From sequence record DRR378314_409: 64,000 bases of DNA; one strand, given 5' to 3'. The notes under the pieces are model-generated. The model did not search any database. It was not told the origin of the DNA and was given only the letters and a program-made list of their open reading frames with translations. Positions 1-64,000 of this stretch are shown here, in pieces. A program made the translations under genes and the position numbers. How positions within the stretch are numbered: position 1 is the first letter of the stretch; every line of letters starts with the position of its first letter.

Positions 1-132
1 GTTCAGGTGATGCTGGATGCTCACCCGAAAGTGAAGGTTTATGTGGCTGGTCTGGATGAAAAGCTTAATGAAAAAGCCTATATCGTTCCAGGGTTGGGGG
101 ATGCGGGTGACCGCCTTTACGGCACGCTATAA
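1..132 (+). CDS. upp: uracil phosphoribosyltransferase, 3' fragment
   Basis: Frame 1 reads ...[26 protein letters not shown], the conserved Upp C-terminus. Confidence 0.93.
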
Positions 133-154
133 CCGTTTCTGAAAGTTAAGAATC

Positions 155-187
155 AAAAAACCCCTCTGTTCATGCAGAGGGGTTTTT
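155..187. terminator. bidirectional intrinsic terminator
   Basis: AAAAACCCCTCTG-ttcatg-CAGAGGGGTTTTT inverted repeat with A/T tracts on both sides. Confidence 0.85.
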
Positions 188-453
188 CTTTGGAAAATAA
201 TTCCGTGGAGACTTGTGAACTAGCTTCCTGGACAATTGCAGCCATGACAGGGAGTTACCATGAGCGATTTGACACGTTTCTCATTCATCGTTTCAATGAA
301 TAAAACGGCGAGATTAAGTAAACTGTATCTATGTCTAATCATGACAAACCTCATTTGGCTTTCATCGTTTATTTCGAGTATTAAGTTAAGGGAAAATTGC
401 GACGTTGGCTGTGAGCATAATCACTTAATTCGCAGGTGCGGTATAATAGCCAC

Positions 454-600
454 AAAAAAGGCCCCGATGGGGGTCGGGGCCTTTTTATTTTAGGATTGCC
501 TGTGCTGCTTTGGGAGGTGGCAGGGCAATCCAGATTTTAGAAAAGATATGAATTATCATAGTGTTAAGTAATTTGGGGGAGCTTAACACGGAGAGGGATT
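454..600 (-). ncRNA. candidate multi-hairpin sRNA with C-rich (anti-SD) loops
   Basis: Hairpins at 561-589 (loop CUCCCCC on -) and 493-531 (contains CCUCCC); terminator at 454-486 with CCCCC loop and U tail; ends approximate. Confidence 0.55.
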
Positions 601-733
601 TATCAAATTCAACCTATCTAAAATCAATAACGCGTTGGCGTTACAATTCATTTAGGAAGTGGTTTCTAAAATTCCAAGACACAGAAGTGTGAGCGGTGTC
701 ACAGACGGTAGAATCACTTGGGTGAAACAAAAA

Positions 734-1582
734 TCAAGGCCATTTAACCTCAGGCGGAAGGGACATGAGAATGGCTTCAGTATTACCGCCTGTTTTAAGT
801 CCAAAAGTGGTGCCCCGATCATAGAGCAGGTTAAATTCGACGTAACGCCCGCGTTTGATCAATTGCTGTTCACGTTGTGCCTCACTCCACTCTTTGTTCA
901 TGTGTTCACGAACAATTTGCGGATAGATATCGGCAAATGCTTTGCCCACATCCTGTGTGAAGGCAAAATCGGCAGCCCATTCAGTTTCCAGTTTGTCGTA
1001 GAAAATCCCGCCAACACCTCTTGGCTCTTTGCGGTGAGGGAGATAGAAATATTCATCACACCATTTTTTGAAGTCGGGATAGTATTTTGGGTTATGGCGA
1101 TCGCAGGCTGTTTTTAGCGCAGCGTGAAATTTATCAGAGTCCGATTCATTTGAAAACATGGGCGTTAAATCAGCGCCACCGCCGAACCAGGACCTTCCTG
1201 TGACAATATGTCGCGTGTTCATATGGACGGCAGGGACAAGCGGCGATCTCATATGGGCAACTAGCGAAATTCCGCTAGCCCAAAAAGTTCCTGAATTTTC
1301 GGTTCCAGGGATGTTCGCTCTGAATTCCGGGGAGAATTCGCCATGTACAACCGAAATATTAACCCCAACCTTCTCGAAAACACGTCCTTTCATGACAGAC
1401 ATTTCACCCCCGCCGCCGCCGGGGCGGTCCCATTTTGTCACCTCAAAGCGACCGGGCGGCAGGTCGCTATGTTGACCAATGAGCTCATCTTCCAGCGCCT
1501 CAAACCGGTTCCGAATGTCGTCGCGAAGATCTTTAAACCACTGTGAGGCTTGAGTTTTTTGATTTTCTATCTGGTCAGTCAT
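734..1582 (-). CDS. hemF: oxygen-dependent coproporphyrinogen III oxidase
   Basis: [22 protein letters not shown] and [15 protein letters not shown] motifs; start placed at MTDQ. Confidence 0.96.
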
Positions 1583-1592
1583 CGGTCTTTCC

Positions 1593-2051
1593 TTATTCTT
1601 TTCCCGGGAATGCATCGGTCTGGCGAAGGCCTTCCCCCAAAACCATCGCAGCGGAGAGGGCCACGTTAATGGATCGGGCGCCTTCCTGCATCGGAATGGT
1701 CAATCTTGCCTCCACTGTTTCATGAACGTCCTCAGGAACTCCAGCGCTTTCCCGACCCAACAGTAGGATATCATTTGGTTGAAACTGGAAATCTGTATAA
1801 GGTCCACTTGCTTTTGTCGTTAGCAACAAAACCCGTTTATTCTGGGTGTTTTGCCGAAACTGGGCCCATGAAGCATGACGCGTTACACGGGCAAGATTTG
1901 CATAATCCATAGCAGCCCGGCGCAAGTCTTTTGCCCCAAATGGAAAACCGCATGGATCGATAATGTGAACCGGGCAGTTCATGCATGCCCCGAGGCGGAT
2001 TATAGTTCCCACATTGGGAGCAATATCTGGCTGAAAAAGTGCAATTTCCAT
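1593..2051 (-). CDS. trmL: tRNA (cytidine34-2'-O)-methyltransferase, SpoU family
   Basis: [19 protein letters not shown] and RSINVA SPOUT motifs. Confidence 0.9.
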
Positions 2052-2198
2052 AAGGTTTTTCAACTATTCTGGTGTGACATTTATAGAGCAAATCTGCCGT
2101 CTTTTGACATATTTCACACCTTGGGACTAGACATTCTGTGAATATGGTGACAAAAAGCGGTCGCTAGAGATATTTTTTTTAAAAGCTGGGGAAGTTTG

Positions 2199-2726
2199 AT
2201 GACTGATACCACCCCTGTAGAAGAAGACGGCGTAAAGCGTCGCGATTTTCTATATGTCGCCGCTGGCGGCGTTGGTGCAGTAGGCACCGCTATGGCAATC
2301 TGGCCGTTTGTTGACCAGATGAATCCATCTGCAGATGTTTTGGCTTTGTCCTCTACAGAAGTGGATTTGAGTGTCATAGATGAAGGGTCTGAAATAACTG
2401 CTGTATGGCAGGGTAAACCTGTTTTTATTCGTCACAGAACCGCCGCTGAGATTGAAGAGGCGAATAGTGTTGACGTGAACAGCCTGCCAGATCCGCAGGC
2501 GGATGAGGAACGTGCCGAGAAGCCGGAATGGCTGATCATGATCGGTATCTGTACTCATCTTGGGTGTGTGCCATTGAAAGAATCTGGTGACTTCGATGGT
2601 TGGTTTTGTCCGTGTCATGGCTCTCATTACGACACTTCCGGACGTATCCGGAAAGGTCCAGCTCCAGCCAACCTGCCAATACCGCCATACGCCTTCCTTG
2701 ATGATACCACAGTGAAAATCGGTTAG
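2199..2726 (+). CDS. petA: ubiquinol-cytochrome c reductase Rieske Fe-S subunit
   Basis: Tat RRDFL motif; CTHLGC and CPCHGS. Confidence 0.98.
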
Positions 2727-2737
2727 GGGGAGCAAAC

Positions 2738-3976
2738 ATGTCATTCGAACCTAAAAACCCGGTTGTAAAATGGGTCGAGCATCGTCTGCCAATCATCGGC
2801 ATGGTGCACCACGCCCTTTATGACTATCCAACGCCAAAAAATCTGAGCTACTGGTGGACATTCGGTTCCTTGGCCGGATTTATGCTGGTTGTCCAAATTG
2901 TAAGCGGCATTGTTCTGTCAATGCATTACACACCGCATGTGGATCTCGCCTTCAGTAGCGTTGAACATATCATGCGGGACGTGAATTATGGCTGGCTGTT
3001 GCGTTACATGCATGCCAACGGCGCGTCCATGTTCTTTATTGTTGTGTATCTGCACATGTTCCGCGGCCTCTACTATGGCTCCTATAAAGCTCCACGTGAA
3101 TTGTTGTGGTGGCTGGGTCTTGTGATCTTCCTTCTGATGATGGCAACCGCCTTTATGGGATATGTGTTGCCTTGGGGACAGATGAGCTTCTGGGGTGCAA
3201 CCGTGATTACCAACCTGTTTGGTGCAATTCCAGTGGTCGGTGAAACGATTGTAACCTGGCTCTGGGGTGGCTTCTCTGTTGATAATCCAACATTGAACCG
3301 CTTCTTCAGCCTGCATTATCTGCTGCCATTTGTTATCGTTGGCGTGGTGATCCTGCACGTATGGGCTTTGCACACGAACGGATCTAATAACCCAACTGGA
3401 ATTGAGATCAAAGACAAGCAGGACAGCATTCCGTTCCATCCTTATTATACCATTAAGGATCTGTTCGGCTTGGGTGTCTTCTTGATCTTCTTCTCAGCCT
3501 TCCTGTTTTATGCGCCGAACTATCTTGGGCATCCGGATAACTATATTCCGGCGAACCCACTGGTAACACCGGCCCATATCGTTCCTGAATGGTACTTCCT
3601 GCCGTTCTATGCGATCCTGCGGGCGGTTCCAGACAAGCTTGGTGGTGTGCTTCTTATGTTCGGTGCCATCGCTGTCTTGTTTGCGCTGCCATGGTTGGAT
3701 AAGAGCCGGGTACGGTCTGCGAAATACCGTCCGATCTTCAAACAGCTCTTCTGGATTTTCCTGATCGATTGTGTTGTGCTCACATATGTTGGCGGTAAGC
3801 CTGCAGAAGAGCCCTACATTCTGATTGGCCGGATTGCGACAGTATATTACTTCGTTCATATCCTGATCCTGTTACCGTTGGTTGGATTGTTGGAGAAACA
3901 TAAACCTCTACCGTCCAGTATTTCGGAAGCTGTCTTGGATAAGAAATCTGGTGCTAAGGAGGCAAGCAATGCTTAA
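2738..3976 (+). CDS. petB: cytochrome b
   Basis: [20 protein letters not shown] and PEWYFL motifs. Confidence 0.99.
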
Positions 3977-4736
3977 GTTTGTAAAGTCATTAGGTGCTGC
4001 TGCTCTCCTTTCAGTGGCGACACTATCCGGCGCTCAGGCGGCTGGTAGTGCTGTTGAGTTGAAATCGGCCGATTGGCAGCATACGGGCATCTTCGGAACT
4101 TATGATCGTGCTGCAGCTCAGCGGGGTATGCAGGTTTACAAGGAAGTCTGTGCAGGTTGCCACGGGTTGAACCTGGTTGCCTTTCGGACCTTGAAAGATC
4201 TGGGCTTCACTGAAGATGAGGTGAAGGCCTTGTCTGCGGAATATACATTCGTCGATGGGCCTGACGATGAAGGCGAAATGTTTGAACGTCCAGGCAAGCC
4301 ATTTGACAAGTTCCCTGATCCCTTCCCGAATGAGAAAGCCGCCCGGGCCGCAAATGGTGGTGCTTACCCACCAGATTTGTCGCTGATTGTCAAAGCGCGT
4401 CCAGGGTTTGAAAATTACCTGTATTCGTTGATGACAGGTTACGAGGATCCGCCAGCGGATTTTGAACTGAATACTGGCATGAACTACAATGCGTATTTCG
4501 CTGGTCATCAGATTGCGATGCCGCCTCCTCTTTCCGAGGATGCAGTTGAGTATGCAGATGGCACGGCAGCAACCATTGATCAAATGGCGAAAGACCTCAC
4601 TGTATTTCTAGCGTGGACAGCAGAGCCAAAACTGGAAGATCGCAAGCATATGGGCCTTCGGGTGATCCTGTTCCTGCTGATCATGACCGGCATTTTCTTT
4701 GCCGCGAAACGGAAAATCTGGTCAGACGTTCACTGA
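3969..4736 (+). CDS. petC: cytochrome c1
   Basis: Signal peptide, CAGCH heme motif, PPDLSL, C-terminal TM anchor; ATG at 3969 after AAGGAGG. Confidence 0.98.
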
Positions 4737-4756
4737 TCCAGAGCTAGTTGGAAAGT

Positions 4757-4787
4757 AAAGGGCGCCTTTTTGAGGCGCCCTTTTTTT
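4757..4787 (+). terminator. intrinsic terminator of petABC
   Basis: AAAGGGCGCCT-loop-AGGCGCCC followed by T7. Confidence 0.9.
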
Positions 4788-4867
4788 GTGTCTGGTCGGG
4801 GATTTTCCTGCTGACCACACTTGTTGCAGTTGGTATGCTAACTGTGAAATTTGGGGAGAGTATTGCC

Positions 4868-5737
4868 ATGGTTAAACCCATAATTGGCGTGATTGGAGGC
4901 AGTGGTGTTTATGATCTGGAAGGGCTTTCGGATACCCGTTGGGAGGCCGTTCAATCTTCTTTTGGATCACCTTCTGACGATATTCTTCGCGGAACGCTCC
5001 ACGGTGTTGAGATGGCGTTTCTGCCCCGACATGGACGTGGGCACAAGTTGTCACCCTCAGGGATCAATTATCGGGCAAATATCGATGCGCTTAAAAGGGT
5101 AGGGGTTACGGATATCCTTTCGGTTAGCGCCTGCGGCTCTTTTGAGGATCAATTGGCGCCGGGTACTTTTGTCATTGTGGATCAGTTCATCGATCGTACC
5201 TTGGCCCGAGAAAAAAGCTTTTTTGGAAACGGATTGGTCGCCCATGTCAGTATGGCGGAACCTGTTTGTGGCCGGCTTGGTGATGCTTTGGAATTGGCTG
5301 CACGGTCGGAAGAAATACCCGTTGTTCGCGGCGGAACCTACCTAGCGATGGAGGGGCCGCAATTTTCGTCTAAGGCAGAATCGGAGCTATACCGTCAATG
5401 GGGATGCCAAGTGATCGGTATGACCAACATGCCCGAGGCTAAATTGGCCCGAGAAGCCGAGATTTGTTATGCTACTGTTGCCATGGTCACCGATTATGAT
5501 TGTTGGCATCCTGATCATGTGCATGTGGATGTCGCAACAGTTATTCAGGCCTTAATGGGCAATAGTCAGAAAGCCCGAGCCTTGGTAAAAGCTGTATCAC
5601 CCGCTTTGAGCGAACGAACGAGGCCTTGTTCACATGGGTGTGATCATGCGCTCGATAATGCCTTGATTACAGCGCCTGAGGCCCGCGATCCTGATGTGAT
5701 TGCTGTCCTTGATGCTGTGGCAGGTCGAGTCCTCTAA
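4868..5737 (+). CDS. mtnP: S-methyl-5'-thioadenosine phosphorylase
   Basis: IGGSG, PRHG, EGPQFS, GMTNMPEAKLAREA and TDYDCW motifs. Confidence 0.95.
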   Translation: MVKPIIGVIGGSGVYDLEGLSDTRWEAVQSSFGSPSDDILRGTLHGVEMAFLPRHGRGHKLSPSGINYRANIDALKRVGVTDILSVSACGSFEDQLAPGTFVIVDQFIDRTLAREKSFFGNGLVAHVSMAEPVCGRLGDALELAARSEEIPVVRGGTYLAMEGPQFSSKAESELYRQWGCQVIGMTNMPEAKLAREAEICYATVAMVTDYDCWHPDHVHVDVATVIQALMGNSQKARALVKAVSPALSERTRPCSHGCDHALDNALITAPEARDPDVIAVLDAVAGRVL

Positions 5738-5761
5738 CAGGTCATTGAATAGGAAAATTAA

Positions 5762-6289
5762 GTGGATATTAAAAAATACATCAGAACAATTCCCGACTAT
5801 CCAAAACCGGGAATTATGTTCCGGGATATTACAACGCTTTGGCAGGATGCAGGGGGGCTTAGAACCGCAATAGATCAACTCGTTTGGCCTTATGCAGGTG
5901 TTCGAATTGATAAAGTTGCTGGTATTGAAGCACGTGGGTTCGTATTGGGCGGGGCGATTGCCCATCAACTCAGTGTCGGTTTTGTCCCCGTCCGCAAAAA
6001 GGGAAAACTGCCCCACGACGTTATTGGGGAAGAGTATGATCTTGAATATGGCACCGACACTGTCGAAATTCATAAAGATGCCATCTTGCAGGGCGAGAAT
6101 ATTCTGCTCGTGGATGATTTGATTGCGACTGGTGGGACGGCTGAAGCTGCCATTAAGTTAATCCGGCGTGCTGGCGGTACGGTTGTTGGAGCCACCTTCG
6201 TTATTGATCTCCCTGATATTGGTGGGCGTCAGAAAATTGAAGATTTAGGTGTCAATGTCCGGACGTTATGCGAATTTGAAGGCGACTGA
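5762..6289 (+). CDS. apt: adenine phosphoribosyltransferase
   Basis: [20 protein letters not shown] and [10 protein letters not shown] motifs. Confidence 0.97.
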
Positions 6290-6309
6290 GTTTTAAAAGT
6301 GGGGGAAAT

Positions 6310-7167
6310 ATGCTGCATAAGATAGAAGGACTGGATCATACGTTGGTCGGTGTCGCCGATCTGGAGCAAGCGCGAAGTCAGTATGAAAAACTAGGGTTTA
6401 CCATCACACCGCGTGGCTCTCATATCGGATGGGGGACAGCCAACTACTGTATTATGTTCGATGAAGATTATATCGAGCTGCTGGGAATTGTTGATCCTAC
6501 TAAGGAAAATAATGGGCTGGATCGATTATTGGAAGATCGGGGAGAGGGGATGCTAGGCCTGGCCTTCTCCAGTGCAGATCCTGAAGAAACGGTCCGATCT
6601 ATGACGCAGGCAGGACTGGCGCCAACCGGCCCCCATGATTTGAAACGGAAACTGGAATTACCCGATGGGGATGTTATTCCTGAATTCAAGTTGATCCGTT
6701 TTCCGACAGAAGGACTGTCCAAACGAGGGCTTTTTATCTGTCACCATCTGACACCTGAAATGATCCGTAAAAAAGAATGGCTTGAGCACGCTAATGGAAG
6801 CCGTTTTATCCAGACTGTTGTGGTCGTGGTTGAGGATCCAACGGCTCTGATTGATCATTATACGAAGCTTTGTGGATCTCTGAATGTAACAGTTACAGAT
6901 GCGACAGTAACTGTGCGTGCCGGGCGATTGAGCCTGATATTTGTCTCAGAACGGGATCTTGACCTCTTGTTCCCTGGTTTGTTTATTGCGGACGATATGC
7001 CGGACCTGCCGCACATAATGTCGATGACGATTGCCGTCGATAGTCTGGCTAAAACGGCAGACTATTTGAAATCTGCAGGCATAAAAGCTCAGGATATATC
7101 GAGTGGCGGGGCAATCCGTATTCAGCCACAGGATGCTTGTGGCGTTCTCTTGGAATTTGTCGAGTAG
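6310..7167 (+). CDS. VOC/glyoxalase-like domain protein
   Basis: LDH...GFT..RGSH..GTAN..YIELL pattern and EHANG motif. Confidence 0.75.
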   Translation: MLHKIEGLDHTLVGVADLEQARSQYEKLGFTITPRGSHIGWGTANYCIMFDEDYIELLGIVDPTKENNGLDRLLEDRGEGMLGLAFSSADPEETVRSMTQAGLAPTGPHDLKRKLELPDGDVIPEFKLIRFPTEGLSKRGLFICHHLTPEMIRKKEWLEHANGSRFIQTVVVVVEDPTALIDHYTKLCGSLNVTVTDATVTVRAGRLSLIFVSERDLDLLFPGLFIADDMPDLPHIMSMTIAVDSLAKTADYLKSAGIKAQDISSGGAIRIQPQDACGVLLEFVE

Positions 7168-7194
7168 GCCGCAGATACATATGAAGGCGCTATT

Positions 7195-7857
7195 TTAAGC
7201 GCCTTCTATAAATTTAAGGGTTCGATCCAAAGCCAGTTCAGCAGCTTCTTTGTCATAACTACCTCGGACATCGCAATTAAACCCATGTCCGGCGGCGTAG
7301 GTATAGACTTCTATTTCAGGATGCGCTTTTTTGATGGCTTCAACGTCTTCTAACGGGATCGCATGATCCTGGTCGCCAAAGTGAAGTAAGGTTGGGACTT
7401 GCGGGTTGTTGTCTAAGTAATTGGCGATACCGCCGCCATAATATCCCACCGCCTTAAAAATTCCATCGAGTTTGCAAGCTGAAAGGTAGGCCAAAAGACC
7501 GCCCCAGCAATATCCGATAACCGTAACTTTCCCAACGGTTGAAACCTGTTCTGCAGCTGCCTTGATATCCTTAAGCGCAACATCCGGTTCTATTGCGTTT
7601 TTATATTCAATACCTGTTTTGACACCCTCTTCGGTGTATCCAAGCTCTATTCCCGGTTGGATGCGATCAAACAGGGCAGGCGCTATCGCAGTATAACCAG
7701 CCTTGGCATAGCCATCACAGACCGATTGGATATGCGAGTTGACGCCAAAGATTTCCTGAATGATGACAACCGTCCCAATAGCTGCACCTTCTGCCTGGGT
7801 TATATAGGTTTGAAACTCATGTCCATCTTCGGCTGTAAGTGTGATGAAATTTCCCAT
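7195..7857 (-). CDS. dienelactone hydrolase family protein
   Basis: QEIFGVN, GYCWGG nucleophile motif, AGHGF. Confidence 0.92.
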   Translation of the reverse strand: MGNFITLTAEDGHEFQTYITQAEGAAIGTVVIIQEIFGVNSHIQSVCDGYAKAGYTAIAPALFDRIQPGIELGYTEEGVKTGIEYKNAIEPDVALKDIKAAAEQVSTVGKVTVIGYCWGGLLAYLSACKLDGIFKAVGYYGGGIANYLDNNPQVPTLLHFGDQDHAIPLEDVEAIKKAHPEIEVYTYAAGHGFNCDVRGSYDKEAAELALDRTLKFIEGA

Positions 7858-7878
7858 TTCTTCCCCTTTGCTTTGGTG

Positions 7879-8340
7879 TTAATGGATAGCTTCCACAATC
7901 AGGAGCGTTCCGTCATTTCCAGTAACCCGAACGACAGTTCCCGTGGGTAGTTCAGGCCCTGAAACGGTCCATTGACTGTCATCGACATGGATTTTCCCTC
8001 GGCCATTTTCGATGGCTTCTATGAGTTTAAACTGGCGCCCTACATATTGGGCACCGCGTTGGTTCAGTTTAAAATTGTCCTCAGTTCCTGAGTTTCTTTT
8101 GAAGAAATTTCGGGCAATAACCAGACTGACAACTGAGAAAATGGCAAACAGCGTCCATTGATATTCCCAGGTCATAGCAGGGAAGATCAAGGCTATGAGG
8201 CCAACAATTCCTGCTGCAATTCCAAGCCATAAAAGAAAAAAGGTTGGTGCAAAAATTTCAAGAATGACGAAGATAACGGCTATTGTCCACCAAGCCCAAT
8301 GACCGAGATCGGCAATCCATGTGATGATTTCGTTAAACAT
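7879..8340 (-). CDS. NfeD-family (YbbJ-like) membrane protein
   Basis: N-terminal TM helices plus LNQRG..OB-like C-terminus; coupled to the SPFH gene. Confidence 0.85.
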   Translation of the reverse strand: MFNEIITWIADLGHWAWWTIAVIFVILEIFAPTFFLLWLGIAAGIVGLIALIFPAMTWEYQWTLFAIFSVVSLVIARNFFKRNSGTEDNFKLNQRGAQYVGRQFKLIEAIENGRGKIHVDDSQWTVSGPELPTGTVVRVTGNDGTLLIVEAIH

Positions 8341-8342
8341 GT

Positions 8343-9317
8343 TCAGTCACTTGACGGGACTGAGCCGGTTGAAATTCTGGTTTTGCCGGGTCCGTCATCG
8401 TTAAAGACCTGTTTGGCAATCTCAGAAATGCCCCCGAGCGTTCCGATCAGGGCTGTTGCCTCCATGGGCATAAGAACGACCTTGGAGTTTCTGGCCGACC
8501 CAATTTCCTGCATGGCCTCTACATACTTCTGAGCGACAAAGTAATTGATCGATTGAATGTCACCTTTGGCAATCGCCTCAGAGACGTCAAGGGTCGCCTT
8601 GGCTTCGGCTTGCGCGGATCGTTCTCGTGCCTCGGCATCTCGAAAGGCAGCTTCCCGGCGTCCTTCTGCTTCCAGAATAGCAGATTTTTTCTCACCTTCA
8701 GCTTTCAGAATTTCCGATTGACGAACTCCTTCGGCTTCCAGAATAACCGCGCGCTTCTCACGTTCGGCTTTCATTTGACGGCCCATGGCTTCAACCAGAT
8801 CTGTTGGTGGTGTGATATCCTTGATTTCCACCCGGGTGACTTTAATTCCCCAGGGGGTGGATGCCTGATCGATAACCGTCAAGAGACGTGTGTTGATGCC
8901 GTCCCGTTGGCTCAATGCCTCATCCAGATCCATGGATCCCAGAACGGTTCGAAGGTTGGTTTGGGCGAGGTTTTGGATTGCCCTATTGAGGTCCCGGATT
9001 TCATAGGCTGATTTGGCTGCATCTAGAACCTGAAAGAACAGAACACCATCAACTTCGACCATCGCATTATCTTTGGATATAACTTCCTGGGTAGGAATGT
9101 CGAGGACCTGCTCCATCATATTGATCTTAGCGCCCACCCGATCAATAAAGGGCATCAGGAAGCCCAGACCCGGTGTCATGCTTTTTGTATAGCGTCCGAA
9201 GCGTTCGATGGTAAATTGATAGCCTTGGGGGACAACTGTCACCCCCATGAAAACAATGACTATTGCCAGAATAACTAGGAAAATGACAAGAACGGCAAAG
9301 CCGGAAAGCATGTCCAT
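8343..9317 (-). CDS. qmcA: SPFH/stomatin-family protein (QmcA-like)
   Basis: ERFGRY, TNLRTVLGSMDLD and QMKAEREKRA motifs. Confidence 0.85.
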   Translation of the reverse strand: MDMLSGFAVLVIFLVILAIVIVFMGVTVVPQGYQFTIERFGRYTKSMTPGLGFLMPFIDRVGAKINMMEQVLDIPTQEVISKDNAMVEVDGVLFFQVLDAAKSAYEIRDLNRAIQNLAQTNLRTVLGSMDLDEALSQRDGINTRLLTVIDQASTPWGIKVTRVEIKDITPPTDLVEAMGRQMKAEREKRAVILEAEGVRQSEILKAEGEKKSAILEAEGRREAAFRDAEARERSAQAEAKATLDVSEAIAKGDIQSINYFVAQKYVEAMQEIGSARNSKVVLMPMEATALIGTLGGISEIAKQVFNDDGPGKTRISTGSVPSSD

Positions 9318-9414
9318 CGGTTTCCCCCAATGATGAAAATTTGATTTATGAAATCATATCATAGTTGGCGGAAAATACGAACGCGTTAAAGAAAAAGTCA
9401 AATCTGTCGAAAAT

Positions 9415-9870
9415 TCAACCCTTTTGAGGGCGGCAAAGCGTTAGGCCAATGCTGTCAAAACTCATGACGACTTCATCATTTTGATTGAAGACTTCAATTT
9501 TCCCGAAAACAGTTCCCATCGTCGGTCGGGATTGTGATCGTCTTTTATCCATTACCTCTGACCGAACCCGCAGCGTATCGCCTGGGCGGACGGGTTTGAA
9601 CCATCTGAGGTTATTCACCCCTGGAGAGCCTAGGGACGCAGAAGTGTCGATCATATTATCGACCATCATCCGCATCGTTACGGACGCTGTCTGCCAACCT
9701 GACGCGATTATTCCTCCAAATTGAGAGGATTTTGCGGCTTCTTCGTCAATGTGAAAAGGTTGGGGGTCAAATTTCTCAGCGAAGGAAATGATATCTTCCT
9801 TGCTTAATGTCTTGGAACCAAACTCCAGACTGTCGCCGATCTGCACGTCTTCAAAGTAGCGGCTCCTCAT
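9415..9870 (-). CDS. MaoC-family dehydratase
   Basis: DPQPFHID, GIIASGW and PVRPGD motifs. Confidence 0.88.
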   Translation of the reverse strand: MRSRYFEDVQIGDSLEFGSKTLSKEDIISFAEKFDPQPFHIDEEAAKSSQFGGIIASGWQTASVTMRMMVDNMIDTSASLGSPGVNNLRWFKPVRPGDTLRVRSEVMDKRRSQSRPTMGTVFGKIEVFNQNDEVVMSFDSIGLTLCRPQKG

Positions 9871-10331
9871 GTTGCATCCTCTTCAGTTGGTTTTTTCCCA
9901 AACAGGATACTTGAGATCATTGTCATTTTGGTTTCATCATCACTATTCAAGACTGTATGACGAAATTTCACGAAGCCCCGATCATTTTTGTATTTATGGG
10001 TGGTGCTGTCCAAAACTTCGCTTGAGATATGCAGGACTTCCTCTGGCCGCACGGGCTTTATCCAGCGAAGCTCGTCAATCCCGGGGGAGCCCATGGAACT
10101 GGAGTTGACGATCTGTGCGTCCACAATCATCCGCATCAGGATAGAACCTGTATGCCAGCCTGAGGCAATAATCCCACCGAAGAAATGCTCTTTGGCCGCA
10201 GCCGGGTCAATATGAAATGGCTGCGGATCATATTCAGTAGCAAATTCAATGATTTCAGCCTCTGACAGAGTTTTCTGCCCAAACATTTCTGTGTCACCGA
10301 CACTGAAATCCTCAAAATATTTTTTTGTCAT
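9867..10331 (-). CDS. MaoC-family dehydratase (tandem paralogue)
   Basis: DPQPFHID, GIIASGWH and PVRP motifs. Confidence 0.88.
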   Translation of the reverse strand: MTKKYFEDFSVGDTEMFGQKTLSEAEIIEFATEYDPQPFHIDPAAAKEHFFGGIIASGWHTGSILMRMIVDAQIVNSSSMGSPGIDELRWIKPVRPEEVLHISSEVLDSTTHKYKNDRGFVKFRHTVLNSDDETKMTMISSILFGKKPTEEDAT

Positions 10332-10368
10332 TCTTTAAGTCTCCGATTGGGACTTTGATATTGGAGAA

Positions 10369-11466
10369 TTAGTTTGCGAAACGGAAGTGAAGAACATCCC
10401 CATCCTTGACGATATATTCTTTGCCTTCAAGGCGCATTTGGCCCGCTTCTTTGGCTCCGTTTTCCCCATTGTTGCCAACATAAGCATCATAGGCGATCGT
10501 CTCGGCCCGGATAAATCCTTTTTCAAAATCGGTATGAATGACACCGGCAGCTTGCGGGGCTTTCGTCCCAACGGGAATTGTCCAAGCTCGGCATTCTTTT
10601 GGCCCAACAGTAAAATAAGTTACCAAATCTAACAGGTTGTAGCCGGCCCGAATGATACGACCGAGACCTGTTTCAGAAAGGCCAAGCTCCTCGAGAAATT
10701 CGGTCCGTTCTTCGTCTTCCAATTGGGCAACCTCAGCTTCAATCGCTGCAGAAATCACCACTACCCCCGCATTTTCGGTTTTGGCTTTCTCTTCAACTTT
10801 AGCCGAAAAGTCATTGCCCGACGCTGCGCAGTCTTCATCTACGTTACAAACATAAAGAACCGGCTTGGATGTCAGAAGCTGCAGGTTTTTAAAAGGACGA
10901 ACTTCATCATCTTCCAGTGCTACCGTGCGCGCAGGTTTGCCATCTTTCAGGACTTCCAATGCGCGATTGATCAGTGCGGATTGTAAAATAGCTTCCTTGT
11001 CGCCGCCACGGACCCGTTTGACAATTGTCTCTGCCCGTTTTTCAAGACTTTCAAGGTCTGCCAGCATTAGTTCTGTTTCAATCGTTTCAATATCAGCGAT
11101 TGGATCCACTTTGCCGTCAACATGGGTGATGTCATCATCTTCAAAGCAGCGTACGACTTGAATAATTGCATCAACTTCCCGAATGTGCGCCAAAAATTTG
11201 TTGCCTAGCCCTTCACCGCTCGCTGCACCGCGAACCAGGCCTGCAATGTCCACAAATGTCAATTGAGTGGGAATGAGTTCTTTGGATTTTGCCAGTTCAG
11301 ATAGTTTCTGCATCCGCTCATCCGGAACAGGGACTTGTCCGAGATTGGGCTCAATTGTGCAAAATGGGTAATTTTCAGCCGCTGCCTGAGCCGTTTGGGT
11401 CAGGGCATTAAACAATGTTGATTTCCCCACGTTCGGCAGGCCAACAATTCCACATTTAAAGCCCAT
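10369..11466 (-). CDS. ychF: redox-regulated ATPase YchF
   Basis: GIVGLPNVGKST, NYPFCTIEPN, DIAGLV, TGS domain. Confidence 0.98.
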   Translation of the reverse strand: MGFKCGIVGLPNVGKSTLFNALTQTAQAAAENYPFCTIEPNLGQVPVPDERMQKLSELAKSKELIPTQLTFVDIAGLVRGAASGEGLGNKFLAHIREVDAIIQVVRCFEDDDITHVDGKVDPIADIETIETELMLADLESLEKRAETIVKRVRGGDKEAILQSALINRALEVLKDGKPARTVALEDDEVRPFKNLQLLTSKPVLYVCNVDEDCAASGNDFSAKVEEKAKTENAGVVVISAAIEAEVAQLEDEERTEFLEELGLSETGLGRIIRAGYNLLDLVTYFTVGPKECRAWTIPVGTKAPQAAGVIHTDFEKGFIRAETIAYDAYVGNNGENGAKEAGQMRLEGKEYIVKDGDVLHFRFAN

Positions 11467-11478
11467 CAGGGATCTCCT

Positions 11479-12084
11479 CTATTTATCTTCAGCTTTTGCC
11501 GGTTTTTGGGGTTTTTTTTGGGCAGTGTCGAGGGCAACTTTGTTCATGAAGCCTGCATCGTCATCTGCGACTAGCATTTCGATATGTTTGGCAATACTGT
11601 CAATCATTGTATCGGCGACAGATTGCTCAGCTTTTGAAAAATCTTTAAGGACATAGGATGCCACGAGATTTTTGTCACCAGGATGTCCAATGCCTAGGCG
11701 TACCCGCTTAAAATTTTGACCAAGGTGTGCGTCAATAGACCGAAGACCATTATTGCCGCCATGTCCCCCGCCAGTCTTAACCCGCATTTTACCTAATGGC
11801 AGATCCAGTTCGTCATGTAAGACGATAATATCTTCAGGGGGAATTTTATAAAAATTAGCAGCTTCACGAACAGCGCGGCCGGATTCGTTCATGAAGGTCG
11901 TCGGCTTGAGCAAAAGCACCTTTTCACGGTCCAGTCGGCCTTCAGAAACCAATCCTTGAAATCTGATCTTTCCCGGGGAAAAGGAATGGCGGCGAATGAT
12001 TTCATCCGCCGCCATAAATCCGAAATTATGCCGGTTTTGCGCATACCCTTTTCCAGGATTGCCAAGTCCAACCAGCAAAATCAT
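11479..12084 (-). CDS. pth: peptidyl-tRNA hydrolase
   Basis: VGLGNPG, RHNFG, TFMNESG, HDELD. Confidence 0.97.
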   Translation of the reverse strand: MILLVGLGNPGKGYAQNRHNFGFMAADEIIRRHSFSPGKIRFQGLVSEGRLDREKVLLLKPTTFMNESGRAVREAANFYKIPPEDIIVLHDELDLPLGKMRVKTGGGHGGNNGLRSIDAHLGQNFKRVRLGIGHPGDKNLVASYVLKDFSKAEQSVADTMIDSIAKHIEMLVADDDAGFMNKVALDTAQKKPQKPAKAEDK

Positions 12085-12101
12085 CGTCTATTCCTGTAGT
12101 T

Positions 12102-12752
12102 TTATTCGCTGTCTTCGGAAGTTTCAGCAGCAGCTTCGCCGCCTTCTTCGCCTTCACCTTCTTCATCGTCATCAGCTTCAGTGGCGACAGTTGGCGCAGC
12201 AATTGTCGCAACTGTAAAGTCACGATCTGTAATTGTAGGCTCAGCACCTTCTGGCAAATCGAAGTCCGAAATATGGATACTATCACCAATGTCGAATTTG
12301 GATAGATCCACTTCAATGGCTTCTGGAATAGATGTCGCAGAAACCATCAGTTCAACTTCATGACGCACCACATTCAGCACACCACCGCGAACCAGACCCT
12401 GACACTCTTCTTCGTTCAGGAAGTTTACGGCAACATTAACAGCGATTTGTGATTTTGCGGAAACGCGCAGGAAGTCCACGTGTACAGGTGTGTCCTTAAT
12501 CGGATCCAGCTGAATGTCACGCGGAAGAACCTGGTGTTTGCCTTTGCCAACCTGAACTTCACAGATTGTGGCCAAGAAAGCACCACGGTTGATGTATTTG
12601 ATGAGATCTTTAGTCAAGAGAGAGACAGAAATTGGCTCTTTCTTATCACCATAAATTACCGCTGGGGTGCGGCCGTCACGACGCAATGCACGGGAGGTCC
12701 CCTTTCCTACCCGGTCGCGTTTTTCTGCAAGCAGAGTTACAACATCGCTCAT
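12102..12752 (-). CDS. rplY: 50S ribosomal protein L25/Ctc
   Basis: GKGTSRALRR, PAVIYG, HVDF; acidic tail. Confidence 0.97.
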   Translation of the reverse strand: MSDVVTLLAEKRDRVGKGTSRALRRDGRTPAVIYGDKKEPISVSLLTKDLIKYINRGAFLATICEVQVGKGKHQVLPRDIQLDPIKDTPVHVDFLRVSAKSQIAVNVAVNFLNEEECQGLVRGGVLNVVRHEVELMVSATSIPEAIEVDLSKFDIGDSIHISDFDLPEGAEPTITDRDFTVATIAAPTVATEADDDEEGEGEEGGEAAAETSEDSE

Positions 12753-12775
12753 TACATTTCTCCTTACGAACGAGC

Positions 12776-12830
12776 AACACCGGGTAAAACCCGGTGTTAG
12801 TTAAGTGCGTGCCTCCAGGGGTGCCCGCAC
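12776..12830 (-). promoter_or_regulatory. two-hairpin structured leader of rplY
   Basis: Inverted repeats at 12805-12830 and 12776-12798 just upstream of the AAGGAG SD. Confidence 0.45.
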
Positions 12831-12845
12831 AGTAAACCTGAAAGA

Positions 12846-13781
12846 TTAATCAAACAGGCTGGAAACCGAAGCTTCCTGTGAAATTCTTTTCATCGCCTCA
12901 CCAATAAGGGGGGCAATTGAAATCTGACGCATTTTTTCAGAAGCTTTGAAGGCTTCTGTGGCCAGAATACTGTCTGTTGTCACCATTTCAACCAGATCGG
13001 ATTCTTTGATCCGGTTGATGGCACCGCCGGAAAGGACACCATGTGTCACATATCCAACAACACGCTTGGCACCTTTTTCCATTAAGGCACCTGCGGCATT
13101 ACAAAGCGTTCCGGCACTATCGACAATGTCATCGACCAAGATACAGGTCTGACCTTCGACATCACCGATGATATTCATAACTTCTGAAACGCCCGCGCGT
13201 TCCCGGCGCTTATCGACGATTGCGAGATTGGCGTCAAGTCTTTTAGCAAATGCGCGGGCCCGAACAACCCCGCCCACATCTGGAGAGACAATCGTGATAT
13301 CTTCACCGCGGCCATAATGCTGCTCAATATCTGGTACAATGACTGGCGCAGAGAACAAGTTATCGGTTGGAATGTCAAAGAAACCCTGAATTTGACCGGC
13401 ATGCAGATCCATGGTTAAAACGCGATCGGCACCTGCAGTGGTAATGAGGTTGGCTACCAGCTTTGCAGATATCGGGGTTCTGGGTCCAGGTTTTCGGTCC
13501 TGCCTGGCATATCCGAAATATGGCACTACTGCAGTGATTCGCTTGGCGGAGGCACGCCTTAGCGCGTCTGTCGCTACCAACAGTTCCATAAGATGGTCAT
13601 TGGCAGGGTAGGAGGTGGGCTGGATGATGAAAACATCTTCGCCCCTTACATTTTCATGAATTTCGACAAAGATTTCATTGTCTGAGAACCGCCGGATAGC
13701 GGCATTTGTTAGGGGTAGTTCCAAATATTTAGCGACCGCATCCGAAAGAGGAAGGTTGCTGTTACAAGACAGGATTTTCAT
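12846..13781 (-). CDS. prs: ribose-phosphate pyrophosphokinase
   Basis: [21 protein letters not shown] and DDIVDSAGT motifs. Confidence 0.98.
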
Positions 13782-13934
13782 TTGAACAGTCCTTTAGCCG
13801 TTAGGCTCAGTCCAACTCTTAATACACAAACTTGTAACGAGACTATGGTAACCGCGCCCAAGCGGGCCGGAACTTACCAAGGCGTTTTCATCCTGTAAAC
13901 GGTTTAAGAGCCAAAAAATCGATTCAAGGTCGCT

Positions 13935-14789
13935 TTATTTTGAGTTGCTGCTGAAATAGGCAGCTTCGACTTCTCTCAACAGCTTGTAGATACCACTTGC
14001 CCCGCCTTTCGCAGCAGCAATTGCCACCGGTCCCCATGGACCGTTCAGCGAACCGGCTCTGATTCTGTTCCGCTGTTCAACTTTGCCGACATATTCCCCG
14101 TTTTGGCGTTCCAATTGCCAAAGAATGCTGATCACTTGCGTGCCTTTCTTGGCAGGGCTCATGGAGACTTTGCCTTTGAGGATATAGCTGGCTTGCCAAG
14201 GTTCTGGCAGAACATCTATGCCTAACGCGAGAATATTCTCCTGCATGGCCGCTGCGAGGGTTTCCGAGCCATCGCCAGGCGCCCCTTCGACGATCGGAAT
14301 AAACAAAGCGGGCCTCTTTAAGGCATCAAAATTGACACCTCTGCCGCCCAAAAGGATATCAACCTCGCTCGCACTTTTCAGAGCGACCGGCGTAAGTTCA
14401 TTTGAAAAAAGGGAAGGGCCGATCGCAACCGTCCCAATTTGTTGGGTGGTGTTCAGGCCGATCTCTTGACCGGATGGATCAAGAATGTTCCATGATACGA
14501 AGCTTTTGCCGTCTTTTAAAAAGACACGCCCTTGTAGAGCATATCTGTTGGCGATGGCATCTCCTGTAAAAGCCGCCACTCCCAGATTTTGCAAATTCCG
14601 AGAAACATCTTCGCGAAGGTCTTCCGGCCCATTTTGGATGGGGGGGATATACAAGGAGGCGCGAGGGCCTGGTGCATTTGACAGAGCTGTTTTTTGCCGG
14701 GGTTGAAACGGGCGCTCCAAAGGTTGGCAGGCAACAAGCGCACCTATACAGACCGATAATAGAATGAGTTTGAAAGGATTAGAGTGCAC
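13935..14789 (-). CDS. putative lipoprotein
   Basis: GTG start at 14789 gives a hydrophobic signal ending in the LVAC lipobox. Confidence 0.65.
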   Translation of the reverse strand: MHSNPFKLILLSVCIGALVACQPLERPFQPRQKTALSNAPGPRASLYIPPIQNGPEDLREDVSRNLQNLGVAAFTGDAIANRYALQGRVFLKDGKSFVSWNILDPSGQEIGLNTTQQIGTVAIGPSLFSNELTPVALKSASEVDILLGGRGVNFDALKRPALFIPIVEGAPGDGSETLAAAMQENILALGIDVLPEPWQASYILKGKVSMSPAKKGTQVISILWQLERQNGEYVGKVEQRNRIRAGSLNGPWGPVAIAAAKGGASGIYKLLREVEAAYFSSNSK

Positions 14790-14868
14790 AGGTCGCCAAC
14801 AGTCCAAGAATGCAAAGAAATAAGAAGATGATGAGATGGGGCATGAACAAAGAGCCTGATCTAGTGTT

Positions 14869-15654
14869 TTAAGTCGTGCTACTGGCTTCTGGGATAAGTG
14901 CGATCGCGGAAAGCTGCCGACCATAATCAGGTTCCCCGCGATGGCAGGTTCGCCGGTAACTGAAAAAACGATCTTCGTCAGTATAGGTATCCAGTGTCAA
15001 CCGCTCGATAGATTTTAAGGGGAGTGATTTCAGGTCATCCAAAACCATACCAGTTAAATCGAAAAGAAAATGACCGGGTTTGGACGCTGGGATAAAGTAT
15101 TTCTGCTTGTCGGGGTTTTTCGCAACAAACGGATCCGGAAATTCGGGGCCGACTTCATAGGATGGCTGTTGGATTGCAGGGCCGACTGCTGCGGAAATTT
15201 CGCCGACCTCAGCTCCTAGTTTAACCATTTCAGTGATGACATTTCCAAAAATTCCGAGGAGACTTCCTTTCCAGCCCGAATGGGCGGCACCAATCACGCT
15301 GTTTTTGGCATCTGAAAACAGGATCGGGACGCAGTCCGCCGTTAATATTCCAAGGGCAACCCCTTTTTCACGGGTTACCATAGCGTCTCCCTTGGGACGA
15401 TCTTCTGGGTTCCCGTTGCCATCGACAACGATGACATCAGCACTATGAATTTGGTAAAGTGTAAAAAGCCGATCTACAGGCAGGTTCAGGGCTGCCATTG
15501 CCCGCGTTCTATTTTCTGTTACAGCTTCAAGGCTATCGCTAGAGCCGGGGCCGCAGTTCAGACCCTTAAAAATGCCTGTTGATACGCCATTTTCTCGCGT
15601 GAAAAAAGCGTGATCTACTGATGTCCCGATTAAATTATTGGCTTTCATAAGCAT
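14869..15654 (-). CDS. pgeF: peptidoglycan editing factor / YfiH-family nucleoside phosphorylase
   Basis: FFTRENGVS, QIHS, TADCVP, AAHSGWKG and FFSYRR motifs. Confidence 0.93.
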   Translation of the reverse strand: MLMKANNLIGTSVDHAFFTRENGVSTGIFKGLNCGPGSSDSLEAVTENRTRAMAALNLPVDRLFTLYQIHSADVIVVDGNGNPEDRPKGDAMVTREKGVALGILTADCVPILFSDAKNSVIGAAHSGWKGSLLGIFGNVITEMVKLGAEVGEISAAVGPAIQQPSYEVGPEFPDPFVAKNPDKQKYFIPASKPGHFLFDLTGMVLDDLKSLPLKSIERLTLDTYTDEDRFFSYRRTCHRGEPDYGRQLSAIALIPEASSTT

Positions 15655-16736
15655 TAGCTGAATCCGGCAGGTCCTTCACTCATTCCATTATGAAAACTAA
15701 ACGCTTTAAACAACGTACCCATTCCTGAACTGCTGACAAGTCGTTTTAGGTCTTCTGAAATTCGGTTTTTGGTTGTCTCGTCGACATTCCTGGAAAGCGT
15801 TAGAGCGCGAGCCTCAATTCCCAGACGCTCAAGAAAGCGACCTTGTGTTGCAATTGGCGCTGAAGTACATCCAGCCTTTTTGCTGATCGTTGCAAGATGC
15901 ATAAAGTCAACATGAGCCGTCAGATCCTGCAATCCAGGATCTTTCAATGGGTCGACAAACTTGTGGTTTCTGACGGCTTGAAAACTATCTCCAAAGCCGC
16001 TGTCAGCCGGACCGTAATCTATGAACAGAGCCACCCCTGTTTGGCGGGAAAACCGTTCAGCCAATGTCTGGACGGTCTGGCTGGCGATCTGCGGCAGTTC
16101 ATAAACAGTGCCGTTTTTCAAGTCAGTGTTCTTAGGCAATTCTCTCAGAATTTTATCATCATGAATATCTGAAGGGATGAAAGAAAAAGCGTCTTCAGCA
16201 AGGCTTACTTTTCGTTCCGTCCATTGACCGCCGCAGATTTCAAATTGCCGAATGGGCAGTGCATCGAGAAATTCATTACCAATCAGGATCAGTGGAAGGT
16301 CTTGCGGTAAGTCTTCAAGTCGGTGATGCCAGGTGATGGTCTGGTTAATCAGAGCAGCCTGTTGAACTGACTGAAGGTTTCTGCTTCCTTCAACAAGATG
16401 AATATGCGCGGCTTGAAGGAAGTCGGGTGCTAGTTGAGCGCTCCGAAGGGCATCCTGCATCAAGGTTCCGTGGCCGGGTCCGACTTCAGCCAGTATGAAG
16501 TTATCGGGGGCTCCCAGTTTGACCCAACAATCGACACACCAAAGTCCGATCAATTCACCAAACATCTGGCTGACTTCAGGGGCCGTGATGAAATCACCCT
16601 TTGCCCCCAGCGGCGTAGCCGTTTGGTAATAGCCATATTCAGGATGCATGAGGGCAAGATCCATAAACCGGTCCAGCGCTATTGGACCGGTGTCAAGGAT
16701 TTCTTGGCGGATAATCTGATGCAGTGGTGACGTCAT
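15654..16736 (-). CDS. SAM-dependent methyltransferase, MidA/NDUFAF7 family
   Basis: GDFITAPE, EVGPGHG, NEFLDALP and DLTAHVDF motifs. Confidence 0.92.
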   Translation of the reverse strand: MTSPLHQIIRQEILDTGPIALDRFMDLALMHPEYGYYQTATPLGAKGDFITAPEVSQMFGELIGLWCVDCWVKLGAPDNFILAEVGPGHGTLMQDALRSAQLAPDFLQAAHIHLVEGSRNLQSVQQAALINQTITWHHRLEDLPQDLPLILIGNEFLDALPIRQFEICGGQWTERKVSLAEDAFSFIPSDIHDDKILRELPKNTDLKNGTVYELPQIASQTVQTLAERFSRQTGVALFIDYGPADSGFGDSFQAVRNHKFVDPLKDPGLQDLTAHVDFMHLATISKKAGCTSAPIATQGRFLERLGIEARALTLSRNVDETTKNRISEDLKRLVSSSGMGTLFKAFSFHNGMSEGPAGFS

Positions 16737-17539
16737 GGCTTGCGGTTAGCTTGCCAGATCAGGAATAGACCCACCATAATCATGGGAACCGACAGCAATT
16801 GCCCCATTGTCGATCCACCGACCAGAAGTCCCAGATGTGCATCTGGTTGGCGAAATAATTCCACAAAGGATCTTGCAAGTGCATAGCCGATTAAAAAGAC
16901 GCCGGACAAGACCCCAGGGCGGGACCCAAAAGCTGTTCGTTTCAATGCTATGATAATCAGGAAGAGAAGGAGACCTTCCAAAAGCGCTTCATATAATTGG
17001 CTTGGATGGCGGGGGAGGGGGCCGCCATTGGGAAATACCATGGCCCAAGCAACATCGCTGGTCCGGCCAAATAGTTCGCCATTGATAAAGTTGGCAATGC
17101 GCCCGAAGAAAAGGCCGACCGGCGCAACAATCGCCAGCATATCTGCAAGTTCAAGGGTAGGGAGCTTGTGTTTTCTACAAAATAGATAGGCTGCGATTAC
17201 TACGCCCAGAAAACCACCGTGGAAGGACATCCCGCCCTGCCAGACTTTCAGAATTTCGACCGGATTGGCCATATAGAATTCGGGTTTATAAAAAATCACA
17301 TACCCTAATCGCCCACCCAGGATCACGCCTAGAGTTGCCCACATCAGAAAATCGTCAACATGGGTTGGCGTTATGACCGTTTTCCCGGATTTCGCAAAAT
17401 GGATCATTAATTGCCAGCCAATTACCAGACCTGCAATGTAAGCAAGTGCGTACCAACGGATGGCAAATGGCCCGATACTTAAGAGTATGGGGTCAATTTC
17501 AGGGTAGGATAGGACTGAAAGAGATGTGATTAAATTCAT
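16733..17539 (-). CDS. lgt: prolipoprotein diacylglyceryl transferase
   Basis: GGMSFHGG, GRIANFINGEL and HPSQLYE motifs. Confidence 0.98.
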   Translation of the reverse strand: MNLITSLSVLSYPEIDPILLSIGPFAIRWYALAYIAGLVIGWQLMIHFAKSGKTVITPTHVDDFLMWATLGVILGGRLGYVIFYKPEFYMANPVEILKVWQGGMSFHGGFLGVVIAAYLFCRKHKLPTLELADMLAIVAPVGLFFGRIANFINGELFGRTSDVAWAMVFPNGGPLPRHPSQLYEALLEGLLLFLIIIALKRTAFGSRPGVLSGVFLIGYALARSFVELFRQPDAHLGLLVGGSTMGQLLSVPMIMVGLFLIWQANRKP

Positions 17540-17683
17540 GGCGCTAGACTATATAGTCTGCGTCTCAAACCGCAATAAGAAGTGGTGGGATCTTGCTAGA
17601 TTTATCTGTGACCGGTGTCTCAAACGGGTTGCATTCTGGTCCATATTAACCCATATTGCAGTAATAGATTTAAGGGAAATAAG

Positions 17684-17980
17684 ATGCAATCAGACTCCAA
17701 ATTTTTCGATGATTTCGCCAAATTAGCTTCGGGCGCCCTTGGCACAGCGCAAGGAATGAAGACGGAGATGGATAATTTGATGCATCAGCAGATGGAGCGG
17801 ATGCTATCCAAAATGGACCTTGTCCAGCGGGATGAATTTGACGCTTTGAAGGCAATTGTTGTCTCTCTAACAGAAACCGTCGAGACGCAGAATGACACGA
17901 TTAACGATCTGAAGTCTCAGCTTGCCAAGAAGCCCGCTCCGAAGTCGACCCGTTCTACCGCAGCGAAAAAGAAAAGCTGA
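17684..17980 (+). CDS. ubiK: UbiK-family accessory factor
   Basis: MDLVQRDEFD motif and coiled coil; divergent from lgt as is usual in alphaproteobacteria. Confidence 0.8.
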   Translation: MQSDSKFFDDFAKLASGALGTAQGMKTEMDNLMHQQMERMLSKMDLVQRDEFDALKAIVVSLTETVETQNDTINDLKSQLAKKPAPKSTRSTAAKKKS

Positions 17981-18020
17981 TTCCGGCGGTTTATTTCGAC
18001 CTATTACAATTGTGATAATG

Positions 18021-18029
18021 TTATCCACA
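18021..18029 (+). promoter_or_regulatory. DnaA box
   Basis: Exact TTATCCACA in an intergenic region. Confidence 0.6.
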
Positions 18030-18213
18030 AGAAATGTGGCGGCGTACCACCTTTTAACTTGCGTGAATTTCAAGCGTTAGCTACGCTATATATATGGTTG
18101 CAAATTAATTTAGCTACCATATATGGCCCGAACCGGAATTTCTGTGTTTTTATGTGGCGATGCGGGCGCATTTGACCCAAGGCGCGGAAACTTCTGAAAG
18201 ATGGAGACCCGCC

Positions 18214-18720
18214 ATGACGACACTTCTTCTGTCATCTGAAGAAACAGATATACATAATCCATTGGATATTTTCGAAGCTATTATTGACCAAAATGACTGG
18301 GCATATGACCGTCAGGGAAATAATGAGCTGACCGTCGGTGTTGAAGGCAGTTGGTGCCAGTATCACTTGTGGTTTTCCTGGCGGCCAGATCTTAAGGCTG
18401 TCCATTTTTCCTGTGCTTATGACATCAAGATCCCTGAAAAAAGCCACAGCGTTATTTATGAATTGATGGCAATGATCAATGAACGGCTATTCGTTGGCCA
18501 TTTTGATGCTTGGCGCGATGAGGGTCTGTTGATGTTTCGTCATGCTCTTCTGCTTAATAGAAGAGGAGACCTTGAGGAGGAGCAGGCGCAGACATTACTG
18601 GAAATGGGCATGAAAGAGCTTGATCGTTTTTATCCTGCGATCCAATTCTGCATTTGGGGTGGTAAGTCTCCCGAAGATGCATTAGATGCCGCTATGTTGG
18701 AAACTATGGGTGAAGCTTAA
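18214..18720 (+). CDS. YbjN-domain protein
   Basis: NPLD..E, GSW..Y and GHFD motifs; position upstream of proC. Confidence 0.82.
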   Translation: MTTLLLSSEETDIHNPLDIFEAIIDQNDWAYDRQGNNELTVGVEGSWCQYHLWFSWRPDLKAVHFSCAYDIKIPEKSHSVIYELMAMINERLFVGHFDAWRDEGLLMFRHALLLNRRGDLEEEQAQTLLEMGMKELDRFYPAIQFCIWGGKSPEDALDAAMLETMGEA

Positions 18721-18724
18721 TCAA

Positions 18725-19534
18725 ATGAGTATGTCAATTTTACTGGTCGGTTGCGGGAATATGGGCCGTGCCATGTTGGGCGGATGGATCGATCAAGGTG
18801 TTAAGCCAAACGATATCGTTGTTGTGGATCCGTCTGCAGATAATCGAGAGAAAGCTGGGAAACTGGGGAGCAGGACCTTTTCCTCCCCGTTATTGATCGA
18901 AGAGGGATATTGCCCAGATGTAATTATTCTGGCCGTAAAACCACAAGTCATTTCCGAGGTTTTAGACAGTTACCGGCAATATGCTGATCAAGGTGCTTTG
19001 ATAATCTCGATTGCTGCAGGGGCCCAGATTGAGCGATTTGAGCAGAGTTTCGGCCAATCGGCAGCGATCATCCGCACCATGCCCAATACACCCGCAGCGA
19101 TCCGCCGGGGGATGATGGTATCTGTAGCAAACGGAAATGTGACAGATCATCATCGAAAACTCTGTGACGTCTTAATGCAGGCAATTGGCAATACGGCCTG
19201 GATTGATGATGAGGGATTGATGGATGCTGTAACAGGGTTGTCCGGCTCCGGCCCAGCCTATGTCTTCTACATGATTGAAAGCATGAAAGATGCGGGTATT
19301 GCCACAGGATTGCCGGAAGAGCTTGCATTGAAATTGGCAAAAACGACTGTAGCAGGGGCAAGTGAACTCGCCCAGGTTTCACCTGAAACGGTGGAGCAGT
19401 TGCGGGTAAATGTGACAAGTCCAAATGGGACGACTGCAGCCGGATTAAAGGTTCTAATGGCAGAAGATGGTTTGAAGCCATTGATGGAACGGACGGTAAA
19501 AGCCGCTTCTGATAGATCAAAAGAGCTTTCATAA
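18725..19534 (+). CDS. proC: pyrroline-5-carboxylate reductase
   Basis: GCGNMG, AVKPQ, MPNTP, SGSGPAY and VTSPNGTT motifs. Confidence 0.97.
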   Translation: MSMSILLVGCGNMGRAMLGGWIDQGVKPNDIVVVDPSADNREKAGKLGSRTFSSPLLIEEGYCPDVIILAVKPQVISEVLDSYRQYADQGALIISIAAGAQIERFEQSFGQSAAIIRTMPNTPAAIRRGMMVSVANGNVTDHHRKLCDVLMQAIGNTAWIDDEGLMDAVTGLSGSGPAYVFYMIESMKDAGIATGLPEELALKLAKTTVAGASELAQVSPETVEQLRVNVTSPNGTTAAGLKVLMAEDGLKPLMERTVKAASDRSKELS

Positions 19535-19587
19535 AACCCTTGAAAGTAGTTTTAAAATTGATATGTATACTCTTTTAAGGAGCAATC

Positions 19588-20004
19588 ATGCCGATTGACA
19601 AAGCTGCCGGAACTGAAGCCCATTTGGCTGGAAAGCTCGTTATTCCAGACCTCACTGCAATTCATGAGAGCCAGCAACAGAATTTAAGGGCGATGACAGC
19701 TATTACCGCTGAGGTGACTAGTAGTTTTGCAGATTTAACTAAATCTCAGACGGTTTTTCTCAATGACTTACTCGGAGAGTATGAGCGGAGTTTGAAAGAA
19801 AACGTGAATGTGCAGGACCTGAGCGGAAATTTGAAATCCCTGCAGGATAAATTGGCCAAATCCGCGGCATTGACCAAAAACCTGGAAGATGTGTCCAATA
19901 CCGTCTTGGCCGTTTCGCAGAAATCATCAGAGCAAGTCATTCAGGCTGTGGAGCAATCCATGGCGAAGATTGATCTGACGGCGACTAAATTTTCGGGTGG
20001 TTAA
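19588..20004 (+). CDS. hypothetical helical protein, phasin-like
   Basis: AAGGAG SD; DLTAIHESQQQNLRAMT resembles phasin N-termini. Confidence 0.5.
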   Translation: MPIDKAAGTEAHLAGKLVIPDLTAIHESQQQNLRAMTAITAEVTSSFADLTKSQTVFLNDLLGEYERSLKENVNVQDLSGNLKSLQDKLAKSAALTKNLEDVSNTVLAVSQKSSEQVIQAVEQSMAKIDLTATKFSGG

Positions 20005-20046
20005 TAGTGAATAGATCCATAGAATATCCAGATTGATAACCCTTGA

Positions 20047-20409
20047 ATGAGTGAGATGATGCCGAAAAAAGAAACAGAAATAGAATTTGGTGATTTTCTT
20101 AAAGTCGACATTCGGGTTGGCCAGATCATTGAAGCTGAAGAATTTCCAGAAGCTAGAAATCCTGCCTATAAATTGAAAATCGATTTTGGCGAAGATATTG
20201 GGATCAAGAAAAGTTCTGCCCAAATTACTGTTTTATACCCGCGTGAAGAACTGGTTGGAAAACGGATCGCTGCCGTTGTGAATTTCCCGCCGCGCCAAAT
20301 TGGACCCGTTATGTCTGAGGTTCTGGTGCTTGGGTTTAGTGACGCAGAAGGGGCGATTTCTTTAATCGGTCCAGATCATGATGTGCCGATTGGCGGCCGA
20401 TTGCATTAA
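20047..20409 (+). CDS. csaA: tRNA-binding/export chaperone CsaA
   Basis: DFLKVDIRVG, SSAQIT, VNFPPRQIG and SEVLVLG motifs. Confidence 0.93.
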   Translation: MSEMMPKKETEIEFGDFLKVDIRVGQIIEAEEFPEARNPAYKLKIDFGEDIGIKKSSAQITVLYPREELVGKRIAAVVNFPPRQIGPVMSEVLVLGFSDAEGAISLIGPDHDVPIGGRLH

Positions 20410-20412
20410 GAG

Positions 20413-20778
20413 GTGACAGGCGTGAAGACATCAGACCGGTTTGAAATGCCGCAACCTCCAAAATTGGATGCCCTTTTCCGGGCGCATCAGCAAGAGGTAT
20501 CTGCAGCCCAGCAAAAGGCAGATGAGTTATTGCAATCTGTTCGTCAAAAAGATGAGCAGATTGCGACGCTTGTGGATACCTATCAAAAGGAAATTGAGCA
20601 GGTTCATTTGATTGCCAAGGCTGTGGTCGACGCGCCAACCGCTATTGCATCAGTTCCCTTGGTACTGGCTGCAGCAAACGCCGCTTTCGCGCAGGCACCC
20701 GTTTGCGATGCGGATTTGCAAAAAATGTTTTCAGATTGCATTTCTGCAATGGAGGCCAACACTACCACGGCAACGTAA
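20413..20778 (+). CDS. hypothetical coiled-coil protein
   Basis: Open frame with A/Q/E-rich helical composition; overlaps the 3' end of the convergent kinase gene. Confidence 0.5.
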   Translation: MTGVKTSDRFEMPQPPKLDALFRAHQQEVSAAQQKADELLQSVRQKDEQIATLVDTYQKEIEQVHLIAKAVVDAPTAIASVPLVLAAANAAFAQAPVCDADLQKMFSDCISAMEANTTTAT

Positions 20779-22102
20779 GTTGAATGCGCAGTCCCTCCTG
20801 GGGACTTTCGCCCAATGCAATTTGTCCGCCATGACTGTGAATAATATCTCTGGCAATCGTCATTCCAAGCCCACTTCCCCCTGTCTCTGAATTTCGGGAA
20901 GTATCCAGTCTGAAAAATGGCTTAAAAACATCCTGCCTTTTATCTTCGGGGATACCAGGGCCATTATCGTCAATTGTGATGAGGATAAATTCTTCCCTAG
21001 CAGTCAGGGTAACCTGAATGCCGCCTGCATACCGCCGGGCATTTTCAATGAGGTTAGTCAGACAGCGCTTGATACTATTGGGGCGCAGTTTCGCGCTGAT
21101 CGATTGGGGACCTTCTAGGGAAATCTCGGCACCTTGACGGCGGGCATTGTCACATACTTCTAGAACGAGCTCTGCGAGATTAACCGGTTGCTCGCTTTCC
21201 GCTTCCTGCCCTCTGGCGAAGGCAAGATAGCCTTCAATCATGTTGCTCATATCTTGAACGTCACCAAGAAGGTTATCCTTGGCTTCTTTATCCTCGAGCA
21301 TCTCGAGTTGTAGTTTCATTCGGGTGAGCGGGGTGCGAAGATCATGGCTAACACCGGCGAGCATTTCTGTTCGTTGCGTGATCTGCCGATGAATTCTGTT
21401 TTTCATCTCGTGAAACGCGACTGAAGCTAAACGGATTTCTTGTGCGCCGGAGGGTTTGAAATCATCAACCTCATGTCCTTTACCAAATTGTTCGGCGGCT
21501 TCAGCCAGTTGCCGAATAGGCCGCATTTGATTGCGCAAGAATAGAACCGCGATCCCAAGTAATGTGAAGGAAATACCCACCATCCACATGATGAAGATGT
21601 AGGTGGTGCTTGAAAAAAGCCGTTTGTCACGTACGACAACACTTAGAACATGATCAGGGAGTTGCACGCGGATATTGACAGTTTCCAGCCGGTCATTTGT
21701 CGTGATTGTAAAGGCACGTCCTGGCAGACTAGTGCGAAGCTCACGTGCCATGTGCTTTTCTAGAAAGCCAAAATCATCGGTGTGATCTTCAGGAATTCGA
21801 ACCTGTTGGCCTTCTTCGAAGGAGACCGTTAGGCGCATTTGGTCCCGGGCGATGTTCAGGATGCTCTCCCGTGCTTCGGGCCCCGGAAAGCGGTCAGTCA
21901 GCGAAATTACGCTGGCAATTTCCCCAGAAACCCCCTGGGCAAGACGTCTTGCAACGTTATTCCAATGGCGTTCATAAAATATGTAGGTCGCAAGGATTTG
22001 AAGCAGGATGGTCGGGAGTACGACAATCAGAAGCGACCGCGCGAACAGCGTTCTCGGCATGATCTTTTTCAGGATCCCGACATAGGGTGCTTTGATTTTC
22101 AT
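20762..22102 (-). CDS. EnvZ-like sensor histidine kinase
   Basis: Two TM helices, HAMP, SHDLRTPLTR, N/G boxes. Confidence 0.95.
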   Translation of the reverse strand: MKIKAPYVGILKKIMPRTLFARSLLIVVLPTILLQILATYIFYERHWNNVARRLAQGVSGEIASVISLTDRFPGPEARESILNIARDQMRLTVSFEEGQQVRIPEDHTDDFGFLEKHMARELRTSLPGRAFTITTNDRLETVNIRVQLPDHVLSVVVRDKRLFSSTTYIFIMWMVGISFTLLGIAVLFLRNQMRPIRQLAEAAEQFGKGHEVDDFKPSGAQEIRLASVAFHEMKNRIHRQITQRTEMLAGVSHDLRTPLTRMKLQLEMLEDKEAKDNLLGDVQDMSNMIEGYLAFARGQEAESEQPVNLAELVLEVCDNARRQGAEISLEGPQSISAKLRPNSIKRCLTNLIENARRYAGGIQVTLTAREEFILITIDDNGPGIPEDKRQDVFKPFFRLDTSRNSETGGSGLGMTIARDIIHSHGGQIALGESPQEGLRIQLTLPW

Positions 22103-22117
22103 GATCGTTTACCCATC

Positions 22118-22804
22118 TTAATCCGCCCAGAGAACATAACCTTCACCGCGAACGGTTTGAAGATATCTTGGTAACTTGGGATCTTCTTCGATCTTGCGTC
22201 TGAGACGGGTAATTTGTACGTCCACCGCCCGTCCCTGTGTCCCGCTATTGATCGAAAGTGCTTCACGGGAAATAGGGACGCCAGGAGCTGTGGCCAAGCT
22301 TTTGAGAAGGACCTGTTCGGTTGAGGTCAGATTGATCAACTCATTTTCCTTGCTGAGCTCGCCTCGGGCGATATTGAAGCTGAAACTGCCAAAAGTGACT
22401 TCTGAGACGGTTTCCTGCAAAGATCGTTTCAAGATCGCGGAAACCCGCAGGAGGAGCTCGCGGGGTTCAAACGGTTTTGTCAGGTAATCGTCAACACCAA
22501 CCTCCAGTCCGTCAATCCGGTCATCAGACTCAGCCATTGCTGTCAGCATCAGAATTGCAACATTCTGGTTGGGACCCGCTGAATTTCTGAGAAATCGGGC
22601 ATATGAGAGACCGTCTTCGCCCGGCATCATCCGATCAAGAACCAAAAGGTCAAAGGATATCCCGTTCATTTTGTGGGCTGCGTCTTCTGCAGATTCGGCA
22701 ACAGTGACCCGGTACCCATTGTCAGAGAGGTATTTCCGAAGCAATGACGCCAAACGCGTATCATCATCGACAACAAGTATATGAGGTGCGTTATCTTTCA
22801 TCAT
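22118..22804 (-). CDS. OmpR-family response regulator (PetR-like)
   Basis: Receiver domain plus DVQITRLRRKIE winged helix. Confidence 0.93.
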   Translation of the reverse strand: MMKDNAPHILVVDDDTRLASLLRKYLSDNGYRVTVAESAEDAAHKMNGISFDLLVLDRMMPGEDGLSYARFLRNSAGPNQNVAILMLTAMAESDDRIDGLEVGVDDYLTKPFEPRELLLRVSAILKRSLQETVSEVTFGSFSFNIARGELSKENELINLTSTEQVLLKSLATAPGVPISREALSINSGTQGRAVDVQITRLRRKIEEDPKLPRYLQTVRGEGYVLWAD

Positions 22805-22829
22805 AAGATGTCATATTGTGTCGGTATCC

Positions 22830-23324
22830 CTATTTTTTAAGAATCCGCTTGAGCGTTTGCTCTCTATTGGGTTCTTTAATCAGGCCCTCCAGCACCTTTC
22901 GATAACCAGCAACGGCTTCACCGCCAGCGTCTCTAAAAGCTTTTGCGACTTGTTGCTGTTGGATCGTGCTGATTTCTTTTTCCAATTGAACGCCCTTCTC
23001 TGTCAGCGATAGAAGCCGCTGCCGGCGATCAGTTACACCCGCTTTCTGAGCGACAAAACCCCGTTCGACCAACGCGTTTAAAACACGGCTAAGGCTTTGC
23101 TTGGTGATTTGAAGTATATCCAGAAGTTCAGAAACGGTCATTCCTGGATTGCGACCTACAAAGTGAATAACCCGGTGGTGGGCGCGGCCAAAATTGTATT
23201 TCTTTAAAATTTGGTCCGGACCGTCGGTAAAGTCTCTGTAAGCAAAAAAGAGCAATTCAATACATTGCCTCAGTTCCTCTTCCCGAAGGAATAAAGGATT
23301 TGTCCCCGTTTTTACATCAGCCAT
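22830..23324 (-). CDS. MarR-family regulator (PetP-like)
   Basis: ELLFFAYRDFT, GRAHHR and ITKQSLSRVL motifs. Confidence 0.9.
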   Translation of the reverse strand: MADVKTGTNPLFLREEELRQCIELLFFAYRDFTDGPDQILKKYNFGRAHHRVIHFVGRNPGMTVSELLDILQITKQSLSRVLNALVERGFVAQKAGVTDRRQRLLSLTEKGVQLEKEISTIQQQQVAKAFRDAGGEAVAGYRKVLEGLIKEPNREQTLKRILKK

Positions 23325-23634
23325 CGTTACTCAAGCTTCTTTTTACAATCGAATAAATCATCAGATCTAACAATTACGGCGATCCCCAAGGGCCGTAGCT
23401 TTGAATTATAACGGTAAAATTGCACAAGAAGATAGGTGTTCTTTTTTGAAGGTGATGGGATATGGGGCAGAAATTCTTTTTGCGTTTACTTCGGTGAATT
23501 GCAGCGAGTTTTATTTTATTTGGGATCGAGGCTGGTTGTGACCGCAGCAATCTTTTCCTTTTGAAAATAGGTGATATAAAGGGTATTCATTAGGATGGTT
23601 CAGATAGAAAAAATAGGGTTAGGTCATACTCAAA

Positions 23635-25110
23635 ATGCGATTGTTACGGACAGCTATACTGGCAGGAATGCTTGTTCTACCAACAGGGTTAGCGTTTGCA
23701 ACATACGAGGATGGGCTTAAAGCTTATAACAGCGGCGATTTCAAGCAGGCTGCGACCCTCTGGGAAGAGTTGGCAATTGCGGGCAATGTAAATGCTCAAT
23801 ACAATCTTGGCGTGATCCATGAACAGGGAGGAGAAGACCAGCCGAAAGATCTTGCGCTCGCCTATGCATGGTATCGATTGGCTGCTTCTCAGGAAATGCC
23901 GGAAGCCTTGCAGGCTGTTAGCCGTCTGAAAGAATTGCTAACAACCGGTCAGATTGAAGACGGTAATAAATACGCAGTAACAGTACTGGGTAAATGGTAT
24001 CGCCAATCTGTCGGTATGTCCGATGACGAATTTAAGAAAATCATCGAAGCGCGCGCGGCGCGGGAAAAAGCCAAAATTGAAGCCGAAAATCGTCAGGCTG
24101 CTGAACGGGTTCAGCGTCAGCGAGCGTTGATCGCTCAGCGGGATGCGGATGCAAAGCTGGCAAAAAAGCTTGAAGAACAAAGCCGACAGGACGCCTTGAA
24201 AGCAGCAAGAGAGCAAGCTGAGGAGGCAAAACGCAAAGCTTACCTTGCGCAGAAACAGCGTGAGGAAGAGGAGCGGATGGCAAGGCTGCGAGAGCAGAAG
24301 AAGGAACAAGATGCGCGGCAGTCCGTTTTACAAAGACTGGCGGAACTGAAAGCAAAACAACAAGGAAACCTACCATCAGCATCGGCGGCTGACCAGTTAA
24401 ATCCTGGGCAGTCAAAGTCAATAGAAGCTGTTCCAGCTCAGCCGAAATCAACACCCGCACCGGAAAAAGCACAGCCTCAAAAAGCACCAAAATCCTCTTC
24501 GGATTCAAGTCAAACCAAGGCGACGGTGGTTCAGCCCAAAGTGATCGAGCCAGTCACGCAGCGGCCAAAACCAACTGAAGTTCAGACAATTGAGCCCAAA
24601 GCGGCCTCGGCGCAGCCGGTTAAGCAATCTTCAGCACCAACAGTTGTTGCAAAATCTGTTGCCGAGCCTTTGGCTCCGGAAAAATCAGCGGCACAAAATC
24701 AGGTGGAAAAACCGGAGCCTGAACAGGTGATCAAGGAAGAGACCGCACCACTCAAAAAAGAGGGGCAGGAGCCTGAAAAGGTTGCAGCCCTACCCAAGCA
24801 ATCATCGAAACCAGATGTTCCGACAACCACCATGCCGGTGATAGCGAATGGTTTGGATCAGAGCGTTGTCGCACAGATCCTGCAGGCTGCCCAAAGTGTA
24901 TCTCTGAATACACCTTCTGCTAAAGATCAGATTGAAGCTAAACGCAACGATATTGAAGCACTGAAATGGTCTTTGATATCTTCTGCACGCGGTAAAGCAG
25001 GTGCCAAGGACATGAACCAGCGCTTGATGGACAATATGTCTGATGTGCAGATCGCAGAGGCAAATCGCCGGGCAGCCGATTGGATCCTTAAACGTCAGGC
25101 CCGCCAGTAA
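23635..25110 (+). CDS. secreted Sel1-repeat protein with coiled coil and Pro/Ala/Lys-rich linker
   Basis: Signal peptide; AQYNLGVIHEQG..DLALAYAWYRLAA Sel1 repeat. Confidence 0.8.
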   Translation: MRLLRTAILAGMLVLPTGLAFATYEDGLKAYNSGDFKQAATLWEELAIAGNVNAQYNLGVIHEQGGEDQPKDLALAYAWYRLAASQEMPEALQAVSRLKELLTTGQIEDGNKYAVTVLGKWYRQSVGMSDDEFKKIIEARAAREKAKIEAENRQAAERVQRQRALIAQRDADAKLAKKLEEQSRQDALKAAREQAEEAKRKAYLAQKQREEEERMARLREQKKEQDARQSVLQRLAELKAKQQGNLPSASAADQLNPGQSKSIEAVPAQPKSTPAPEKAQPQKAPKSSSDSSQTKATVVQPKVIEPVTQRPKPTEVQTIEPKAASAQPVKQSSAPTVVAKSVAEPLAPEKSAAQNQVEKPEPEQVIKEETAPLKKEGQEPEKVAALPKQSSKPDVPTTTMPVIANGLDQSVVAQILQAAQSVSLNTPSAKDQIEAKRNDIEALKWSLISSARGKAGAKDMNQRLMDNMSDVQIAEANRRAADWILKRQARQ

Positions 25111-25560
25111 CTATTTCCAGCGGTTAGCAGCCTCAAGATCAGTGTGCCTCTCTGATACCCAATCTTTCTCACCATCTGTTTTTTCTTCCAGCTTCCAAAA
25201 TGGGGCTTTGGTTTTTAGCCAATCCATCAGGAAATCCGCGGCTTCAAAAGCATCTTTGCGATGCGCGGATGCCGTTATGACCAAGACAATCGGTTCGGAG
25301 ACTTGCATGTGGCCATAGCGGTGAACAATCAGGCAGTCATCAAGGTCCCAACGATTGCGGGCTTCAGCCTCAATCCGGCTCAGTTCTTTTTCGGTCATTC
25401 CGGGGTAATGTTCCAAAGTCAGGCTTGTGATGCCAGTCCCATCGTTAAAATCGCGAACAAGGCCTGTAAAGGTGACGACTGCTCCTATATGAGGGGCGTT
25501 CGCTGTCAGCTTTTTGAGTTCTTCACCTGTATCAAATGTTTCTGACTGAACTCTGATCAT
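25111..25560 (-). CDS. moaE: molybdopterin synthase catalytic subunit
   Basis: GAVVTFTGLVR, LEHYPGM and LKTKAPFWK motifs. Confidence 0.96.
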   Translation of the reverse strand: MIRVQSETFDTGEELKKLTANAPHIGAVVTFTGLVRDFNDGTGITSLTLEHYPGMTEKELSRIEAEARNRWDLDDCLIVHRYGHMQVSEPIVLVITASAHRKDAFEAADFLMDWLKTKAPFWKLEEKTDGEKDWVSERHTDLEAANRWK

Positions 25561-25562
25561 TT

Positions 25563-25814
25563 TTATCCTCCGGTCACCGGTGGAAAAAAGGCGATCTCTT
25601 CACTGCCTGACAGGGCAATATCTTCCGTCACGTAAACCTGATCAACCGCGATCCGGATGACTGAAAGATCGGCAAGAGCCGTCTGATAGGGCTCCCCCTT
25701 ATCTTTCAGCCAGGTGATGAGCCCATAGAGAGTTGTAACCTCCACAGGCAGATCAATCTTTTCTTCGGGGGTACCGATTTGTGTCCGTAGCCATGCAAAA
25801 TACAAAATTTTCAT
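25563..25814 (-). CDS. moaD: molybdopterin synthase sulfur carrier
   Basis: ILYFAWLR start; C-terminal FFPPVTGG. Confidence 0.96.
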   Translation of the reverse strand: MKILYFAWLRTQIGTPEEKIDLPVEVTTLYGLITWLKDKGEPYQTALADLSVIRIAVDQVYVTEDIALSGSEEIAFFPPVTGG

Positions 25815-27592
25815 CGATAGAGTTCCGATAAAGGAATAAACTTAACGTTTTCGCCTTCTGAAATATGGGCGCAATCTTCATCAAGTTCAATCAAACCGTT
25901 AGCCCAGGTTAAGGATGTGATTAAGCCCGAACCCTGACTGGAATATTTTTGAACATGAGGTACACCTTGATTGTCCATCCAATATTGTCCCCGCAACCAC
26001 TCCTTGCGTCCAGGCTTTTTCTTCATGGAAAAGTCAGCCCTGGCTATAAAAGGCGCTGGATGAGCATATTGGTCTTCCCCGCGTAATTTAGCGATGATCG
26101 GGCGAATGAACTGCAGGCAACAAACCATGGCCGCTACCGGATTTCCCGGTAGGCCAACAAAAACCGTTCGATCTACCTGCCCTATTGCAAGGGGCCGGCC
26201 CGGTTTTATGGCAATTTTCCAAAATTGGAGATGGCCAAGTTGGTTTACGGCTGTTTTGACATGATCCTCGTCTCCCATGGATACACCACCTGATGTAATA
26301 ATCAGTTGGGCTTTCAGGGCGGCGGATTGGAGTTTTGATTTGATAGTATTCTGATTATCTGGAAGGATGCCGTAGTCAATAACCTCAACCCCGTAGGATT
26401 GCAGAATGGTATGCAGCATATACCGATTGCTGTCATAAATATGGCCGGTTTCGAGGTTGCTTCCCGGTTCCTGAAGCTCATCACCTGTAGAAAACAACGC
26501 GACTTTTAAAGGCTCATATACGGGCACTATTGCAACGCCAACACTGGCCAGCCGGGCTAAATGAGGGGGCGTAAGCCTTGTTCCTTTCTGGATTGCCAGT
26601 TCGCCTTCTTTAATATCCTCACCCGCAAGGCGACGATTGTCACCTTTAATGAGCCCGTTGGGAATGGTGATTTCATTGCCTTCGATTCCCGTATCTTCAA
26701 TCATGGCAATTGTATCAGCGCCCTTTGGCATTTGGGCACCGGTGAAAATTTTAATGCATTCGCCTGCATTAAGGTCTGAAAAAGGTTTATCACCGGCAGC
26801 GGTTCTGCCAACGCAGGTCATTTTCTGAGACGGGCCTGCTGCAAGGTCATCATAAGAAAAGGCATATCCATCAACCGCAGAGTTATCCGCGGGCGGCAAA
26901 TTTAGCGAAGAATGAATATCTTCAGACGTAACCAGCCCGCAACATTTATCCAGCGCAATAGCTGTGCTGCCAACGGCAAGATTGGTGACATCTACCATCA
27001 ATTGCCGGGCTTCATTCACGCTCACCATTTGGTCAGGTGCGGCATAGCAGTCATTTAGGTTTTTTGGTGATGTCTGTGGTGTCGGGTCCGGGAAAAGAAA
27101 GTTAATGATAAAATTTGCGATCGCCTCAATGTCATCAAGACATAAGGTTGGAAGATTGGTCTCCAGGTCTTTTAAAGTCGTTGCAACAGCTATGACGTTT
27201 TTGTTCTGGTGAAAATGAGGCGGCTGATCACCAACGCCTCTGTAGACCTCCAACCTTGGAAAATCTTCACTCTTGTACCCCTCTACCAGAATTACGTCTG
27301 TTTTTGTCATGGATGCCAAAAGTTCCGGGAGCGTAGCTTCTTTCTCGTCATTGTTTTCATGCATTAAAGCCCAGCGATGAGATGAGGAGATTAGGACTTC
27401 TTCTGCACCGGAAGATCGGTGTTCGTAGCTGTCTTTGCCTGGCTTATCGATGTCAAATTTATGGTGTGCGTGCTTGATGGTGGAGACGCGAAGGCCCCGT
27501 TTTTTTAATTCGGGGATTAGTCTGGTGATTAAGTAGGTCTTTCCGTTACCACTCCAACCTGAAATTCCAAATATTTGCCGTTTAGTTGTCAT
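25811..27592 (-). CDS. fused MobB-MoeA (MGD biosynthesis adaptor / molybdopterin molybdotransferase)
   Basis: N-terminal GWSGNGKT and IKHAHH (MobB); NSAVDGYA, STGDEL, TSGGVS and LPGNP (MoeA). Confidence 0.92.
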   Translation of the reverse strand: MTTKRQIFGISGWSGNGKTYLITRLIPELKKRGLRVSTIKHAHHKFDIDKPGKDSYEHRSSGAEEVLISSSHRWALMHENNDEKEATLPELLASMTKTDVILVEGYKSEDFPRLEVYRGVGDQPPHFHQNKNVIAVATTLKDLETNLPTLCLDDIEAIANFIINFLFPDPTPQTSPKNLNDCYAAPDQMVSVNEARQLMVDVTNLAVGSTAIALDKCCGLVTSEDIHSSLNLPPADNSAVDGYAFSYDDLAAGPSQKMTCVGRTAAGDKPFSDLNAGECIKIFTGAQMPKGADTIAMIEDTGIEGNEITIPNGLIKGDNRRLAGEDIKEGELAIQKGTRLTPPHLARLASVGVAIVPVYEPLKVALFSTGDELQEPGSNLETGHIYDSNRYMLHTILQSYGVEVIDYGILPDNQNTIKSKLQSAALKAQLIITSGGVSMGDEDHVKTAVNQLGHLQFWKIAIKPGRPLAIGQVDRTVFVGLPGNPVAAMVCCLQFIRPIIAKLRGEDQYAHPAPFIARADFSMKKKPGRKEWLRGQYWMDNQGVPHVQKYSSQGSGLITSLTWANGLIELDEDCAHISEGENVKFIPLSELYR

Positions 27593-28148
27593 CTTGATCC
27601 ATCATATGCTCAAGACCTAAGCGCAGGTAATCATAACCAGTCCACACGGTCAGCAGGCCAGCAAGCCATAGAAGTATGTTACCGATCATTAACGCATCGA
27701 AGGTTTCTTGGACGGCGGGTCCACCCAGTAAAAAGCAAAGGGAGAGGATTTGAAATGTCGTTTTCCATTTTGCTAATTTGCTGACGGGCATTCCCACGCG
27801 AAGTTCAGCCAGGTATTCACGCAGGCCTGATACCATGATTTCCCGGCACAGAATAATAACTGCTGGTATGAGTTGCCAGTCAGCAATCCGGTCCACACCA
27901 ACCAGAAACAAAATAGCCGCAGCCACAAGTAGTTTATCAGCAACGGGATCGAGAAACCGGCCCAAATTAGAGGTTTGTTTGTTTCTGCGGGCAAGGTAGC
28001 CATCAAAAAAGTCGGTAATTCCGGCTGCAACAAACAGTCCTAAGGGGACCCAACTAGAGGCATCTCCCGGTAAATAGAAAGACGCAAGAAGGAGTGGAAT
28101 GACGACAATTCTTGAAAGCGTCAGCAAATTTGGCAACCGAAATAACAT
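27582..28148 (-). CDS. pgsA: CDP-diacylglycerol--glycerol-3-phosphate 3-phosphatidyltransferase
   Basis: PNLLTLSR and TDFFDGYLAR..GRFLDPVADK motifs. Confidence 0.97.
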   Translation of the reverse strand: MLFRLPNLLTLSRIVVIPLLLASFYLPGDASSWVPLGLFVAAGITDFFDGYLARRNKQTSNLGRFLDPVADKLLVAAAILFLVGVDRIADWQLIPAVIILCREIMVSGLREYLAELRVGMPVSKLAKWKTTFQILSLCFLLGGPAVQETFDALMIGNILLWLAGLLTVWTGYDYLRLGLEHMMDQDDN

Positions 28149-28230
28149 GCCTTAGAACCCAGCTGAAATATTGACCTAGCGGGCAGTATAGGAGTAGGTT
28201 CTAAAGAGGGAAAGCAGTGATTTTAAAAGA

Positions 28231-30123
28231 TTATTCGTGAAGGTAGTCGTAAATTTGTTGCGCCAGCTTTTTGGAGATTCCCTCAACAGATTCCAGATCG
28301 GCCAATGCGGCGTCGATAACCCCTTTCGCCGAACCGAAATGGTTGAGAAGGGCTTTTTTTCGTTTGCCACCAATACCAGGAATTTCATCTAACGGGGATT
28401 TCCCGATCGCTTTCGAGCGTTTGGAGCGATGGGTCGTGATGGCATAATTATGAACTTCATCACGTAAACGCTGAAGAAAATACAGTGTTGGATCATTTGG
28501 TGGCAGTGTGAAAGGTGGCTTTCCAGGCAGAAAGAACTTTTCGCGCCCGGCATGCCGGTCAGGTCCTTTGGCAATGCCGACAAGCTTCACATCCTTGATT
28601 TCCAATTCTTTGAAGACATCAAGCGCGGCGGATAATTGCCCAAGGCCACCATCAATAAGGACCAGATCAGGCCATTGTTCTCGAGAGCCGGAACCCTCTC
28701 CTATTTTGTTGGGATCTTCGCGTTGCAGGCGGGAAAACCGTCGGGTCAGAACCTCCCGCATCATGCCATAGTCATCACCCGGTGCCAGGTCTTTCCCCTT
28801 GATGTTGAATTTTCGATAACTTTTTTTCTCGAATCCTTCCGGACCTGCCACGATTAATGCGCCGACTTGATGCGCGCCCTGAATATGACTGTTGTCATAG
28901 ACTTCAACCCGCTGCGGCGCTACTTCCATCTCAAAGACCTTCCCGACAGCTTGCAAGAGACGTTTTTGGGATGCGTTTTCTGCAAGTTTTCGCTCTAGCG
29001 CGCCTTTGGCATTTAAAAGGGCGTGGTCCAGCATTTCGCGTTTTGGTCCGCGCTTTGGTGTTGAAATAATTATCTTTTTTTCAGCCCTAACGGAAAGAGC
29101 TTCACTCAGAAGATCAATTTCCGATGGGTGATGGCTAACCCAAATATTCTTGGGAGCTGGGTGTGTATCGTAAAACTGTCCGATAAATGCATTCAAGACT
29201 TCCTCGGGGCCTTCTTCTTTTGTATGGATCGGGTAGTGGGCCCGGTTGCCAAGGTTTTGACCAGAGCGGATGAAGAAAACCTGCACACATGTCTGACCGC
29301 CTTCCTGATGGGCGGCGATGACATCCGCTTCGTCAATATTGGGAAGGTTGATGGTCTGCTTGGCCTGAATATGCGCCATAGCCTTAAGGCGATCCCTGAG
29401 AACTGCAGCTAGCTCAAAATCCAGGTTGTCGCTGGAGGCTTGCATTCGGCTTGCCAGTTGCTGTTGAATGGCATGGCTTTTCCCCGATAAAAACGAGCGT
29501 GCCTCGTCAACAATGACCTTGTAATCCTCTTGAGAGATCCGACCTACGCACGGGGCAGAACACCGTTTGATTTGATATTGCAGGCAGGGGCGGGTGCGGG
29601 TGTTAAAATCGGAGTCGCTACAAGACCGTAGTGGAAACAGGCGTTGGAAGGTCGCTAGCGTGTCATTGACGGCTCCGGCAGAAGCAAAAGGTCCAAAATA
29701 TTCACCTTTTCTATTTCGGGCGCCCCGGTGCTTTGTAATCTGTGGCCAGTCATGATCGCCGGTAATCAAAATATAGGGAAAGGACTTATCATCCCGAAGG
29801 ATGATATTGTATCTTGGCTTTAGTTTCTTGATGAGGTTAGCCTCAAGCAGTAAGGCTTCCACTTCGGTGTGCGTTGAGACAAACTCCATTGCGAAGGTCA
29901 GAGAGACCATCCTGAGAATGCGTGAGGATTGTCCAGTTATTTTTGTATAGCTGCTGACGCGGTTTTTGAGGTTTTTCGCCTTGCCTACATATAGTACTTG
30001 CTCATTGCTATCCAGCATCCGGTAAACCCCCGGAGTTAATGGCAAAGTCTTTAAGAACCGTTTGATGACTTTTGACCCGCGGGCAAAAGAGGATTCTTGA
30101 TTTTCTAGCGCTGATTCTGTCAT
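28231..30123 (-). CDS. uvrC: excinuclease ABC subunit C
   Basis: PGVYRM..YVGKAKNLK GIY-YIG domain, YDNSH, RDEVH, HhH. Confidence 0.98.
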   Translation of the reverse strand: MTESALENQESSFARGSKVIKRFLKTLPLTPGVYRMLDSNEQVLYVGKAKNLKNRVSSYTKITGQSSRILRMVSLTFAMEFVSTHTEVEALLLEANLIKKLKPRYNIILRDDKSFPYILITGDHDWPQITKHRGARNRKGEYFGPFASAGAVNDTLATFQRLFPLRSCSDSDFNTRTRPCLQYQIKRCSAPCVGRISQEDYKVIVDEARSFLSGKSHAIQQQLASRMQASSDNLDFELAAVLRDRLKAMAHIQAKQTINLPNIDEADVIAAHQEGGQTCVQVFFIRSGQNLGNRAHYPIHTKEEGPEEVLNAFIGQFYDTHPAPKNIWVSHHPSEIDLLSEALSVRAEKKIIISTPKRGPKREMLDHALLNAKGALERKLAENASQKRLLQAVGKVFEMEVAPQRVEVYDNSHIQGAHQVGALIVAGPEGFEKKSYRKFNIKGKDLAPGDDYGMMREVLTRRFSRLQREDPNKIGEGSGSREQWPDLVLIDGGLGQLSAALDVFKELEIKDVKLVGIAKGPDRHAGREKFFLPGKPPFTLPPNDPTLYFLQRLRDEVHNYAITTHRSKRSKAIGKSPLDEIPGIGGKRKKALLNHFGSAKGVIDAALADLESVEGISKKLAQQIYDYLHE

Positions 30124-30260
30124 TTCTTATTGATTCATCGTTTCGTTTTACGGATCAAGCTGAAAGGTCATATTGAACAAGTTGATCTAAACTACTTAAT
30201 AATAAGACACATTAGCGTTCAAAATATCTATGGCAATTTTCTGTTTACAGTTTTTTGACA

Positions 30261-30482
30261 CTATCCACCGAAGTTGTGGATAACTTTGTGCGTAAGTCTG
30301 TGTGATTGACCCGTATCCCGTACAAACCTTGATGTTTACCCGAACTGCCTAAATTTTAGTCAATTATTTAATGCATTGATTTTATTGATATTTTTAAATG
30401 TCAAGGCTCTCAATTCGAGATATTCACATTTTTTTGAAGGATTTTTCGCATATTCGCCAAGGACTTCATTTGCTGTGCACAA
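30261..30482. promoter_or_regulatory. DnaA-box cluster with IHF consensus site (DARS-like)
   Basis: CTATCCACC-5bp-TGTGGATAA-3bp-TGTGCGTAA at 30261-30295; IHF consensus at 30369-30381; near-consensus boxes at 30420 and 30474. Confidence 0.6.
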
Positions 30483-30522
30483 CTTAAGCTAAGTATTAAG
30501 AAAGAACGGGTTTTTTGAGTTG

Positions 30523-30936
30523 CTATTCACGTGTTCTTGTGATTTCGACCCCAACGCTGCCGGCGTTTTGTAAAGCCTGCAATTTCTCGACTTTTACGGT
30601 GACGCTAACTGTCCTGCGATTCTTGAAGCAGATTTCCGTAATCTTTTCAGCAAGGGTTTCGACCAAGTTAATATGTTCCTCTTTTACGAGCTTTTCGACT
30701 GCTTTGGCGATCGTTTCATAACAAATAACGTTTCGATAGTCGTCGTTGATTGGTCCGTCATGGTTTTCAACATCTAACACAATATTTAGTCTAACAGGTT
30801 GCTCTGCCAGCTTCTCATGTTCGTAAACCCCAATTAGCATAGTGACCATCAGATCGTGGATAAAGACACGATGTGTCGAGGACGTTGGGACAGGCGTCGG
30901 AAGCTGAGACACTTCCTTTGGATCGGTCAGGCTCAT
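30523..30936 (-). CDS. folB: dihydroneopterin aldolase
   Basis: IGVYEHEK..QPV, HINLVETLAE and SVGVEITR motifs. Confidence 0.9.
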   Translation of the reverse strand: MSLTDPKEVSQLPTPVPTSSTHRVFIHDLMVTMLIGVYEHEKLAEQPVRLNIVLDVENHDGPINDDYRNVICYETIAKAVEKLVKEEHINLVETLAEKITEICFKNRRTVSVTVKVEKLQALQNAGSVGVEITRTRE

Positions 30937-30937
30937 G

Positions 30938-31690
30938 TTATTCTTCCTCAGTCATAACGGTGAAGGGTAGATGTTGTCCCCCATCCATAGCAAGGAACTC
31001 ACCGGTTATAGATTTGCTTTTCAATAAAAATGACACACCGTCAGAAATTTCCTCGGGAGTTGCTCCTCGTTTAAGAGGTACCTGACGGGTTTGTCGGCTG
31101 AATTGTTCTGCTGTTTGACGCTTGCTTTGTAATGTCGGACCAGGACCGATTGCATTGACACGGATTGACGGGGCCAGTTCCATTGCGGCTGACTGCGTAA
31201 ATGTCCATAAGGCCGATTTGCTCAACGTGTAGGAAGTGAAGCCTGGTCTGAGGTTGAAGACCCGCTGATCTATGATGTTGATAATCGAGGGGTCGTCGAG
31301 CGCAGCCAAATCCTGTTGGCGTGCAAAGGCCTGGGTCAGTAGAATGGGCGCTAGTAGATTGGTTTGTATATGCCCGCTAAAGGAAGCCGCTTTTACTGAA
31401 AGGACGTCATCCTTTTCAAAAACGGAGGCGTTGTTAATTAATGCATTCACCGGGCCGAGGGCGGAAACGGCGTCATCAAAGCAGGGTTCAATCGTATTTG
31501 CGTTGGATAAATCTGCTGAAATGAGAGCGGCCTTTTGACCGATCGCTTCTATTTCTGACTGTAGGGACGAGGCTTCCTCATGAGACTTGTGATAGTGAAT
31601 GGAGATGTTCCATCCTTCGCGGGCCAGCTTCAAAGCGATCGCTTTTCCAATACGCTTTGCAGCACCAGAAATGACTGCATGTTTTGCCAT
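30938..31690 (-). CDS. short-chain dehydrogenase, pteridine reductase-like
   Basis: SGAAKRIG, NNASVF, IIDQR, YTLSK; adjacent to folB. Confidence 0.88.
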   Translation of the reverse strand: MAKHAVISGAAKRIGKAIALKLAREGWNISIHYHKSHEEASSLQSEIEAIGQKAALISADLSNANTIEPCFDDAVSALGPVNALINNASVFEKDDVLSVKAASFSGHIQTNLLAPILLTQAFARQQDLAALDDPSIINIIDQRVFNLRPGFTSYTLSKSALWTFTQSAAMELAPSIRVNAIGPGPTLQSKRQTAEQFSRQTRQVPLKRGATPEEISDGVSFLLKSKSITGEFLAMDGGQHLPFTVMTEEE

Positions 31691-31747
31691 GTGGATTAAA
31701 GATCTCAGTCTTTTTAGTTTGGGTTTCCGGAATTATCAGCGCAGAGA

Positions 31748-32722
31748 TTAAAGACCTGCCACTGTATAAACTCCAGACATACCATAAAATTGAGCCAGAA
31801 TATATGCTACGTAACTGACCAGTAGAAATACCCCGGCTATGCGGCCGATTGGTTTTTTGATTGCGAACAATCCGATTAGGATCACGGAGGCCAGGATCAT
31901 GATGAATAGATCAAATGTCAGGATCTGCATCGGAGCTGAAATAGGTTTGACCATGGCTGTCACACCAATGATGCCCGTTATGTTGAAAAGGTTGGAGCCT
32001 AATACATTGCCAATCGCAACATCGCCGTGACGCCTGAATGCCGCAATAAGGGAGGTGGCAAGTTCCGGCAAAGATGTGCCAAGTGCCACCAGAGTTAGGC
32101 CGATTACTTCTTCGGAAAGACCCGCAACTGTCGCGATATTAACCGCGCCAAGCACCAGCAGGCGGGAGCCCAGGACGAGGCCTGCTAATCCGCCTAAAAT
32201 GAATAGTATGCTAATCCACGGGGTTTTAGGCATGTTTTCTTCATATTCTTCCAACGCTTCATTGGCGGCTAGGGCGCCTTCTTTCTTTGCGCGCCGATAT
32301 GCCATATATACCACCGCCACCAGTACTGCGGTTAAGACAAAGCCCTGCCAAAAAGCGATGACACCCGTCCAAGCCAGAAGAGTGAATAGAAGAGATCCGC
32401 CGATTACGATTATACTATCGCGAATGGCGGAAGAATTATCACAGGTCAGCGGATAAATGAGTGCCGGTGCACCAAGCACAAGAAGGATATTGGCAATATT
32501 ACTGCCAACGACGTTACCCACGGCGATACCCGAAGCGCCATCTAATGCAGCTTGAACACAGACGACAAGTTCCGGGGCAGAGGTCCCGAAAGCGACGATG
32601 GTGAAACCGATGATGAGTTTGGAGATATTAAACTGTTCAGCAAGGGCGACGGACCCTCTAACCAATAGTTCGCCGCAAACTAGCAAGACGACCAGACCTG
32701 CAGCAACTTGAAGATACATCAT
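31748..32722 (-). CDS. calcium/sodium antiporter (YrbG family)
   Basis: Duplicated GTSAPE/GTSLPE and GSN alpha-repeats. Confidence 0.93.
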   Translation of the reverse strand: MMYLQVAAGLVVLLVCGELLVRGSVALAEQFNISKLIIGFTIVAFGTSAPELVVCVQAALDGASGIAVGNVVGSNIANILLVLGAPALIYPLTCDNSSAIRDSIIVIGGSLLFTLLAWTGVIAFWQGFVLTAVLVAVVYMAYRRAKKEGALAANEALEEYEENMPKTPWISILFILGGLAGLVLGSRLLVLGAVNIATVAGLSEEVIGLTLVALGTSLPELATSLIAAFRRHGDVAIGNVLGSNLFNITGIIGVTAMVKPISAPMQILTFDLFIMILASVILIGLFAIKKPIGRIAGVFLLVSYVAYILAQFYGMSGVYTVAGL

Positions 32723-32891
32723 GATGTAAGCTTACCTAGATCCTTCATTCAAACTCCTTATACTCATTTGCCGCCGTTGCTCGGGCACCAAAGTATATAG
32801 ACATGCAGAGAAGTCAGTAAAAGGGGAAATTCTACCTTTGATCTAAGCTGTGGCGCATATGCGACACTGGCACTATTGGGAACTTTGCTTT

Positions 32892-33821
32892 CTAGAACCT
32901 TCTGCGCAGGGAATAGCCTTTTGATTTCAGAAGGTTAATTATGCCATTGTCGCCAGGTAAGTGAAGCGCACCTATTGCTACAAAGCTAGGGTGAGTTTTG
33001 AGCTTTTCCAACATGCGGTTCGTCATGCTTTCGTTTCTTTTCGCAATCAGATCGGATTTCAGGAATTCAACAAGTTCGGGACTAGCTGTCTGCAGATCTG
33101 CCTCCATATTGCAGAAGAACCAACTGATGTCGCCTCTTAAATAATGTTGTGTCAGCTTTTCCAGCTCAGTTTCCAGTCCGGGATATTCGTCGATTGCTGC
33201 ATCTAACAGCTCAAGCTGGGCGGGTTCGCTAAGTCTATCAAATAGAGATAACTGCTCTGTTGCACTTTCCAGAGGGAATATGATTTTCCCCTGCGAGCGG
33301 GCAAAACGTTCAAGCTCCCGATCCAGGAGTGTTAATTGTCCGTCAGTGGTTGCCTTACTGCTTGGAGGTTGAGAGAGGATGGACGCAATCGCCCAAATTT
33401 TAAACTGCCCTATGGATTGAAAGGATAATCCGTAATCAGGAAGAATGGATTTTAGATCACCAGATCGCGAAGGGCCAATGACCTGCTGCAGGTTTTGAGC
33501 TTCGGGTGCAAACATCATTTGCCTGCTTTTTTGGATATTTTCGCGGGTAAGCGTGGTTTCCAGAATAAATACTTCAGCACTGTTCAAGGCTTGCATGACG
33601 ATCCCTGGTAGGTGCAAGATCCTGGGGTCTTTAGAATGCATGGTCCCAAAAATATAACTTCGCGGGCCATTGTTTTTTTGGACTTGCCACAATTTTCCTT
33701 TGCCATACGGCATGTCTTGGCAATTGGACTGAGCATGGGACTTACCAGGAAAAGCGACCAGCAAAAAACAAAGCACAATTATTGTGACATTGAGGATTAG
33801 AGGCTTGCGCTGTATTTTCAT
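32892..33821 (-). CDS. TraB/GumN-family protein
   Basis: Signal peptide; SYIFGTMH, RN and FVAIGALHL motifs. Confidence 0.88.
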   Translation of the reverse strand: MKIQRKPLILNVTIIVLCFLLVAFPGKSHAQSNCQDMPYGKGKLWQVQKNNGPRSYIFGTMHSKDPRILHLPGIVMQALNSAEVFILETTLTRENIQKSRQMMFAPEAQNLQQVIGPSRSGDLKSILPDYGLSFQSIGQFKIWAIASILSQPPSSKATTDGQLTLLDRELERFARSQGKIIFPLESATEQLSLFDRLSEPAQLELLDAAIDEYPGLETELEKLTQHYLRGDISWFFCNMEADLQTASPELVEFLKSDLIAKRNESMTNRMLEKLKTHPSFVAIGALHLPGDNGIINLLKSKGYSLRRRF

Positions 33822-33937
33822 CGAACCTAACCTTGTTTCATCTTCTCTGCCGTCTCCCTCTATGATCGAATTGTGATGGGCCTGTGGCAAGGATTTATTG
33901 AAGAGAACCCCGTTCTCCAGTTAGAGACAGCGATAAT

Positions 33938-34702
33938 ATGCGATTTTCCATAGTTTTTTTCTGCACTTTATTGGGACTTCTTTCGATCGCCTACAGCGGA
34001 GAAAGGCAAGCGCCGTTTGTCTTTGCTGCCGCCAGCTTAACGGCGCCTTTAACTGAAATTGGTAAGCTTTATGAAGAGCAAACAGGACAGAATATTCGGT
34101 TTTCGTTTGCCGGAAGCTCAACTCTGGCTAAACAAATTGTAGCGGGCGCTGAAATTGGACTGTATTTTTCGGCGAACCGGGCATGGGTTGATTATCTTGA
34201 GGCAAAAGGGTTGTTGAAGGTGGGTGATGCTAAGGTTCTGTTTACCAGTAGTTTGGTTGTGATCCGACCAACCGACAGCGTTAGGGGTGAATATCCCAGA
34301 TCACTTAAAGATCTTTCTTTGTGGCTGGAGAGTGGGCGGCTCGCCATTGGGGATCCAGATCATGTTCCTGCAGGAATTTATGCGAAAGAGGCGATGGTAT
34401 CGGCAGGTGTTTGGGCAAATCTGAGATCGGTTGCATTGCCGCAACCCAATGTGAAAAGTGCATTGGCGCTGGTGATGAGGGGTGAGGCCGCTGCTGGTAT
34501 TGTCTATCGGTCGGACATTCTCAATGTGCCGCAAGTGCGGGAGCTTTTTGAGATAGAACCAGCCTTGCATAGCCCTATTCAATATGTTGCGGTCAGATTG
34601 GGACGGTATTATTCAGAAAACCACGCCAAATTTTACGGCTTTCTAGAGACAGAATCTGCTCAGGCTGTTTTTAAGAAATATGGGTTTTTGCCAGTCCCTT
34701 AA
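33938..34702 (+). CDS. modA: molybdate ABC transporter substrate-binding protein
   Basis: FAAASL, GSSTLAKQI, DPDHVPAGIYA and VYRSD motifs. Confidence 0.93.
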   Translation: MRFSIVFFCTLLGLLSIAYSGERQAPFVFAAASLTAPLTEIGKLYEEQTGQNIRFSFAGSSTLAKQIVAGAEIGLYFSANRAWVDYLEAKGLLKVGDAKVLFTSSLVVIRPTDSVRGEYPRSLKDLSLWLESGRLAIGDPDHVPAGIYAKEAMVSAGVWANLRSVALPQPNVKSALALVMRGEAAAGIVYRSDILNVPQVRELFEIEPALHSPIQYVAVRLGRYYSENHAKFYGFLETESAQAVFKKYGFLPVP

Positions 34703-34727
34703 AGCGTTCAGGTCATAAGGTGGCGTG

Positions 34728-36884
34728 TTATGTCCGTCCGCGCCGTCCGCCAAGTGTTTTTCCACTGCTAATCCGTCCTGCTGTAGAGCGGCCCATAGGT
34801 TGACCTTTGCCAGAGTCGCCGATGCCTAGCTCACGGTCTTGAAGTTTTTTGATTTCATCGCGAAGCCGTGCAGCTTCTTCAAATTCAAGATCAGCTGCGG
34901 CGTCCTGCATTTTCTTTTCAAGGGCTTCAATATGGGCAGAAATATTATTGCCGATCATGTTTTTGGCATCAGACAGGCCAATATCAACATCATGATGGTC
35001 CTGCTCATAAACACTTTCCATGATGTCATCGATATGTTTACTAATGGAGGCGGGCGTGATGTTATGTTCTAGGTTGTAGGCTTCCTGTTTTTCACGGCGG
35101 CGCTGTGTTTCGCTGAGGGCGCGTTCCATGCTTCCGGTAATTTTATCAGCGTAGAGAATAACGCGGCCTTCTACATTTCGTGCGGCCCGTCCGATCGTCT
35201 GGATTAGCGACGTTTCTGAGCGTAGGAAACCTTCTTTGTCGGCATCTAAAATTGCAACCAGCGCACATTCCGGGATATCGAGGCCTTCACGTAGCAGGTT
35301 AATCCCGACGAGCACGTCAAAAGTGCCTAGCCGTAGATCCCTGATAATTTCAATTCGTTCCAACGTATCAATGTCCGAGTGCAAATATCGCACCTTGATC
35401 CCGTTTTCATGAAAATATTCGGTCAAGTCCTCAGACATTTTCTTGGTTAAGGTGGTGACGAGGACGCGCTGCCCTTTTGCAGCGGCTTCCTTGCATTCAC
35501 CCATCAGATCATCCACCTGGCTTTCTACGGGTCGGATAATGCATTCTGGATCTATAAGGCCGGTAGGCCGGATCACCTGTTCGGAGAAGGTGCCGCCGGT
35601 TCGCTCAAGCTCCCAATTTCCGGGAGTTGCCGAAACGAACATAGTTTGCGGGCGCATCAAGTCCCATTCTTCAAATTTAAGAGGGCGGTTGTCCCGGCAG
35701 GATGGAAGACGAAAGCCAAAATCAGAAAGTGTCGATTTCCGACTGGCATCCCCTTTATACATGGCGCCGAGCTGACTGACCGTGACATGGCTTTCATCGA
35801 CAATCAGCAATGCGTCGTCAGGGAGGTATTCAAATAGGGTTGGCGGTGGATCACCTGGGTTGCGACCAGACAGATAACGGGAATAATTTTCGATACCTGC
35901 ACAAGCGCCTGTCGCCTCCATCATCTCCAGATCAAAGGTGGTTCTTTGTTCAAGCCGCTGTGCTTCCAGTAGCTTATTTTGGGCTTCAAATTCAGCAAGC
36001 CGGTCTTTAAGTTCGGTGCGTATTTTGGATTGAGCCTGACGCAAGGTTGGTTTGGGCGTCACATAGTGACTATTCGCATATATTCGGATTTCTTGCAATT
36101 TACCGGTTTTCGCGCCGGTAAGGGGATCAAATTCAATGATCTCTTCCAGTTCATCTCCAAACAGAGAGAGGCGCCAGGCTTGATCTTCAAAATGGGCCGG
36201 AAAAATTTCAATTGTGTCGCCGCGCGCGCGAAAAGTTCCGCGCGTAAAGCTGGCATCATTGCGCCGATACTGGATTTCAACCAGGTCTTTTAGGAGTTTC
36301 TGACGATCAACAGTTTGACCCTTTTTCAAGGTCATCGTCATTTCACTATAGGTTTCGACCGATCCGATACCGTAAATGCATGAGACGGAAGCAACAATAA
36401 TAACGTCATCCCGCTCAAGCAGTGCCCGCGTTGCCGAATGGCGAAGCCGATCGATCTGCTCGTTAATCGAGGCGTCTTTTTCAATATAGGTATCTGTCCG
36501 GGGTACGTAGGCTTCAGGCTGATAATAGTCGTAGTAGGAGACAAAATACTCAACAGAATTGTTGGGGAAAAATGACTTCATCTCCCCGTAAAGCTGAGCG
36601 GCCAATGTTTTATTATGCGCAAGGATCAGGGCTGGGCGTTGAACTTTTTCAATGACTTTCGCCATCGTGTAGGTTTTGCCAGAGCCGGTCACCCCAAGAA
36701 GGACCTGGTCCTTTTCACCTTGTGTAATACCATTGCAAAGCTCCTTGATCGCCTGAGGCTGATCACCCGCAGGTTCAAACTCGGAAACGACTTGAAAAGC
36801 GATGCCGCCTTCCGACTTTTCTGGGCGTTCTGGTCTATGCGGAACGAACTCTTCTGATGTTGCGCTTTTGTTCTCTTTGGCCAT
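34728..36884 (-). CDS. uvrB: excinuclease ABC subunit B
   Basis: [28 protein letters not shown]-terminal UVR domain. Confidence 0.99.
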
Positions 36885-36948
36885 AGCCCTGTTATAAGGA
36901 TAAAAAGTTTAAATGCCAACCGAAATCAGCGTTAATTTTTTTGAAATG

Positions 36949-36976
36949 AAAAGAGGCGCCAATTTGATGACGCCTC
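36949..36976 (-). terminator. terminator downstream of DUF1127 gene
   Basis: GAGGCG stem with short U tail on the minus strand. Confidence 0.6.
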
Positions 36977-37046
36977 AAGCAAGGGGGTGCCATCTGAAGA
37001 ACCAATGGACAGGAAGGTTATTTGACTTCAGATGGCTTGGGAAACT

Positions 37047-37274
37047 TTAAGACTGCCAGAAAGCTTTCCGGCATTCGTTCTGCACCATGGCAGCGGTAAG
37101 ACCCATATCTTCGCAGCTGCGTGTATCAAGTTCAGACATGTTCCGGCGCATTTCGGAGCGTTCCTGCCATGTCAGTACCGTCTGAGCCAATGTTTCGAAG
37201 AAGTTCCGCTTTGCGGCCTGAGGCTTCATTGAGAACGGCCCGGATTGCTTCGCATTGATCATTTTAGTAGACAT
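37047..37274 (-). CDS. DUF1127 (YjiS-like) small protein
   Basis: W.ER...RR...ELD.R..EDMGLT...E.RK.FW pattern; AGGAG SD. Confidence 0.85.
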   Translation of the reverse strand: MSTKMINAKQSGPFSMKPQAAKRNFFETLAQTVLTWQERSEMRRNMSELDTRSCEDMGLTAAMVQNECRKAFWQS

Positions 37275-37389
37275 GTTTCACTCCTTTCTAACTTTAGACT
37301 TGAGACTTTTTAAACTCTCATCCTTATTCAATAATGATGTTTTCGCAAAATTTATGCTTGAAGACAAACGATTGATTCTAATATGATGA

Positions 37390-37404
37390 ATTAGAAAAAC
37401 TAAA
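37390..37404. promoter_or_regulatory. LysR (GcvA-type) operator
   Basis: ATTAG-AAAAA-CTAAA (T-N11-A) between the divergent DUF1127 and LysR genes. Confidence 0.5.
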
Positions 37405-37420
37405 CTGGAATTAGACTGTC

Positions 37421-38335
37421 ATGAAACTTCCTCCGCTCAACACATTGCGAGTTTTCGAAGCCGCAGCTAGGCATCTCAGCTTTTCCAAGGCTGCCGAAGA
37501 GTTGTTTGTTACTCCGGCAGCTGTCAGCCATCAGATTAAAAGTCTTGAAGAGTGGCTGGGAATTCCCCTATTCCGGCGATTAAATCGGGCTGTCATGCTA
37601 ACGGACGAAGGCCAATCTTATCTTGTGGGAGTTCGGGAGGGGTTAGAGGCGCTGAAAACAGCGACTGAAAAATTGATGATGCAGGGAAATAGCGGCTCAT
37701 TGACAGTGAGTACGCTACCGTCATTTGCCGCGCGATGGTTGCTGCCTCGGTTAAGTCGATTTCAAGCGAAGCATCCTGAAATCAGCGTAAAGGTTGAAGC
37801 GACAGATGTGCTCACCGATTTTAACCGGCAGAGTGTCGATTTGGTGCTGCGGTATGGATCTGGAAATTATCCGGGTTTGCATGCGGAGCTTCTTCTGCAG
37901 GAAGACAGTTTGTTTCCAGTTTGCAGTCCGGAGCTGGTGAGTGGACCTCATCCCCTTAAAACACCTGCGGATTTGGCGCATCACACCCTGCTTCATGACG
38001 ATTTGCGGGTGGATTGGGAGACATGGCTCAGTGCGGCTGGTGTTAATGGGATCGATCCCAAAAAGGGAGTTGGCTATAACGATTCCTCCATGGTCCTGTC
38101 TGCCGCGATGGCAGGCCAGGGGGTTGCGCTCGGACGAAGCACTTTGGCCGCAGAAGATTTGAAGGCGGGCCGATTGGTCAAGCCGTTTGATATCGAATTG
38201 AAGGGGGACAGCTGTTACTACATTGTCTGTCCTATAGACGCTGTCGGACGACCGCAGATCGTGGCTTTTCGAAACTGGCTTTTTGAGGAGGTCGAAAATG
38301 ACCCGGGTCGGTTCATGTTTGTGCCCGAAAGTTGA
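37421..38335 (+). CDS. gcvA: LysR-family regulator, GcvA-like
   Basis: LPPLNTLRVFEAAARHLSF..AAEELFVTPAAVSHQIK; WLLPRL. Confidence 0.85.
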   Translation: MKLPPLNTLRVFEAAARHLSFSKAAEELFVTPAAVSHQIKSLEEWLGIPLFRRLNRAVMLTDEGQSYLVGVREGLEALKTATEKLMMQGNSGSLTVSTLPSFAARWLLPRLSRFQAKHPEISVKVEATDVLTDFNRQSVDLVLRYGSGNYPGLHAELLLQEDSLFPVCSPELVSGPHPLKTPADLAHHTLLHDDLRVDWETWLSAAGVNGIDPKKGVGYNDSSMVLSAAMAGQGVALGRSTLAAEDLKAGRLVKPFDIELKGDSCYYIVCPIDAVGRPQIVAFRNWLFEEVENDPGRFMFVPES

Positions 38336-39688
<1,353 letters not shown>

Positions 39689-39711
39689 TCTGCGCAGAAA
39701 ATCTTTGCAGG

Positions 39712-39740
39712 AAAGCGGTCGATGATTCGGCCGCTTTTTT
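39712..39740 (+). terminator. intrinsic terminator
   Basis: AAAGCGGTCGA-loop-TCGGCCGC followed by T6. Confidence 0.8.
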
Positions 39741-39894
39741 GGGTTTTAGCGGTCAGATTTTACGCGGTTGGGGAATTGCATTCCCAAAATCCATAGAATC
39801 TCAACGGCTTGTATTTTCTTTTCTAAAAATCGCTTGCGCGAATGCCAAAACCTACCGAACATTAGAGTAATCTAACGTTAAATGGGAGGCGGAA

Positions 39895-41922
39895 ATGGAA
39901 ATGAAGAAACCGTCCGGACCTCGGAGCGTAGCACTTGTCGGACCTTACTCCAGTGGCAAGACGTCGCTGATGGAAGCTATCCTGCATATTTGTGGTGAGG
40001 TTGATCGCAAGGGCAAGGTAGAAGATGGCACAAGCGTCGGCGATAGTAGTCTTGAAGCCAGAGATCGAAAAATGAGCGTTGAGGTCAACTCCGCTCATTT
40101 TTCTTTTATGGGGGATTCTTTTTCCCTTTTGGACTGCCCGGGCTCCATAGAATTTATACAGGAAAGTAGGAGTGTACTTGCCGGAGTGGATGCTGCTGTT
40201 CTGGTTTGTGAACCTGATCCCACCCGTAATATGACCATGCTTCCAGCCTTAAAAATGCTGGAAGAAATGAATATTCCAACATTCATTTTCGTCAATAAAA
40301 TTGATCGGGCCAAAGGCAGTGTCCACGATCTCTTCAAATCGCTTGAGGAGGTCTCTGAGCGGGATCTGGTTTTGCGGCAGATCCCGATTGTCAATGACGG
40401 AACTGTGACTGGATATGTGGATTTGGCGTCTGAACGCGCTTATGTTTATAAAGATGGTCAAGCCTCTCGCATCATAGAAATGCCGCCAGAGGTGGCAGAA
40501 ATGGAGGGGACATCCCGCTTTACCATGTTGGAAACCCTGGCCGACTATGACGATCATTTAATGGAAGAACTTCTGGAAGATATTGAGCCAGAACAAGAAG
40601 AGGTTTACGGGTTGTTACAGACGGATTTACAGCAGGGGTTTGTTGTCCCTGTTTTTTTGGGGGCGGCTATAACTGATCATGGGGTGCGCCGATTGTTGAA
40701 GGCAATCCGGCATGAAGTGCCGTCCAATGCAAGCTCCGCTAATAACCACCATCTGAAGATTGCTGCGAATAAGCCGGCAGCGCAGGTTTTAAAAACTTAT
40801 ATTTCGCCGCAAGGAGGGAAGCTGTCACTCGTTCGGATTTGGTCTGGCGAACTGACTGACGGCGATAAATTCTTTTTTGGTCGGGTAACTGGTTTACAGC
40901 GAATGACAGGGACAAATCTGGAAAAGGTGGGTTCTGCCAAAGAAGGGGAAATTGTGGCTCTTTCGCGGATTGACGAAATTCAAACTGGAGATATTTTTAC
41001 CGATACAGAAAAATGGCAAGCAGAACATGTACAGTCTATGGAACCAGTTTATGACTTTTCTCTTTCTGCTGAGAAGCATGAAGAAGATGTGAAGCTGACT
41101 GCAGCCCTCAGTAAAATGTCTGAGGAAGATCCCTCACTCTTCTCAATCCATCGACAAGAAACTCAGGAGTTGCTTCTGCGAGGGCAGGGAGAAATACACT
41201 TAAAGGTCGCGTTGGATCGATTGAAGAGTAAGTTTGGCCTCAACGTAACCGCTAAAACGCCTAAAATTGCTTATCGAGAGGCTATTCGCAAAGCTGTCAT
41301 TCACCATGCCCGGTTTAAAAAACAAAGCGGTGGGCATGGTCAATTTGGCGATGTAAAAATTGAAATTAAACCTCTGGAGCGTGGCCAGGGATTTGAATTT
41401 CATGACACCGTTGTCGGGGGATCCATTCCCAAACAATATATCCCGGCAGTTGAAACAGGTGTGAAGGAGTATCTGGGGGAGGGACCGCTTGGTTTCCCGG
41501 TAGTGGATGTTGCTGTGACGCTACTGGACGGTCAGCATCATTCCGTTGACAGCTCCGAGAATGCGTTTAAATCGGCGGCTCGAATTGCCATGAGTGAAGG
41601 GATGCTAAAATGCTCTCCCGTGCTGTTGGAGCCGATCTGCAGAGTGGAAATAGCCATGCCCTCAGACTATATCGCCAAAATCAATGGCATTGTCAGCTCC
41701 CGACGAGGGCAAATTCTGGGGTTCGATAATCGTGAAGGCTGGTTTGGATGGGATATATTGACCGCCCTTATTCCAGAGCAGGAACTCAGGGACCTGATTA
41801 TTGATATCAGGTCGGCTACTCAAGGGGTTGGAACCTACAGCGCCCGATTTGATCATTTGCAGGAATTAACAGGTACGCTCGCTGAAAAGGTGGTCGAGCA
41901 AAAAGACCAAACGGCAAACTAA
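39895..41922 (+). CDS. elongation factor G-like protein (EF-G2 paralogue)
   Basis: GPYSSGKT, DCPG, NKID, GQGEIHL and KKQSGGHGQFG motifs; outside the str operon. Confidence 0.92.
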   Translation: MEMKKPSGPRSVALVGPYSSGKTSLMEAILHICGEVDRKGKVEDGTSVGDSSLEARDRKMSVEVNSAHFSFMGDSFSLLDCPGSIEFIQESRSVLAGVDAAVLVCEPDPTRNMTMLPALKMLEEMNIPTFIFVNKIDRAKGSVHDLFKSLEEVSERDLVLRQIPIVNDGTVTGYVDLASERAYVYKDGQASRIIEMPPEVAEMEGTSRFTMLETLADYDDHLMEELLEDIEPEQEEVYGLLQTDLQQGFVVPVFLGAAITDHGVRRLLKAIRHEVPSNASSANNHHLKIAANKPAAQVLKTYISPQGGKLSLVRIWSGELTDGDKFFFGRVTGLQRMTGTNLEKVGSAKEGEIVALSRIDEIQTGDIFTDTEKWQAEHVQSMEPVYDFSLSAEKHEEDVKLTAALSKMSEEDPSLFSIHRQETQELLLRGQGEIHLKVALDRLKSKFGLNVTAKTPKIAYREAIRKAVIHHARFKKQSGGHGQFGDVKIEIKPLERGQGFEFHDTVVGGSIPKQYIPAVETGVKEYLGEGPLGFPVVDVAVTLLDGQHHSVDSSENAFKSAARIAMSEGMLKCSPVLLEPICRVEIAMPSDYIAKINGIVSSRRGQILGFDNREGWFGWDILTALIPEQELRDLIIDIRSATQGVGTYSARFDHLQELTGTLAEKVVEQKDQTAN

Positions 41923-42014
41923 GCCGAGCCGGGTTCACAGACTATTGATTTGAGTTTGATCGGTTAGACTCCAATTCTATCTACCAGATAGAAACGATAG
42001 TTGGGTGCTGCATA

Positions 42015-42986
42015 ATGCTTATCAAATCAAATAATTCTTGGGACCTATCGGAAAACCAGGTTCTGGATGTGAGTAAATACCTTAATCGACGGTCAATTTT
42101 GAAATCAATCGGAATGGGTGGTTTGATTGCGGGCGCATCGACCACATTTCCGGGTCGATTTGCATTTGCGGCGGATGATCCAAGTGCTCATTTATATCCT
42201 GTTCCTCAAAATACCCTATACGAAGGCGGGCGCGATCTGACACCTGAAAAAATAGCGACCACATATAACAACTTCTATGAATTTGGATCTCACAAGGAGA
42301 TATACAAAGCAGCTCAAGCCCTGAAGCTGCGGCCATGGTCGGTTATGATCGATGGGGCCGTTGAAAAAGACACGCAGATTGATATTGACGACCTATTGGC
42401 AAAAATGCCGCTGGAAGAGCGGATCTACCGCCATCGCTGTGTAGAGGCGTGGTCCATGGTTGTGCCATGGAGTGGCTTTCCATTGAAAGAATTGGTTAAG
42501 ATCGCCAATCCAACGTCAAAAGCAAAATATCTAGTGATGCAGACTTTCGAGGATAAAAGCGTTGCAACCGGCCAACGTCAATTCTGGTATCCCTGGCCAT
42601 ATACAGAGGGGCTAACGATGGCGGAGGCAACGAATGACCTGGCATTTGTTGCCACTGGGCTTTATGGAAAGCCGCTCCCAAAGCAAAGCGGCGCACCGCT
42701 TCGTTTAGCAGTTCCCTGGAAATATGGATTTAAGCACATTAAATCTATCGTTCGCTTCCATTTTAGTGAGGAGCGTCCTAAGAGTTTTTGGGAAGAATTG
42801 AACGCTAAGGAATATGGGTTCTGGGCGAACGTGAACCCGGAAGTTCCGCATCCACGTTGGTCTCAAGAGACCGAGCGGGATATCGCAACGAACAAGCGAA
42901 TTCCTACTCAGTTATTTAATGGATACGGCGAAGCAGTTGCGTCCTTATATGAAGGTTTAGGCGCACAGGAAAGACTGTATTTATAA
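42015..42986 (+). CDS. msrP: protein-methionine-sulfoxide reductase catalytic subunit
   Basis: Tat signal; YNNFYEFG, RCVEAW and PWKYGFK motifs. Confidence 0.95.
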   Translation: MLIKSNNSWDLSENQVLDVSKYLNRRSILKSIGMGGLIAGASTTFPGRFAFAADDPSAHLYPVPQNTLYEGGRDLTPEKIATTYNNFYEFGSHKEIYKAAQALKLRPWSVMIDGAVEKDTQIDIDDLLAKMPLEERIYRHRCVEAWSMVVPWSGFPLKELVKIANPTSKAKYLVMQTFEDKSVATGQRQFWYPWPYTEGLTMAEATNDLAFVATGLYGKPLPKQSGAPLRLAVPWKYGFKHIKSIVRFHFSEERPKSFWEELNAKEYGFWANVNPEVPHPRWSQETERDIATNKRIPTQLFNGYGEAVASLYEGLGAQERLYL

Positions 42987-43120
42987 AAAAAGTCAGCCTC
43001 AATAGAGGCTGACAATTTTACAGGGTGGTATGCTGTGCCGCATACCCATCAGCCCAACAGGGAGAGTTCGGGCTGAACTGTGAAGGGAGACGATTGAGGG
43101 GGGATGTCTGCCCTTCATAA
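42985..43120 (-). ncRNA. candidate sRNA A (AbcR-position sibling)
   Basis: Three hairpins (two with C-rich loops), CCCUGUAA linker, terminator at 42985-43013. Confidence 0.65.
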
Positions 43121-43192
43121 TTAATATATGGAGTCGTTTCGTGCTTTTTCTATCAGTCATTTGTCATGGCAGATATGCGTTGCTGTCATGAC

Positions 43193-43350
43193 AAAAAAAG
43201 ACCAGCCTCTTTACAGAGGCTGGTAAGTCTAACAGGGAGGTATCATCCGAGGATGATATGCTACTCGCAACTGGGAGGAAGGCGAGTAGCGGAGAATATC
43301 GATAAAGGGGGTCGATATCCTGATCAATGCTGCGATGCAGCGTTGATGAT
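43193..43350 (-). ncRNA. candidate sRNA B (AbcR-like)
   Basis: Four hairpins including a UUCCUCCCAG loop; CCUCCCUGUUAGACUU linker; terminator at 43193-43224. Confidence 0.72.
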
Positions 43351-43475
43351 TGGAATATAGGCAAATGCACGTTTAAATGCCACCCTTTTTTTTGCAGTGC
43401 ACCCATGCATTTTGCGCATACCTAGATATAAAGGCCTAATCCATTTGTACGATGATGTTTGGAATGCGTTTGAGC

Positions 43476-43645
43476 AAAAAAAAGGCCAATCCTTGGGAGG
43501 AAGGATTGGCCTTAACTAACAGGGGATGTCATGAGAGTGTCATGACAGCTACTTGACACTGGGAGGAAATCAAATAGCAGTGTTCACGAAACATATGGGA
43601 GACTGTCGTGAAACAAAGAGAGTGTTGCGTTGCAACAATCAATGA
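43476..43645 (-). ncRNA. candidate sRNA C (AbcR-like)
   Basis: Hairpins with UUCCUCCCAG and CUCCCA loops; CCCCUGUUAG linker; terminator at 43476-43513 with CCUCCC loop. Confidence 0.72.
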
Positions 43646-43766
43646 CTGTGTTTTATGGGATCTGGCGGATAAAGAGTAGTAGAATAATTTCAAACCGGAT
43701 ATGCAGCATATGCATACCTGAGAGAGTCTGACTAAATATCAGAACAGAGTAATGTAAAGAGGCTGC

Positions 43767-44657
43767 CTAAAAAAATGACTCTGAGACTTTGCGGATCAGG
43801 AAATCTCTAAAGATGGTCACTCGTTTGGAATTTCTAAGTTCTTCTGGATAGACGTAATAGGCATCAAACTCCGGTCCTTCTAATTCAGGTAGAACCCGGA
43901 CCAGTCCTTTATGACCTTGTGTGATGTAGTCGGGCAGACTGCCAATGCCAAGACCGCTCTGAATAGCCAATAACAATCCATACACATTATTGACTTTGAA
44001 GATCGGCTGGATGTTTTCATCAACGTCTTTCAACAGGTCCAGGATCCAATTAACGCTGGCTATGTTAGAGGGGGCTTCGTCCCCATAAATCAATATTTTG
44101 CGATCGACAAGATCGTCAAGCTTTTTGGGTGTCCCGTTTTTCTGGATATATTCCGTCGACGCGTACAGATGATGTTTAACCGACATCAGCTTTCGCATGA
44201 TCAGGTCAGGCTGAACTGGCTCTCTGAGGCGGATGGCTACGTCCGCTTCGCGCATCGCCAGATCCAATTCGCGGTCCGCAAGGATCAAATTGACTGTGAT
44301 GTCTGGATACAGATCAATAAATTCACGGATTCTCGGGGTTAGCCAGTTTGATCCCACCCCGACAGTTGCCGACACCTTGATTTCCCCTGTGGGTTTATCT
44401 TTCGTGTCGGCCAACATCGCTTCAGTCATGGCGAGCTTGGCAAAAATCTCATGGGCGGTTTGATAGAGAAGCTCACCCTGCTCGGTCAGTAGGAGGCCGC
44501 GGGCATGGCGGTGAAACAAGGGTAACTGCAGACTTTCTTCCAATGCACTGATTTGTCTGCTGACCGCAGATTGACTTAAGTGCAGGGATTCTCCGGCATG
44601 GGTGAAGCTTCCAGCTTCCGCTACCGCATGAAAAATCCTGAGCTTATCCCAATCCAT
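43767..44657 (-). CDS. lsrB: LysR regulator LsrB/VtlR orthologue
   Basis: MDWDKLRIFHAVAEAGSFTHAG..FHRHARGL; downstream of trxB and near lrp (conserved synteny). Confidence 0.85.
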   Translation of the reverse strand: MDWDKLRIFHAVAEAGSFTHAGESLHLSQSAVSRQISALEESLQLPLFHRHARGLLLTEQGELLYQTAHEIFAKLAMTEAMLADTKDKPTGEIKVSATVGVGSNWLTPRIREFIDLYPDITVNLILADRELDLAMREADVAIRLREPVQPDLIMRKLMSVKHHLYASTEYIQKNGTPKKLDDLVDRKILIYGDEAPSNIASVNWILDLLKDVDENIQPIFKVNNVYGLLLAIQSGLGIGSLPDYITQGHKGLVRVLPELEGPEFDAYYVYPEELRNSKRVTIFRDFLIRKVSESFF

Positions 44658-44790
44658 TGTCGATCCGTATTTCCATCAAATCCAAACATTTACGATGCAC
44701 TCTCATAATGTAAGGCGTTGATCGCGATTTCAGTCAGGCAAAATGAAAAATGCCAGACAATATCAATGCCAGCGTGGCAAAACTGCTACG

Positions 44791-45735
44791 TCATTCATTC
44801 TCAGCTATATACCGTTCCGCCTCCAGGGCCGCCATGCAGCCTGTCCCTGCTGCTGTTACAGCTTGGCGGTAGATCTTGTCTTGCACGTCACCGCAAGCAA
44901 ACAGGCCTGGAATATTTGTCGCGGTGGAATCTGCGGCTGTTAGAATATAGCCTTCGCTGTCCATATCGACCTTCCCCTTAAACAAGTCCGTATTTGGGGT
45001 ATGGCCGATAGCAATAAAGACACCATGAACATCCACATGTGTTGTGTCATTCGTTTTCACATTTTTCAGCTGAACACCCGTTACGCCTGGGGGTTGCTGA
45101 TCTCCAACAATTTCATCCAGGACAGTGTCCCAAAGAACCTCAATCTTTTCGTTCTTCATCAGCCGGTCGATGAGGATTTTTTCAGCCCGGAACTCATCCC
45201 GGCGATGAATGACGGTTACTTTTGATGCATGGTTGGTAAGGTAGAGTGCTTCTTCCACTGCAGTGTTTCCGCCACCGACGACGAGTACTTCCTTGCCACG
45301 GTAGAAAAATCCGTCGCAAGTCGCGCAGGCTGACACGCCAAAGCCCATGAATTTTTCTTCAGACGGGATGCCCAGCCATTTGGCAGACGCGCCGGTCGAG
45401 ATAATGACACTGTCCGCAATATACTTGGCCCCGCTATCCGCCGTGGCGATAAACGGCCGCTGTGATGTATCCAGATCCGTGATGATATCGTAATGGATAT
45501 CAGTTCCAACATTCTTGGCCTGTGCTTCCATTTGTTCCATCAGCCAGGGCCCTTGAATAGGGTCAGCAAAACCAGGGTAATTTTCTACATCTGTTGTTAT
45601 CGTAAGCTGTCCGCCGGGTTGGAGCCCATGCACCATGATCGGGTTCAAAGACGCGCGCGCAGCATAGATGGCGGCAGTACAGCCGGCGGGGCCGGACCCA
45701 ATAATCAGTACGTTTGTTTTATGTGTATCTGCCAT
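44791..45735 (-). CDS. trxB: thioredoxin reductase
   Basis: GSGPAG, CATCDG, GGGNTAVEEA and RQAVTAAG motifs. Confidence 0.98.
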   Translation of the reverse strand: MADTHKTNVLIIGSGPAGCTAAIYAARASLNPIMVHGLQPGGQLTITTDVENYPGFADPIQGPWLMEQMEAQAKNVGTDIHYDIITDLDTSQRPFIATADSGAKYIADSVIISTGASAKWLGIPSEEKFMGFGVSACATCDGFFYRGKEVLVVGGGNTAVEEALYLTNHASKVTVIHRRDEFRAEKILIDRLMKNEKIEVLWDTVLDEIVGDQQPPGVTGVQLKNVKTNDTTHVDVHGVFIAIGHTPNTDLFKGKVDMDSEGYILTAADSTATNIPGLFACGDVQDKIYRQAVTAAGTGCMAALEAERYIAENE

Positions 45736-45859
45736 TTCCAACTCCTTGGCCAATCGTGCGTTCATCCACCCTACAGAACTGCTTTATGTATTATGACCTT
45801 TATGTCCATGCAAGAGGCATATATGGACAAAGCGGAGATAAGATGTCGCAAATATAGTG

Positions 45860-46837
45860 TTATGATCGGGATCGAGCGTTAAATTTTTTGAGAACAATTT
45901 CACCAACTCTTTGAGATTCCCTAAGAACTGGTGGCCGCCAAGAGGGAAGGTCACCCGTAAAGGGTCGGGTGTAGCCTTTTTTCTGCATTTGATTATGAAA
46001 AAAGTTGAATTTCCGATTGCCGCCTTCAAGCTCGAAAACCAGCGTTGGTTTGCCAGTTGAAACGGCTTCACATACCATATTTACAGAATCGGCCGTGACA
46101 ATGATGCTATCTGCAGACTCCAGGAAGGCAAAATAGGGGTTCGTCCCGCTTCCATCCCAAAAATAATGAGGAAGGCGAGAGAGTGTTTTCTTCAAAGTAG
46201 CCGTATTATCGGCACCTGTCCGCCGGGATGCCGTGACCAGAAAAAAGCAGCCTGTCTGATCGTGGAGCTTTTCCAGATGATTGCAAAGGGTGTCTATAAT
46301 GTCTGCTGTCATGCGGTAACATTTATTACTCCCCCCCACTAATACCGTCACGATAGGTTTTGCACCCTTGGGTACTAAATCAGGAAACTGTTGGTTGGCT
46401 AGGGTTAGTTTTTCTTCTGTGATCCGGGTGAGCGAGCCTTCGGTGGTGATCACATTCTCACCTCTGAGCCGGTCATGTTCTGGAACGATCACCAGATCAA
46501 AATGGGCTGCCGCAGTGTTTGGTGTCTGAATGTGGACAGTAAATGTCTTGCCTTCACTCTTTTTATGGATAGCGATGCTCATGGGAATAGCCTGACGGCC
46601 ACAGGTGATTAGGATCTCAGGCCATGGCTCATCAAGCTGATCTCCCTCTGTTTGCAATTGAGAGAGTGGACAGATCCAAAGCTGAGGCGGCAGCCATCGC
46701 CACGGTTTTTTGGTCTTTATCCGTTTGATGTCCGTGTGTAGCCCCATCGCCTCGGCAAGCCCGATACATTGGTTCTCCATCCCGGCGCTGCCATCCGTAA
46801 CAATCCAGCATGTCGGATTTTTGCGATCAGATTCCAT
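45860..46837 (-). CDS. ELM1/DUF1022-family protein
   Basis: GMENQCIGLAEA, PEHD, SRRT, NPY and VTADSVNM motifs. Confidence 0.85.
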   Translation of the reverse strand: MESDRKNPTCWIVTDGSAGMENQCIGLAEAMGLHTDIKRIKTKKPWRWLPPQLWICPLSQLQTEGDQLDEPWPEILITCGRQAIPMSIAIHKKSEGKTFTVHIQTPNTAAAHFDLVIVPEHDRLRGENVITTEGSLTRITEEKLTLANQQFPDLVPKGAKPIVTVLVGGSNKCYRMTADIIDTLCNHLEKLHDQTGCFFLVTASRRTGADNTATLKKTLSRLPHYFWDGSGTNPYFAFLESADSIIVTADSVNMVCEAVSTGKPTLVFELEGGNRKFNFFHNQMQKKGYTRPFTGDLPSWRPPVLRESQRVGEIVLKKFNARSRS

Positions 46838-46993
46838 ATAAGTTCTTTTGCTGCGACCAAGTTTTCCTGTTTGCACTATTCCTGACAGTTCTATTAGGTC
46901 AAGAAATTTAATTACGCGAAGGGAGATAACAAGGCTTGGAGAATTGGCTTCTTTGTAATATTATTGCGTGAAATAGTGATGTGGAGGCAATGT

Positions 46994-47476
46994 ATGCAAC
47001 GCGTAAAACTCGATAATATTGATCGGCGGATACTGCATGATTTGCAGGGAAATGGTCGTATTACCAACGTGGAGCTCGCAAAAAATGCGGGTATTTCTGC
47101 CCCTCCTTGTTTAAGACGGGTTCGGGCGCTTGAACTGTCAGGCTATATCGAAGGATATCATGCGCAACTAAATTCCGAAAATCTGGGATTTGGCGTAACA
47201 GTATTTGCACTGGTCGGCCTTCACAGTCAGGCGGAGGCGGATCTGAACGCGTTCGAAGAAAAAGTACAAAGCTGGCCTATGGTCCGGGAATGTTACATGT
47301 TGGCTGGTGAAAACGACTTTATTTTGAAAGTCGTGGCAAAAGACTGGGATTCTTATCAGCATTTTCTGACCCATGACCTGACAGCAGCACCAAATGTAGA
47401 GCATGTGAAAACATCGTTGGGAATTCGGGTTTCGAAATTTCTACCGGGCGTGCCTGTTGAAATGGAACAGGACTAG
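46994..47476 (+). CDS. Lrp/AsnC-family regulator
   Basis: LDNIDRRIL..NVELA..ISAPPCLRRVRALE HTH. Confidence 0.93.
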   Translation: MQRVKLDNIDRRILHDLQGNGRITNVELAKNAGISAPPCLRRVRALELSGYIEGYHAQLNSENLGFGVTVFALVGLHSQAEADLNAFEEKVQSWPMVRECYMLAGENDFILKVVAKDWDSYQHFLTHDLTAAPNVEHVKTSLGIRVSKFLPGVPVEMEQD

Positions 47477-47539
47477 GGAAGCGAAAATACGTCGTTTCAC
47501 CAGATAATAATGGATAGAAACAGTTAATCTGGAGGAAGC

Positions 47540-49159
47540 ATGAGCATTTATGAAGCCGGTCTGTCTGCAAATCCGGCAAATTATGAGCCTCTTTCGCCCA
47601 TTACATTTCTTGAACGGTCTGCATCCGTATACCCAGATCATGTTGCAATGGTGCATGGGAACTGGTCCTGCACCTATTCTGAGTTTTACGCCCGTAGTCG
47701 CCGGTTGGCGAGTGCACTGAAGCAGCGTGGGATCAGTCATGGTGATACTATTTCCGTTTTGGCCCCTAATATCCCCGCTATTCTGGAAAGCCATTTTGGG
47801 GTGCCCATGTGCGGGGCGGTTCTGAATGCTTTAAATACCCGATTGGACGCATCCACCATTGCGTTTATTCTGGATCATGGTGAGTGCAAACTGATTATGG
47901 TGGACCGTGAATATTCGGAATTGGTCCGCGAAGCACTGCTAATTGCAACATCTGATCCGATTGTCATTGATATAGATGATCCGTTGGCAACGAGTGGTGA
48001 ACTGATCGGTGAAATGACATATGAGCAATTCTTGGCAACTGGCGATCCTGAGTTTGCCTGGGTTGGTCCTGAAGATGAGTGGCAGGCTATTGCCCTGAAT
48101 TATACGTCTGGAACAACAGGTGATCCCAAAGGGGTCGTTTATCACCACCGCGGTGCGTATCTGGCGGCAACTGGCAACACCTTGTCATGGGGTATGGCCA
48201 AGCACCCTGTTTACCTATGGACCCTTCCCATGTTCCATTGCAATGGGTGGTGTTTTCCATGGACGATCACGGCGGTTGGTGGAACGCATGTGTGTCTGCG
48301 TAAAGTTGAAGCAGAACCTATCTTTGAGGCTATGGGCGCCAGTGGCGTTGATCATTTGTGTGGCGCTCCGATTGTTCTTTCCATGCTGATTAATGCTAGC
48401 GAAGAAGATAAGAAAAAAGCCAATCCCGGTATTAAGGTAATGGTTGCAGCAGCCCCGCCACCTGCCCCTGTTCTGGCGGAAATGGACCGGTTAGGGTTTG
48501 ATGTCACTCACGTTTATGGGCTTACAGAATGCTACGGGCCGGCCGTGGTTTGTGACTGGAATGATGCCTGGAATGAAAAGTCAGTTGAAGATCGCGCTGC
48601 ATTGAAAGCCCGACAGGGGGTGCGTTATCACGCGTTGGGTGGATTGGATGTTCTGGATCCGGAAACCATGCAACCCGTTCCCAAGGATGGAAATACCATG
48701 GGTGAGGTCATGATGCGCGGGAACATGGTGATGAAAGGATATCTTAAAAATCCGACGACTACCGATAAATCGTTGAAAGATGGATGGTTCCATACGGGAG
48801 ATTTAGGGGTCCTGCACGAGGATGGGTATCTGGAGCTTAGAGACCGCTCAAAAGATATTATTATCTCTGGTGGGGAAAATATCTCAACGATTGAGGTGGA
48901 AGGGGTCCTCTATAAGCATCCCGCTGTCCTGGATGCAGCCGTTGTCGCCCGGCCCGATGACAAATGGGGGGAGACTCCTTGTGCATTTGTAACCTTGCGG
49001 GCTGGAAAAGAGACAACTGCAGCAGAGTTGATCGGGTTTTGCCGGGATAACATGGCCCATTATAAATGTCCCAAGACGGTTGTTTTTGATGAGTTGCCAA
49101 AGACCTCTACGGGTAAAGTTCAAAAATTCGTTCTGCGGGAGCGGGCGAAGCATCTTTAG
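47540..49159 (+). CDS. acyl-CoA synthetase (AMP-forming)
   Basis: YTSGTTGDPKG, YGLTE, SGGENIS and PKTSTGK motifs. Confidence 0.93.
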   Translation: MSIYEAGLSANPANYEPLSPITFLERSASVYPDHVAMVHGNWSCTYSEFYARSRRLASALKQRGISHGDTISVLAPNIPAILESHFGVPMCGAVLNALNTRLDASTIAFILDHGECKLIMVDREYSELVREALLIATSDPIVIDIDDPLATSGELIGEMTYEQFLATGDPEFAWVGPEDEWQAIALNYTSGTTGDPKGVVYHHRGAYLAATGNTLSWGMAKHPVYLWTLPMFHCNGWCFPWTITAVGGTHVCLRKVEAEPIFEAMGASGVDHLCGAPIVLSMLINASEEDKKKANPGIKVMVAAAPPPAPVLAEMDRLGFDVTHVYGLTECYGPAVVCDWNDAWNEKSVEDRAALKARQGVRYHALGGLDVLDPETMQPVPKDGNTMGEVMMRGNMVMKGYLKNPTTTDKSLKDGWFHTGDLGVLHEDGYLELRDRSKDIIISGGENISTIEVEGVLYKHPAVLDAAVVARPDDKWGETPCAFVTLRAGKETTAAELIGFCRDNMAHYKCPKTVVFDELPKTSTGKVQKFVLRERAKHL

Positions 49160-49248
49160 CTCCTCGATTTTGGACGGTTATATATTTCTTAACCAAAATA
49201 GGCGAAAGCTTACCTCAGGAAACGTTTTTGCGTTCTTGGGAGAAATTG

Positions 49249-49518
49249 ATGACCCATTTTTTGGTAACCGAAGAAAATCCGACGGGCCACAAACTGGAAG
49301 ATGCGCTGACTATGGTTCGTTCAGACATCATTCACAGGTGTACCCGTATTACAGATGATACGCGCGCGGAGGCGCAAGCTGTTCTTGCAAATAATATGCG
49401 TGTTCTGGCTTTGTTGACAGAAGCGATTGATATCGCGAACGAGAGTACCCGCATTCTGGATAAAGCATTTGGTCCCAGCCAAGCAGGTAAAGGCGGACCG
49501 CCGCGCATCGGAACCTGA
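49249..49518 (+). CDS. small hypothetical protein
   Basis: GGGAG SD before ATG at 49249; protein-like helical composition. Confidence 0.7.
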   Translation: MTHFLVTEENPTGHKLEDALTMVRSDIIHRCTRITDDTRAEAQAVLANNMRVLALLTEAIDIANESTRILDKAFGPSQAGKGGPPRIGT

Positions 49519-49534
49519 CGCGCGGCTATCAGTT

Positions 49535-50323
49535 TTAGAGAAACGCGATCAAGGCTTTGCGGACATCGTCCGCCTTTTCAATCATCTGCATATGTCCACA
49601 ATTTTCAAGAAGCACGGTTTGAGAGCCGGGAATGCTTTCTGTCAGCTTGCGTGCTGCGCGGGGCATTGTCATCATGTCCTTATCGCCGAGGATAAAAAGG
49701 ACCGGACATTTCAGGCTTTTAGCCGCGTCAAACCCTCCTTCATAATTGGCACAGATGGACAGGCCTTTGTAGAGCGTGTCATCGCCCGCACGCTCGACAG
49801 TGCGAAGGGCGTTGCCAATCATCCAAAGACCCGGAACTTCCGACTGCCCGACATGGGAGGGGCGAGCATGTGACCAGTCAATCATCATCTGGTATGCGGA
49901 AGGATCATTATTTTTGGCCTTGTTCAGGAAATCTTCTCCCACCATCATTGGAAACGCCGTGCCGATAAGAACCAGCTTGTCGACCCTATCTGGATATCTT
50001 CCCGCGGCAGACAAAGCAGTTAAAGAGCCCATGCTGTGCCCGACGAGAGAGGCTGACTGAAGATCCTGGCTGTCCATAAAGCTAATGACGCAGTCTGCCA
50101 TTTCGTCAATGGACGCGGGAATTGAACCTTCGCTTTTGCCGTGACCAGGTAAATCAAGGGCAAACACATTATAACCGCGATGGGCAACATATCGGCTTTG
50201 AAGTGCCCACGCCGTGTGATCCATTGCAGCACCATGCAAAAACAGGACGGATGGCAAATCCGGATCGAAAACCTTCCCGCCAGTTGCAGCAAAAAGAGAC
50301 ATGTTATTTACTGAGTTATACAT
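49535..50323 (-). CDS. alpha/beta hydrolase
   Basis: FLHGA, DLPGHG, GHSMG, CGH. Confidence 0.9.
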   Translation of the reverse strand: MYNSVNNMSLFAATGGKVFDPDLPSVLFLHGAAMDHTAWALQSRYVAHRGYNVFALDLPGHGKSEGSIPASIDEMADCVISFMDSQDLQSASLVGHSMGSLTALSAAGRYPDRVDKLVLIGTAFPMMVGEDFLNKAKNNDPSAYQMMIDWSHARPSHVGQSEVPGLWMIGNALRTVERAGDDTLYKGLSICANYEGGFDAAKSLKCPVLFILGDKDMMTMPRAARKLTESIPGSQTVLLENCGHMQMIEKADDVRKALIAFL

Positions 50324-50335
50324 TTTTGTCTCCCG

Positions 50336-51649
50336 TTACGCTGTTGCTTTTTCAGCAACTTTGGCAGCCACTCTAAGGCCGAGTTTGAGATCTTTGATCA
50401 GGTCATCCGCATCTTCAAGGCCCACAGACAGCCGGATCATCCCTTCAGAGATTCCTGCATTTTCCAGTGCCTCTTTATCCATTTGCTGGTGAGTTGTGGA
50501 CGCGGGATGAATGACCAGACTTTTTGCATCTCCTACATTTGCCAAATGAGAGAAAACTTGAAGTTGTTCGATGAATGCTTTGCCTGCTTCTCGGCCACCC
50601 TTGACCGTAAAGCTGAAAATCGACCCGCATCCTTTTGGCAATATTTCAGCCGCTAACTTGTGGTCTGGATGATTTGTAAGCTCAGGGTAGGATACATGTT
50701 CAACCGCGTCGTGACTGGCAAGGAACTCGATTATCTTACGGGCATTTTGAACATGTTTCTCCATGCGGATGGATAAAGTTTCGATACCTTGCAGAATATG
50801 AAAAGAGTTTGTTGGGCTTATGCAGGCGCCAAAATCGCGAATGCCTTCAGTACGGGCCCGCATGAGAAATGCTAGAGGCCCAAATTCTTCTTCATACTTT
50901 ATCCCGTGATAGCCTTCATAAGGCTCTGTCAGGGTTGGAAATTTGTCACTTGCCGACCAGTCAAAGCGTCCACCATCGATAAGCACGCCGGCCATTGCAA
51001 TTCCATGTCCGCCGAGAAACTTGGTTGCGGAATGCATAACAAGGTCCGCACCATGATCCAAGGGGCGGCATAGGTAGGGGGTTGCAAATGTGTTGTCGAT
51101 CAACAATGGAATACCCGCGCCGTGAGCAATATCAGATACAGCTTTGATATTTGTCACTTCTAGCCCCGGGTTACCCAAAGTCTCTGAGATGACAAGTCTG
51201 GTATTGTCTTGAATAGCAGATTTGAAGGCACCCAGATCTTGCGGATTCACAAAGGTTGTTTGAATGCCGAAGCGCGGCATGGTGTGTTTCAACAGATTAT
51301 ATGTCCCACCGTAAACAGATTGGGAGCAGACAATATGGGCTCCGGCACTCATGAGAGTGACAATCGCAAGGTGCAGGGCGGCATGACCTGACGCCGTACA
51401 AATGGCTCCTATTCCCCCTTCCAGACTTGCCAGGCGTTCTTCCAGTACCGCAGTCGTCGGGTTGGAAAGGCGTGCATAGATATGACCGGTTGTCTCAAGA
51501 TTAAATAGAGACGCCGCATGGTCAGAATCTTTGAAAACGTATGACGTGGTTTGGTAGATGGGAACAGCGCGAGAGCCGGTGGTCGGATCTGGCTTATGCC
51601 CGGCATGCAAGCTGAGCGTATCGAATTTGAGGAAATTTGGGTCTGCCAT
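50336..51649 (-). CDS. metY: O-acetylhomoserine aminocarboxypropyltransferase
   Basis: PIYQTTSY, DNTFATP, HSATKF and HLANVGDAK motifs. Confidence 0.92.
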   Translation of the reverse strand: MADPNFLKFDTLSLHAGHKPDPTTGSRAVPIYQTTSYVFKDSDHAASLFNLETTGHIYARLSNPTTAVLEERLASLEGGIGAICTASGHAALHLAIVTLMSAGAHIVCSQSVYGGTYNLLKHTMPRFGIQTTFVNPQDLGAFKSAIQDNTRLVISETLGNPGLEVTNIKAVSDIAHGAGIPLLIDNTFATPYLCRPLDHGADLVMHSATKFLGGHGIAMAGVLIDGGRFDWSASDKFPTLTEPYEGYHGIKYEEEFGPLAFLMRARTEGIRDFGACISPTNSFHILQGIETLSIRMEKHVQNARKIIEFLASHDAVEHVSYPELTNHPDHKLAAEILPKGCGSIFSFTVKGGREAGKAFIEQLQVFSHLANVGDAKSLVIHPASTTHQQMDKEALENAGISEGMIRLSVGLEDADDLIKDLKLGLRVAAKVAEKATA

Positions 51650-51928
51650 TTACACACTTCCCTGATAGTTTGTGATTTGGTCGGGGAGGCTATACTGGCA
51701 GTCTCATCAGGTCCAGATGAATTCTAGGTGAGGTGTGATTTTCAGTTTTGGACAGTCATCCAAAAAGTGAGGGGGCTGCTAATAAAAGCGCCCCCTTCTT
51801 TGGTTTGATACCTCAACCTGTCAGACTTGACCTGTTGCCAAGGAATAAACTCTGATTCTGTCTGTGAGTCAAGTTACAGAACCTCGAAAAGTCATAAAAA
51901 TGTAAAAAAATACATCTTGACAGAAGAT

Positions 51929-52030
51929 AAAAAAAGAGCCGCCTTTTAGGGCGGCTCAAGTCAACAGGGAGGCGTCAAACAGATTGGATGAGATCCAATC
52001 GACAACCCATGACGGGGCTGCTAAGTCTTA
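51929..52030 (-). ncRNA. candidate sRNA D
   Basis: Two hairpins, single-stranded UUUGACGCCUCCCUGUUGACUU, terminator at 51929-51957. Confidence 0.68.
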
Positions 52031-52046
52031 ATTTAAGCGTATTTTA

Positions 52047-52062
52047 TTAAATTACAATTAAC
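52047..52062. promoter_or_regulatory. CtrA box
   Basis: Exact TTAA-N7-TTAAC. Confidence 0.55.
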
Positions 52063-52152
52063 GAATACACGTATTGGCGCTTTTTTTCAAAAAAATGTAA
52101 AACTTCAGTAATATTTGGATCTGAACATCAAAAGTTTTACCTATAAATCAGC

Positions 52153-52335
52153 TTAGCTTTTGAAAAAGCTATCCGCACTTAACTGAGCGGCCTTTTTCTT
52201 CTCTATAAAGCTCTCGGCTGTCTTGATTTCGTCCTGCAGTCGTTTGATATAGTCTTCCAATTCATCCACAGACATTGTGTCGAAATTCACAGATAAAGGC
52301 GGTTGAAGCGGGGCATCAGTTTCATCACTTGTCAT
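52153..52335 (-). CDS. DUF1192-family small protein
   Basis: MSVDELEDYI..LQDEI..KKAAQLSADSFFK; divergent from the quinone oxidoreductase gene. Confidence 0.8.
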   Translation of the reverse strand: MTSDETDAPLQPPLSVNFDTMSVDELEDYIKRLQDEIKTAESFIEKKKAAQLSADSFFKS

Positions 52336-52446
52336 TTTGGGAAACCTCCATATTCTGTAGCGCAATCAGGCATGCATTAGAAAGTAATGCCGACACGCCG
52401 CTCAAACAAGAGATAGCATTAAGATAAGGAAAAGTGGGAGAGAGAA

Positions 52447-53448
52447 ATGGATTCCGTGCCAGACAGCATGACAGCAATTGAAATCAGGGAATTTGGAGGG
52501 CCAGAAAACCTTGTTCCAACAACCCGACCCGTTCCTCAGCCGGGGCATGATGAAGTCCTGATTAAAGTTGCGGCGGCAGGGGTGAACCGCCCGGATGTAC
52601 TGCAACGGCTGGGGGGGTATGCACCGCCTCCAGGGGCCTCTGATCTGCCGGGTCTTGAAGTGGCCGGAACAGTGGTGCAGGTCGGTGATGGCGTGACTAA
52701 ATTCAAAGAGGGGGATAGTGTTTGTGCGCTTGTCGCCGGAGGGGGCTATGCTGAATATTGCGTCGCACCGTGGGCACAGTGTCTATCTGTCCCTGACGGG
52801 TATGATATGGTGAAGGCGGCGGCTGTCCCGGAGACTTATTTCACCGTTTGGACAAACGTGTTTGACAGAGGTCGTCTAAACGGCGGTGAGACTTTCCTTG
52901 TCCATGGCGGAGCAAGCGGAATTGGAACAACCGCGATTCAATTGGCTAAATCCTTCGGTGCCCGCGTGTTCGCGACGGCTTCTACCGACGAAAAATGCCG
53001 CGAGATAGAGAAGCTTGGCGCTGAACGGGGTATTAATTATAAATCCGAAGATTTTGTTGAAGTTGTTAAGGAGCTGACGGAATCAAAAGGAGTTGATCTG
53101 ATCCTTGATATGGTTGGCGGCGACTATATTCAGCGAAATATCTCGGCCTTGGCTGTCGAAGGACGCCTAGTGTATATTGCCTTCCTGGGCGGTCCCAAGG
53201 CAGAGGTCAATTTTGCTCCGGTTATGTTGAAAAGATTGACGATTACCGGCTCAACCTTGCGGCCACAGTCAATTCAGGCCAAGGCAGATATTGCCAATAG
53301 TCTTGAAACTAAAGTGTGGCCTCTTTTAAATTCAGGTGCCGTTTCACCTGTAATTGACAGCGTCTACTCCCTTGAGGAAGCTGCAGAAGCCCACAAGAGG
53401 ATTGATGATTCTGGGCATATTGGTAAAATCATGTTAAAGGTCGGCTGA
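52447..53448 (+). CDS. NAD(P)H-quinone oxidoreductase, PIG3 family
   Basis: GVNRPDVLQR, HGGASGIG and GSTLRP motifs. Confidence 0.93.
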   Translation: MDSVPDSMTAIEIREFGGPENLVPTTRPVPQPGHDEVLIKVAAAGVNRPDVLQRLGGYAPPPGASDLPGLEVAGTVVQVGDGVTKFKEGDSVCALVAGGGYAEYCVAPWAQCLSVPDGYDMVKAAAVPETYFTVWTNVFDRGRLNGGETFLVHGGASGIGTTAIQLAKSFGARVFATASTDEKCREIEKLGAERGINYKSEDFVEVVKELTESKGVDLILDMVGGDYIQRNISALAVEGRLVYIAFLGGPKAEVNFAPVMLKRLTITGSTLRPQSIQAKADIANSLETKVWPLLNSGAVSPVIDSVYSLEEAAEAHKRIDDSGHIGKIMLKVG

Positions 53449-53594
53449 TTTTAATCGAGCTAGTGGGTTTGGTTCAGTCGCAAAACAAACGACTATCTAC
53501 GTTCCAAACCCTAGACTTAAGCTGATTTTTCATCCATATATACAGCAATGATATGTGAGATGACCGAATTCCGGTCATCATGTGAGGAGAAGAG

Positions 53595-54371
53595 ATGTCA
53601 TCACCATTGATGCCAACCGCAACAGCCGTCTGGTTGATTGATAATACAAGTCTGACCTTTAATCAGATTGGTGAGTTTTGTGGTATGCACCCGGCGCAGG
53701 TCCAGGGCATTGCCGATGGTGAAGTGTCCGTCGGTATTGTCGGTCGTGACCCGATCGCAAACGGTGAGTTGAGCCAGGAAGAAATTGATCGCTGCCAGAA
53801 TGACGAAAATGGTAAGCTGGTGTTGAGCAACCCAGTTGCGGATGTGCCGCAGCCGCGCCGTCGGGGTGGGCGATATACGCCAGTTTCACGCCGGGGTGAT
53901 CGCCCTGACGCCATTGCCTGGTTGATCAAGTTTCACCCAGAATTGCCAGATTCCAAAATTGGCAAACTGTTGGGGACAACAAAAACAACGATCATGGCTG
54001 TGCGGGAGAAATCCCACTGGAATAGTCAGAATATAAAGCCACGCGATCCTGTTAGTTTGGGTATTTGCACGCAAATAGAACTGGATGAGACGGTACGTGC
54101 TTTCTCTCATCTTCGAAACGAAGAAGATACGGATAAGCTGATGGAGGAAGTGAAGGCTTCTGTAGCTGCAGATGCAGCTTCAATTCCTCTCACTCCTTAT
54201 GAGCGTAAGAAGCAGGAGATGCAAAAAGAAGAAACTTACGACCATCGTGCAGAAGCAGAAGCCGTATTCGGCAAATCCTCAGAGGAGGATGTCGAGGAAG
54301 GTGATGACAGAGCGCATGCAAAAGCAGATGCAGTCAAGGATTTTGAGAAATTGTTCAAATCTAAAGACTGA
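53595..54371 (+). CDS. trcR: DUF1013 / TrcR-family transcriptional regulator
   Basis: PLMP.ATAVWL.DNT.L.F.QI..FC, RYTP and HWN motifs. Confidence 0.85.
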   Translation: MSSPLMPTATAVWLIDNTSLTFNQIGEFCGMHPAQVQGIADGEVSVGIVGRDPIANGELSQEEIDRCQNDENGKLVLSNPVADVPQPRRRGGRYTPVSRRGDRPDAIAWLIKFHPELPDSKIGKLLGTTKTTIMAVREKSHWNSQNIKPRDPVSLGICTQIELDETVRAFSHLRNEEDTDKLMEEVKASVAADAASIPLTPYERKKQEMQKEETYDHRAEAEAVFGKSSEEDVEEGDDRAHAKADAVKDFEKLFKSKD

Positions 54372-54391
54372 TAAATATGCGCGATCAATTG

Positions 54392-54424
54392 AAAAAGCCG
54401 TGACGAATTGCCACGGCTTTTTTT
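54392..54424 (+). terminator. intrinsic terminator
   Basis: AAAAAGCCGTG...CACGGCTTTTTTT. Confidence 0.85.
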
Positions 54425-54527
54425 ATGACTAAACGTTGAAAAATGGTGCTCTACCGCGCAATATAAACAAAAAATAACGAATATTGAGGGCCTGCCATAA
54501 CAGGTGTTATTTGGAGGGAATGGGGAC

Positions 54528-56429
54528 ATGCCGACTTTTGAAGAAGATTATGCGTATTCGCTTAGTGATCCGGAAGGGTTTTGGGCAAATGCCGCAGAGG
54601 GAATCTCTTGGCATAAAAAGTGGGATCGTGTGCTTAATTTTGACAATCCACCCTTCTTTAAATGGTTCGAAGGCGGAGAGCTGAACACCTGTTACAATTG
54701 TTTGGATCGTCACGTGGAAAATGGCCGGGGTGATCAAACGGCCCTGATTTATGATAGCCCGATGACAGGTCAGGTCCAGAAATTCACCTATCGGGAATTG
54801 ACTGACCGGGTTGCTTATTTTGCAGGCGGGCTGGCTAAGCTTGGTGTGACCAAAGGGGACCGTGTCATTATTTATATGCCAATGGTCCCAGAAGCTGCGA
54901 TGGCAATGCTGGCTTGCGCCCGAATTGGTGCAATTCACTCTGTTGTCTTTGGAGGGTTTGCCGCAAAAGAGTTGGCGACGCGAATAGACGATGCCAAACC
55001 AGTCGCCATGATTGCTGGATCCTGTGGATTGGAGCCAGGCCGGACAATCAAATATAAACCATTGCTGGATAAGGCGATCGAGCTTTCAGCGCACAAACCC
55101 TCTCATTGTATAGTTTTACAGCGGCCTGAGTGTCCGGCGGATCTGACGCAGGAGCAAGATGTCGACTGGGCAGAAGTTGAAGCCTGTGATGAGCCTGCGG
55201 CATGTGTTGCAGTGAAATCAACTGATCCGCTTTATATTCTTTATACATCTGGCACAACCGGTGTTCCAAAAGGTGTGGTCCGTGATAACGGGGGACACGC
55301 CGTCGCGCTGAATTGGTCTATGAAGCATGTCTATGATATCTCACCTGGGGACGTGTTTTGGGCGGCTTCCGATGTCGGCTGGGTTGTTGGCCACTCTTAT
55401 ATTGTGTATGCCCCCCTCCTTTATGGGGCGACGACAATCCTGTTTGAGGGAAAACCCGTCGGAACTCCCGATGCGGGGACTTACTGGCGTGTAATTCAGG
55501 ATCACAACGTTTCTGTTCTCTTTACTGCGCCGACAGCCTTTCGGGCGATCAAACAGCAAGATCCAAAAGGTCTCTTAATTGGGGATTATGATCTCAGTCA
55601 CTTCCGGATCCTGTTCCTTGCTGGAGAACGCGCAGATCCGGATACAATCACATGGGCGCAAGACCAACTGAAGGTGCCTGTTTTGGATCACTGGTGGCAA
55701 ACTGAAACGGGGTGGCCAATGGGGGCGAACTGCGCGGGTTATGGCATCAAGCCTGTAAAGCTTGGGAGCCCGACGTTGCCGGTTCCCGGATATGAAATTC
55801 ACGTGATGGATGAAGTTGATGGAAAGACAGAGTTAGAGCGCGGGAAAATTGGGGAGATTGCCGTAAAGCTGCCATTGCCCCCAGGCGGCCTGCCGACCCT
55901 TTGGCATAATGACGAAGGATTCAAGAAATCTTACATGTCTGACATACCTGGTTATTATAAAACTGGTGATGCAGGTTTTATTGATGACGATGGATATTTG
56001 TTCATTATGGCCAGAACTGACGACATTATTAATGTTGCAGGTCATCGCCTATCCACCGGAGGGATGGAGGAGGTTCTTGCCAGTCACGCCGATGTTGCAG
56101 AATGTGCTGTGATCGGGGTTGCTGATGAGGTTAAAGGGCAGATCCCATTTGGTTTCGTGGTAATGAATGCCGGTGTTGATCGCGATGCCGGGGAAATCGA
56201 GAAAGAGCTTGTGGCGTTGGTGCGGGAAAAAATCGGACCGGTCGCTGCTTTTAAACATGCCCTACCTGTAAAGCGGTTACCAAAGACGCGATCTGGGAAA
56301 ATCCTGCGGGCAATTATGCGTAAAATAGCGGATGGTGAGCCTTTCAAGGACCCTGCGACGATCGATGATCCTGCTATTCTGGGTGAAATTAAAGACGTTC
56401 TTGCAAGTGTTGGATATCCGCAGTCATAA
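54528..56429 (+). CDS. prpE: propionyl-CoA synthetase
   Basis: YTSGTTGVPKG, DHWWQTETG, NVAGHRLST and PKTRSGKILR motifs. Confidence 0.88.
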   Translation: MPTFEEDYAYSLSDPEGFWANAAEGISWHKKWDRVLNFDNPPFFKWFEGGELNTCYNCLDRHVENGRGDQTALIYDSPMTGQVQKFTYRELTDRVAYFAGGLAKLGVTKGDRVIIYMPMVPEAAMAMLACARIGAIHSVVFGGFAAKELATRIDDAKPVAMIAGSCGLEPGRTIKYKPLLDKAIELSAHKPSHCIVLQRPECPADLTQEQDVDWAEVEACDEPAACVAVKSTDPLYILYTSGTTGVPKGVVRDNGGHAVALNWSMKHVYDISPGDVFWAASDVGWVVGHSYIVYAPLLYGATTILFEGKPVGTPDAGTYWRVIQDHNVSVLFTAPTAFRAIKQQDPKGLLIGDYDLSHFRILFLAGERADPDTITWAQDQLKVPVLDHWWQTETGWPMGANCAGYGIKPVKLGSPTLPVPGYEIHVMDEVDGKTELERGKIGEIAVKLPLPPGGLPTLWHNDEGFKKSYMSDIPGYYKTGDAGFIDDDGYLFIMARTDDIINVAGHRLSTGGMEEVLASHADVAECAVIGVADEVKGQIPFGFVVMNAGVDRDAGEIEKELVALVREKIGPVAAFKHALPVKRLPKTRSGKILRAIMRKIADGEPFKDPATIDDPAILGEIKDVLASVGYPQS

Positions 56430-56457
56430 ACTGAAGTTTTCCAATCTAAACGTGATG

Positions 56458-56486
56458 AAAAAGCCCTCGTTCAGAGGGCTTTTTTG
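56458..56486 (+). terminator. intrinsic terminator
   Basis: AAAAAGCCCTC-loop-GAGGGCTTTTTT. Confidence 0.85.
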
Positions 56487-56750
56487 ATTCAATAATGGCA
56501 TGGTATTTGGATTTTAACCTCTAAATTGACCATTAGGGTCAATAATGTAATGAAAAAATTACATAAGTGTACGGTAAGGATAACAGCTATTTAGATGGTT
56601 AATAGGTAAAATTTGATAAGAATTGCAGCGACTTGTCTTGACAGGTTGGGATGAAAGATGGTTTTAACAGGTTAATTAGTTGCTTATCTTTTAAACGATT
56701 AGGGGAATCTCTGCCTAAGTGTTCTCACTGAAATCAGAGGTTTTTTGGAC

Positions 56751-57443
56751 ATGAAAAAGCTTACCACCCTCTTTGCTGTTGCGGGCACAGCGCTTCTGCT
56801 GGCAGCTCCCGCCCAGGCCATCACTACTTTTGCGACAAATGTATATGTTGATCCAGGTGTTCGGACCGATGGGAACGACAACGAACCCGGTCGCGATAAT
56901 CCATCCAATGCTTTAGGCAACCCGGGCGACGATTTCTGGAGCATGGGTCGCGGCGGTATTTCCGTTTTTGCGTTTAGCCCCCCCAACACTTTTAATGAAG
57001 GTGTCGTCACAATCGAAGAAACATTCGGTTGCTCCACTGTAGTGAACGGTCAGTGTAGTAATTACGCCGAGAGTGCCAATTTGTTCGTATATGATGGTGT
57101 GATAGACTTTAACCTATATGATACTGGAGATGAATTTGGTCCAGAGGGTGCCACTAAATATGACTTCAGCTCTTTGTTTTCTGACATTGACGAAACATTT
57201 GTTGGCGAAGTGAATAATGGTGCTGCAAATGAGTCAAATGACGGTGCGTTTTTTGATCTGAATGCCTTCGGTGGCAATTACTTATATGTAATCCTTCAGG
57301 ATACCTCTTCTTCACCCGATGGATTTGATATTAAAAGCGTAAGCGTTTCTGCAGTTCCGCTACCACCAGCGGTTTTGGCGTTCGGCGCTGCACTTGGTCT
57401 GATGGGCTTTATTGGTCGCCGCCGGAAAAAAGCGGTGAGTTAA
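56751..57443 (+). CDS. VPLPA-CTERM (exosortase-sorted) surface protein
   Basis: Signal peptide (AQA); C-terminal SAVPLPPA + TM + RRRKK. Confidence 0.88.
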   Translation: MKKLTTLFAVAGTALLLAAPAQAITTFATNVYVDPGVRTDGNDNEPGRDNPSNALGNPGDDFWSMGRGGISVFAFSPPNTFNEGVVTIEETFGCSTVVNGQCSNYAESANLFVYDGVIDFNLYDTGDEFGPEGATKYDFSSLFSDIDETFVGEVNNGAANESNDGAFFDLNAFGGNYLYVILQDTSSSPDGFDIKSVSVSAVPLPPAVLAFGAALGLMGFIGRRRKKAVS

Positions 57444-57471
57444 AGCTGATACAACCATTCCAACTGAAGAC

Positions 57472-57504
57472 AAAAAAGCGGCGCTGGGAACAGCGCCGCT
57501 TTTT
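57472..57504. terminator. bidirectional terminator
   Basis: AAAAAAGCGGCGCTG-loop-CAGCGCCGCTTTTT between convergent genes. Confidence 0.9.
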
Positions 57505-57527
57505 ATTTCTTAAGTCTATAATGTGGA

Positions 57528-58001
57528 TTAGACGTATTTCACTTCCAGAATCTCATAGGCTTTTGATCCGCCTGGTGTGGTGACCTCTACGCTGTCGCCT
57601 TGTTCCTTATTCATTAGGGCGCGGGCCAGTGGAGCTTTTAGTGATAGCAATCCTTTTTCAATGTTGCTTTCATCTTCACCGACGATTTGGTAAGTAGATT
57701 CTTCATCAGTATCTTCATCTACAACCAACACAGTGGCGCCAAACTTGATTTGTGCGCCGGTAATGGCAGACACATCGATGACCTCGCTGCGACCCAACTT
57801 GTCTTCCAGCTCCGCGATGCGGCCTTCAATCAGAGACTGTTGTTCTTTTGCAGCGTGATATTCTGCATTTTCTGACAAGTCACCATGTTCGCGAGCCGTT
57901 GCGATAGCTTCAATCACCTGAGGGCGTGAGTTGTTTTTCAGTTCCTTTAGTTCGGCTTCCAGGCTTGCATGGCCCGCCGCTGTAATTGGTAGTCGTTCCA
58001 T
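57528..58001 (-). CDS. greA: transcription elongation factor GreA
   Basis: HGDLSENAEYHAAKE motif. Confidence 0.98.
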   Translation of the reverse strand: MERLPITAAGHASLEAELKELKNNSRPQVIEAIATAREHGDLSENAEYHAAKEQQSLIEGRIAELEDKLGRSEVIDVSAITGAQIKFGATVLVVDEDTDEESTYQIVGEDESNIEKGLLSLKAPLARALMNKEQGDSVEVTTPGGSKAYEILEVKYV

Positions 58002-58092
58002 CAAATTCTCTCAATGCACACATGCGCAGTTAATAACCAATGATGCCCGGCAAAGCCGGGCACCGAATTCACGCTTTCTGTCACTCAAGTCT

Positions 58093-61000
58093 TTAAGAAT
58101 AGGATTGAAGCGGGTTAACTTCAAGTGTTCCTGTCTTAATTTTCTCAATTGCCTGCGCGGTGGCCCGGGCACCTGCAATAGTTGTTGAGTAAGGTGTCTT
58201 CATGACGAGAGCCGTATGACGGATATCATAACTGTCTTTCAGTGCCTGAACACCTTCGGTTGTATTAATGACAAGGGCGATGTCACCATTTTTCATCAGG
58301 TCAACAATATTGGGGCGTCCCTCCATGACCTTATTGATTTGTTCAACCGCCAAACCTTTTTCCTGGAGATAGTTTGCAGTTCCCGATGTTGAAACCAGTT
58401 CCAAGCCGAGGGAAAGGAGTTTTTCCGCCACATCCAGCACCAGGGGTTTATCCAGATCCTTTACAGATATAAAAACCTTGCCTTCTGTTGGCAGGATCAC
58501 GCCTGCTGCCAATTGGCTTTTCAGAAAAGCGGAAGCGAAGTCTTTATCAATGCCCATGACTTCGCCGGTTGATCGCATTTCCGGACCAAGAATGACATCA
58601 ACACCCGGGAAGCGACTGAAAGGGAATACCGCTTCTTTCACAGTGATGTGGTCATGGGTTTTATCTTTCAGATTGAAAGTTGACAGCTTTTCACCAGCCA
58701 TGATGCGGGCCGCTATTTTCGCAATCGGATAGTTGATGCTTTTGGCGACAAAAGGAACTGTACGGCTGGCCCGTGGGTTTACTTCCAAAATGTAGACGGT
58801 GTTTTCTTTAACCGCAAACTGGACATTCATTAAGCCAACCACATGTAGTTCCAAGGCCAAAGCCTTGGATTGGCGGCGGATTTCATCAACAATCTCTGAA
58901 CTGAGTGTGTGAGGTGGCAAGGCGCAGGCGCTGTCACCGGAATGAATTCCAGCTTCTTCAATATGCTCCATGATCCCGGCGACAAAAACCTCTTCACCGT
59001 CGCAAAGGCAATCCACATCAACTTCAATGGCATTCTGAAGGTAACCATCCACAAGGACCGGTGTATCACCGGACACCTGGACGGCCTCCTTCATATAGCG
59101 ATCCAGTTGATCACTGCTTCTGACAATTTCCATTGCCCGGCCCCCTAGGACATAGGATGGGCGAACAACCACAGGATAACCAATCCGTTCAGCAATGGCG
59201 AAAGCCTCTTCAACAGAGCGGGCGATCCCGTTATCCGGTTGGATCAATTTTAGTTTATGTAAAAGCTGTTGGAAGCGTTCCCGGTCTTCTGCCAGATCAA
59301 TCGCATCAGGAGATGTGCCGAGGATTGGAATTCCAGCAGCTTCGAGGCCTGCGGCTAGTTTTAGAGGGGTCTGCCCTCCAAACTGGACAATTACGCCGTG
59401 TAATATTCCGCGGGATTGCTCTCTTTTCAGGACGGCTAGTGTGTCTTCGACCGTTAGGGGCTCAAAGTACAACCGATCTGATGTGTCATAGTCGGTTGAA
59501 ACCGTTTCAGGGTTGCAGTTGACCATGATTGTTTCATAGCCGGCCTCTTCCAAGGCATAGGCCGCATGAACACAGCAATAATCAAACTCAATCCCCTGAC
59601 CGATCCGGTTAGGGCCACCGCCTAAAATAGCGACTTTTTTACGATCCGTTGGTTCCGCCTCACAAACAGCTTCATCCCATTCGTTACCTTCATAGGTCGA
59701 GTAAAGATAAGGCGTCTGAGAAGTAAATTCACCTGCGCATGTATCAATCCGTTTATAAACAGGTTGAATGCCCAATGACACTCGAAGACCCGCAACTGTT
59801 TCTACTTTCTCACCTGTGAGTTCTGCAATTCGGTCGTCGCTGAAACCCATTTTTTTCAAGTGCAATAGGCCACCTTTAGACCTTGGTAGTCCTTTGTCTT
59901 TGATGATTTTTTCAATCTGCACCAGATTTTTAATTTGAGAGAGGAACCAGGGCTCATATTTGCTGGCGCGCTGAATTTCCTCCAGGTTCAAGCCTCTGCG
60001 GAAAGCTTCAGCAATATTCAAAAGTCGATTTGGGGTGCTTTGGGCGAGCAGGTTCATAATTTCCTGCTTATCGTCACTCATGTCCTGCTCATTCAGGCCG
60101 GTCAGCCCGGTTTCCAGAGAGCGAAGTGCTTTTTGCAGGGATTCGGCAAAGGTCCGACCAACGGCCATGGCTTCGCCTACGGATTTCATCGCTGTACCAA
60201 GTGTGGCCTGTGCTCCTGGGAATTTTTCGAAGGTAAACCGAGGGATCTTGGTAACCACATAATCAATCGTCGGCTCAAATGAAGCGGGAGTAACGCCAGT
60301 AATGTCATTGTCCAGCTCATCAAGTGTATAGCCAACAGCAAGCTTGGCAGCGATTTTTGCGATTGGGAACCCGGTTGCCTTGGATGCTAACGCACTGGAG
60401 CGGGAGACCCTGGGGTTCATTTCAATTATGATCAGACGTCCGTTTTCCGGATTAACCGCAAATTGTACGTTTGATCCACCTGTTTCCACCCCAATTTCCC
60501 GTAACACTGCAAGGGAGGCATTTCTCATGATCTGATATTCTTTATCAGTCAGTGTTAGCGCCGGTGCGACAGTAATCGAGTCGCCCGTATGAACCCCCAT
60601 AGGGTCCACATTCTCGATAGAACAGATAATGATACAGTTATCCGCTTTGTCCCGGACAACTTCCATTTCATATTCTTTCCATCCAACGATGCTTTCCTCG
60701 ATCAGCACCTCAGTGGTGGGAGAGGCATCGAGGCCTGAGGAAACAATCGTTTCAAACTCTTCCTTGTTGTAGGCAATGCCACCGCCGGTGCCGCCAAGTG
60801 TAAAGGACGGCCGAATGATGCAGGGAAGATGGACTTCTTCCAGTGCAGTCCAGGCCTCATCCATGGTATGGGCAATCCGGCTTTCAGGCATGTCGAGGCC
60901 AATTTTTTGCATGGCGATCCGGAATTTGTCCCGATCTTCTGCTTTTTCAATGGCCTCACGGTTAGCGCCAATCAGTTGAATGCCAAGACGCTCAAGGGTT

Positions 61001-61317
61001 CCTCTGTCGGCAAGTGCGAGAGCCGTGTTCAGCGCCGTCTGGCCACCCATGGTGGGGAGGAGGGCATCTGGACGTTCTTTTTCAAGAATTTTTTCGACGA
61101 ATTCCGGTGTGATGGGCTCCACATAGGTTGCGTCAGCCTGTTCCGGGTCGGTCATAATTGTCGCCGGGTTGGAGTTTACCAGAATGACCCGGTAGCCCTC
61201 TTCTTTCAGGGCTTTGCACGCCTGAGTTCCGGAATAATCAAACTCGCAGGCCTGGCCGATGATAATCGGTCCAGCACCAATGATCATTATGGATTGAATG
61301 TCTGTACGTTTAGGCAT
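58093..61317 (-). CDS. carB: carbamoyl-phosphate synthase large subunit
   Basis: [17 protein letters not shown], duplicated ATP-grasp domains, MGS domain. Confidence 0.99.
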
Positions 61318-62485
61318 GGGCATCCACCATATCTACAAAGCGTTGGAACAGGTAATAGCTATCTTGTGGGCCAGGACTGGCCTCTGGGTGATATTGAACA
61401 GAGAAGACAGGCTTGCCGTCCAGTTTGATCCCTTCAACCACGCCATCAAAGAGGGATTTATGTGTTTCGGTAACGCCGTCAGGCAAGCTCTCACGCTTGA
61501 CCACAAACCCATGGTTTTGAGAGGTGATTTCAACCTTACCGGTTTCAAGGTCCTTGACCGGTTGGTTGGCGCCACGGTGACCTTGCGGCATCTTCATGGT
61601 TTCTGCTCCAACCGCAATTGCCAGCATTTGATGACCAAGACAAATGCCAAAAGTCGGAATACCACTTTCAATGCATTTTTGAATTACCGGAACAGCGTAT
61701 TCGCCTGTCGCAGCCGGATCCCCTGGACCATTGGCCAGAAAAATTCCATCCGGTTTATGGGAAGAAATGTCTTCGAAGCTCGCCGTTGCGGGAACAACCG
61801 TGACCTCACAGCCAAGGGATGCCAGACATCTCAGGATGTTTTGTTTAACCCCATAATCGACGGCAACAATGTGGCGTTTTTTGTCGGTGGCGTTTCCATA
61901 GCCTTGATCAAGCTGCCATTTTGTTTCAGTCCATTTATAATTTTCCTTTGTGGAAACGTCCTTGGCGAGATCCATGCCCTCAAGGCCCGGCCATTCGGCG
62001 GCTTTCTTCTGTAGGGCCTCAATATCAAATTCGCCGCTTGGGTTATGCGCAATAACGCCGTTAGGTGCGCCGAGTTCGCGGATAACGTGGGTCAATCGCC
62101 GGGTATCTATTCCAGAAATACCAACCAGATCTCGCTCAATCAGCCAGGTGTTCAAATTGTCAATGGCTCGCCAGTTGGCCGGGTCGGTTATATCTGCGCG
62201 GACAATCAAACCGTTGGCGGCACTGCCTTTGGTCTCGATATCTTCCTCGTTAAACCCGACATTTCCAATATGGGGAAATGTGAAGGTGATAAGCTGACCG
62301 GCGAAAGAAGGATCTGTCAGGCTTTCCTGATATCCCGTCATTGAGGTATTAAAGCAGACCTCCCCAATGGTTTCGCCTGTTTTTCCGATGCCAAAACCGT
62401 GGAATACGGTCCCATCGCTTAAGACCAAGACACCGGTTGGCGTCCGATCTTCATATAAATCTGATGCGTTGATTGGTTTAGACAT
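61310..62485 (-). CDS. carA: carbamoyl-phosphate synthase small subunit
   Basis: [23 protein letters not shown] and [10 protein letters not shown] motifs. Confidence 0.98.
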
Positions 62486-62693
62486 GCCTTTAGGGACCCC
62501 CTGCATAAAACGCTGGGCCTCAATCCTTCTGCCGATATGAATATTGACGCGGGAAGATAGGGTAAACTCCGCTTGCCGTCAAGTTCTTCCTTATAAAATT
62601 AACCCTTTAAAATCAATGGCTTAGGCAGAAAAATTGGTTTGCTAAATTTAGGCGGTTGGGTTACTATGGCCGCTTTCCTTGGCGACAATGTAA

Positions 62694-63158
62694 ATGAATA
62701 TGTTACGTATCCAACTTAAAGACTCCCTAAAAGACGCAATGAAATCAAAGGACAAGCGGAAGATCTCCACTTTGCGCCTGATCCTTGCGACGCTTCATGA
62801 CCGTGATATTGCGGCTCGTGAAAATGGTTCTGATGAGGGAATCGGTGATGACGAAATTCTGCGGATGCTGACGACGATGGTTCGCCAGCGCAAAGATTCG
62901 ATTGCTGCCTATGAAGAAGGGGGTCGGATTGATCTCGCCAATTCTGAGCAGGAAGAGATTACGGTTATCACCGAATTTTTGCCCAAGCAGTTTGATGAAG
63001 ATGAAATCAAAGCGGCTATTCAGGAGACAATCTCTGATATTGGCGCTGAAGGTTTGAAAGACATGGGTAAGACCATGGGGGCTTTGAAAAGCAAATATGC
63101 CGGTAAAATGGATTTTGCAAAGGCCAGTGCGCTCGTAAAAGCGGAACTTGGTGCTTAG
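62694..63158 (+). CDS. GatB/YqeY domain protein
   Basis: LKDAMK..LRLI, YEEGGRIDLA..E, FLPKQ, DMGK. Confidence 0.92.
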   Translation: MNMLRIQLKDSLKDAMKSKDKRKISTLRLILATLHDRDIAARENGSDEGIGDDEILRMLTTMVRQRKDSIAAYEEGGRIDLANSEQEEITVITEFLPKQFDEDEIKAAIQETISDIGAEGLKDMGKTMGALKSKYAGKMDFAKASALVKAELGA

Positions 63159-63206
63159 CATCATTTTCTATGCGCCTACGGGTTTCAAAAGCGTAAGGGG
63201 TGGCTA

Positions 63207-64000
63207 ATGGCTTTTCCGCCGCAGTTTTTGGATGAAATCAGAAATAGAGTCAGTTTGTCCGAACTCATCGGCAGACGCACCAAGCTTGTGCGTAAAGGTC
63301 GTGAATATTCTGGTTTATGCCCGTTTCACAATGAAAAGACCCCGTCCTTTACCGTGAATGAGGATAAGGGCTTTTATCATTGTTTCGGGTGTGGTGCCCA
63401 TGGGGATCAGATTGAATTTATAAAACAAACCGAAGGTGTTGAGTTTCGAGAAGCCATCGAACGGCTGGCTGATATGGCGGGTCTTTCAATGCCAGTTGAA
63501 ACGCCCAGAGAACGTCAACGACAGAAACAAGCTGCGACCCTTCATGATGTTATGGAAATGGCCGCAAGCTGGTTTGTCGCACAGTTGTCCTCCCAAGCTG
63601 CCAAATATGCGCGAGACTACATTCAGCAAAGGAAGGTTTCGGGAGAAGCTCAAGCAGAGTTTCGCTTAGGCTACGCTCCAAGCAGTCGGACCGCGTTAAA
63701 AGAAGCTTTGCTGGCGCGGGAGGTCCCTGAAGATCTATTGCTGCAGGCCGGCCTCATTATTAAACCGGAAGACGGACGTCCCAGTTATGATCGGTTTCGT
63801 GAGCGGCTGATATTTCCAATTGCTGATCGTCAAGGACGGGTTATTGCTTTTGGCGGTAGGGCCCTCGGAGATGCGCCGGCGAAATACCTGAATTCCCCGG
63901 ATACAGTCCTGTTTCATAAAGGGCATGTACTTTATAACATGCCGACCGCCAGAAAAGCGGCCTTTGACACGGGTACTGTGATTGTCGCTGAAGGGTATAT
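63207..64000 (+). CDS. dnaG: DNA primase, 5' part (runs off the window)
   Basis: Not in the ORF track; ATG at 63207 reads MAFPPQFLDEIRNR..GLCPFHNEKTPSF..YHCFGCG, later RFRERLIFPI and KYLNSP. Confidence 0.97.
   Translation, partial: MAFPPQFLDEIRNRVSLSELIGRRTKLVRKGREYSGLCPFHNEKTPSFTVNEDKGFYHCFGCGAHGDQIEFIKQTEGVEFREAIERLADMAGLSMPVETPRERQRQKQAATLHDVMEMAASWFVAQLSSQAAKYARDYIQQRKVSGEAQAEFRLGYAPSSRTALKEALLAREVPEDLLLQAGLIIKPEDGRPSYDRFRERLIFPIADRQGRVIAFGGRALGDAPAKYLNSPDTVLFHKGHVLYNMPTARKAAFDTGTVIVAEGY

Follow-up and report, generated by a model that had tools for sequence, protein, structure and literature searches.

In our window (the whole 64,000-nt stretch of DNA that was analysed), msrP and an lsrB/vtlR-like LysR-family gene are separated by a 780-bp gap, which holds three units of ~134, ~155 and ~170 nt on the minus strand. 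We read this array as a triplication, specific to one lineage, of an lsrB-linked anti-Shine-Dalgarno sRNA that occurs across the class and is related to AbcR, suhB/MmgR and SorX. The units are quite probably three separately transcribed, trans-acting sRNA genes, which arose in the Sneathiella lineage by triplication of the non-Rhizobiales counterpart of AbcR. The nearest relatives of the window were MAGs labelled Sneathiella, and not Rhizobiales. The regulator-plus-sRNA pair has so far been studied mainly in rhizobia and their relatives, and the array represents a tripled, enlarged version of it.

Locus layout and predicted RNA folds

The order on the minus strand is trxB, the LysR gene, and then units C, B and A. 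The thioredoxin reductase gene trxB (44791..45765, minus strand; TIGR01292, 424 bits, cut-off 343) lies directly upstream of the LysR gene (43767..44657, minus strand; 296 aa, Pfam HTH_1 and LysR_substrate). On the plus strand, msrP (42015..42986; NCBIfam NF003767, 419 bits, cut-off 207) is convergent with the array and bounds the locus. Both flanking genes named in the preliminary description were thus recovered, MsrP by NCBIfam and the LysR-family gene by Pfam.

All three units combine a strong terminator with C-rich loops of the CUCCCA type and a CCCUGU linker that is single-stranded. Unit C (43474..43645, minus strand; ~170 nt, predicted from the fold and model R1, see below) comes first after the LysR gene. 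Its predicted hairpins are, from 5' to 3', a palindromic one, one with a CUCCCA loop, one with a UUUCCUCCCAG loop and a small one, followed by the single-stranded linker CCCCUGUUAG and a terminator with a CCUCCC loop. Its 5' end was placed by promoter spacing; the 5' ends of all units are guesses from the -10 spacing, and all starts are predicted. The middle unit B (43192..43347, minus strand; ~155 nt, predicted from fold, covariation and model R2) has five predicted hairpins, with CCCCCUUU and CUUCCUCCCAGU loops, and a 16-nt single-stranded stretch, CCUCCCUGUUAGACUU, ahead of the terminator, including its linker CCUCCCUGUUAG. Unit A (42983..43118, minus strand; ~134 nt, predicted from the fold, R1 and R2) is the last and abuts the msrP stop. 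It has AUCCCCCCUCAAU and CUCUCCC loops, the linker CCACCCUGUAAAA and a terminator at its end. Of the three copies it diverges most, and the palindromic 5' hairpin is absent from it.

A hairpin with a UUCCUCCCAGU loop was common to B (43260-43290) and C (43548-43578), and a CAGCCUC terminator stem to A and B. These shared elements, the CCUCCC in the terminator loop of C and the common layout of three minus-strand units had all been claimed from the letters alone, and every item was present at its position. The claim that the units are paralogues with one architecture also stood: R1, a covariance model built from unit-B orthologues, matched all three, with 148.5 bits for B, 69.8 for C (43476-43642) and 43.1 for A. 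C-rich loops and terminators are simple features, and covariance models reward them.

The terminator scan of the minus strand between 42800 and 43900 gave four sites, compared with 0.8 ± 0.9 in shuffles. Three were the unit terminators (stems 43513-43482, 43224-43201 and 43013-42992) and the fourth was the 5' hairpin of unit C. The folds had -59.7 kcal/mol for A (z -7.3), -61.6 kcal/mol for B (z -9.4) and -53.0 kcal/mol for C (z -7.2). For each unit, none of 200 shuffles was as good; this was the folding check proposed with the preliminary description.

The covariation check across relatives likewise showed heavy compensatory change in the five-hairpin fold. The alignment of 15 units from five genomes (A7) had five common helices, 93.2% of cells paired and compensatory changes in 41 of 43 pairs, with 0/500 shuffles matching and 32-45% of cells paired in slid controls, figures that are favoured because A7 was fitted to the model. 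In an ordinary MAFFT alignment of the unit B orthologues (five genomes, mean identity 75%), compensatory change was found in 15 of 43 pairs. The MAFFT alignments of units 1 and 3 (A1, A3) were left out of the pair counts because their linkers were misaligned. Aligning distant members over their whole length (A5) resolved the 3' part alone.

A hairpin-dense region between convergent genes could also consist of repetitive extragenic palindromes, or of terminators stacked for LysR and msrP. However, in the whole genomes of four relatives R1 matched the three array units and only four other, weak places, the non-terminator helices covary, and operator and linker are conserved across orders. We therefore regard this explanation as highly improbable.

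The units overlap with minus-strand ORFs of 80, 54 and 53 codons, and genes for small proteins are among those that VtlR activates in Brucella and Agrobacterium (PMC7486931), a precedent for units that encode small proteins. In tblastn against the four relatives these ORFs gave fragments only, broken by stops and frame changes, and on this ground the coding reading was rejected. In addition, the ORF sets differ between genomes and the substitutions track base-pairing and not codons. We give almost no credence to a coding function.

Operators, promoters and the LysR regulator

Two of the units have a LysR-type operator dyad, ATGC-N7-GCAT, ahead of them, at -73 from the predicted start of C (43701..43715) and at -72 from that of B (43405..43419). 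These were the only two such dyads in the 64-kb window. For unit C, a near-consensus LsrB box, GCAT-N3-CG-N3-T, a one-base variant, begins with the right half of the dyad (43692-43704). Unit B has an exact LsrB/VtlR box, GCAT-N3-TG-N3-T, which overlaps the dyad (43396-43408, minus strand). It spans -61 to -49 relative to the start predicted for B, and all five Sneathiella-type arrays have it in exact form. The box consensus and position are described in PMC7486931 and PMC8844928; the latter reports the LsrB box at -61 to -49 of PabcR1 and activation of abcR1 by LsrB. Upstream of unit A there is an exact box (43166..43178, minus strand) and no exact dyad, the left half being degenerate. The box was not enriched across the window (13 sites, 11.85 expected) and is therefore informative by its placement only.

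Over all loci, a dyad was found within 160 nt upstream of 41 of 51 units, with a modal position of -72/-73. These upstream dyads made up 39 of all 50 dyads in 322.5 kb of loci.

Promoter-like -35/-10 pairs were detected for unit B (43354..43383, minus strand; GTGGCA, 18-nt spacer, TATATT; 9/12 matches) and unit A (43123..43152, minus strand; TAGAAA, 18-nt spacer, TATATT). The -10 element of B was kept in four relatives. The sigma-70 scan as a whole did not rise above chance, with three sites and 2.1 ± 1.3 expected, and gave no promoter-like site for unit C.

This last result fits an origin of the first unit, or of the whole array, by read-through from the LysR gene and 3' UTR processing instead of from own promoters. 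SorX reportedly arises in this way. The units share the strand of the LysR gene, and no terminator was found between its stop (43767) and unit C. In contrast, the dyad is conserved at a fixed -72/-73 before C, B and most relatives, and it also precedes the unit in five of eight loci without a LysR gene within 1.5 kb. The strong terminators after C and B would moreover stop read-through into the next unit. We consider a read-through origin quite unlikely.

We presume that the LysR gene encodes the activator of units A, B and C. Its product was 45-57% identical to the LysR proteins encoded beside ar15 (AbcR) hits, including 48% to the one beside a tandem ar15 pair. PMC7486931 reports conservation of the trxB-vtlR order in Alphaproteobacteria. 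LsrB was called "unique to Rhizobiales" in a paper of 2025 (PMC11975290). The window LysR has no cysteine. It has no counterpart of the redox-active cysteines of LsrB (C144/C273 in Agrobacterium), and the three cysteines of the LysR beside the tandem ar15 pair were absent from 24 of 25 orthologues. Without the cysteines on which redox sensing by LsrB depends, the window LysR may answer to a different signal, and any redox response would have to be indirect. This raises the question of which signal drives the circuit outside rhizobia.

Relation to AbcR and to other sRNA families

The preliminary description had placed the array at the AbcR position, and this was borne out. The units follow a trxB-linked LysR gene on its own strand, like the tandem siblings AbcR1/AbcR2 in Sinorhizobium, Agrobacterium and Brucella. 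Among 25 loci with an ar15 hit, 13 had this same LysR upstream on the sRNA strand. The operator and its distance are also the same: an ar15 locus scoring 127 bits has its dyad at -72 and, at -61, a GCAT-N3-TG-N3-T box. Both kinds of RNA have a hairpin loop with UUCCUCCCA/CUCCCA, which R1 places on AbcR stem-loop 1, and a second, single-stranded and C-rich seed.

The RNAs themselves differ. AbcR is ~115 nt long with three helices, whereas the window units have 134-170 nt and five helices, so that the three-hairpin form of 110-120 nt was not found here. AbcR motifs M1 and M2 have been described (PMC5461406). Motif 1 (CUCCCA / CUCCUCCC) occupies the loop of the first hairpin in AbcR. In the window units, CUCCCA was seen in later hairpin loops of B and C as well as in the terminator loop of C, whereas the first hairpin has none; unit A carries CUCCCU. 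Motif 2 (GUUCCC / UUCCCCUC) has no GUUCCC counterpart in any unit. The single-stranded seed of the units reads CCUCCCUGUU, CCCCUGUU or CCACCCUGU and stands just before the terminator, while GUUCCC in AbcR stands between stem-loops 1 and 2. Further differences are the three copies, the host outside Rhizobiales and the regulator without cysteines.

The sequence link of the units to ar15 appears weak. The ar15 model (RF02345, gathering score 40 bits) gave no match at E ≤ 10 in 42900-43800, and none at E ≤ 0.01 in two genomes with orthologous arrays (G001, G002). Should ar15 belong to the clan of suhB, weaker overlapping ar15 matches could be hidden on two of the units, but their scores would have to be lower than 32.3 bits (B) and 16.8 bits (C). 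In the opposite direction, R1 did not match the two best ar15 copies (L084, L102) and gave a partial match of 26 nt on L105. A 2012 survey found alpha-r15 in Rhizobiales only (PMC3346310).

Several other families gave sub-threshold, partly reciprocal matches, namely suhB/MmgR, ar14, SorX/SorY, BjrC1505 and divergent ar15 members. With suhB/MmgR (alpha-r8; RF00519, threshold 41) we obtained 32.3 bits on B, 16.8 on C and no match on A. The likeness is in the 3' half, with a short hairpin, an unpaired CCUCCCU-type seed, AGACUU and the terminator. In Sphingopyxis granuli, SuhB is LysR-activated through a T-N11-A site and, with Hfq, blocks a Shine-Dalgarno site (bioRxiv 10.64898/2025.12.09.693200). 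The window units may likewise be under a LysR protein; activation is reported there and predicted here.

SorX and SorY of Rhodobacter sphaeroides (RF02784, RF02651) are shorter RNAs with a near-identical ACCUCCCUGUU-GA seed directly before the terminator. They scored 19-27 bits, with 26.6 for SorX on B, against thresholds of 46.6 and 111. According to PMC4615379, SorY is driven by RpoHI/HII promoters and represses, together with Hfq, the mRNA of the transporter binding protein TakP (takP).

The ar14 model (RF02344, threshold 58.8) has CCUCCUCCC in all hairpin loops and gave 30 bits, on unit C only. The alpha-r14 or "cuckoo" sRNAs occur as arrays, for example CcsR1-4. Tandem homologous sRNAs and CCUCC-rich loops, with CCUCCC in the terminator loop of unit C, are thus common to both. 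Unlike in alpha-r14, the genomic context is that of the LysR gene, and the CCUCCC terminator loop of C was not kept in the unit-1 orthologues.

The same window also contains a BjrC1505 match (RF02356; 51929-52065). It shares the CCUCCCUGUU-plus-terminator 3' module with the units and gave 32 bits with R2 and 24.4 with R1, but its 5' part differs. No dyad and no LsrB box were found upstream of it. Unit B scored 19.5 bits on the BjrC1505 model, with a threshold of 50.

Such matches could mean that the units are simply divergent members of suhB/MmgR alpha-r8, ar14 "cuckoo" or ar15/AbcR, with nothing new about them. Apart from the scores of B and C above, the orthologue of the third unit in L001 reached 41.2 bits with suhB, just at its threshold, and one R2 match coincided with a threshold-level SorX match (genome L129). 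The second hairpin and terminator of ar15 are shared with suhB according to del Val 2012 (PMC3346310). However, no family reached its gathering score on any window unit, and no Rfam match was found at the sRNA in 19 of 20 strong R2 loci or in 15 of 16 LysR loci scanned. The units are twice as long as suhB (~77 nt, one short helix), with five helices, and suhB copies are described without fixed neighbours (PMC1273637), while the units are tied to one neighbour gene. Plain membership in these families is therefore unlikely.

Paralogy, position, box and Rfam results all being supported, the reading of the units as elaborated siblings at the AbcR position holds. The suggestion of an undescribed family stood in part. 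The units form an uncatalogued branch that reaches no Rfam threshold, but they belong to a known, class-wide kind with sub-threshold kin.

Distribution and proposed function

The sRNA family is class-wide and single-copy in most lineages. The three-unit array was kept in all four complete Sneathiella-type loci. Outside them, R1 matched at full length, and on the strand of the LysR gene, in another 36 loci; in 32 of these the match starts 95-304 nt past the gene. Of 75 other LysR loci, 44 had a single-copy relative behind the LysR gene. The LysR-linked loci recovered number 48. A second model, R2, was built from 36 members without any Sneathiella-type sequence. It nevertheless matched all 15 Sneathiella-type units, with 39.1 bits for B, 26.6 for A and only 16.0 for C in the window. 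The sRNA 3' module was present in 76 of 151 sampled alphaproteobacterial genomes. The window units fit the lsrB-linked anti-Shine-Dalgarno pattern, with a small hairpin, an unpaired CCUCCCUGUU-type linker, a terminator, LysR synteny and dyads at -72/-73.

Text searches of the literature for the invariant hairpin and linker strings returned only unrelated animal studies, figure and supplement sequences being outside their scope; for the 10-nt strings, the matches listed were unrelated primers only.

Gene order, operator and spacing were common to records labelled Sneathiella, Minwuia, Kiloniella, Dongia, Reyranella and Rhodospirillales. Since these features recur outside Rhizobiales and the 3' module is found in half of the sampled genomes, the pair is possibly a general device. 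The regulator-sRNA circuit described in symbionts and pathogens may thus be general in Alphaproteobacteria and have been missed by genome annotation.

In the proposed mechanism, each sRNA gene would have its own promoter behind an LsrB/VtlR-type operator centred near -66, and the identity and spacing of the operator suggest that the LysR regulator switches the sRNAs on. Each RNA is predicted, from computed folding and covariation, to form a row of hairpins displaying C-rich anti-Shine-Dalgarno sequences. The CUCCCA-type loops and the CCUCCCUGUU-type single strand that immediately precedes the terminator are the putative seeds. As proposed from the examples of AbcR, SuhB and SorY, they may pair with the ribosome-binding regions of mRNAs, probably with Hfq, which was present in 4/4 related genomes. 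Such pairing would prevent translation or lead to decay of the target mRNAs, which probably encode transporter binding proteins and metabolic enzymes. Transcription of the units, their LysR dependence, their use of Hfq and their targets are what we infer from these features.

More tentatively, the lsrB-sRNA pair could be an ancient, class-wide alphaproteobacterial cassette, with AbcR as its shortened Rhizobiales form, and the cysteine-free regulator outside Rhizobiales could answer a signal other than thiol oxidation. The Sneathiella triplication, with three or four seeds per RNA, might then place three partly distinct regulons under one regulator, and the sequence-conserved 5' palindromic hairpin could provide feedback, either as a second operator or as a site at which the RNA binds protein. 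We hold this combined scenario to be possible and doubtful. The tripled multi-seed form offers a natural experiment on how sibling sRNAs divide a regulon.

The window itself was scanned for targets with nine seeds and duplex energies at 294 candidate starts, and no gene was singled out. An exact complement of the linker at 23822-23831 was rejected as a target; it falls within an ORF of 491 codons and is probably a chance match. The top sites of the scan were strong Shine-Dalgarno regions, including those of an EF-G paralogue and of trxB.

Layout, folding and conservation of the array

The minus strand at 42983-43645 reads as three consecutive units, C (43474..43645), B (43192..43347) and A (42983..43118). 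A LysR-family gene lies directly upstream on the same strand, preceded by trxB, and msrP is convergent with the array. Strong terminator stems, each followed by a U-run, were found at 43513-43482, 43224-43201 and 43013-42992 (minus strand). A terminator scan of 42800-43900 gave four minus-strand sites, against 0.8 ± 0.9 in shuffled sequences, the fourth being the 5' hairpin of unit C. Folded alone, units A, B and C reached -59.7, -61.6 and -53.0 kcal/mol (z -7.3, -9.4 and -7.2), and none of 200 shuffles was as good for any of them. Every sequence detail of the preliminary description was found where it had been placed: B and C have the UUCCUCCCAGU hairpin in common, A and B the CAGCCUC stem; C has CCUCCC in its terminator loop, and the linkers carry CCCUGU. 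Two other genes, an EF-G-family paralogue upstream of msrP (675 aa, 39895-41922, plus strand) and an ELM1-family gene (PF06258) beyond trxB (45860-46876, minus strand), are apparently ordinary neighbours.

The G + C content of the window is 48%. By LysR protein, the closest relatives in the species collection were MAGs labelled Sneathiella sp. (79, 78 and 76% identity), a genus of the Sneathiellales, not the Rhizobiales. The next ones (54-66%) came from records labelled Minwuia, Pelagibius, Kiloniella, Rhodospirillales, Dongia and Hyphomicrobiales. Of the five nearest loci, L001, L002, L003 and L005 had three units 3' of the LysR gene, and L004 was truncated; a ACCUCCCUGUUAGACUU-type linker plus terminator closed nearly every unit. 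Aligned with MAFFT, the five orthologues of unit B gave a consensus with five hairpins, and compensatory changes were seen at 15 of its 43 pairs. A covariance model from these orthologues, R1, matched all 15 Sneathiella-type units, scoring 148.5 bits on B, 69.8 on C and 43.1 on A in the window. When all 15 were aligned to the model, 93.2% of cells were paired and 41 of 43 pairs had changed on both sides, values reached by none of 500 shuffles; with slid partners, pairing fell to 32-45%. Since this alignment is biased towards the model, the MAFFT result is the cleaner of the two. In the whole genomes of four relatives, R1 recognized the three array units and only four other matches, all weak. 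All three units of the array are structured, conserved and closed by a terminator. A coding reading was rejected: the overlapping minus-strand ORFs (80, 54 and 53 codons) were not kept in relatives, where stops and shifts of frame occur and the set of ORFs is different.

The conserved copy is unit B, whose orthologues are on average 75% identical; the means were 53% (0.526) for unit 1 and 47% (0.471) for unit 3. Paralogues within one genome were 56% identical (0.558), no less alike than unit-1 or unit-3 orthologues. The terminator stems (42992-43013 and 43201-43224 in the window, units 1 and 3 in L003 and L005) also tended to match within a genome more than between positional orthologues. This within-genome likeness hints at gene conversion inside the array.

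Spread across Alphaproteobacteria

Another 36 LysR loci had full-length R1 matches (E ≤ 1e-4, covariance-model E-values being rough), each on the strand of the LysR gene. In 32 of them the match starts 95-304 nt after the gene, and in four 0.8-1.9 kb after it. Common to these members is an invariant core, in which a 5-bp hairpin with UCCCA in its loop is followed by unpaired GAAGCCUCCCUGUU and then by the terminator. A second model, R2, trained only on the final 95 nt of these 36 members, matched all 15 Sneathiella-type units (B 39.1, A 26.6 and C 16.0 bits in the window) and had strong matches in 8 of the 40 remaining LysR loci. Taking both models together, the RNA was present in 48 of 80 LysR loci.

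In an even sample of Alphaproteobacteria, 76 of 151 genomes had an R2 match at E ≤ 1e-4; because R2 also detects paralogous relatives, this counts the module, not the lsrB-linked gene. Among the best 30 R2 loci of this sample, 22 had the LysR gene no more than 1.5 kb away in the same orientation. The dyad ATGC-N7-GCAT, a LysR-type operator, was found 90-260 nt upstream of the module in 20, including five of the eight loci without a nearby LysR gene. Two sampled genomes each had two R2 matches 0.25-0.8 kb apart (G283:C2:86731-87569 and G294:C32:58271-58598), showing that tandem duplication of the sRNA is not confined to the Sneathiella lineage.

Relation to catalogued RNA families

No Rfam family matched in the msrP-LysR gap at gathering thresholds. 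At E ≤ 10, we detected suhB/MmgR (32.3 bits, threshold 41) on unit B and ar14 (30 bits, threshold 58.8) on unit C, together with SorX (26.6 bits, threshold 46.6), SorY (21.8, threshold 111) and BjrC1505 (19.5, threshold 50). For ar15 (alpha-r15/AbcR) there was no match at E ≤ 10 in the gap, where weaker overlapping ones would be masked if ar15 is in the suhB clan, and in two array-bearing genomes its model found nothing at E ≤ 0.01. Only one unit among 16 LysR loci reached an Rfam threshold (L001 unit 3, suhB, 41.2 vs 41), as did only one of 20 strong R2 loci (SorX, 46.8 vs 46.6).

Some evidence links the units to ar15. Sub-threshold ar15 matches in Roseibium and Pannonibacter coincided with R1 matches on one and the same sRNA. 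R1 matched full-length at the ar15 position in 15 of 25 ar15-match loci (E 2e-5 to 0.13). Four of these exceed the ar15 threshold of 40 bits, at 43-57 bits, and another scores 108.5 bits. In the R1 alignment, AbcR stem-loop 1 corresponds to the hairpin with the UUCCUCCCA loop. In contrast, the two best ar15 copies (L084 and L102) were unmatched by R1, a third (L105) was matched only partially, and R2 scores on ar15 members were marginal. Del Val et al. (PMC3346310) describe the second hairpin and terminator of ar15 as common to suhB and report ar15 in Rhizobiales only; LsrB is placed in Rhizobiales only in PMC11975290.

In our reading, the units are of the same broad kind as ar15, suhB, SorX, SorY and BjrC1505, and form an uncatalogued, longer, lsrB-tied branch. 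The earlier suggestion of an undescribed family holds for the branch, but not for the kind of RNA. It is plausible that ar15 descended from a longer lsrB-tied form. A search of the body text of papers found no bacterial one that printed the invariant strings. A Sphingopyxis preprint (bioRxiv 10.64898/2025.12.09.693200) ties a LysR regulator to SuhB, with 0 occurrences each of LsrB, VtlR and AbcR.

The only Rfam gathering match in the window was a full-length BjrC1505 sRNA (RF02356) at 51929-52065 (minus strand, 69.6 bits). The CCUCCCUGUU-plus-terminator module is common to this sRNA and the array (R2 32 bits, R1 24.4 bits), but neither an LsrB box nor a dyad precedes the sRNA. Comparably weak R1 matches occur in two relatives, 6-8 kb from their own arrays.

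Promoters, regulator and predicted mode of action

The LsrB/VtlR box is given as GCAT-N3-TG-N3-T in PMC7486931, and PMC8844928 places it at -61 to -49 in the S. meliloti abcR1 promoter. Over the whole window this pattern was not enriched (13 sites vs 11.85 expected). Two of the 13 are on the minus strand of the gap: 43408-43396, at -61 to -49 of the predicted unit B start, and 43178-43166, before unit A. Unit C has a variant differing by one base. Comparison of many loci gave a fuller motif, the dyad, whose right half begins the published box. Only two dyads occur in the 64-kb window, one 73 nt before the unit C start and one 72 nt before that of unit B. A dyad was found ≤160 nt upstream in 41 of 51 units, mostly at -68 to -78 (all unit starts being predicted). 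The loci, 322.5 kb in total, contain 50 dyads, of which 39 are those upstream of units. An operator of the LysR type is conserved at a constant distance from the units. Relative to its ar15 match, the genuine AbcR1-type locus L084 (ar15 127 bits) has the dyad at -72 and the box at -61; in three weaker ar15 loci the dyad lies at -72 or -73. With starts as predicted, the units and abcR1 therefore have their promoter architecture in common.

Agrobacterium LsrB senses oxidation via C144/C273, according to PMC11975290. The LysR of the window (43767-44657, minus strand) has no cysteine and, judged by its predicted protein, cannot use thiol-based redox sensing of this type. The three cysteines of the reference LysR beside the tandem ar15 pair of L084 were absent from 24 of 25 LysR orthologues.

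C-rich loops and the linker are exposed in the units. The adjacent LysR would activate each unit's promoter. The CUCCCA-type loops and CCUCCCUGUU-type linker may then pair with ribosome-binding regions, probably assisted by Hfq (hfq was found in all four relatives), and translation of the target mRNAs would be blocked. Like action has been reported for AbcR (PMC8844928 and PMC5461406), for Sphingopyxis SuhB in the preprint cited above, and for SorY (PMC4615379). Each unit has three or four different seeds and the sets differ among the three units, which suggests target sets that overlap without being identical. A target scan within the window singled out no target; an exact complement of the CCUCCCUGUU linker at 23822-23831 (plus strand), inside a 491-codon ORF (23635-25110), is probably due to chance.

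The 5'-terminal hairpin of units C and B (43623-43637 and 43323-43347, minus strand) is a sequence-conserved palindrome of the UGYUGCA...UGCARCA type, absent from unit A and kept in many distant members (many rows of alignment A4). It holds TGCA half-sites resembling the operator, and might serve as a second operator or, on the RNA, as a site for a protein.
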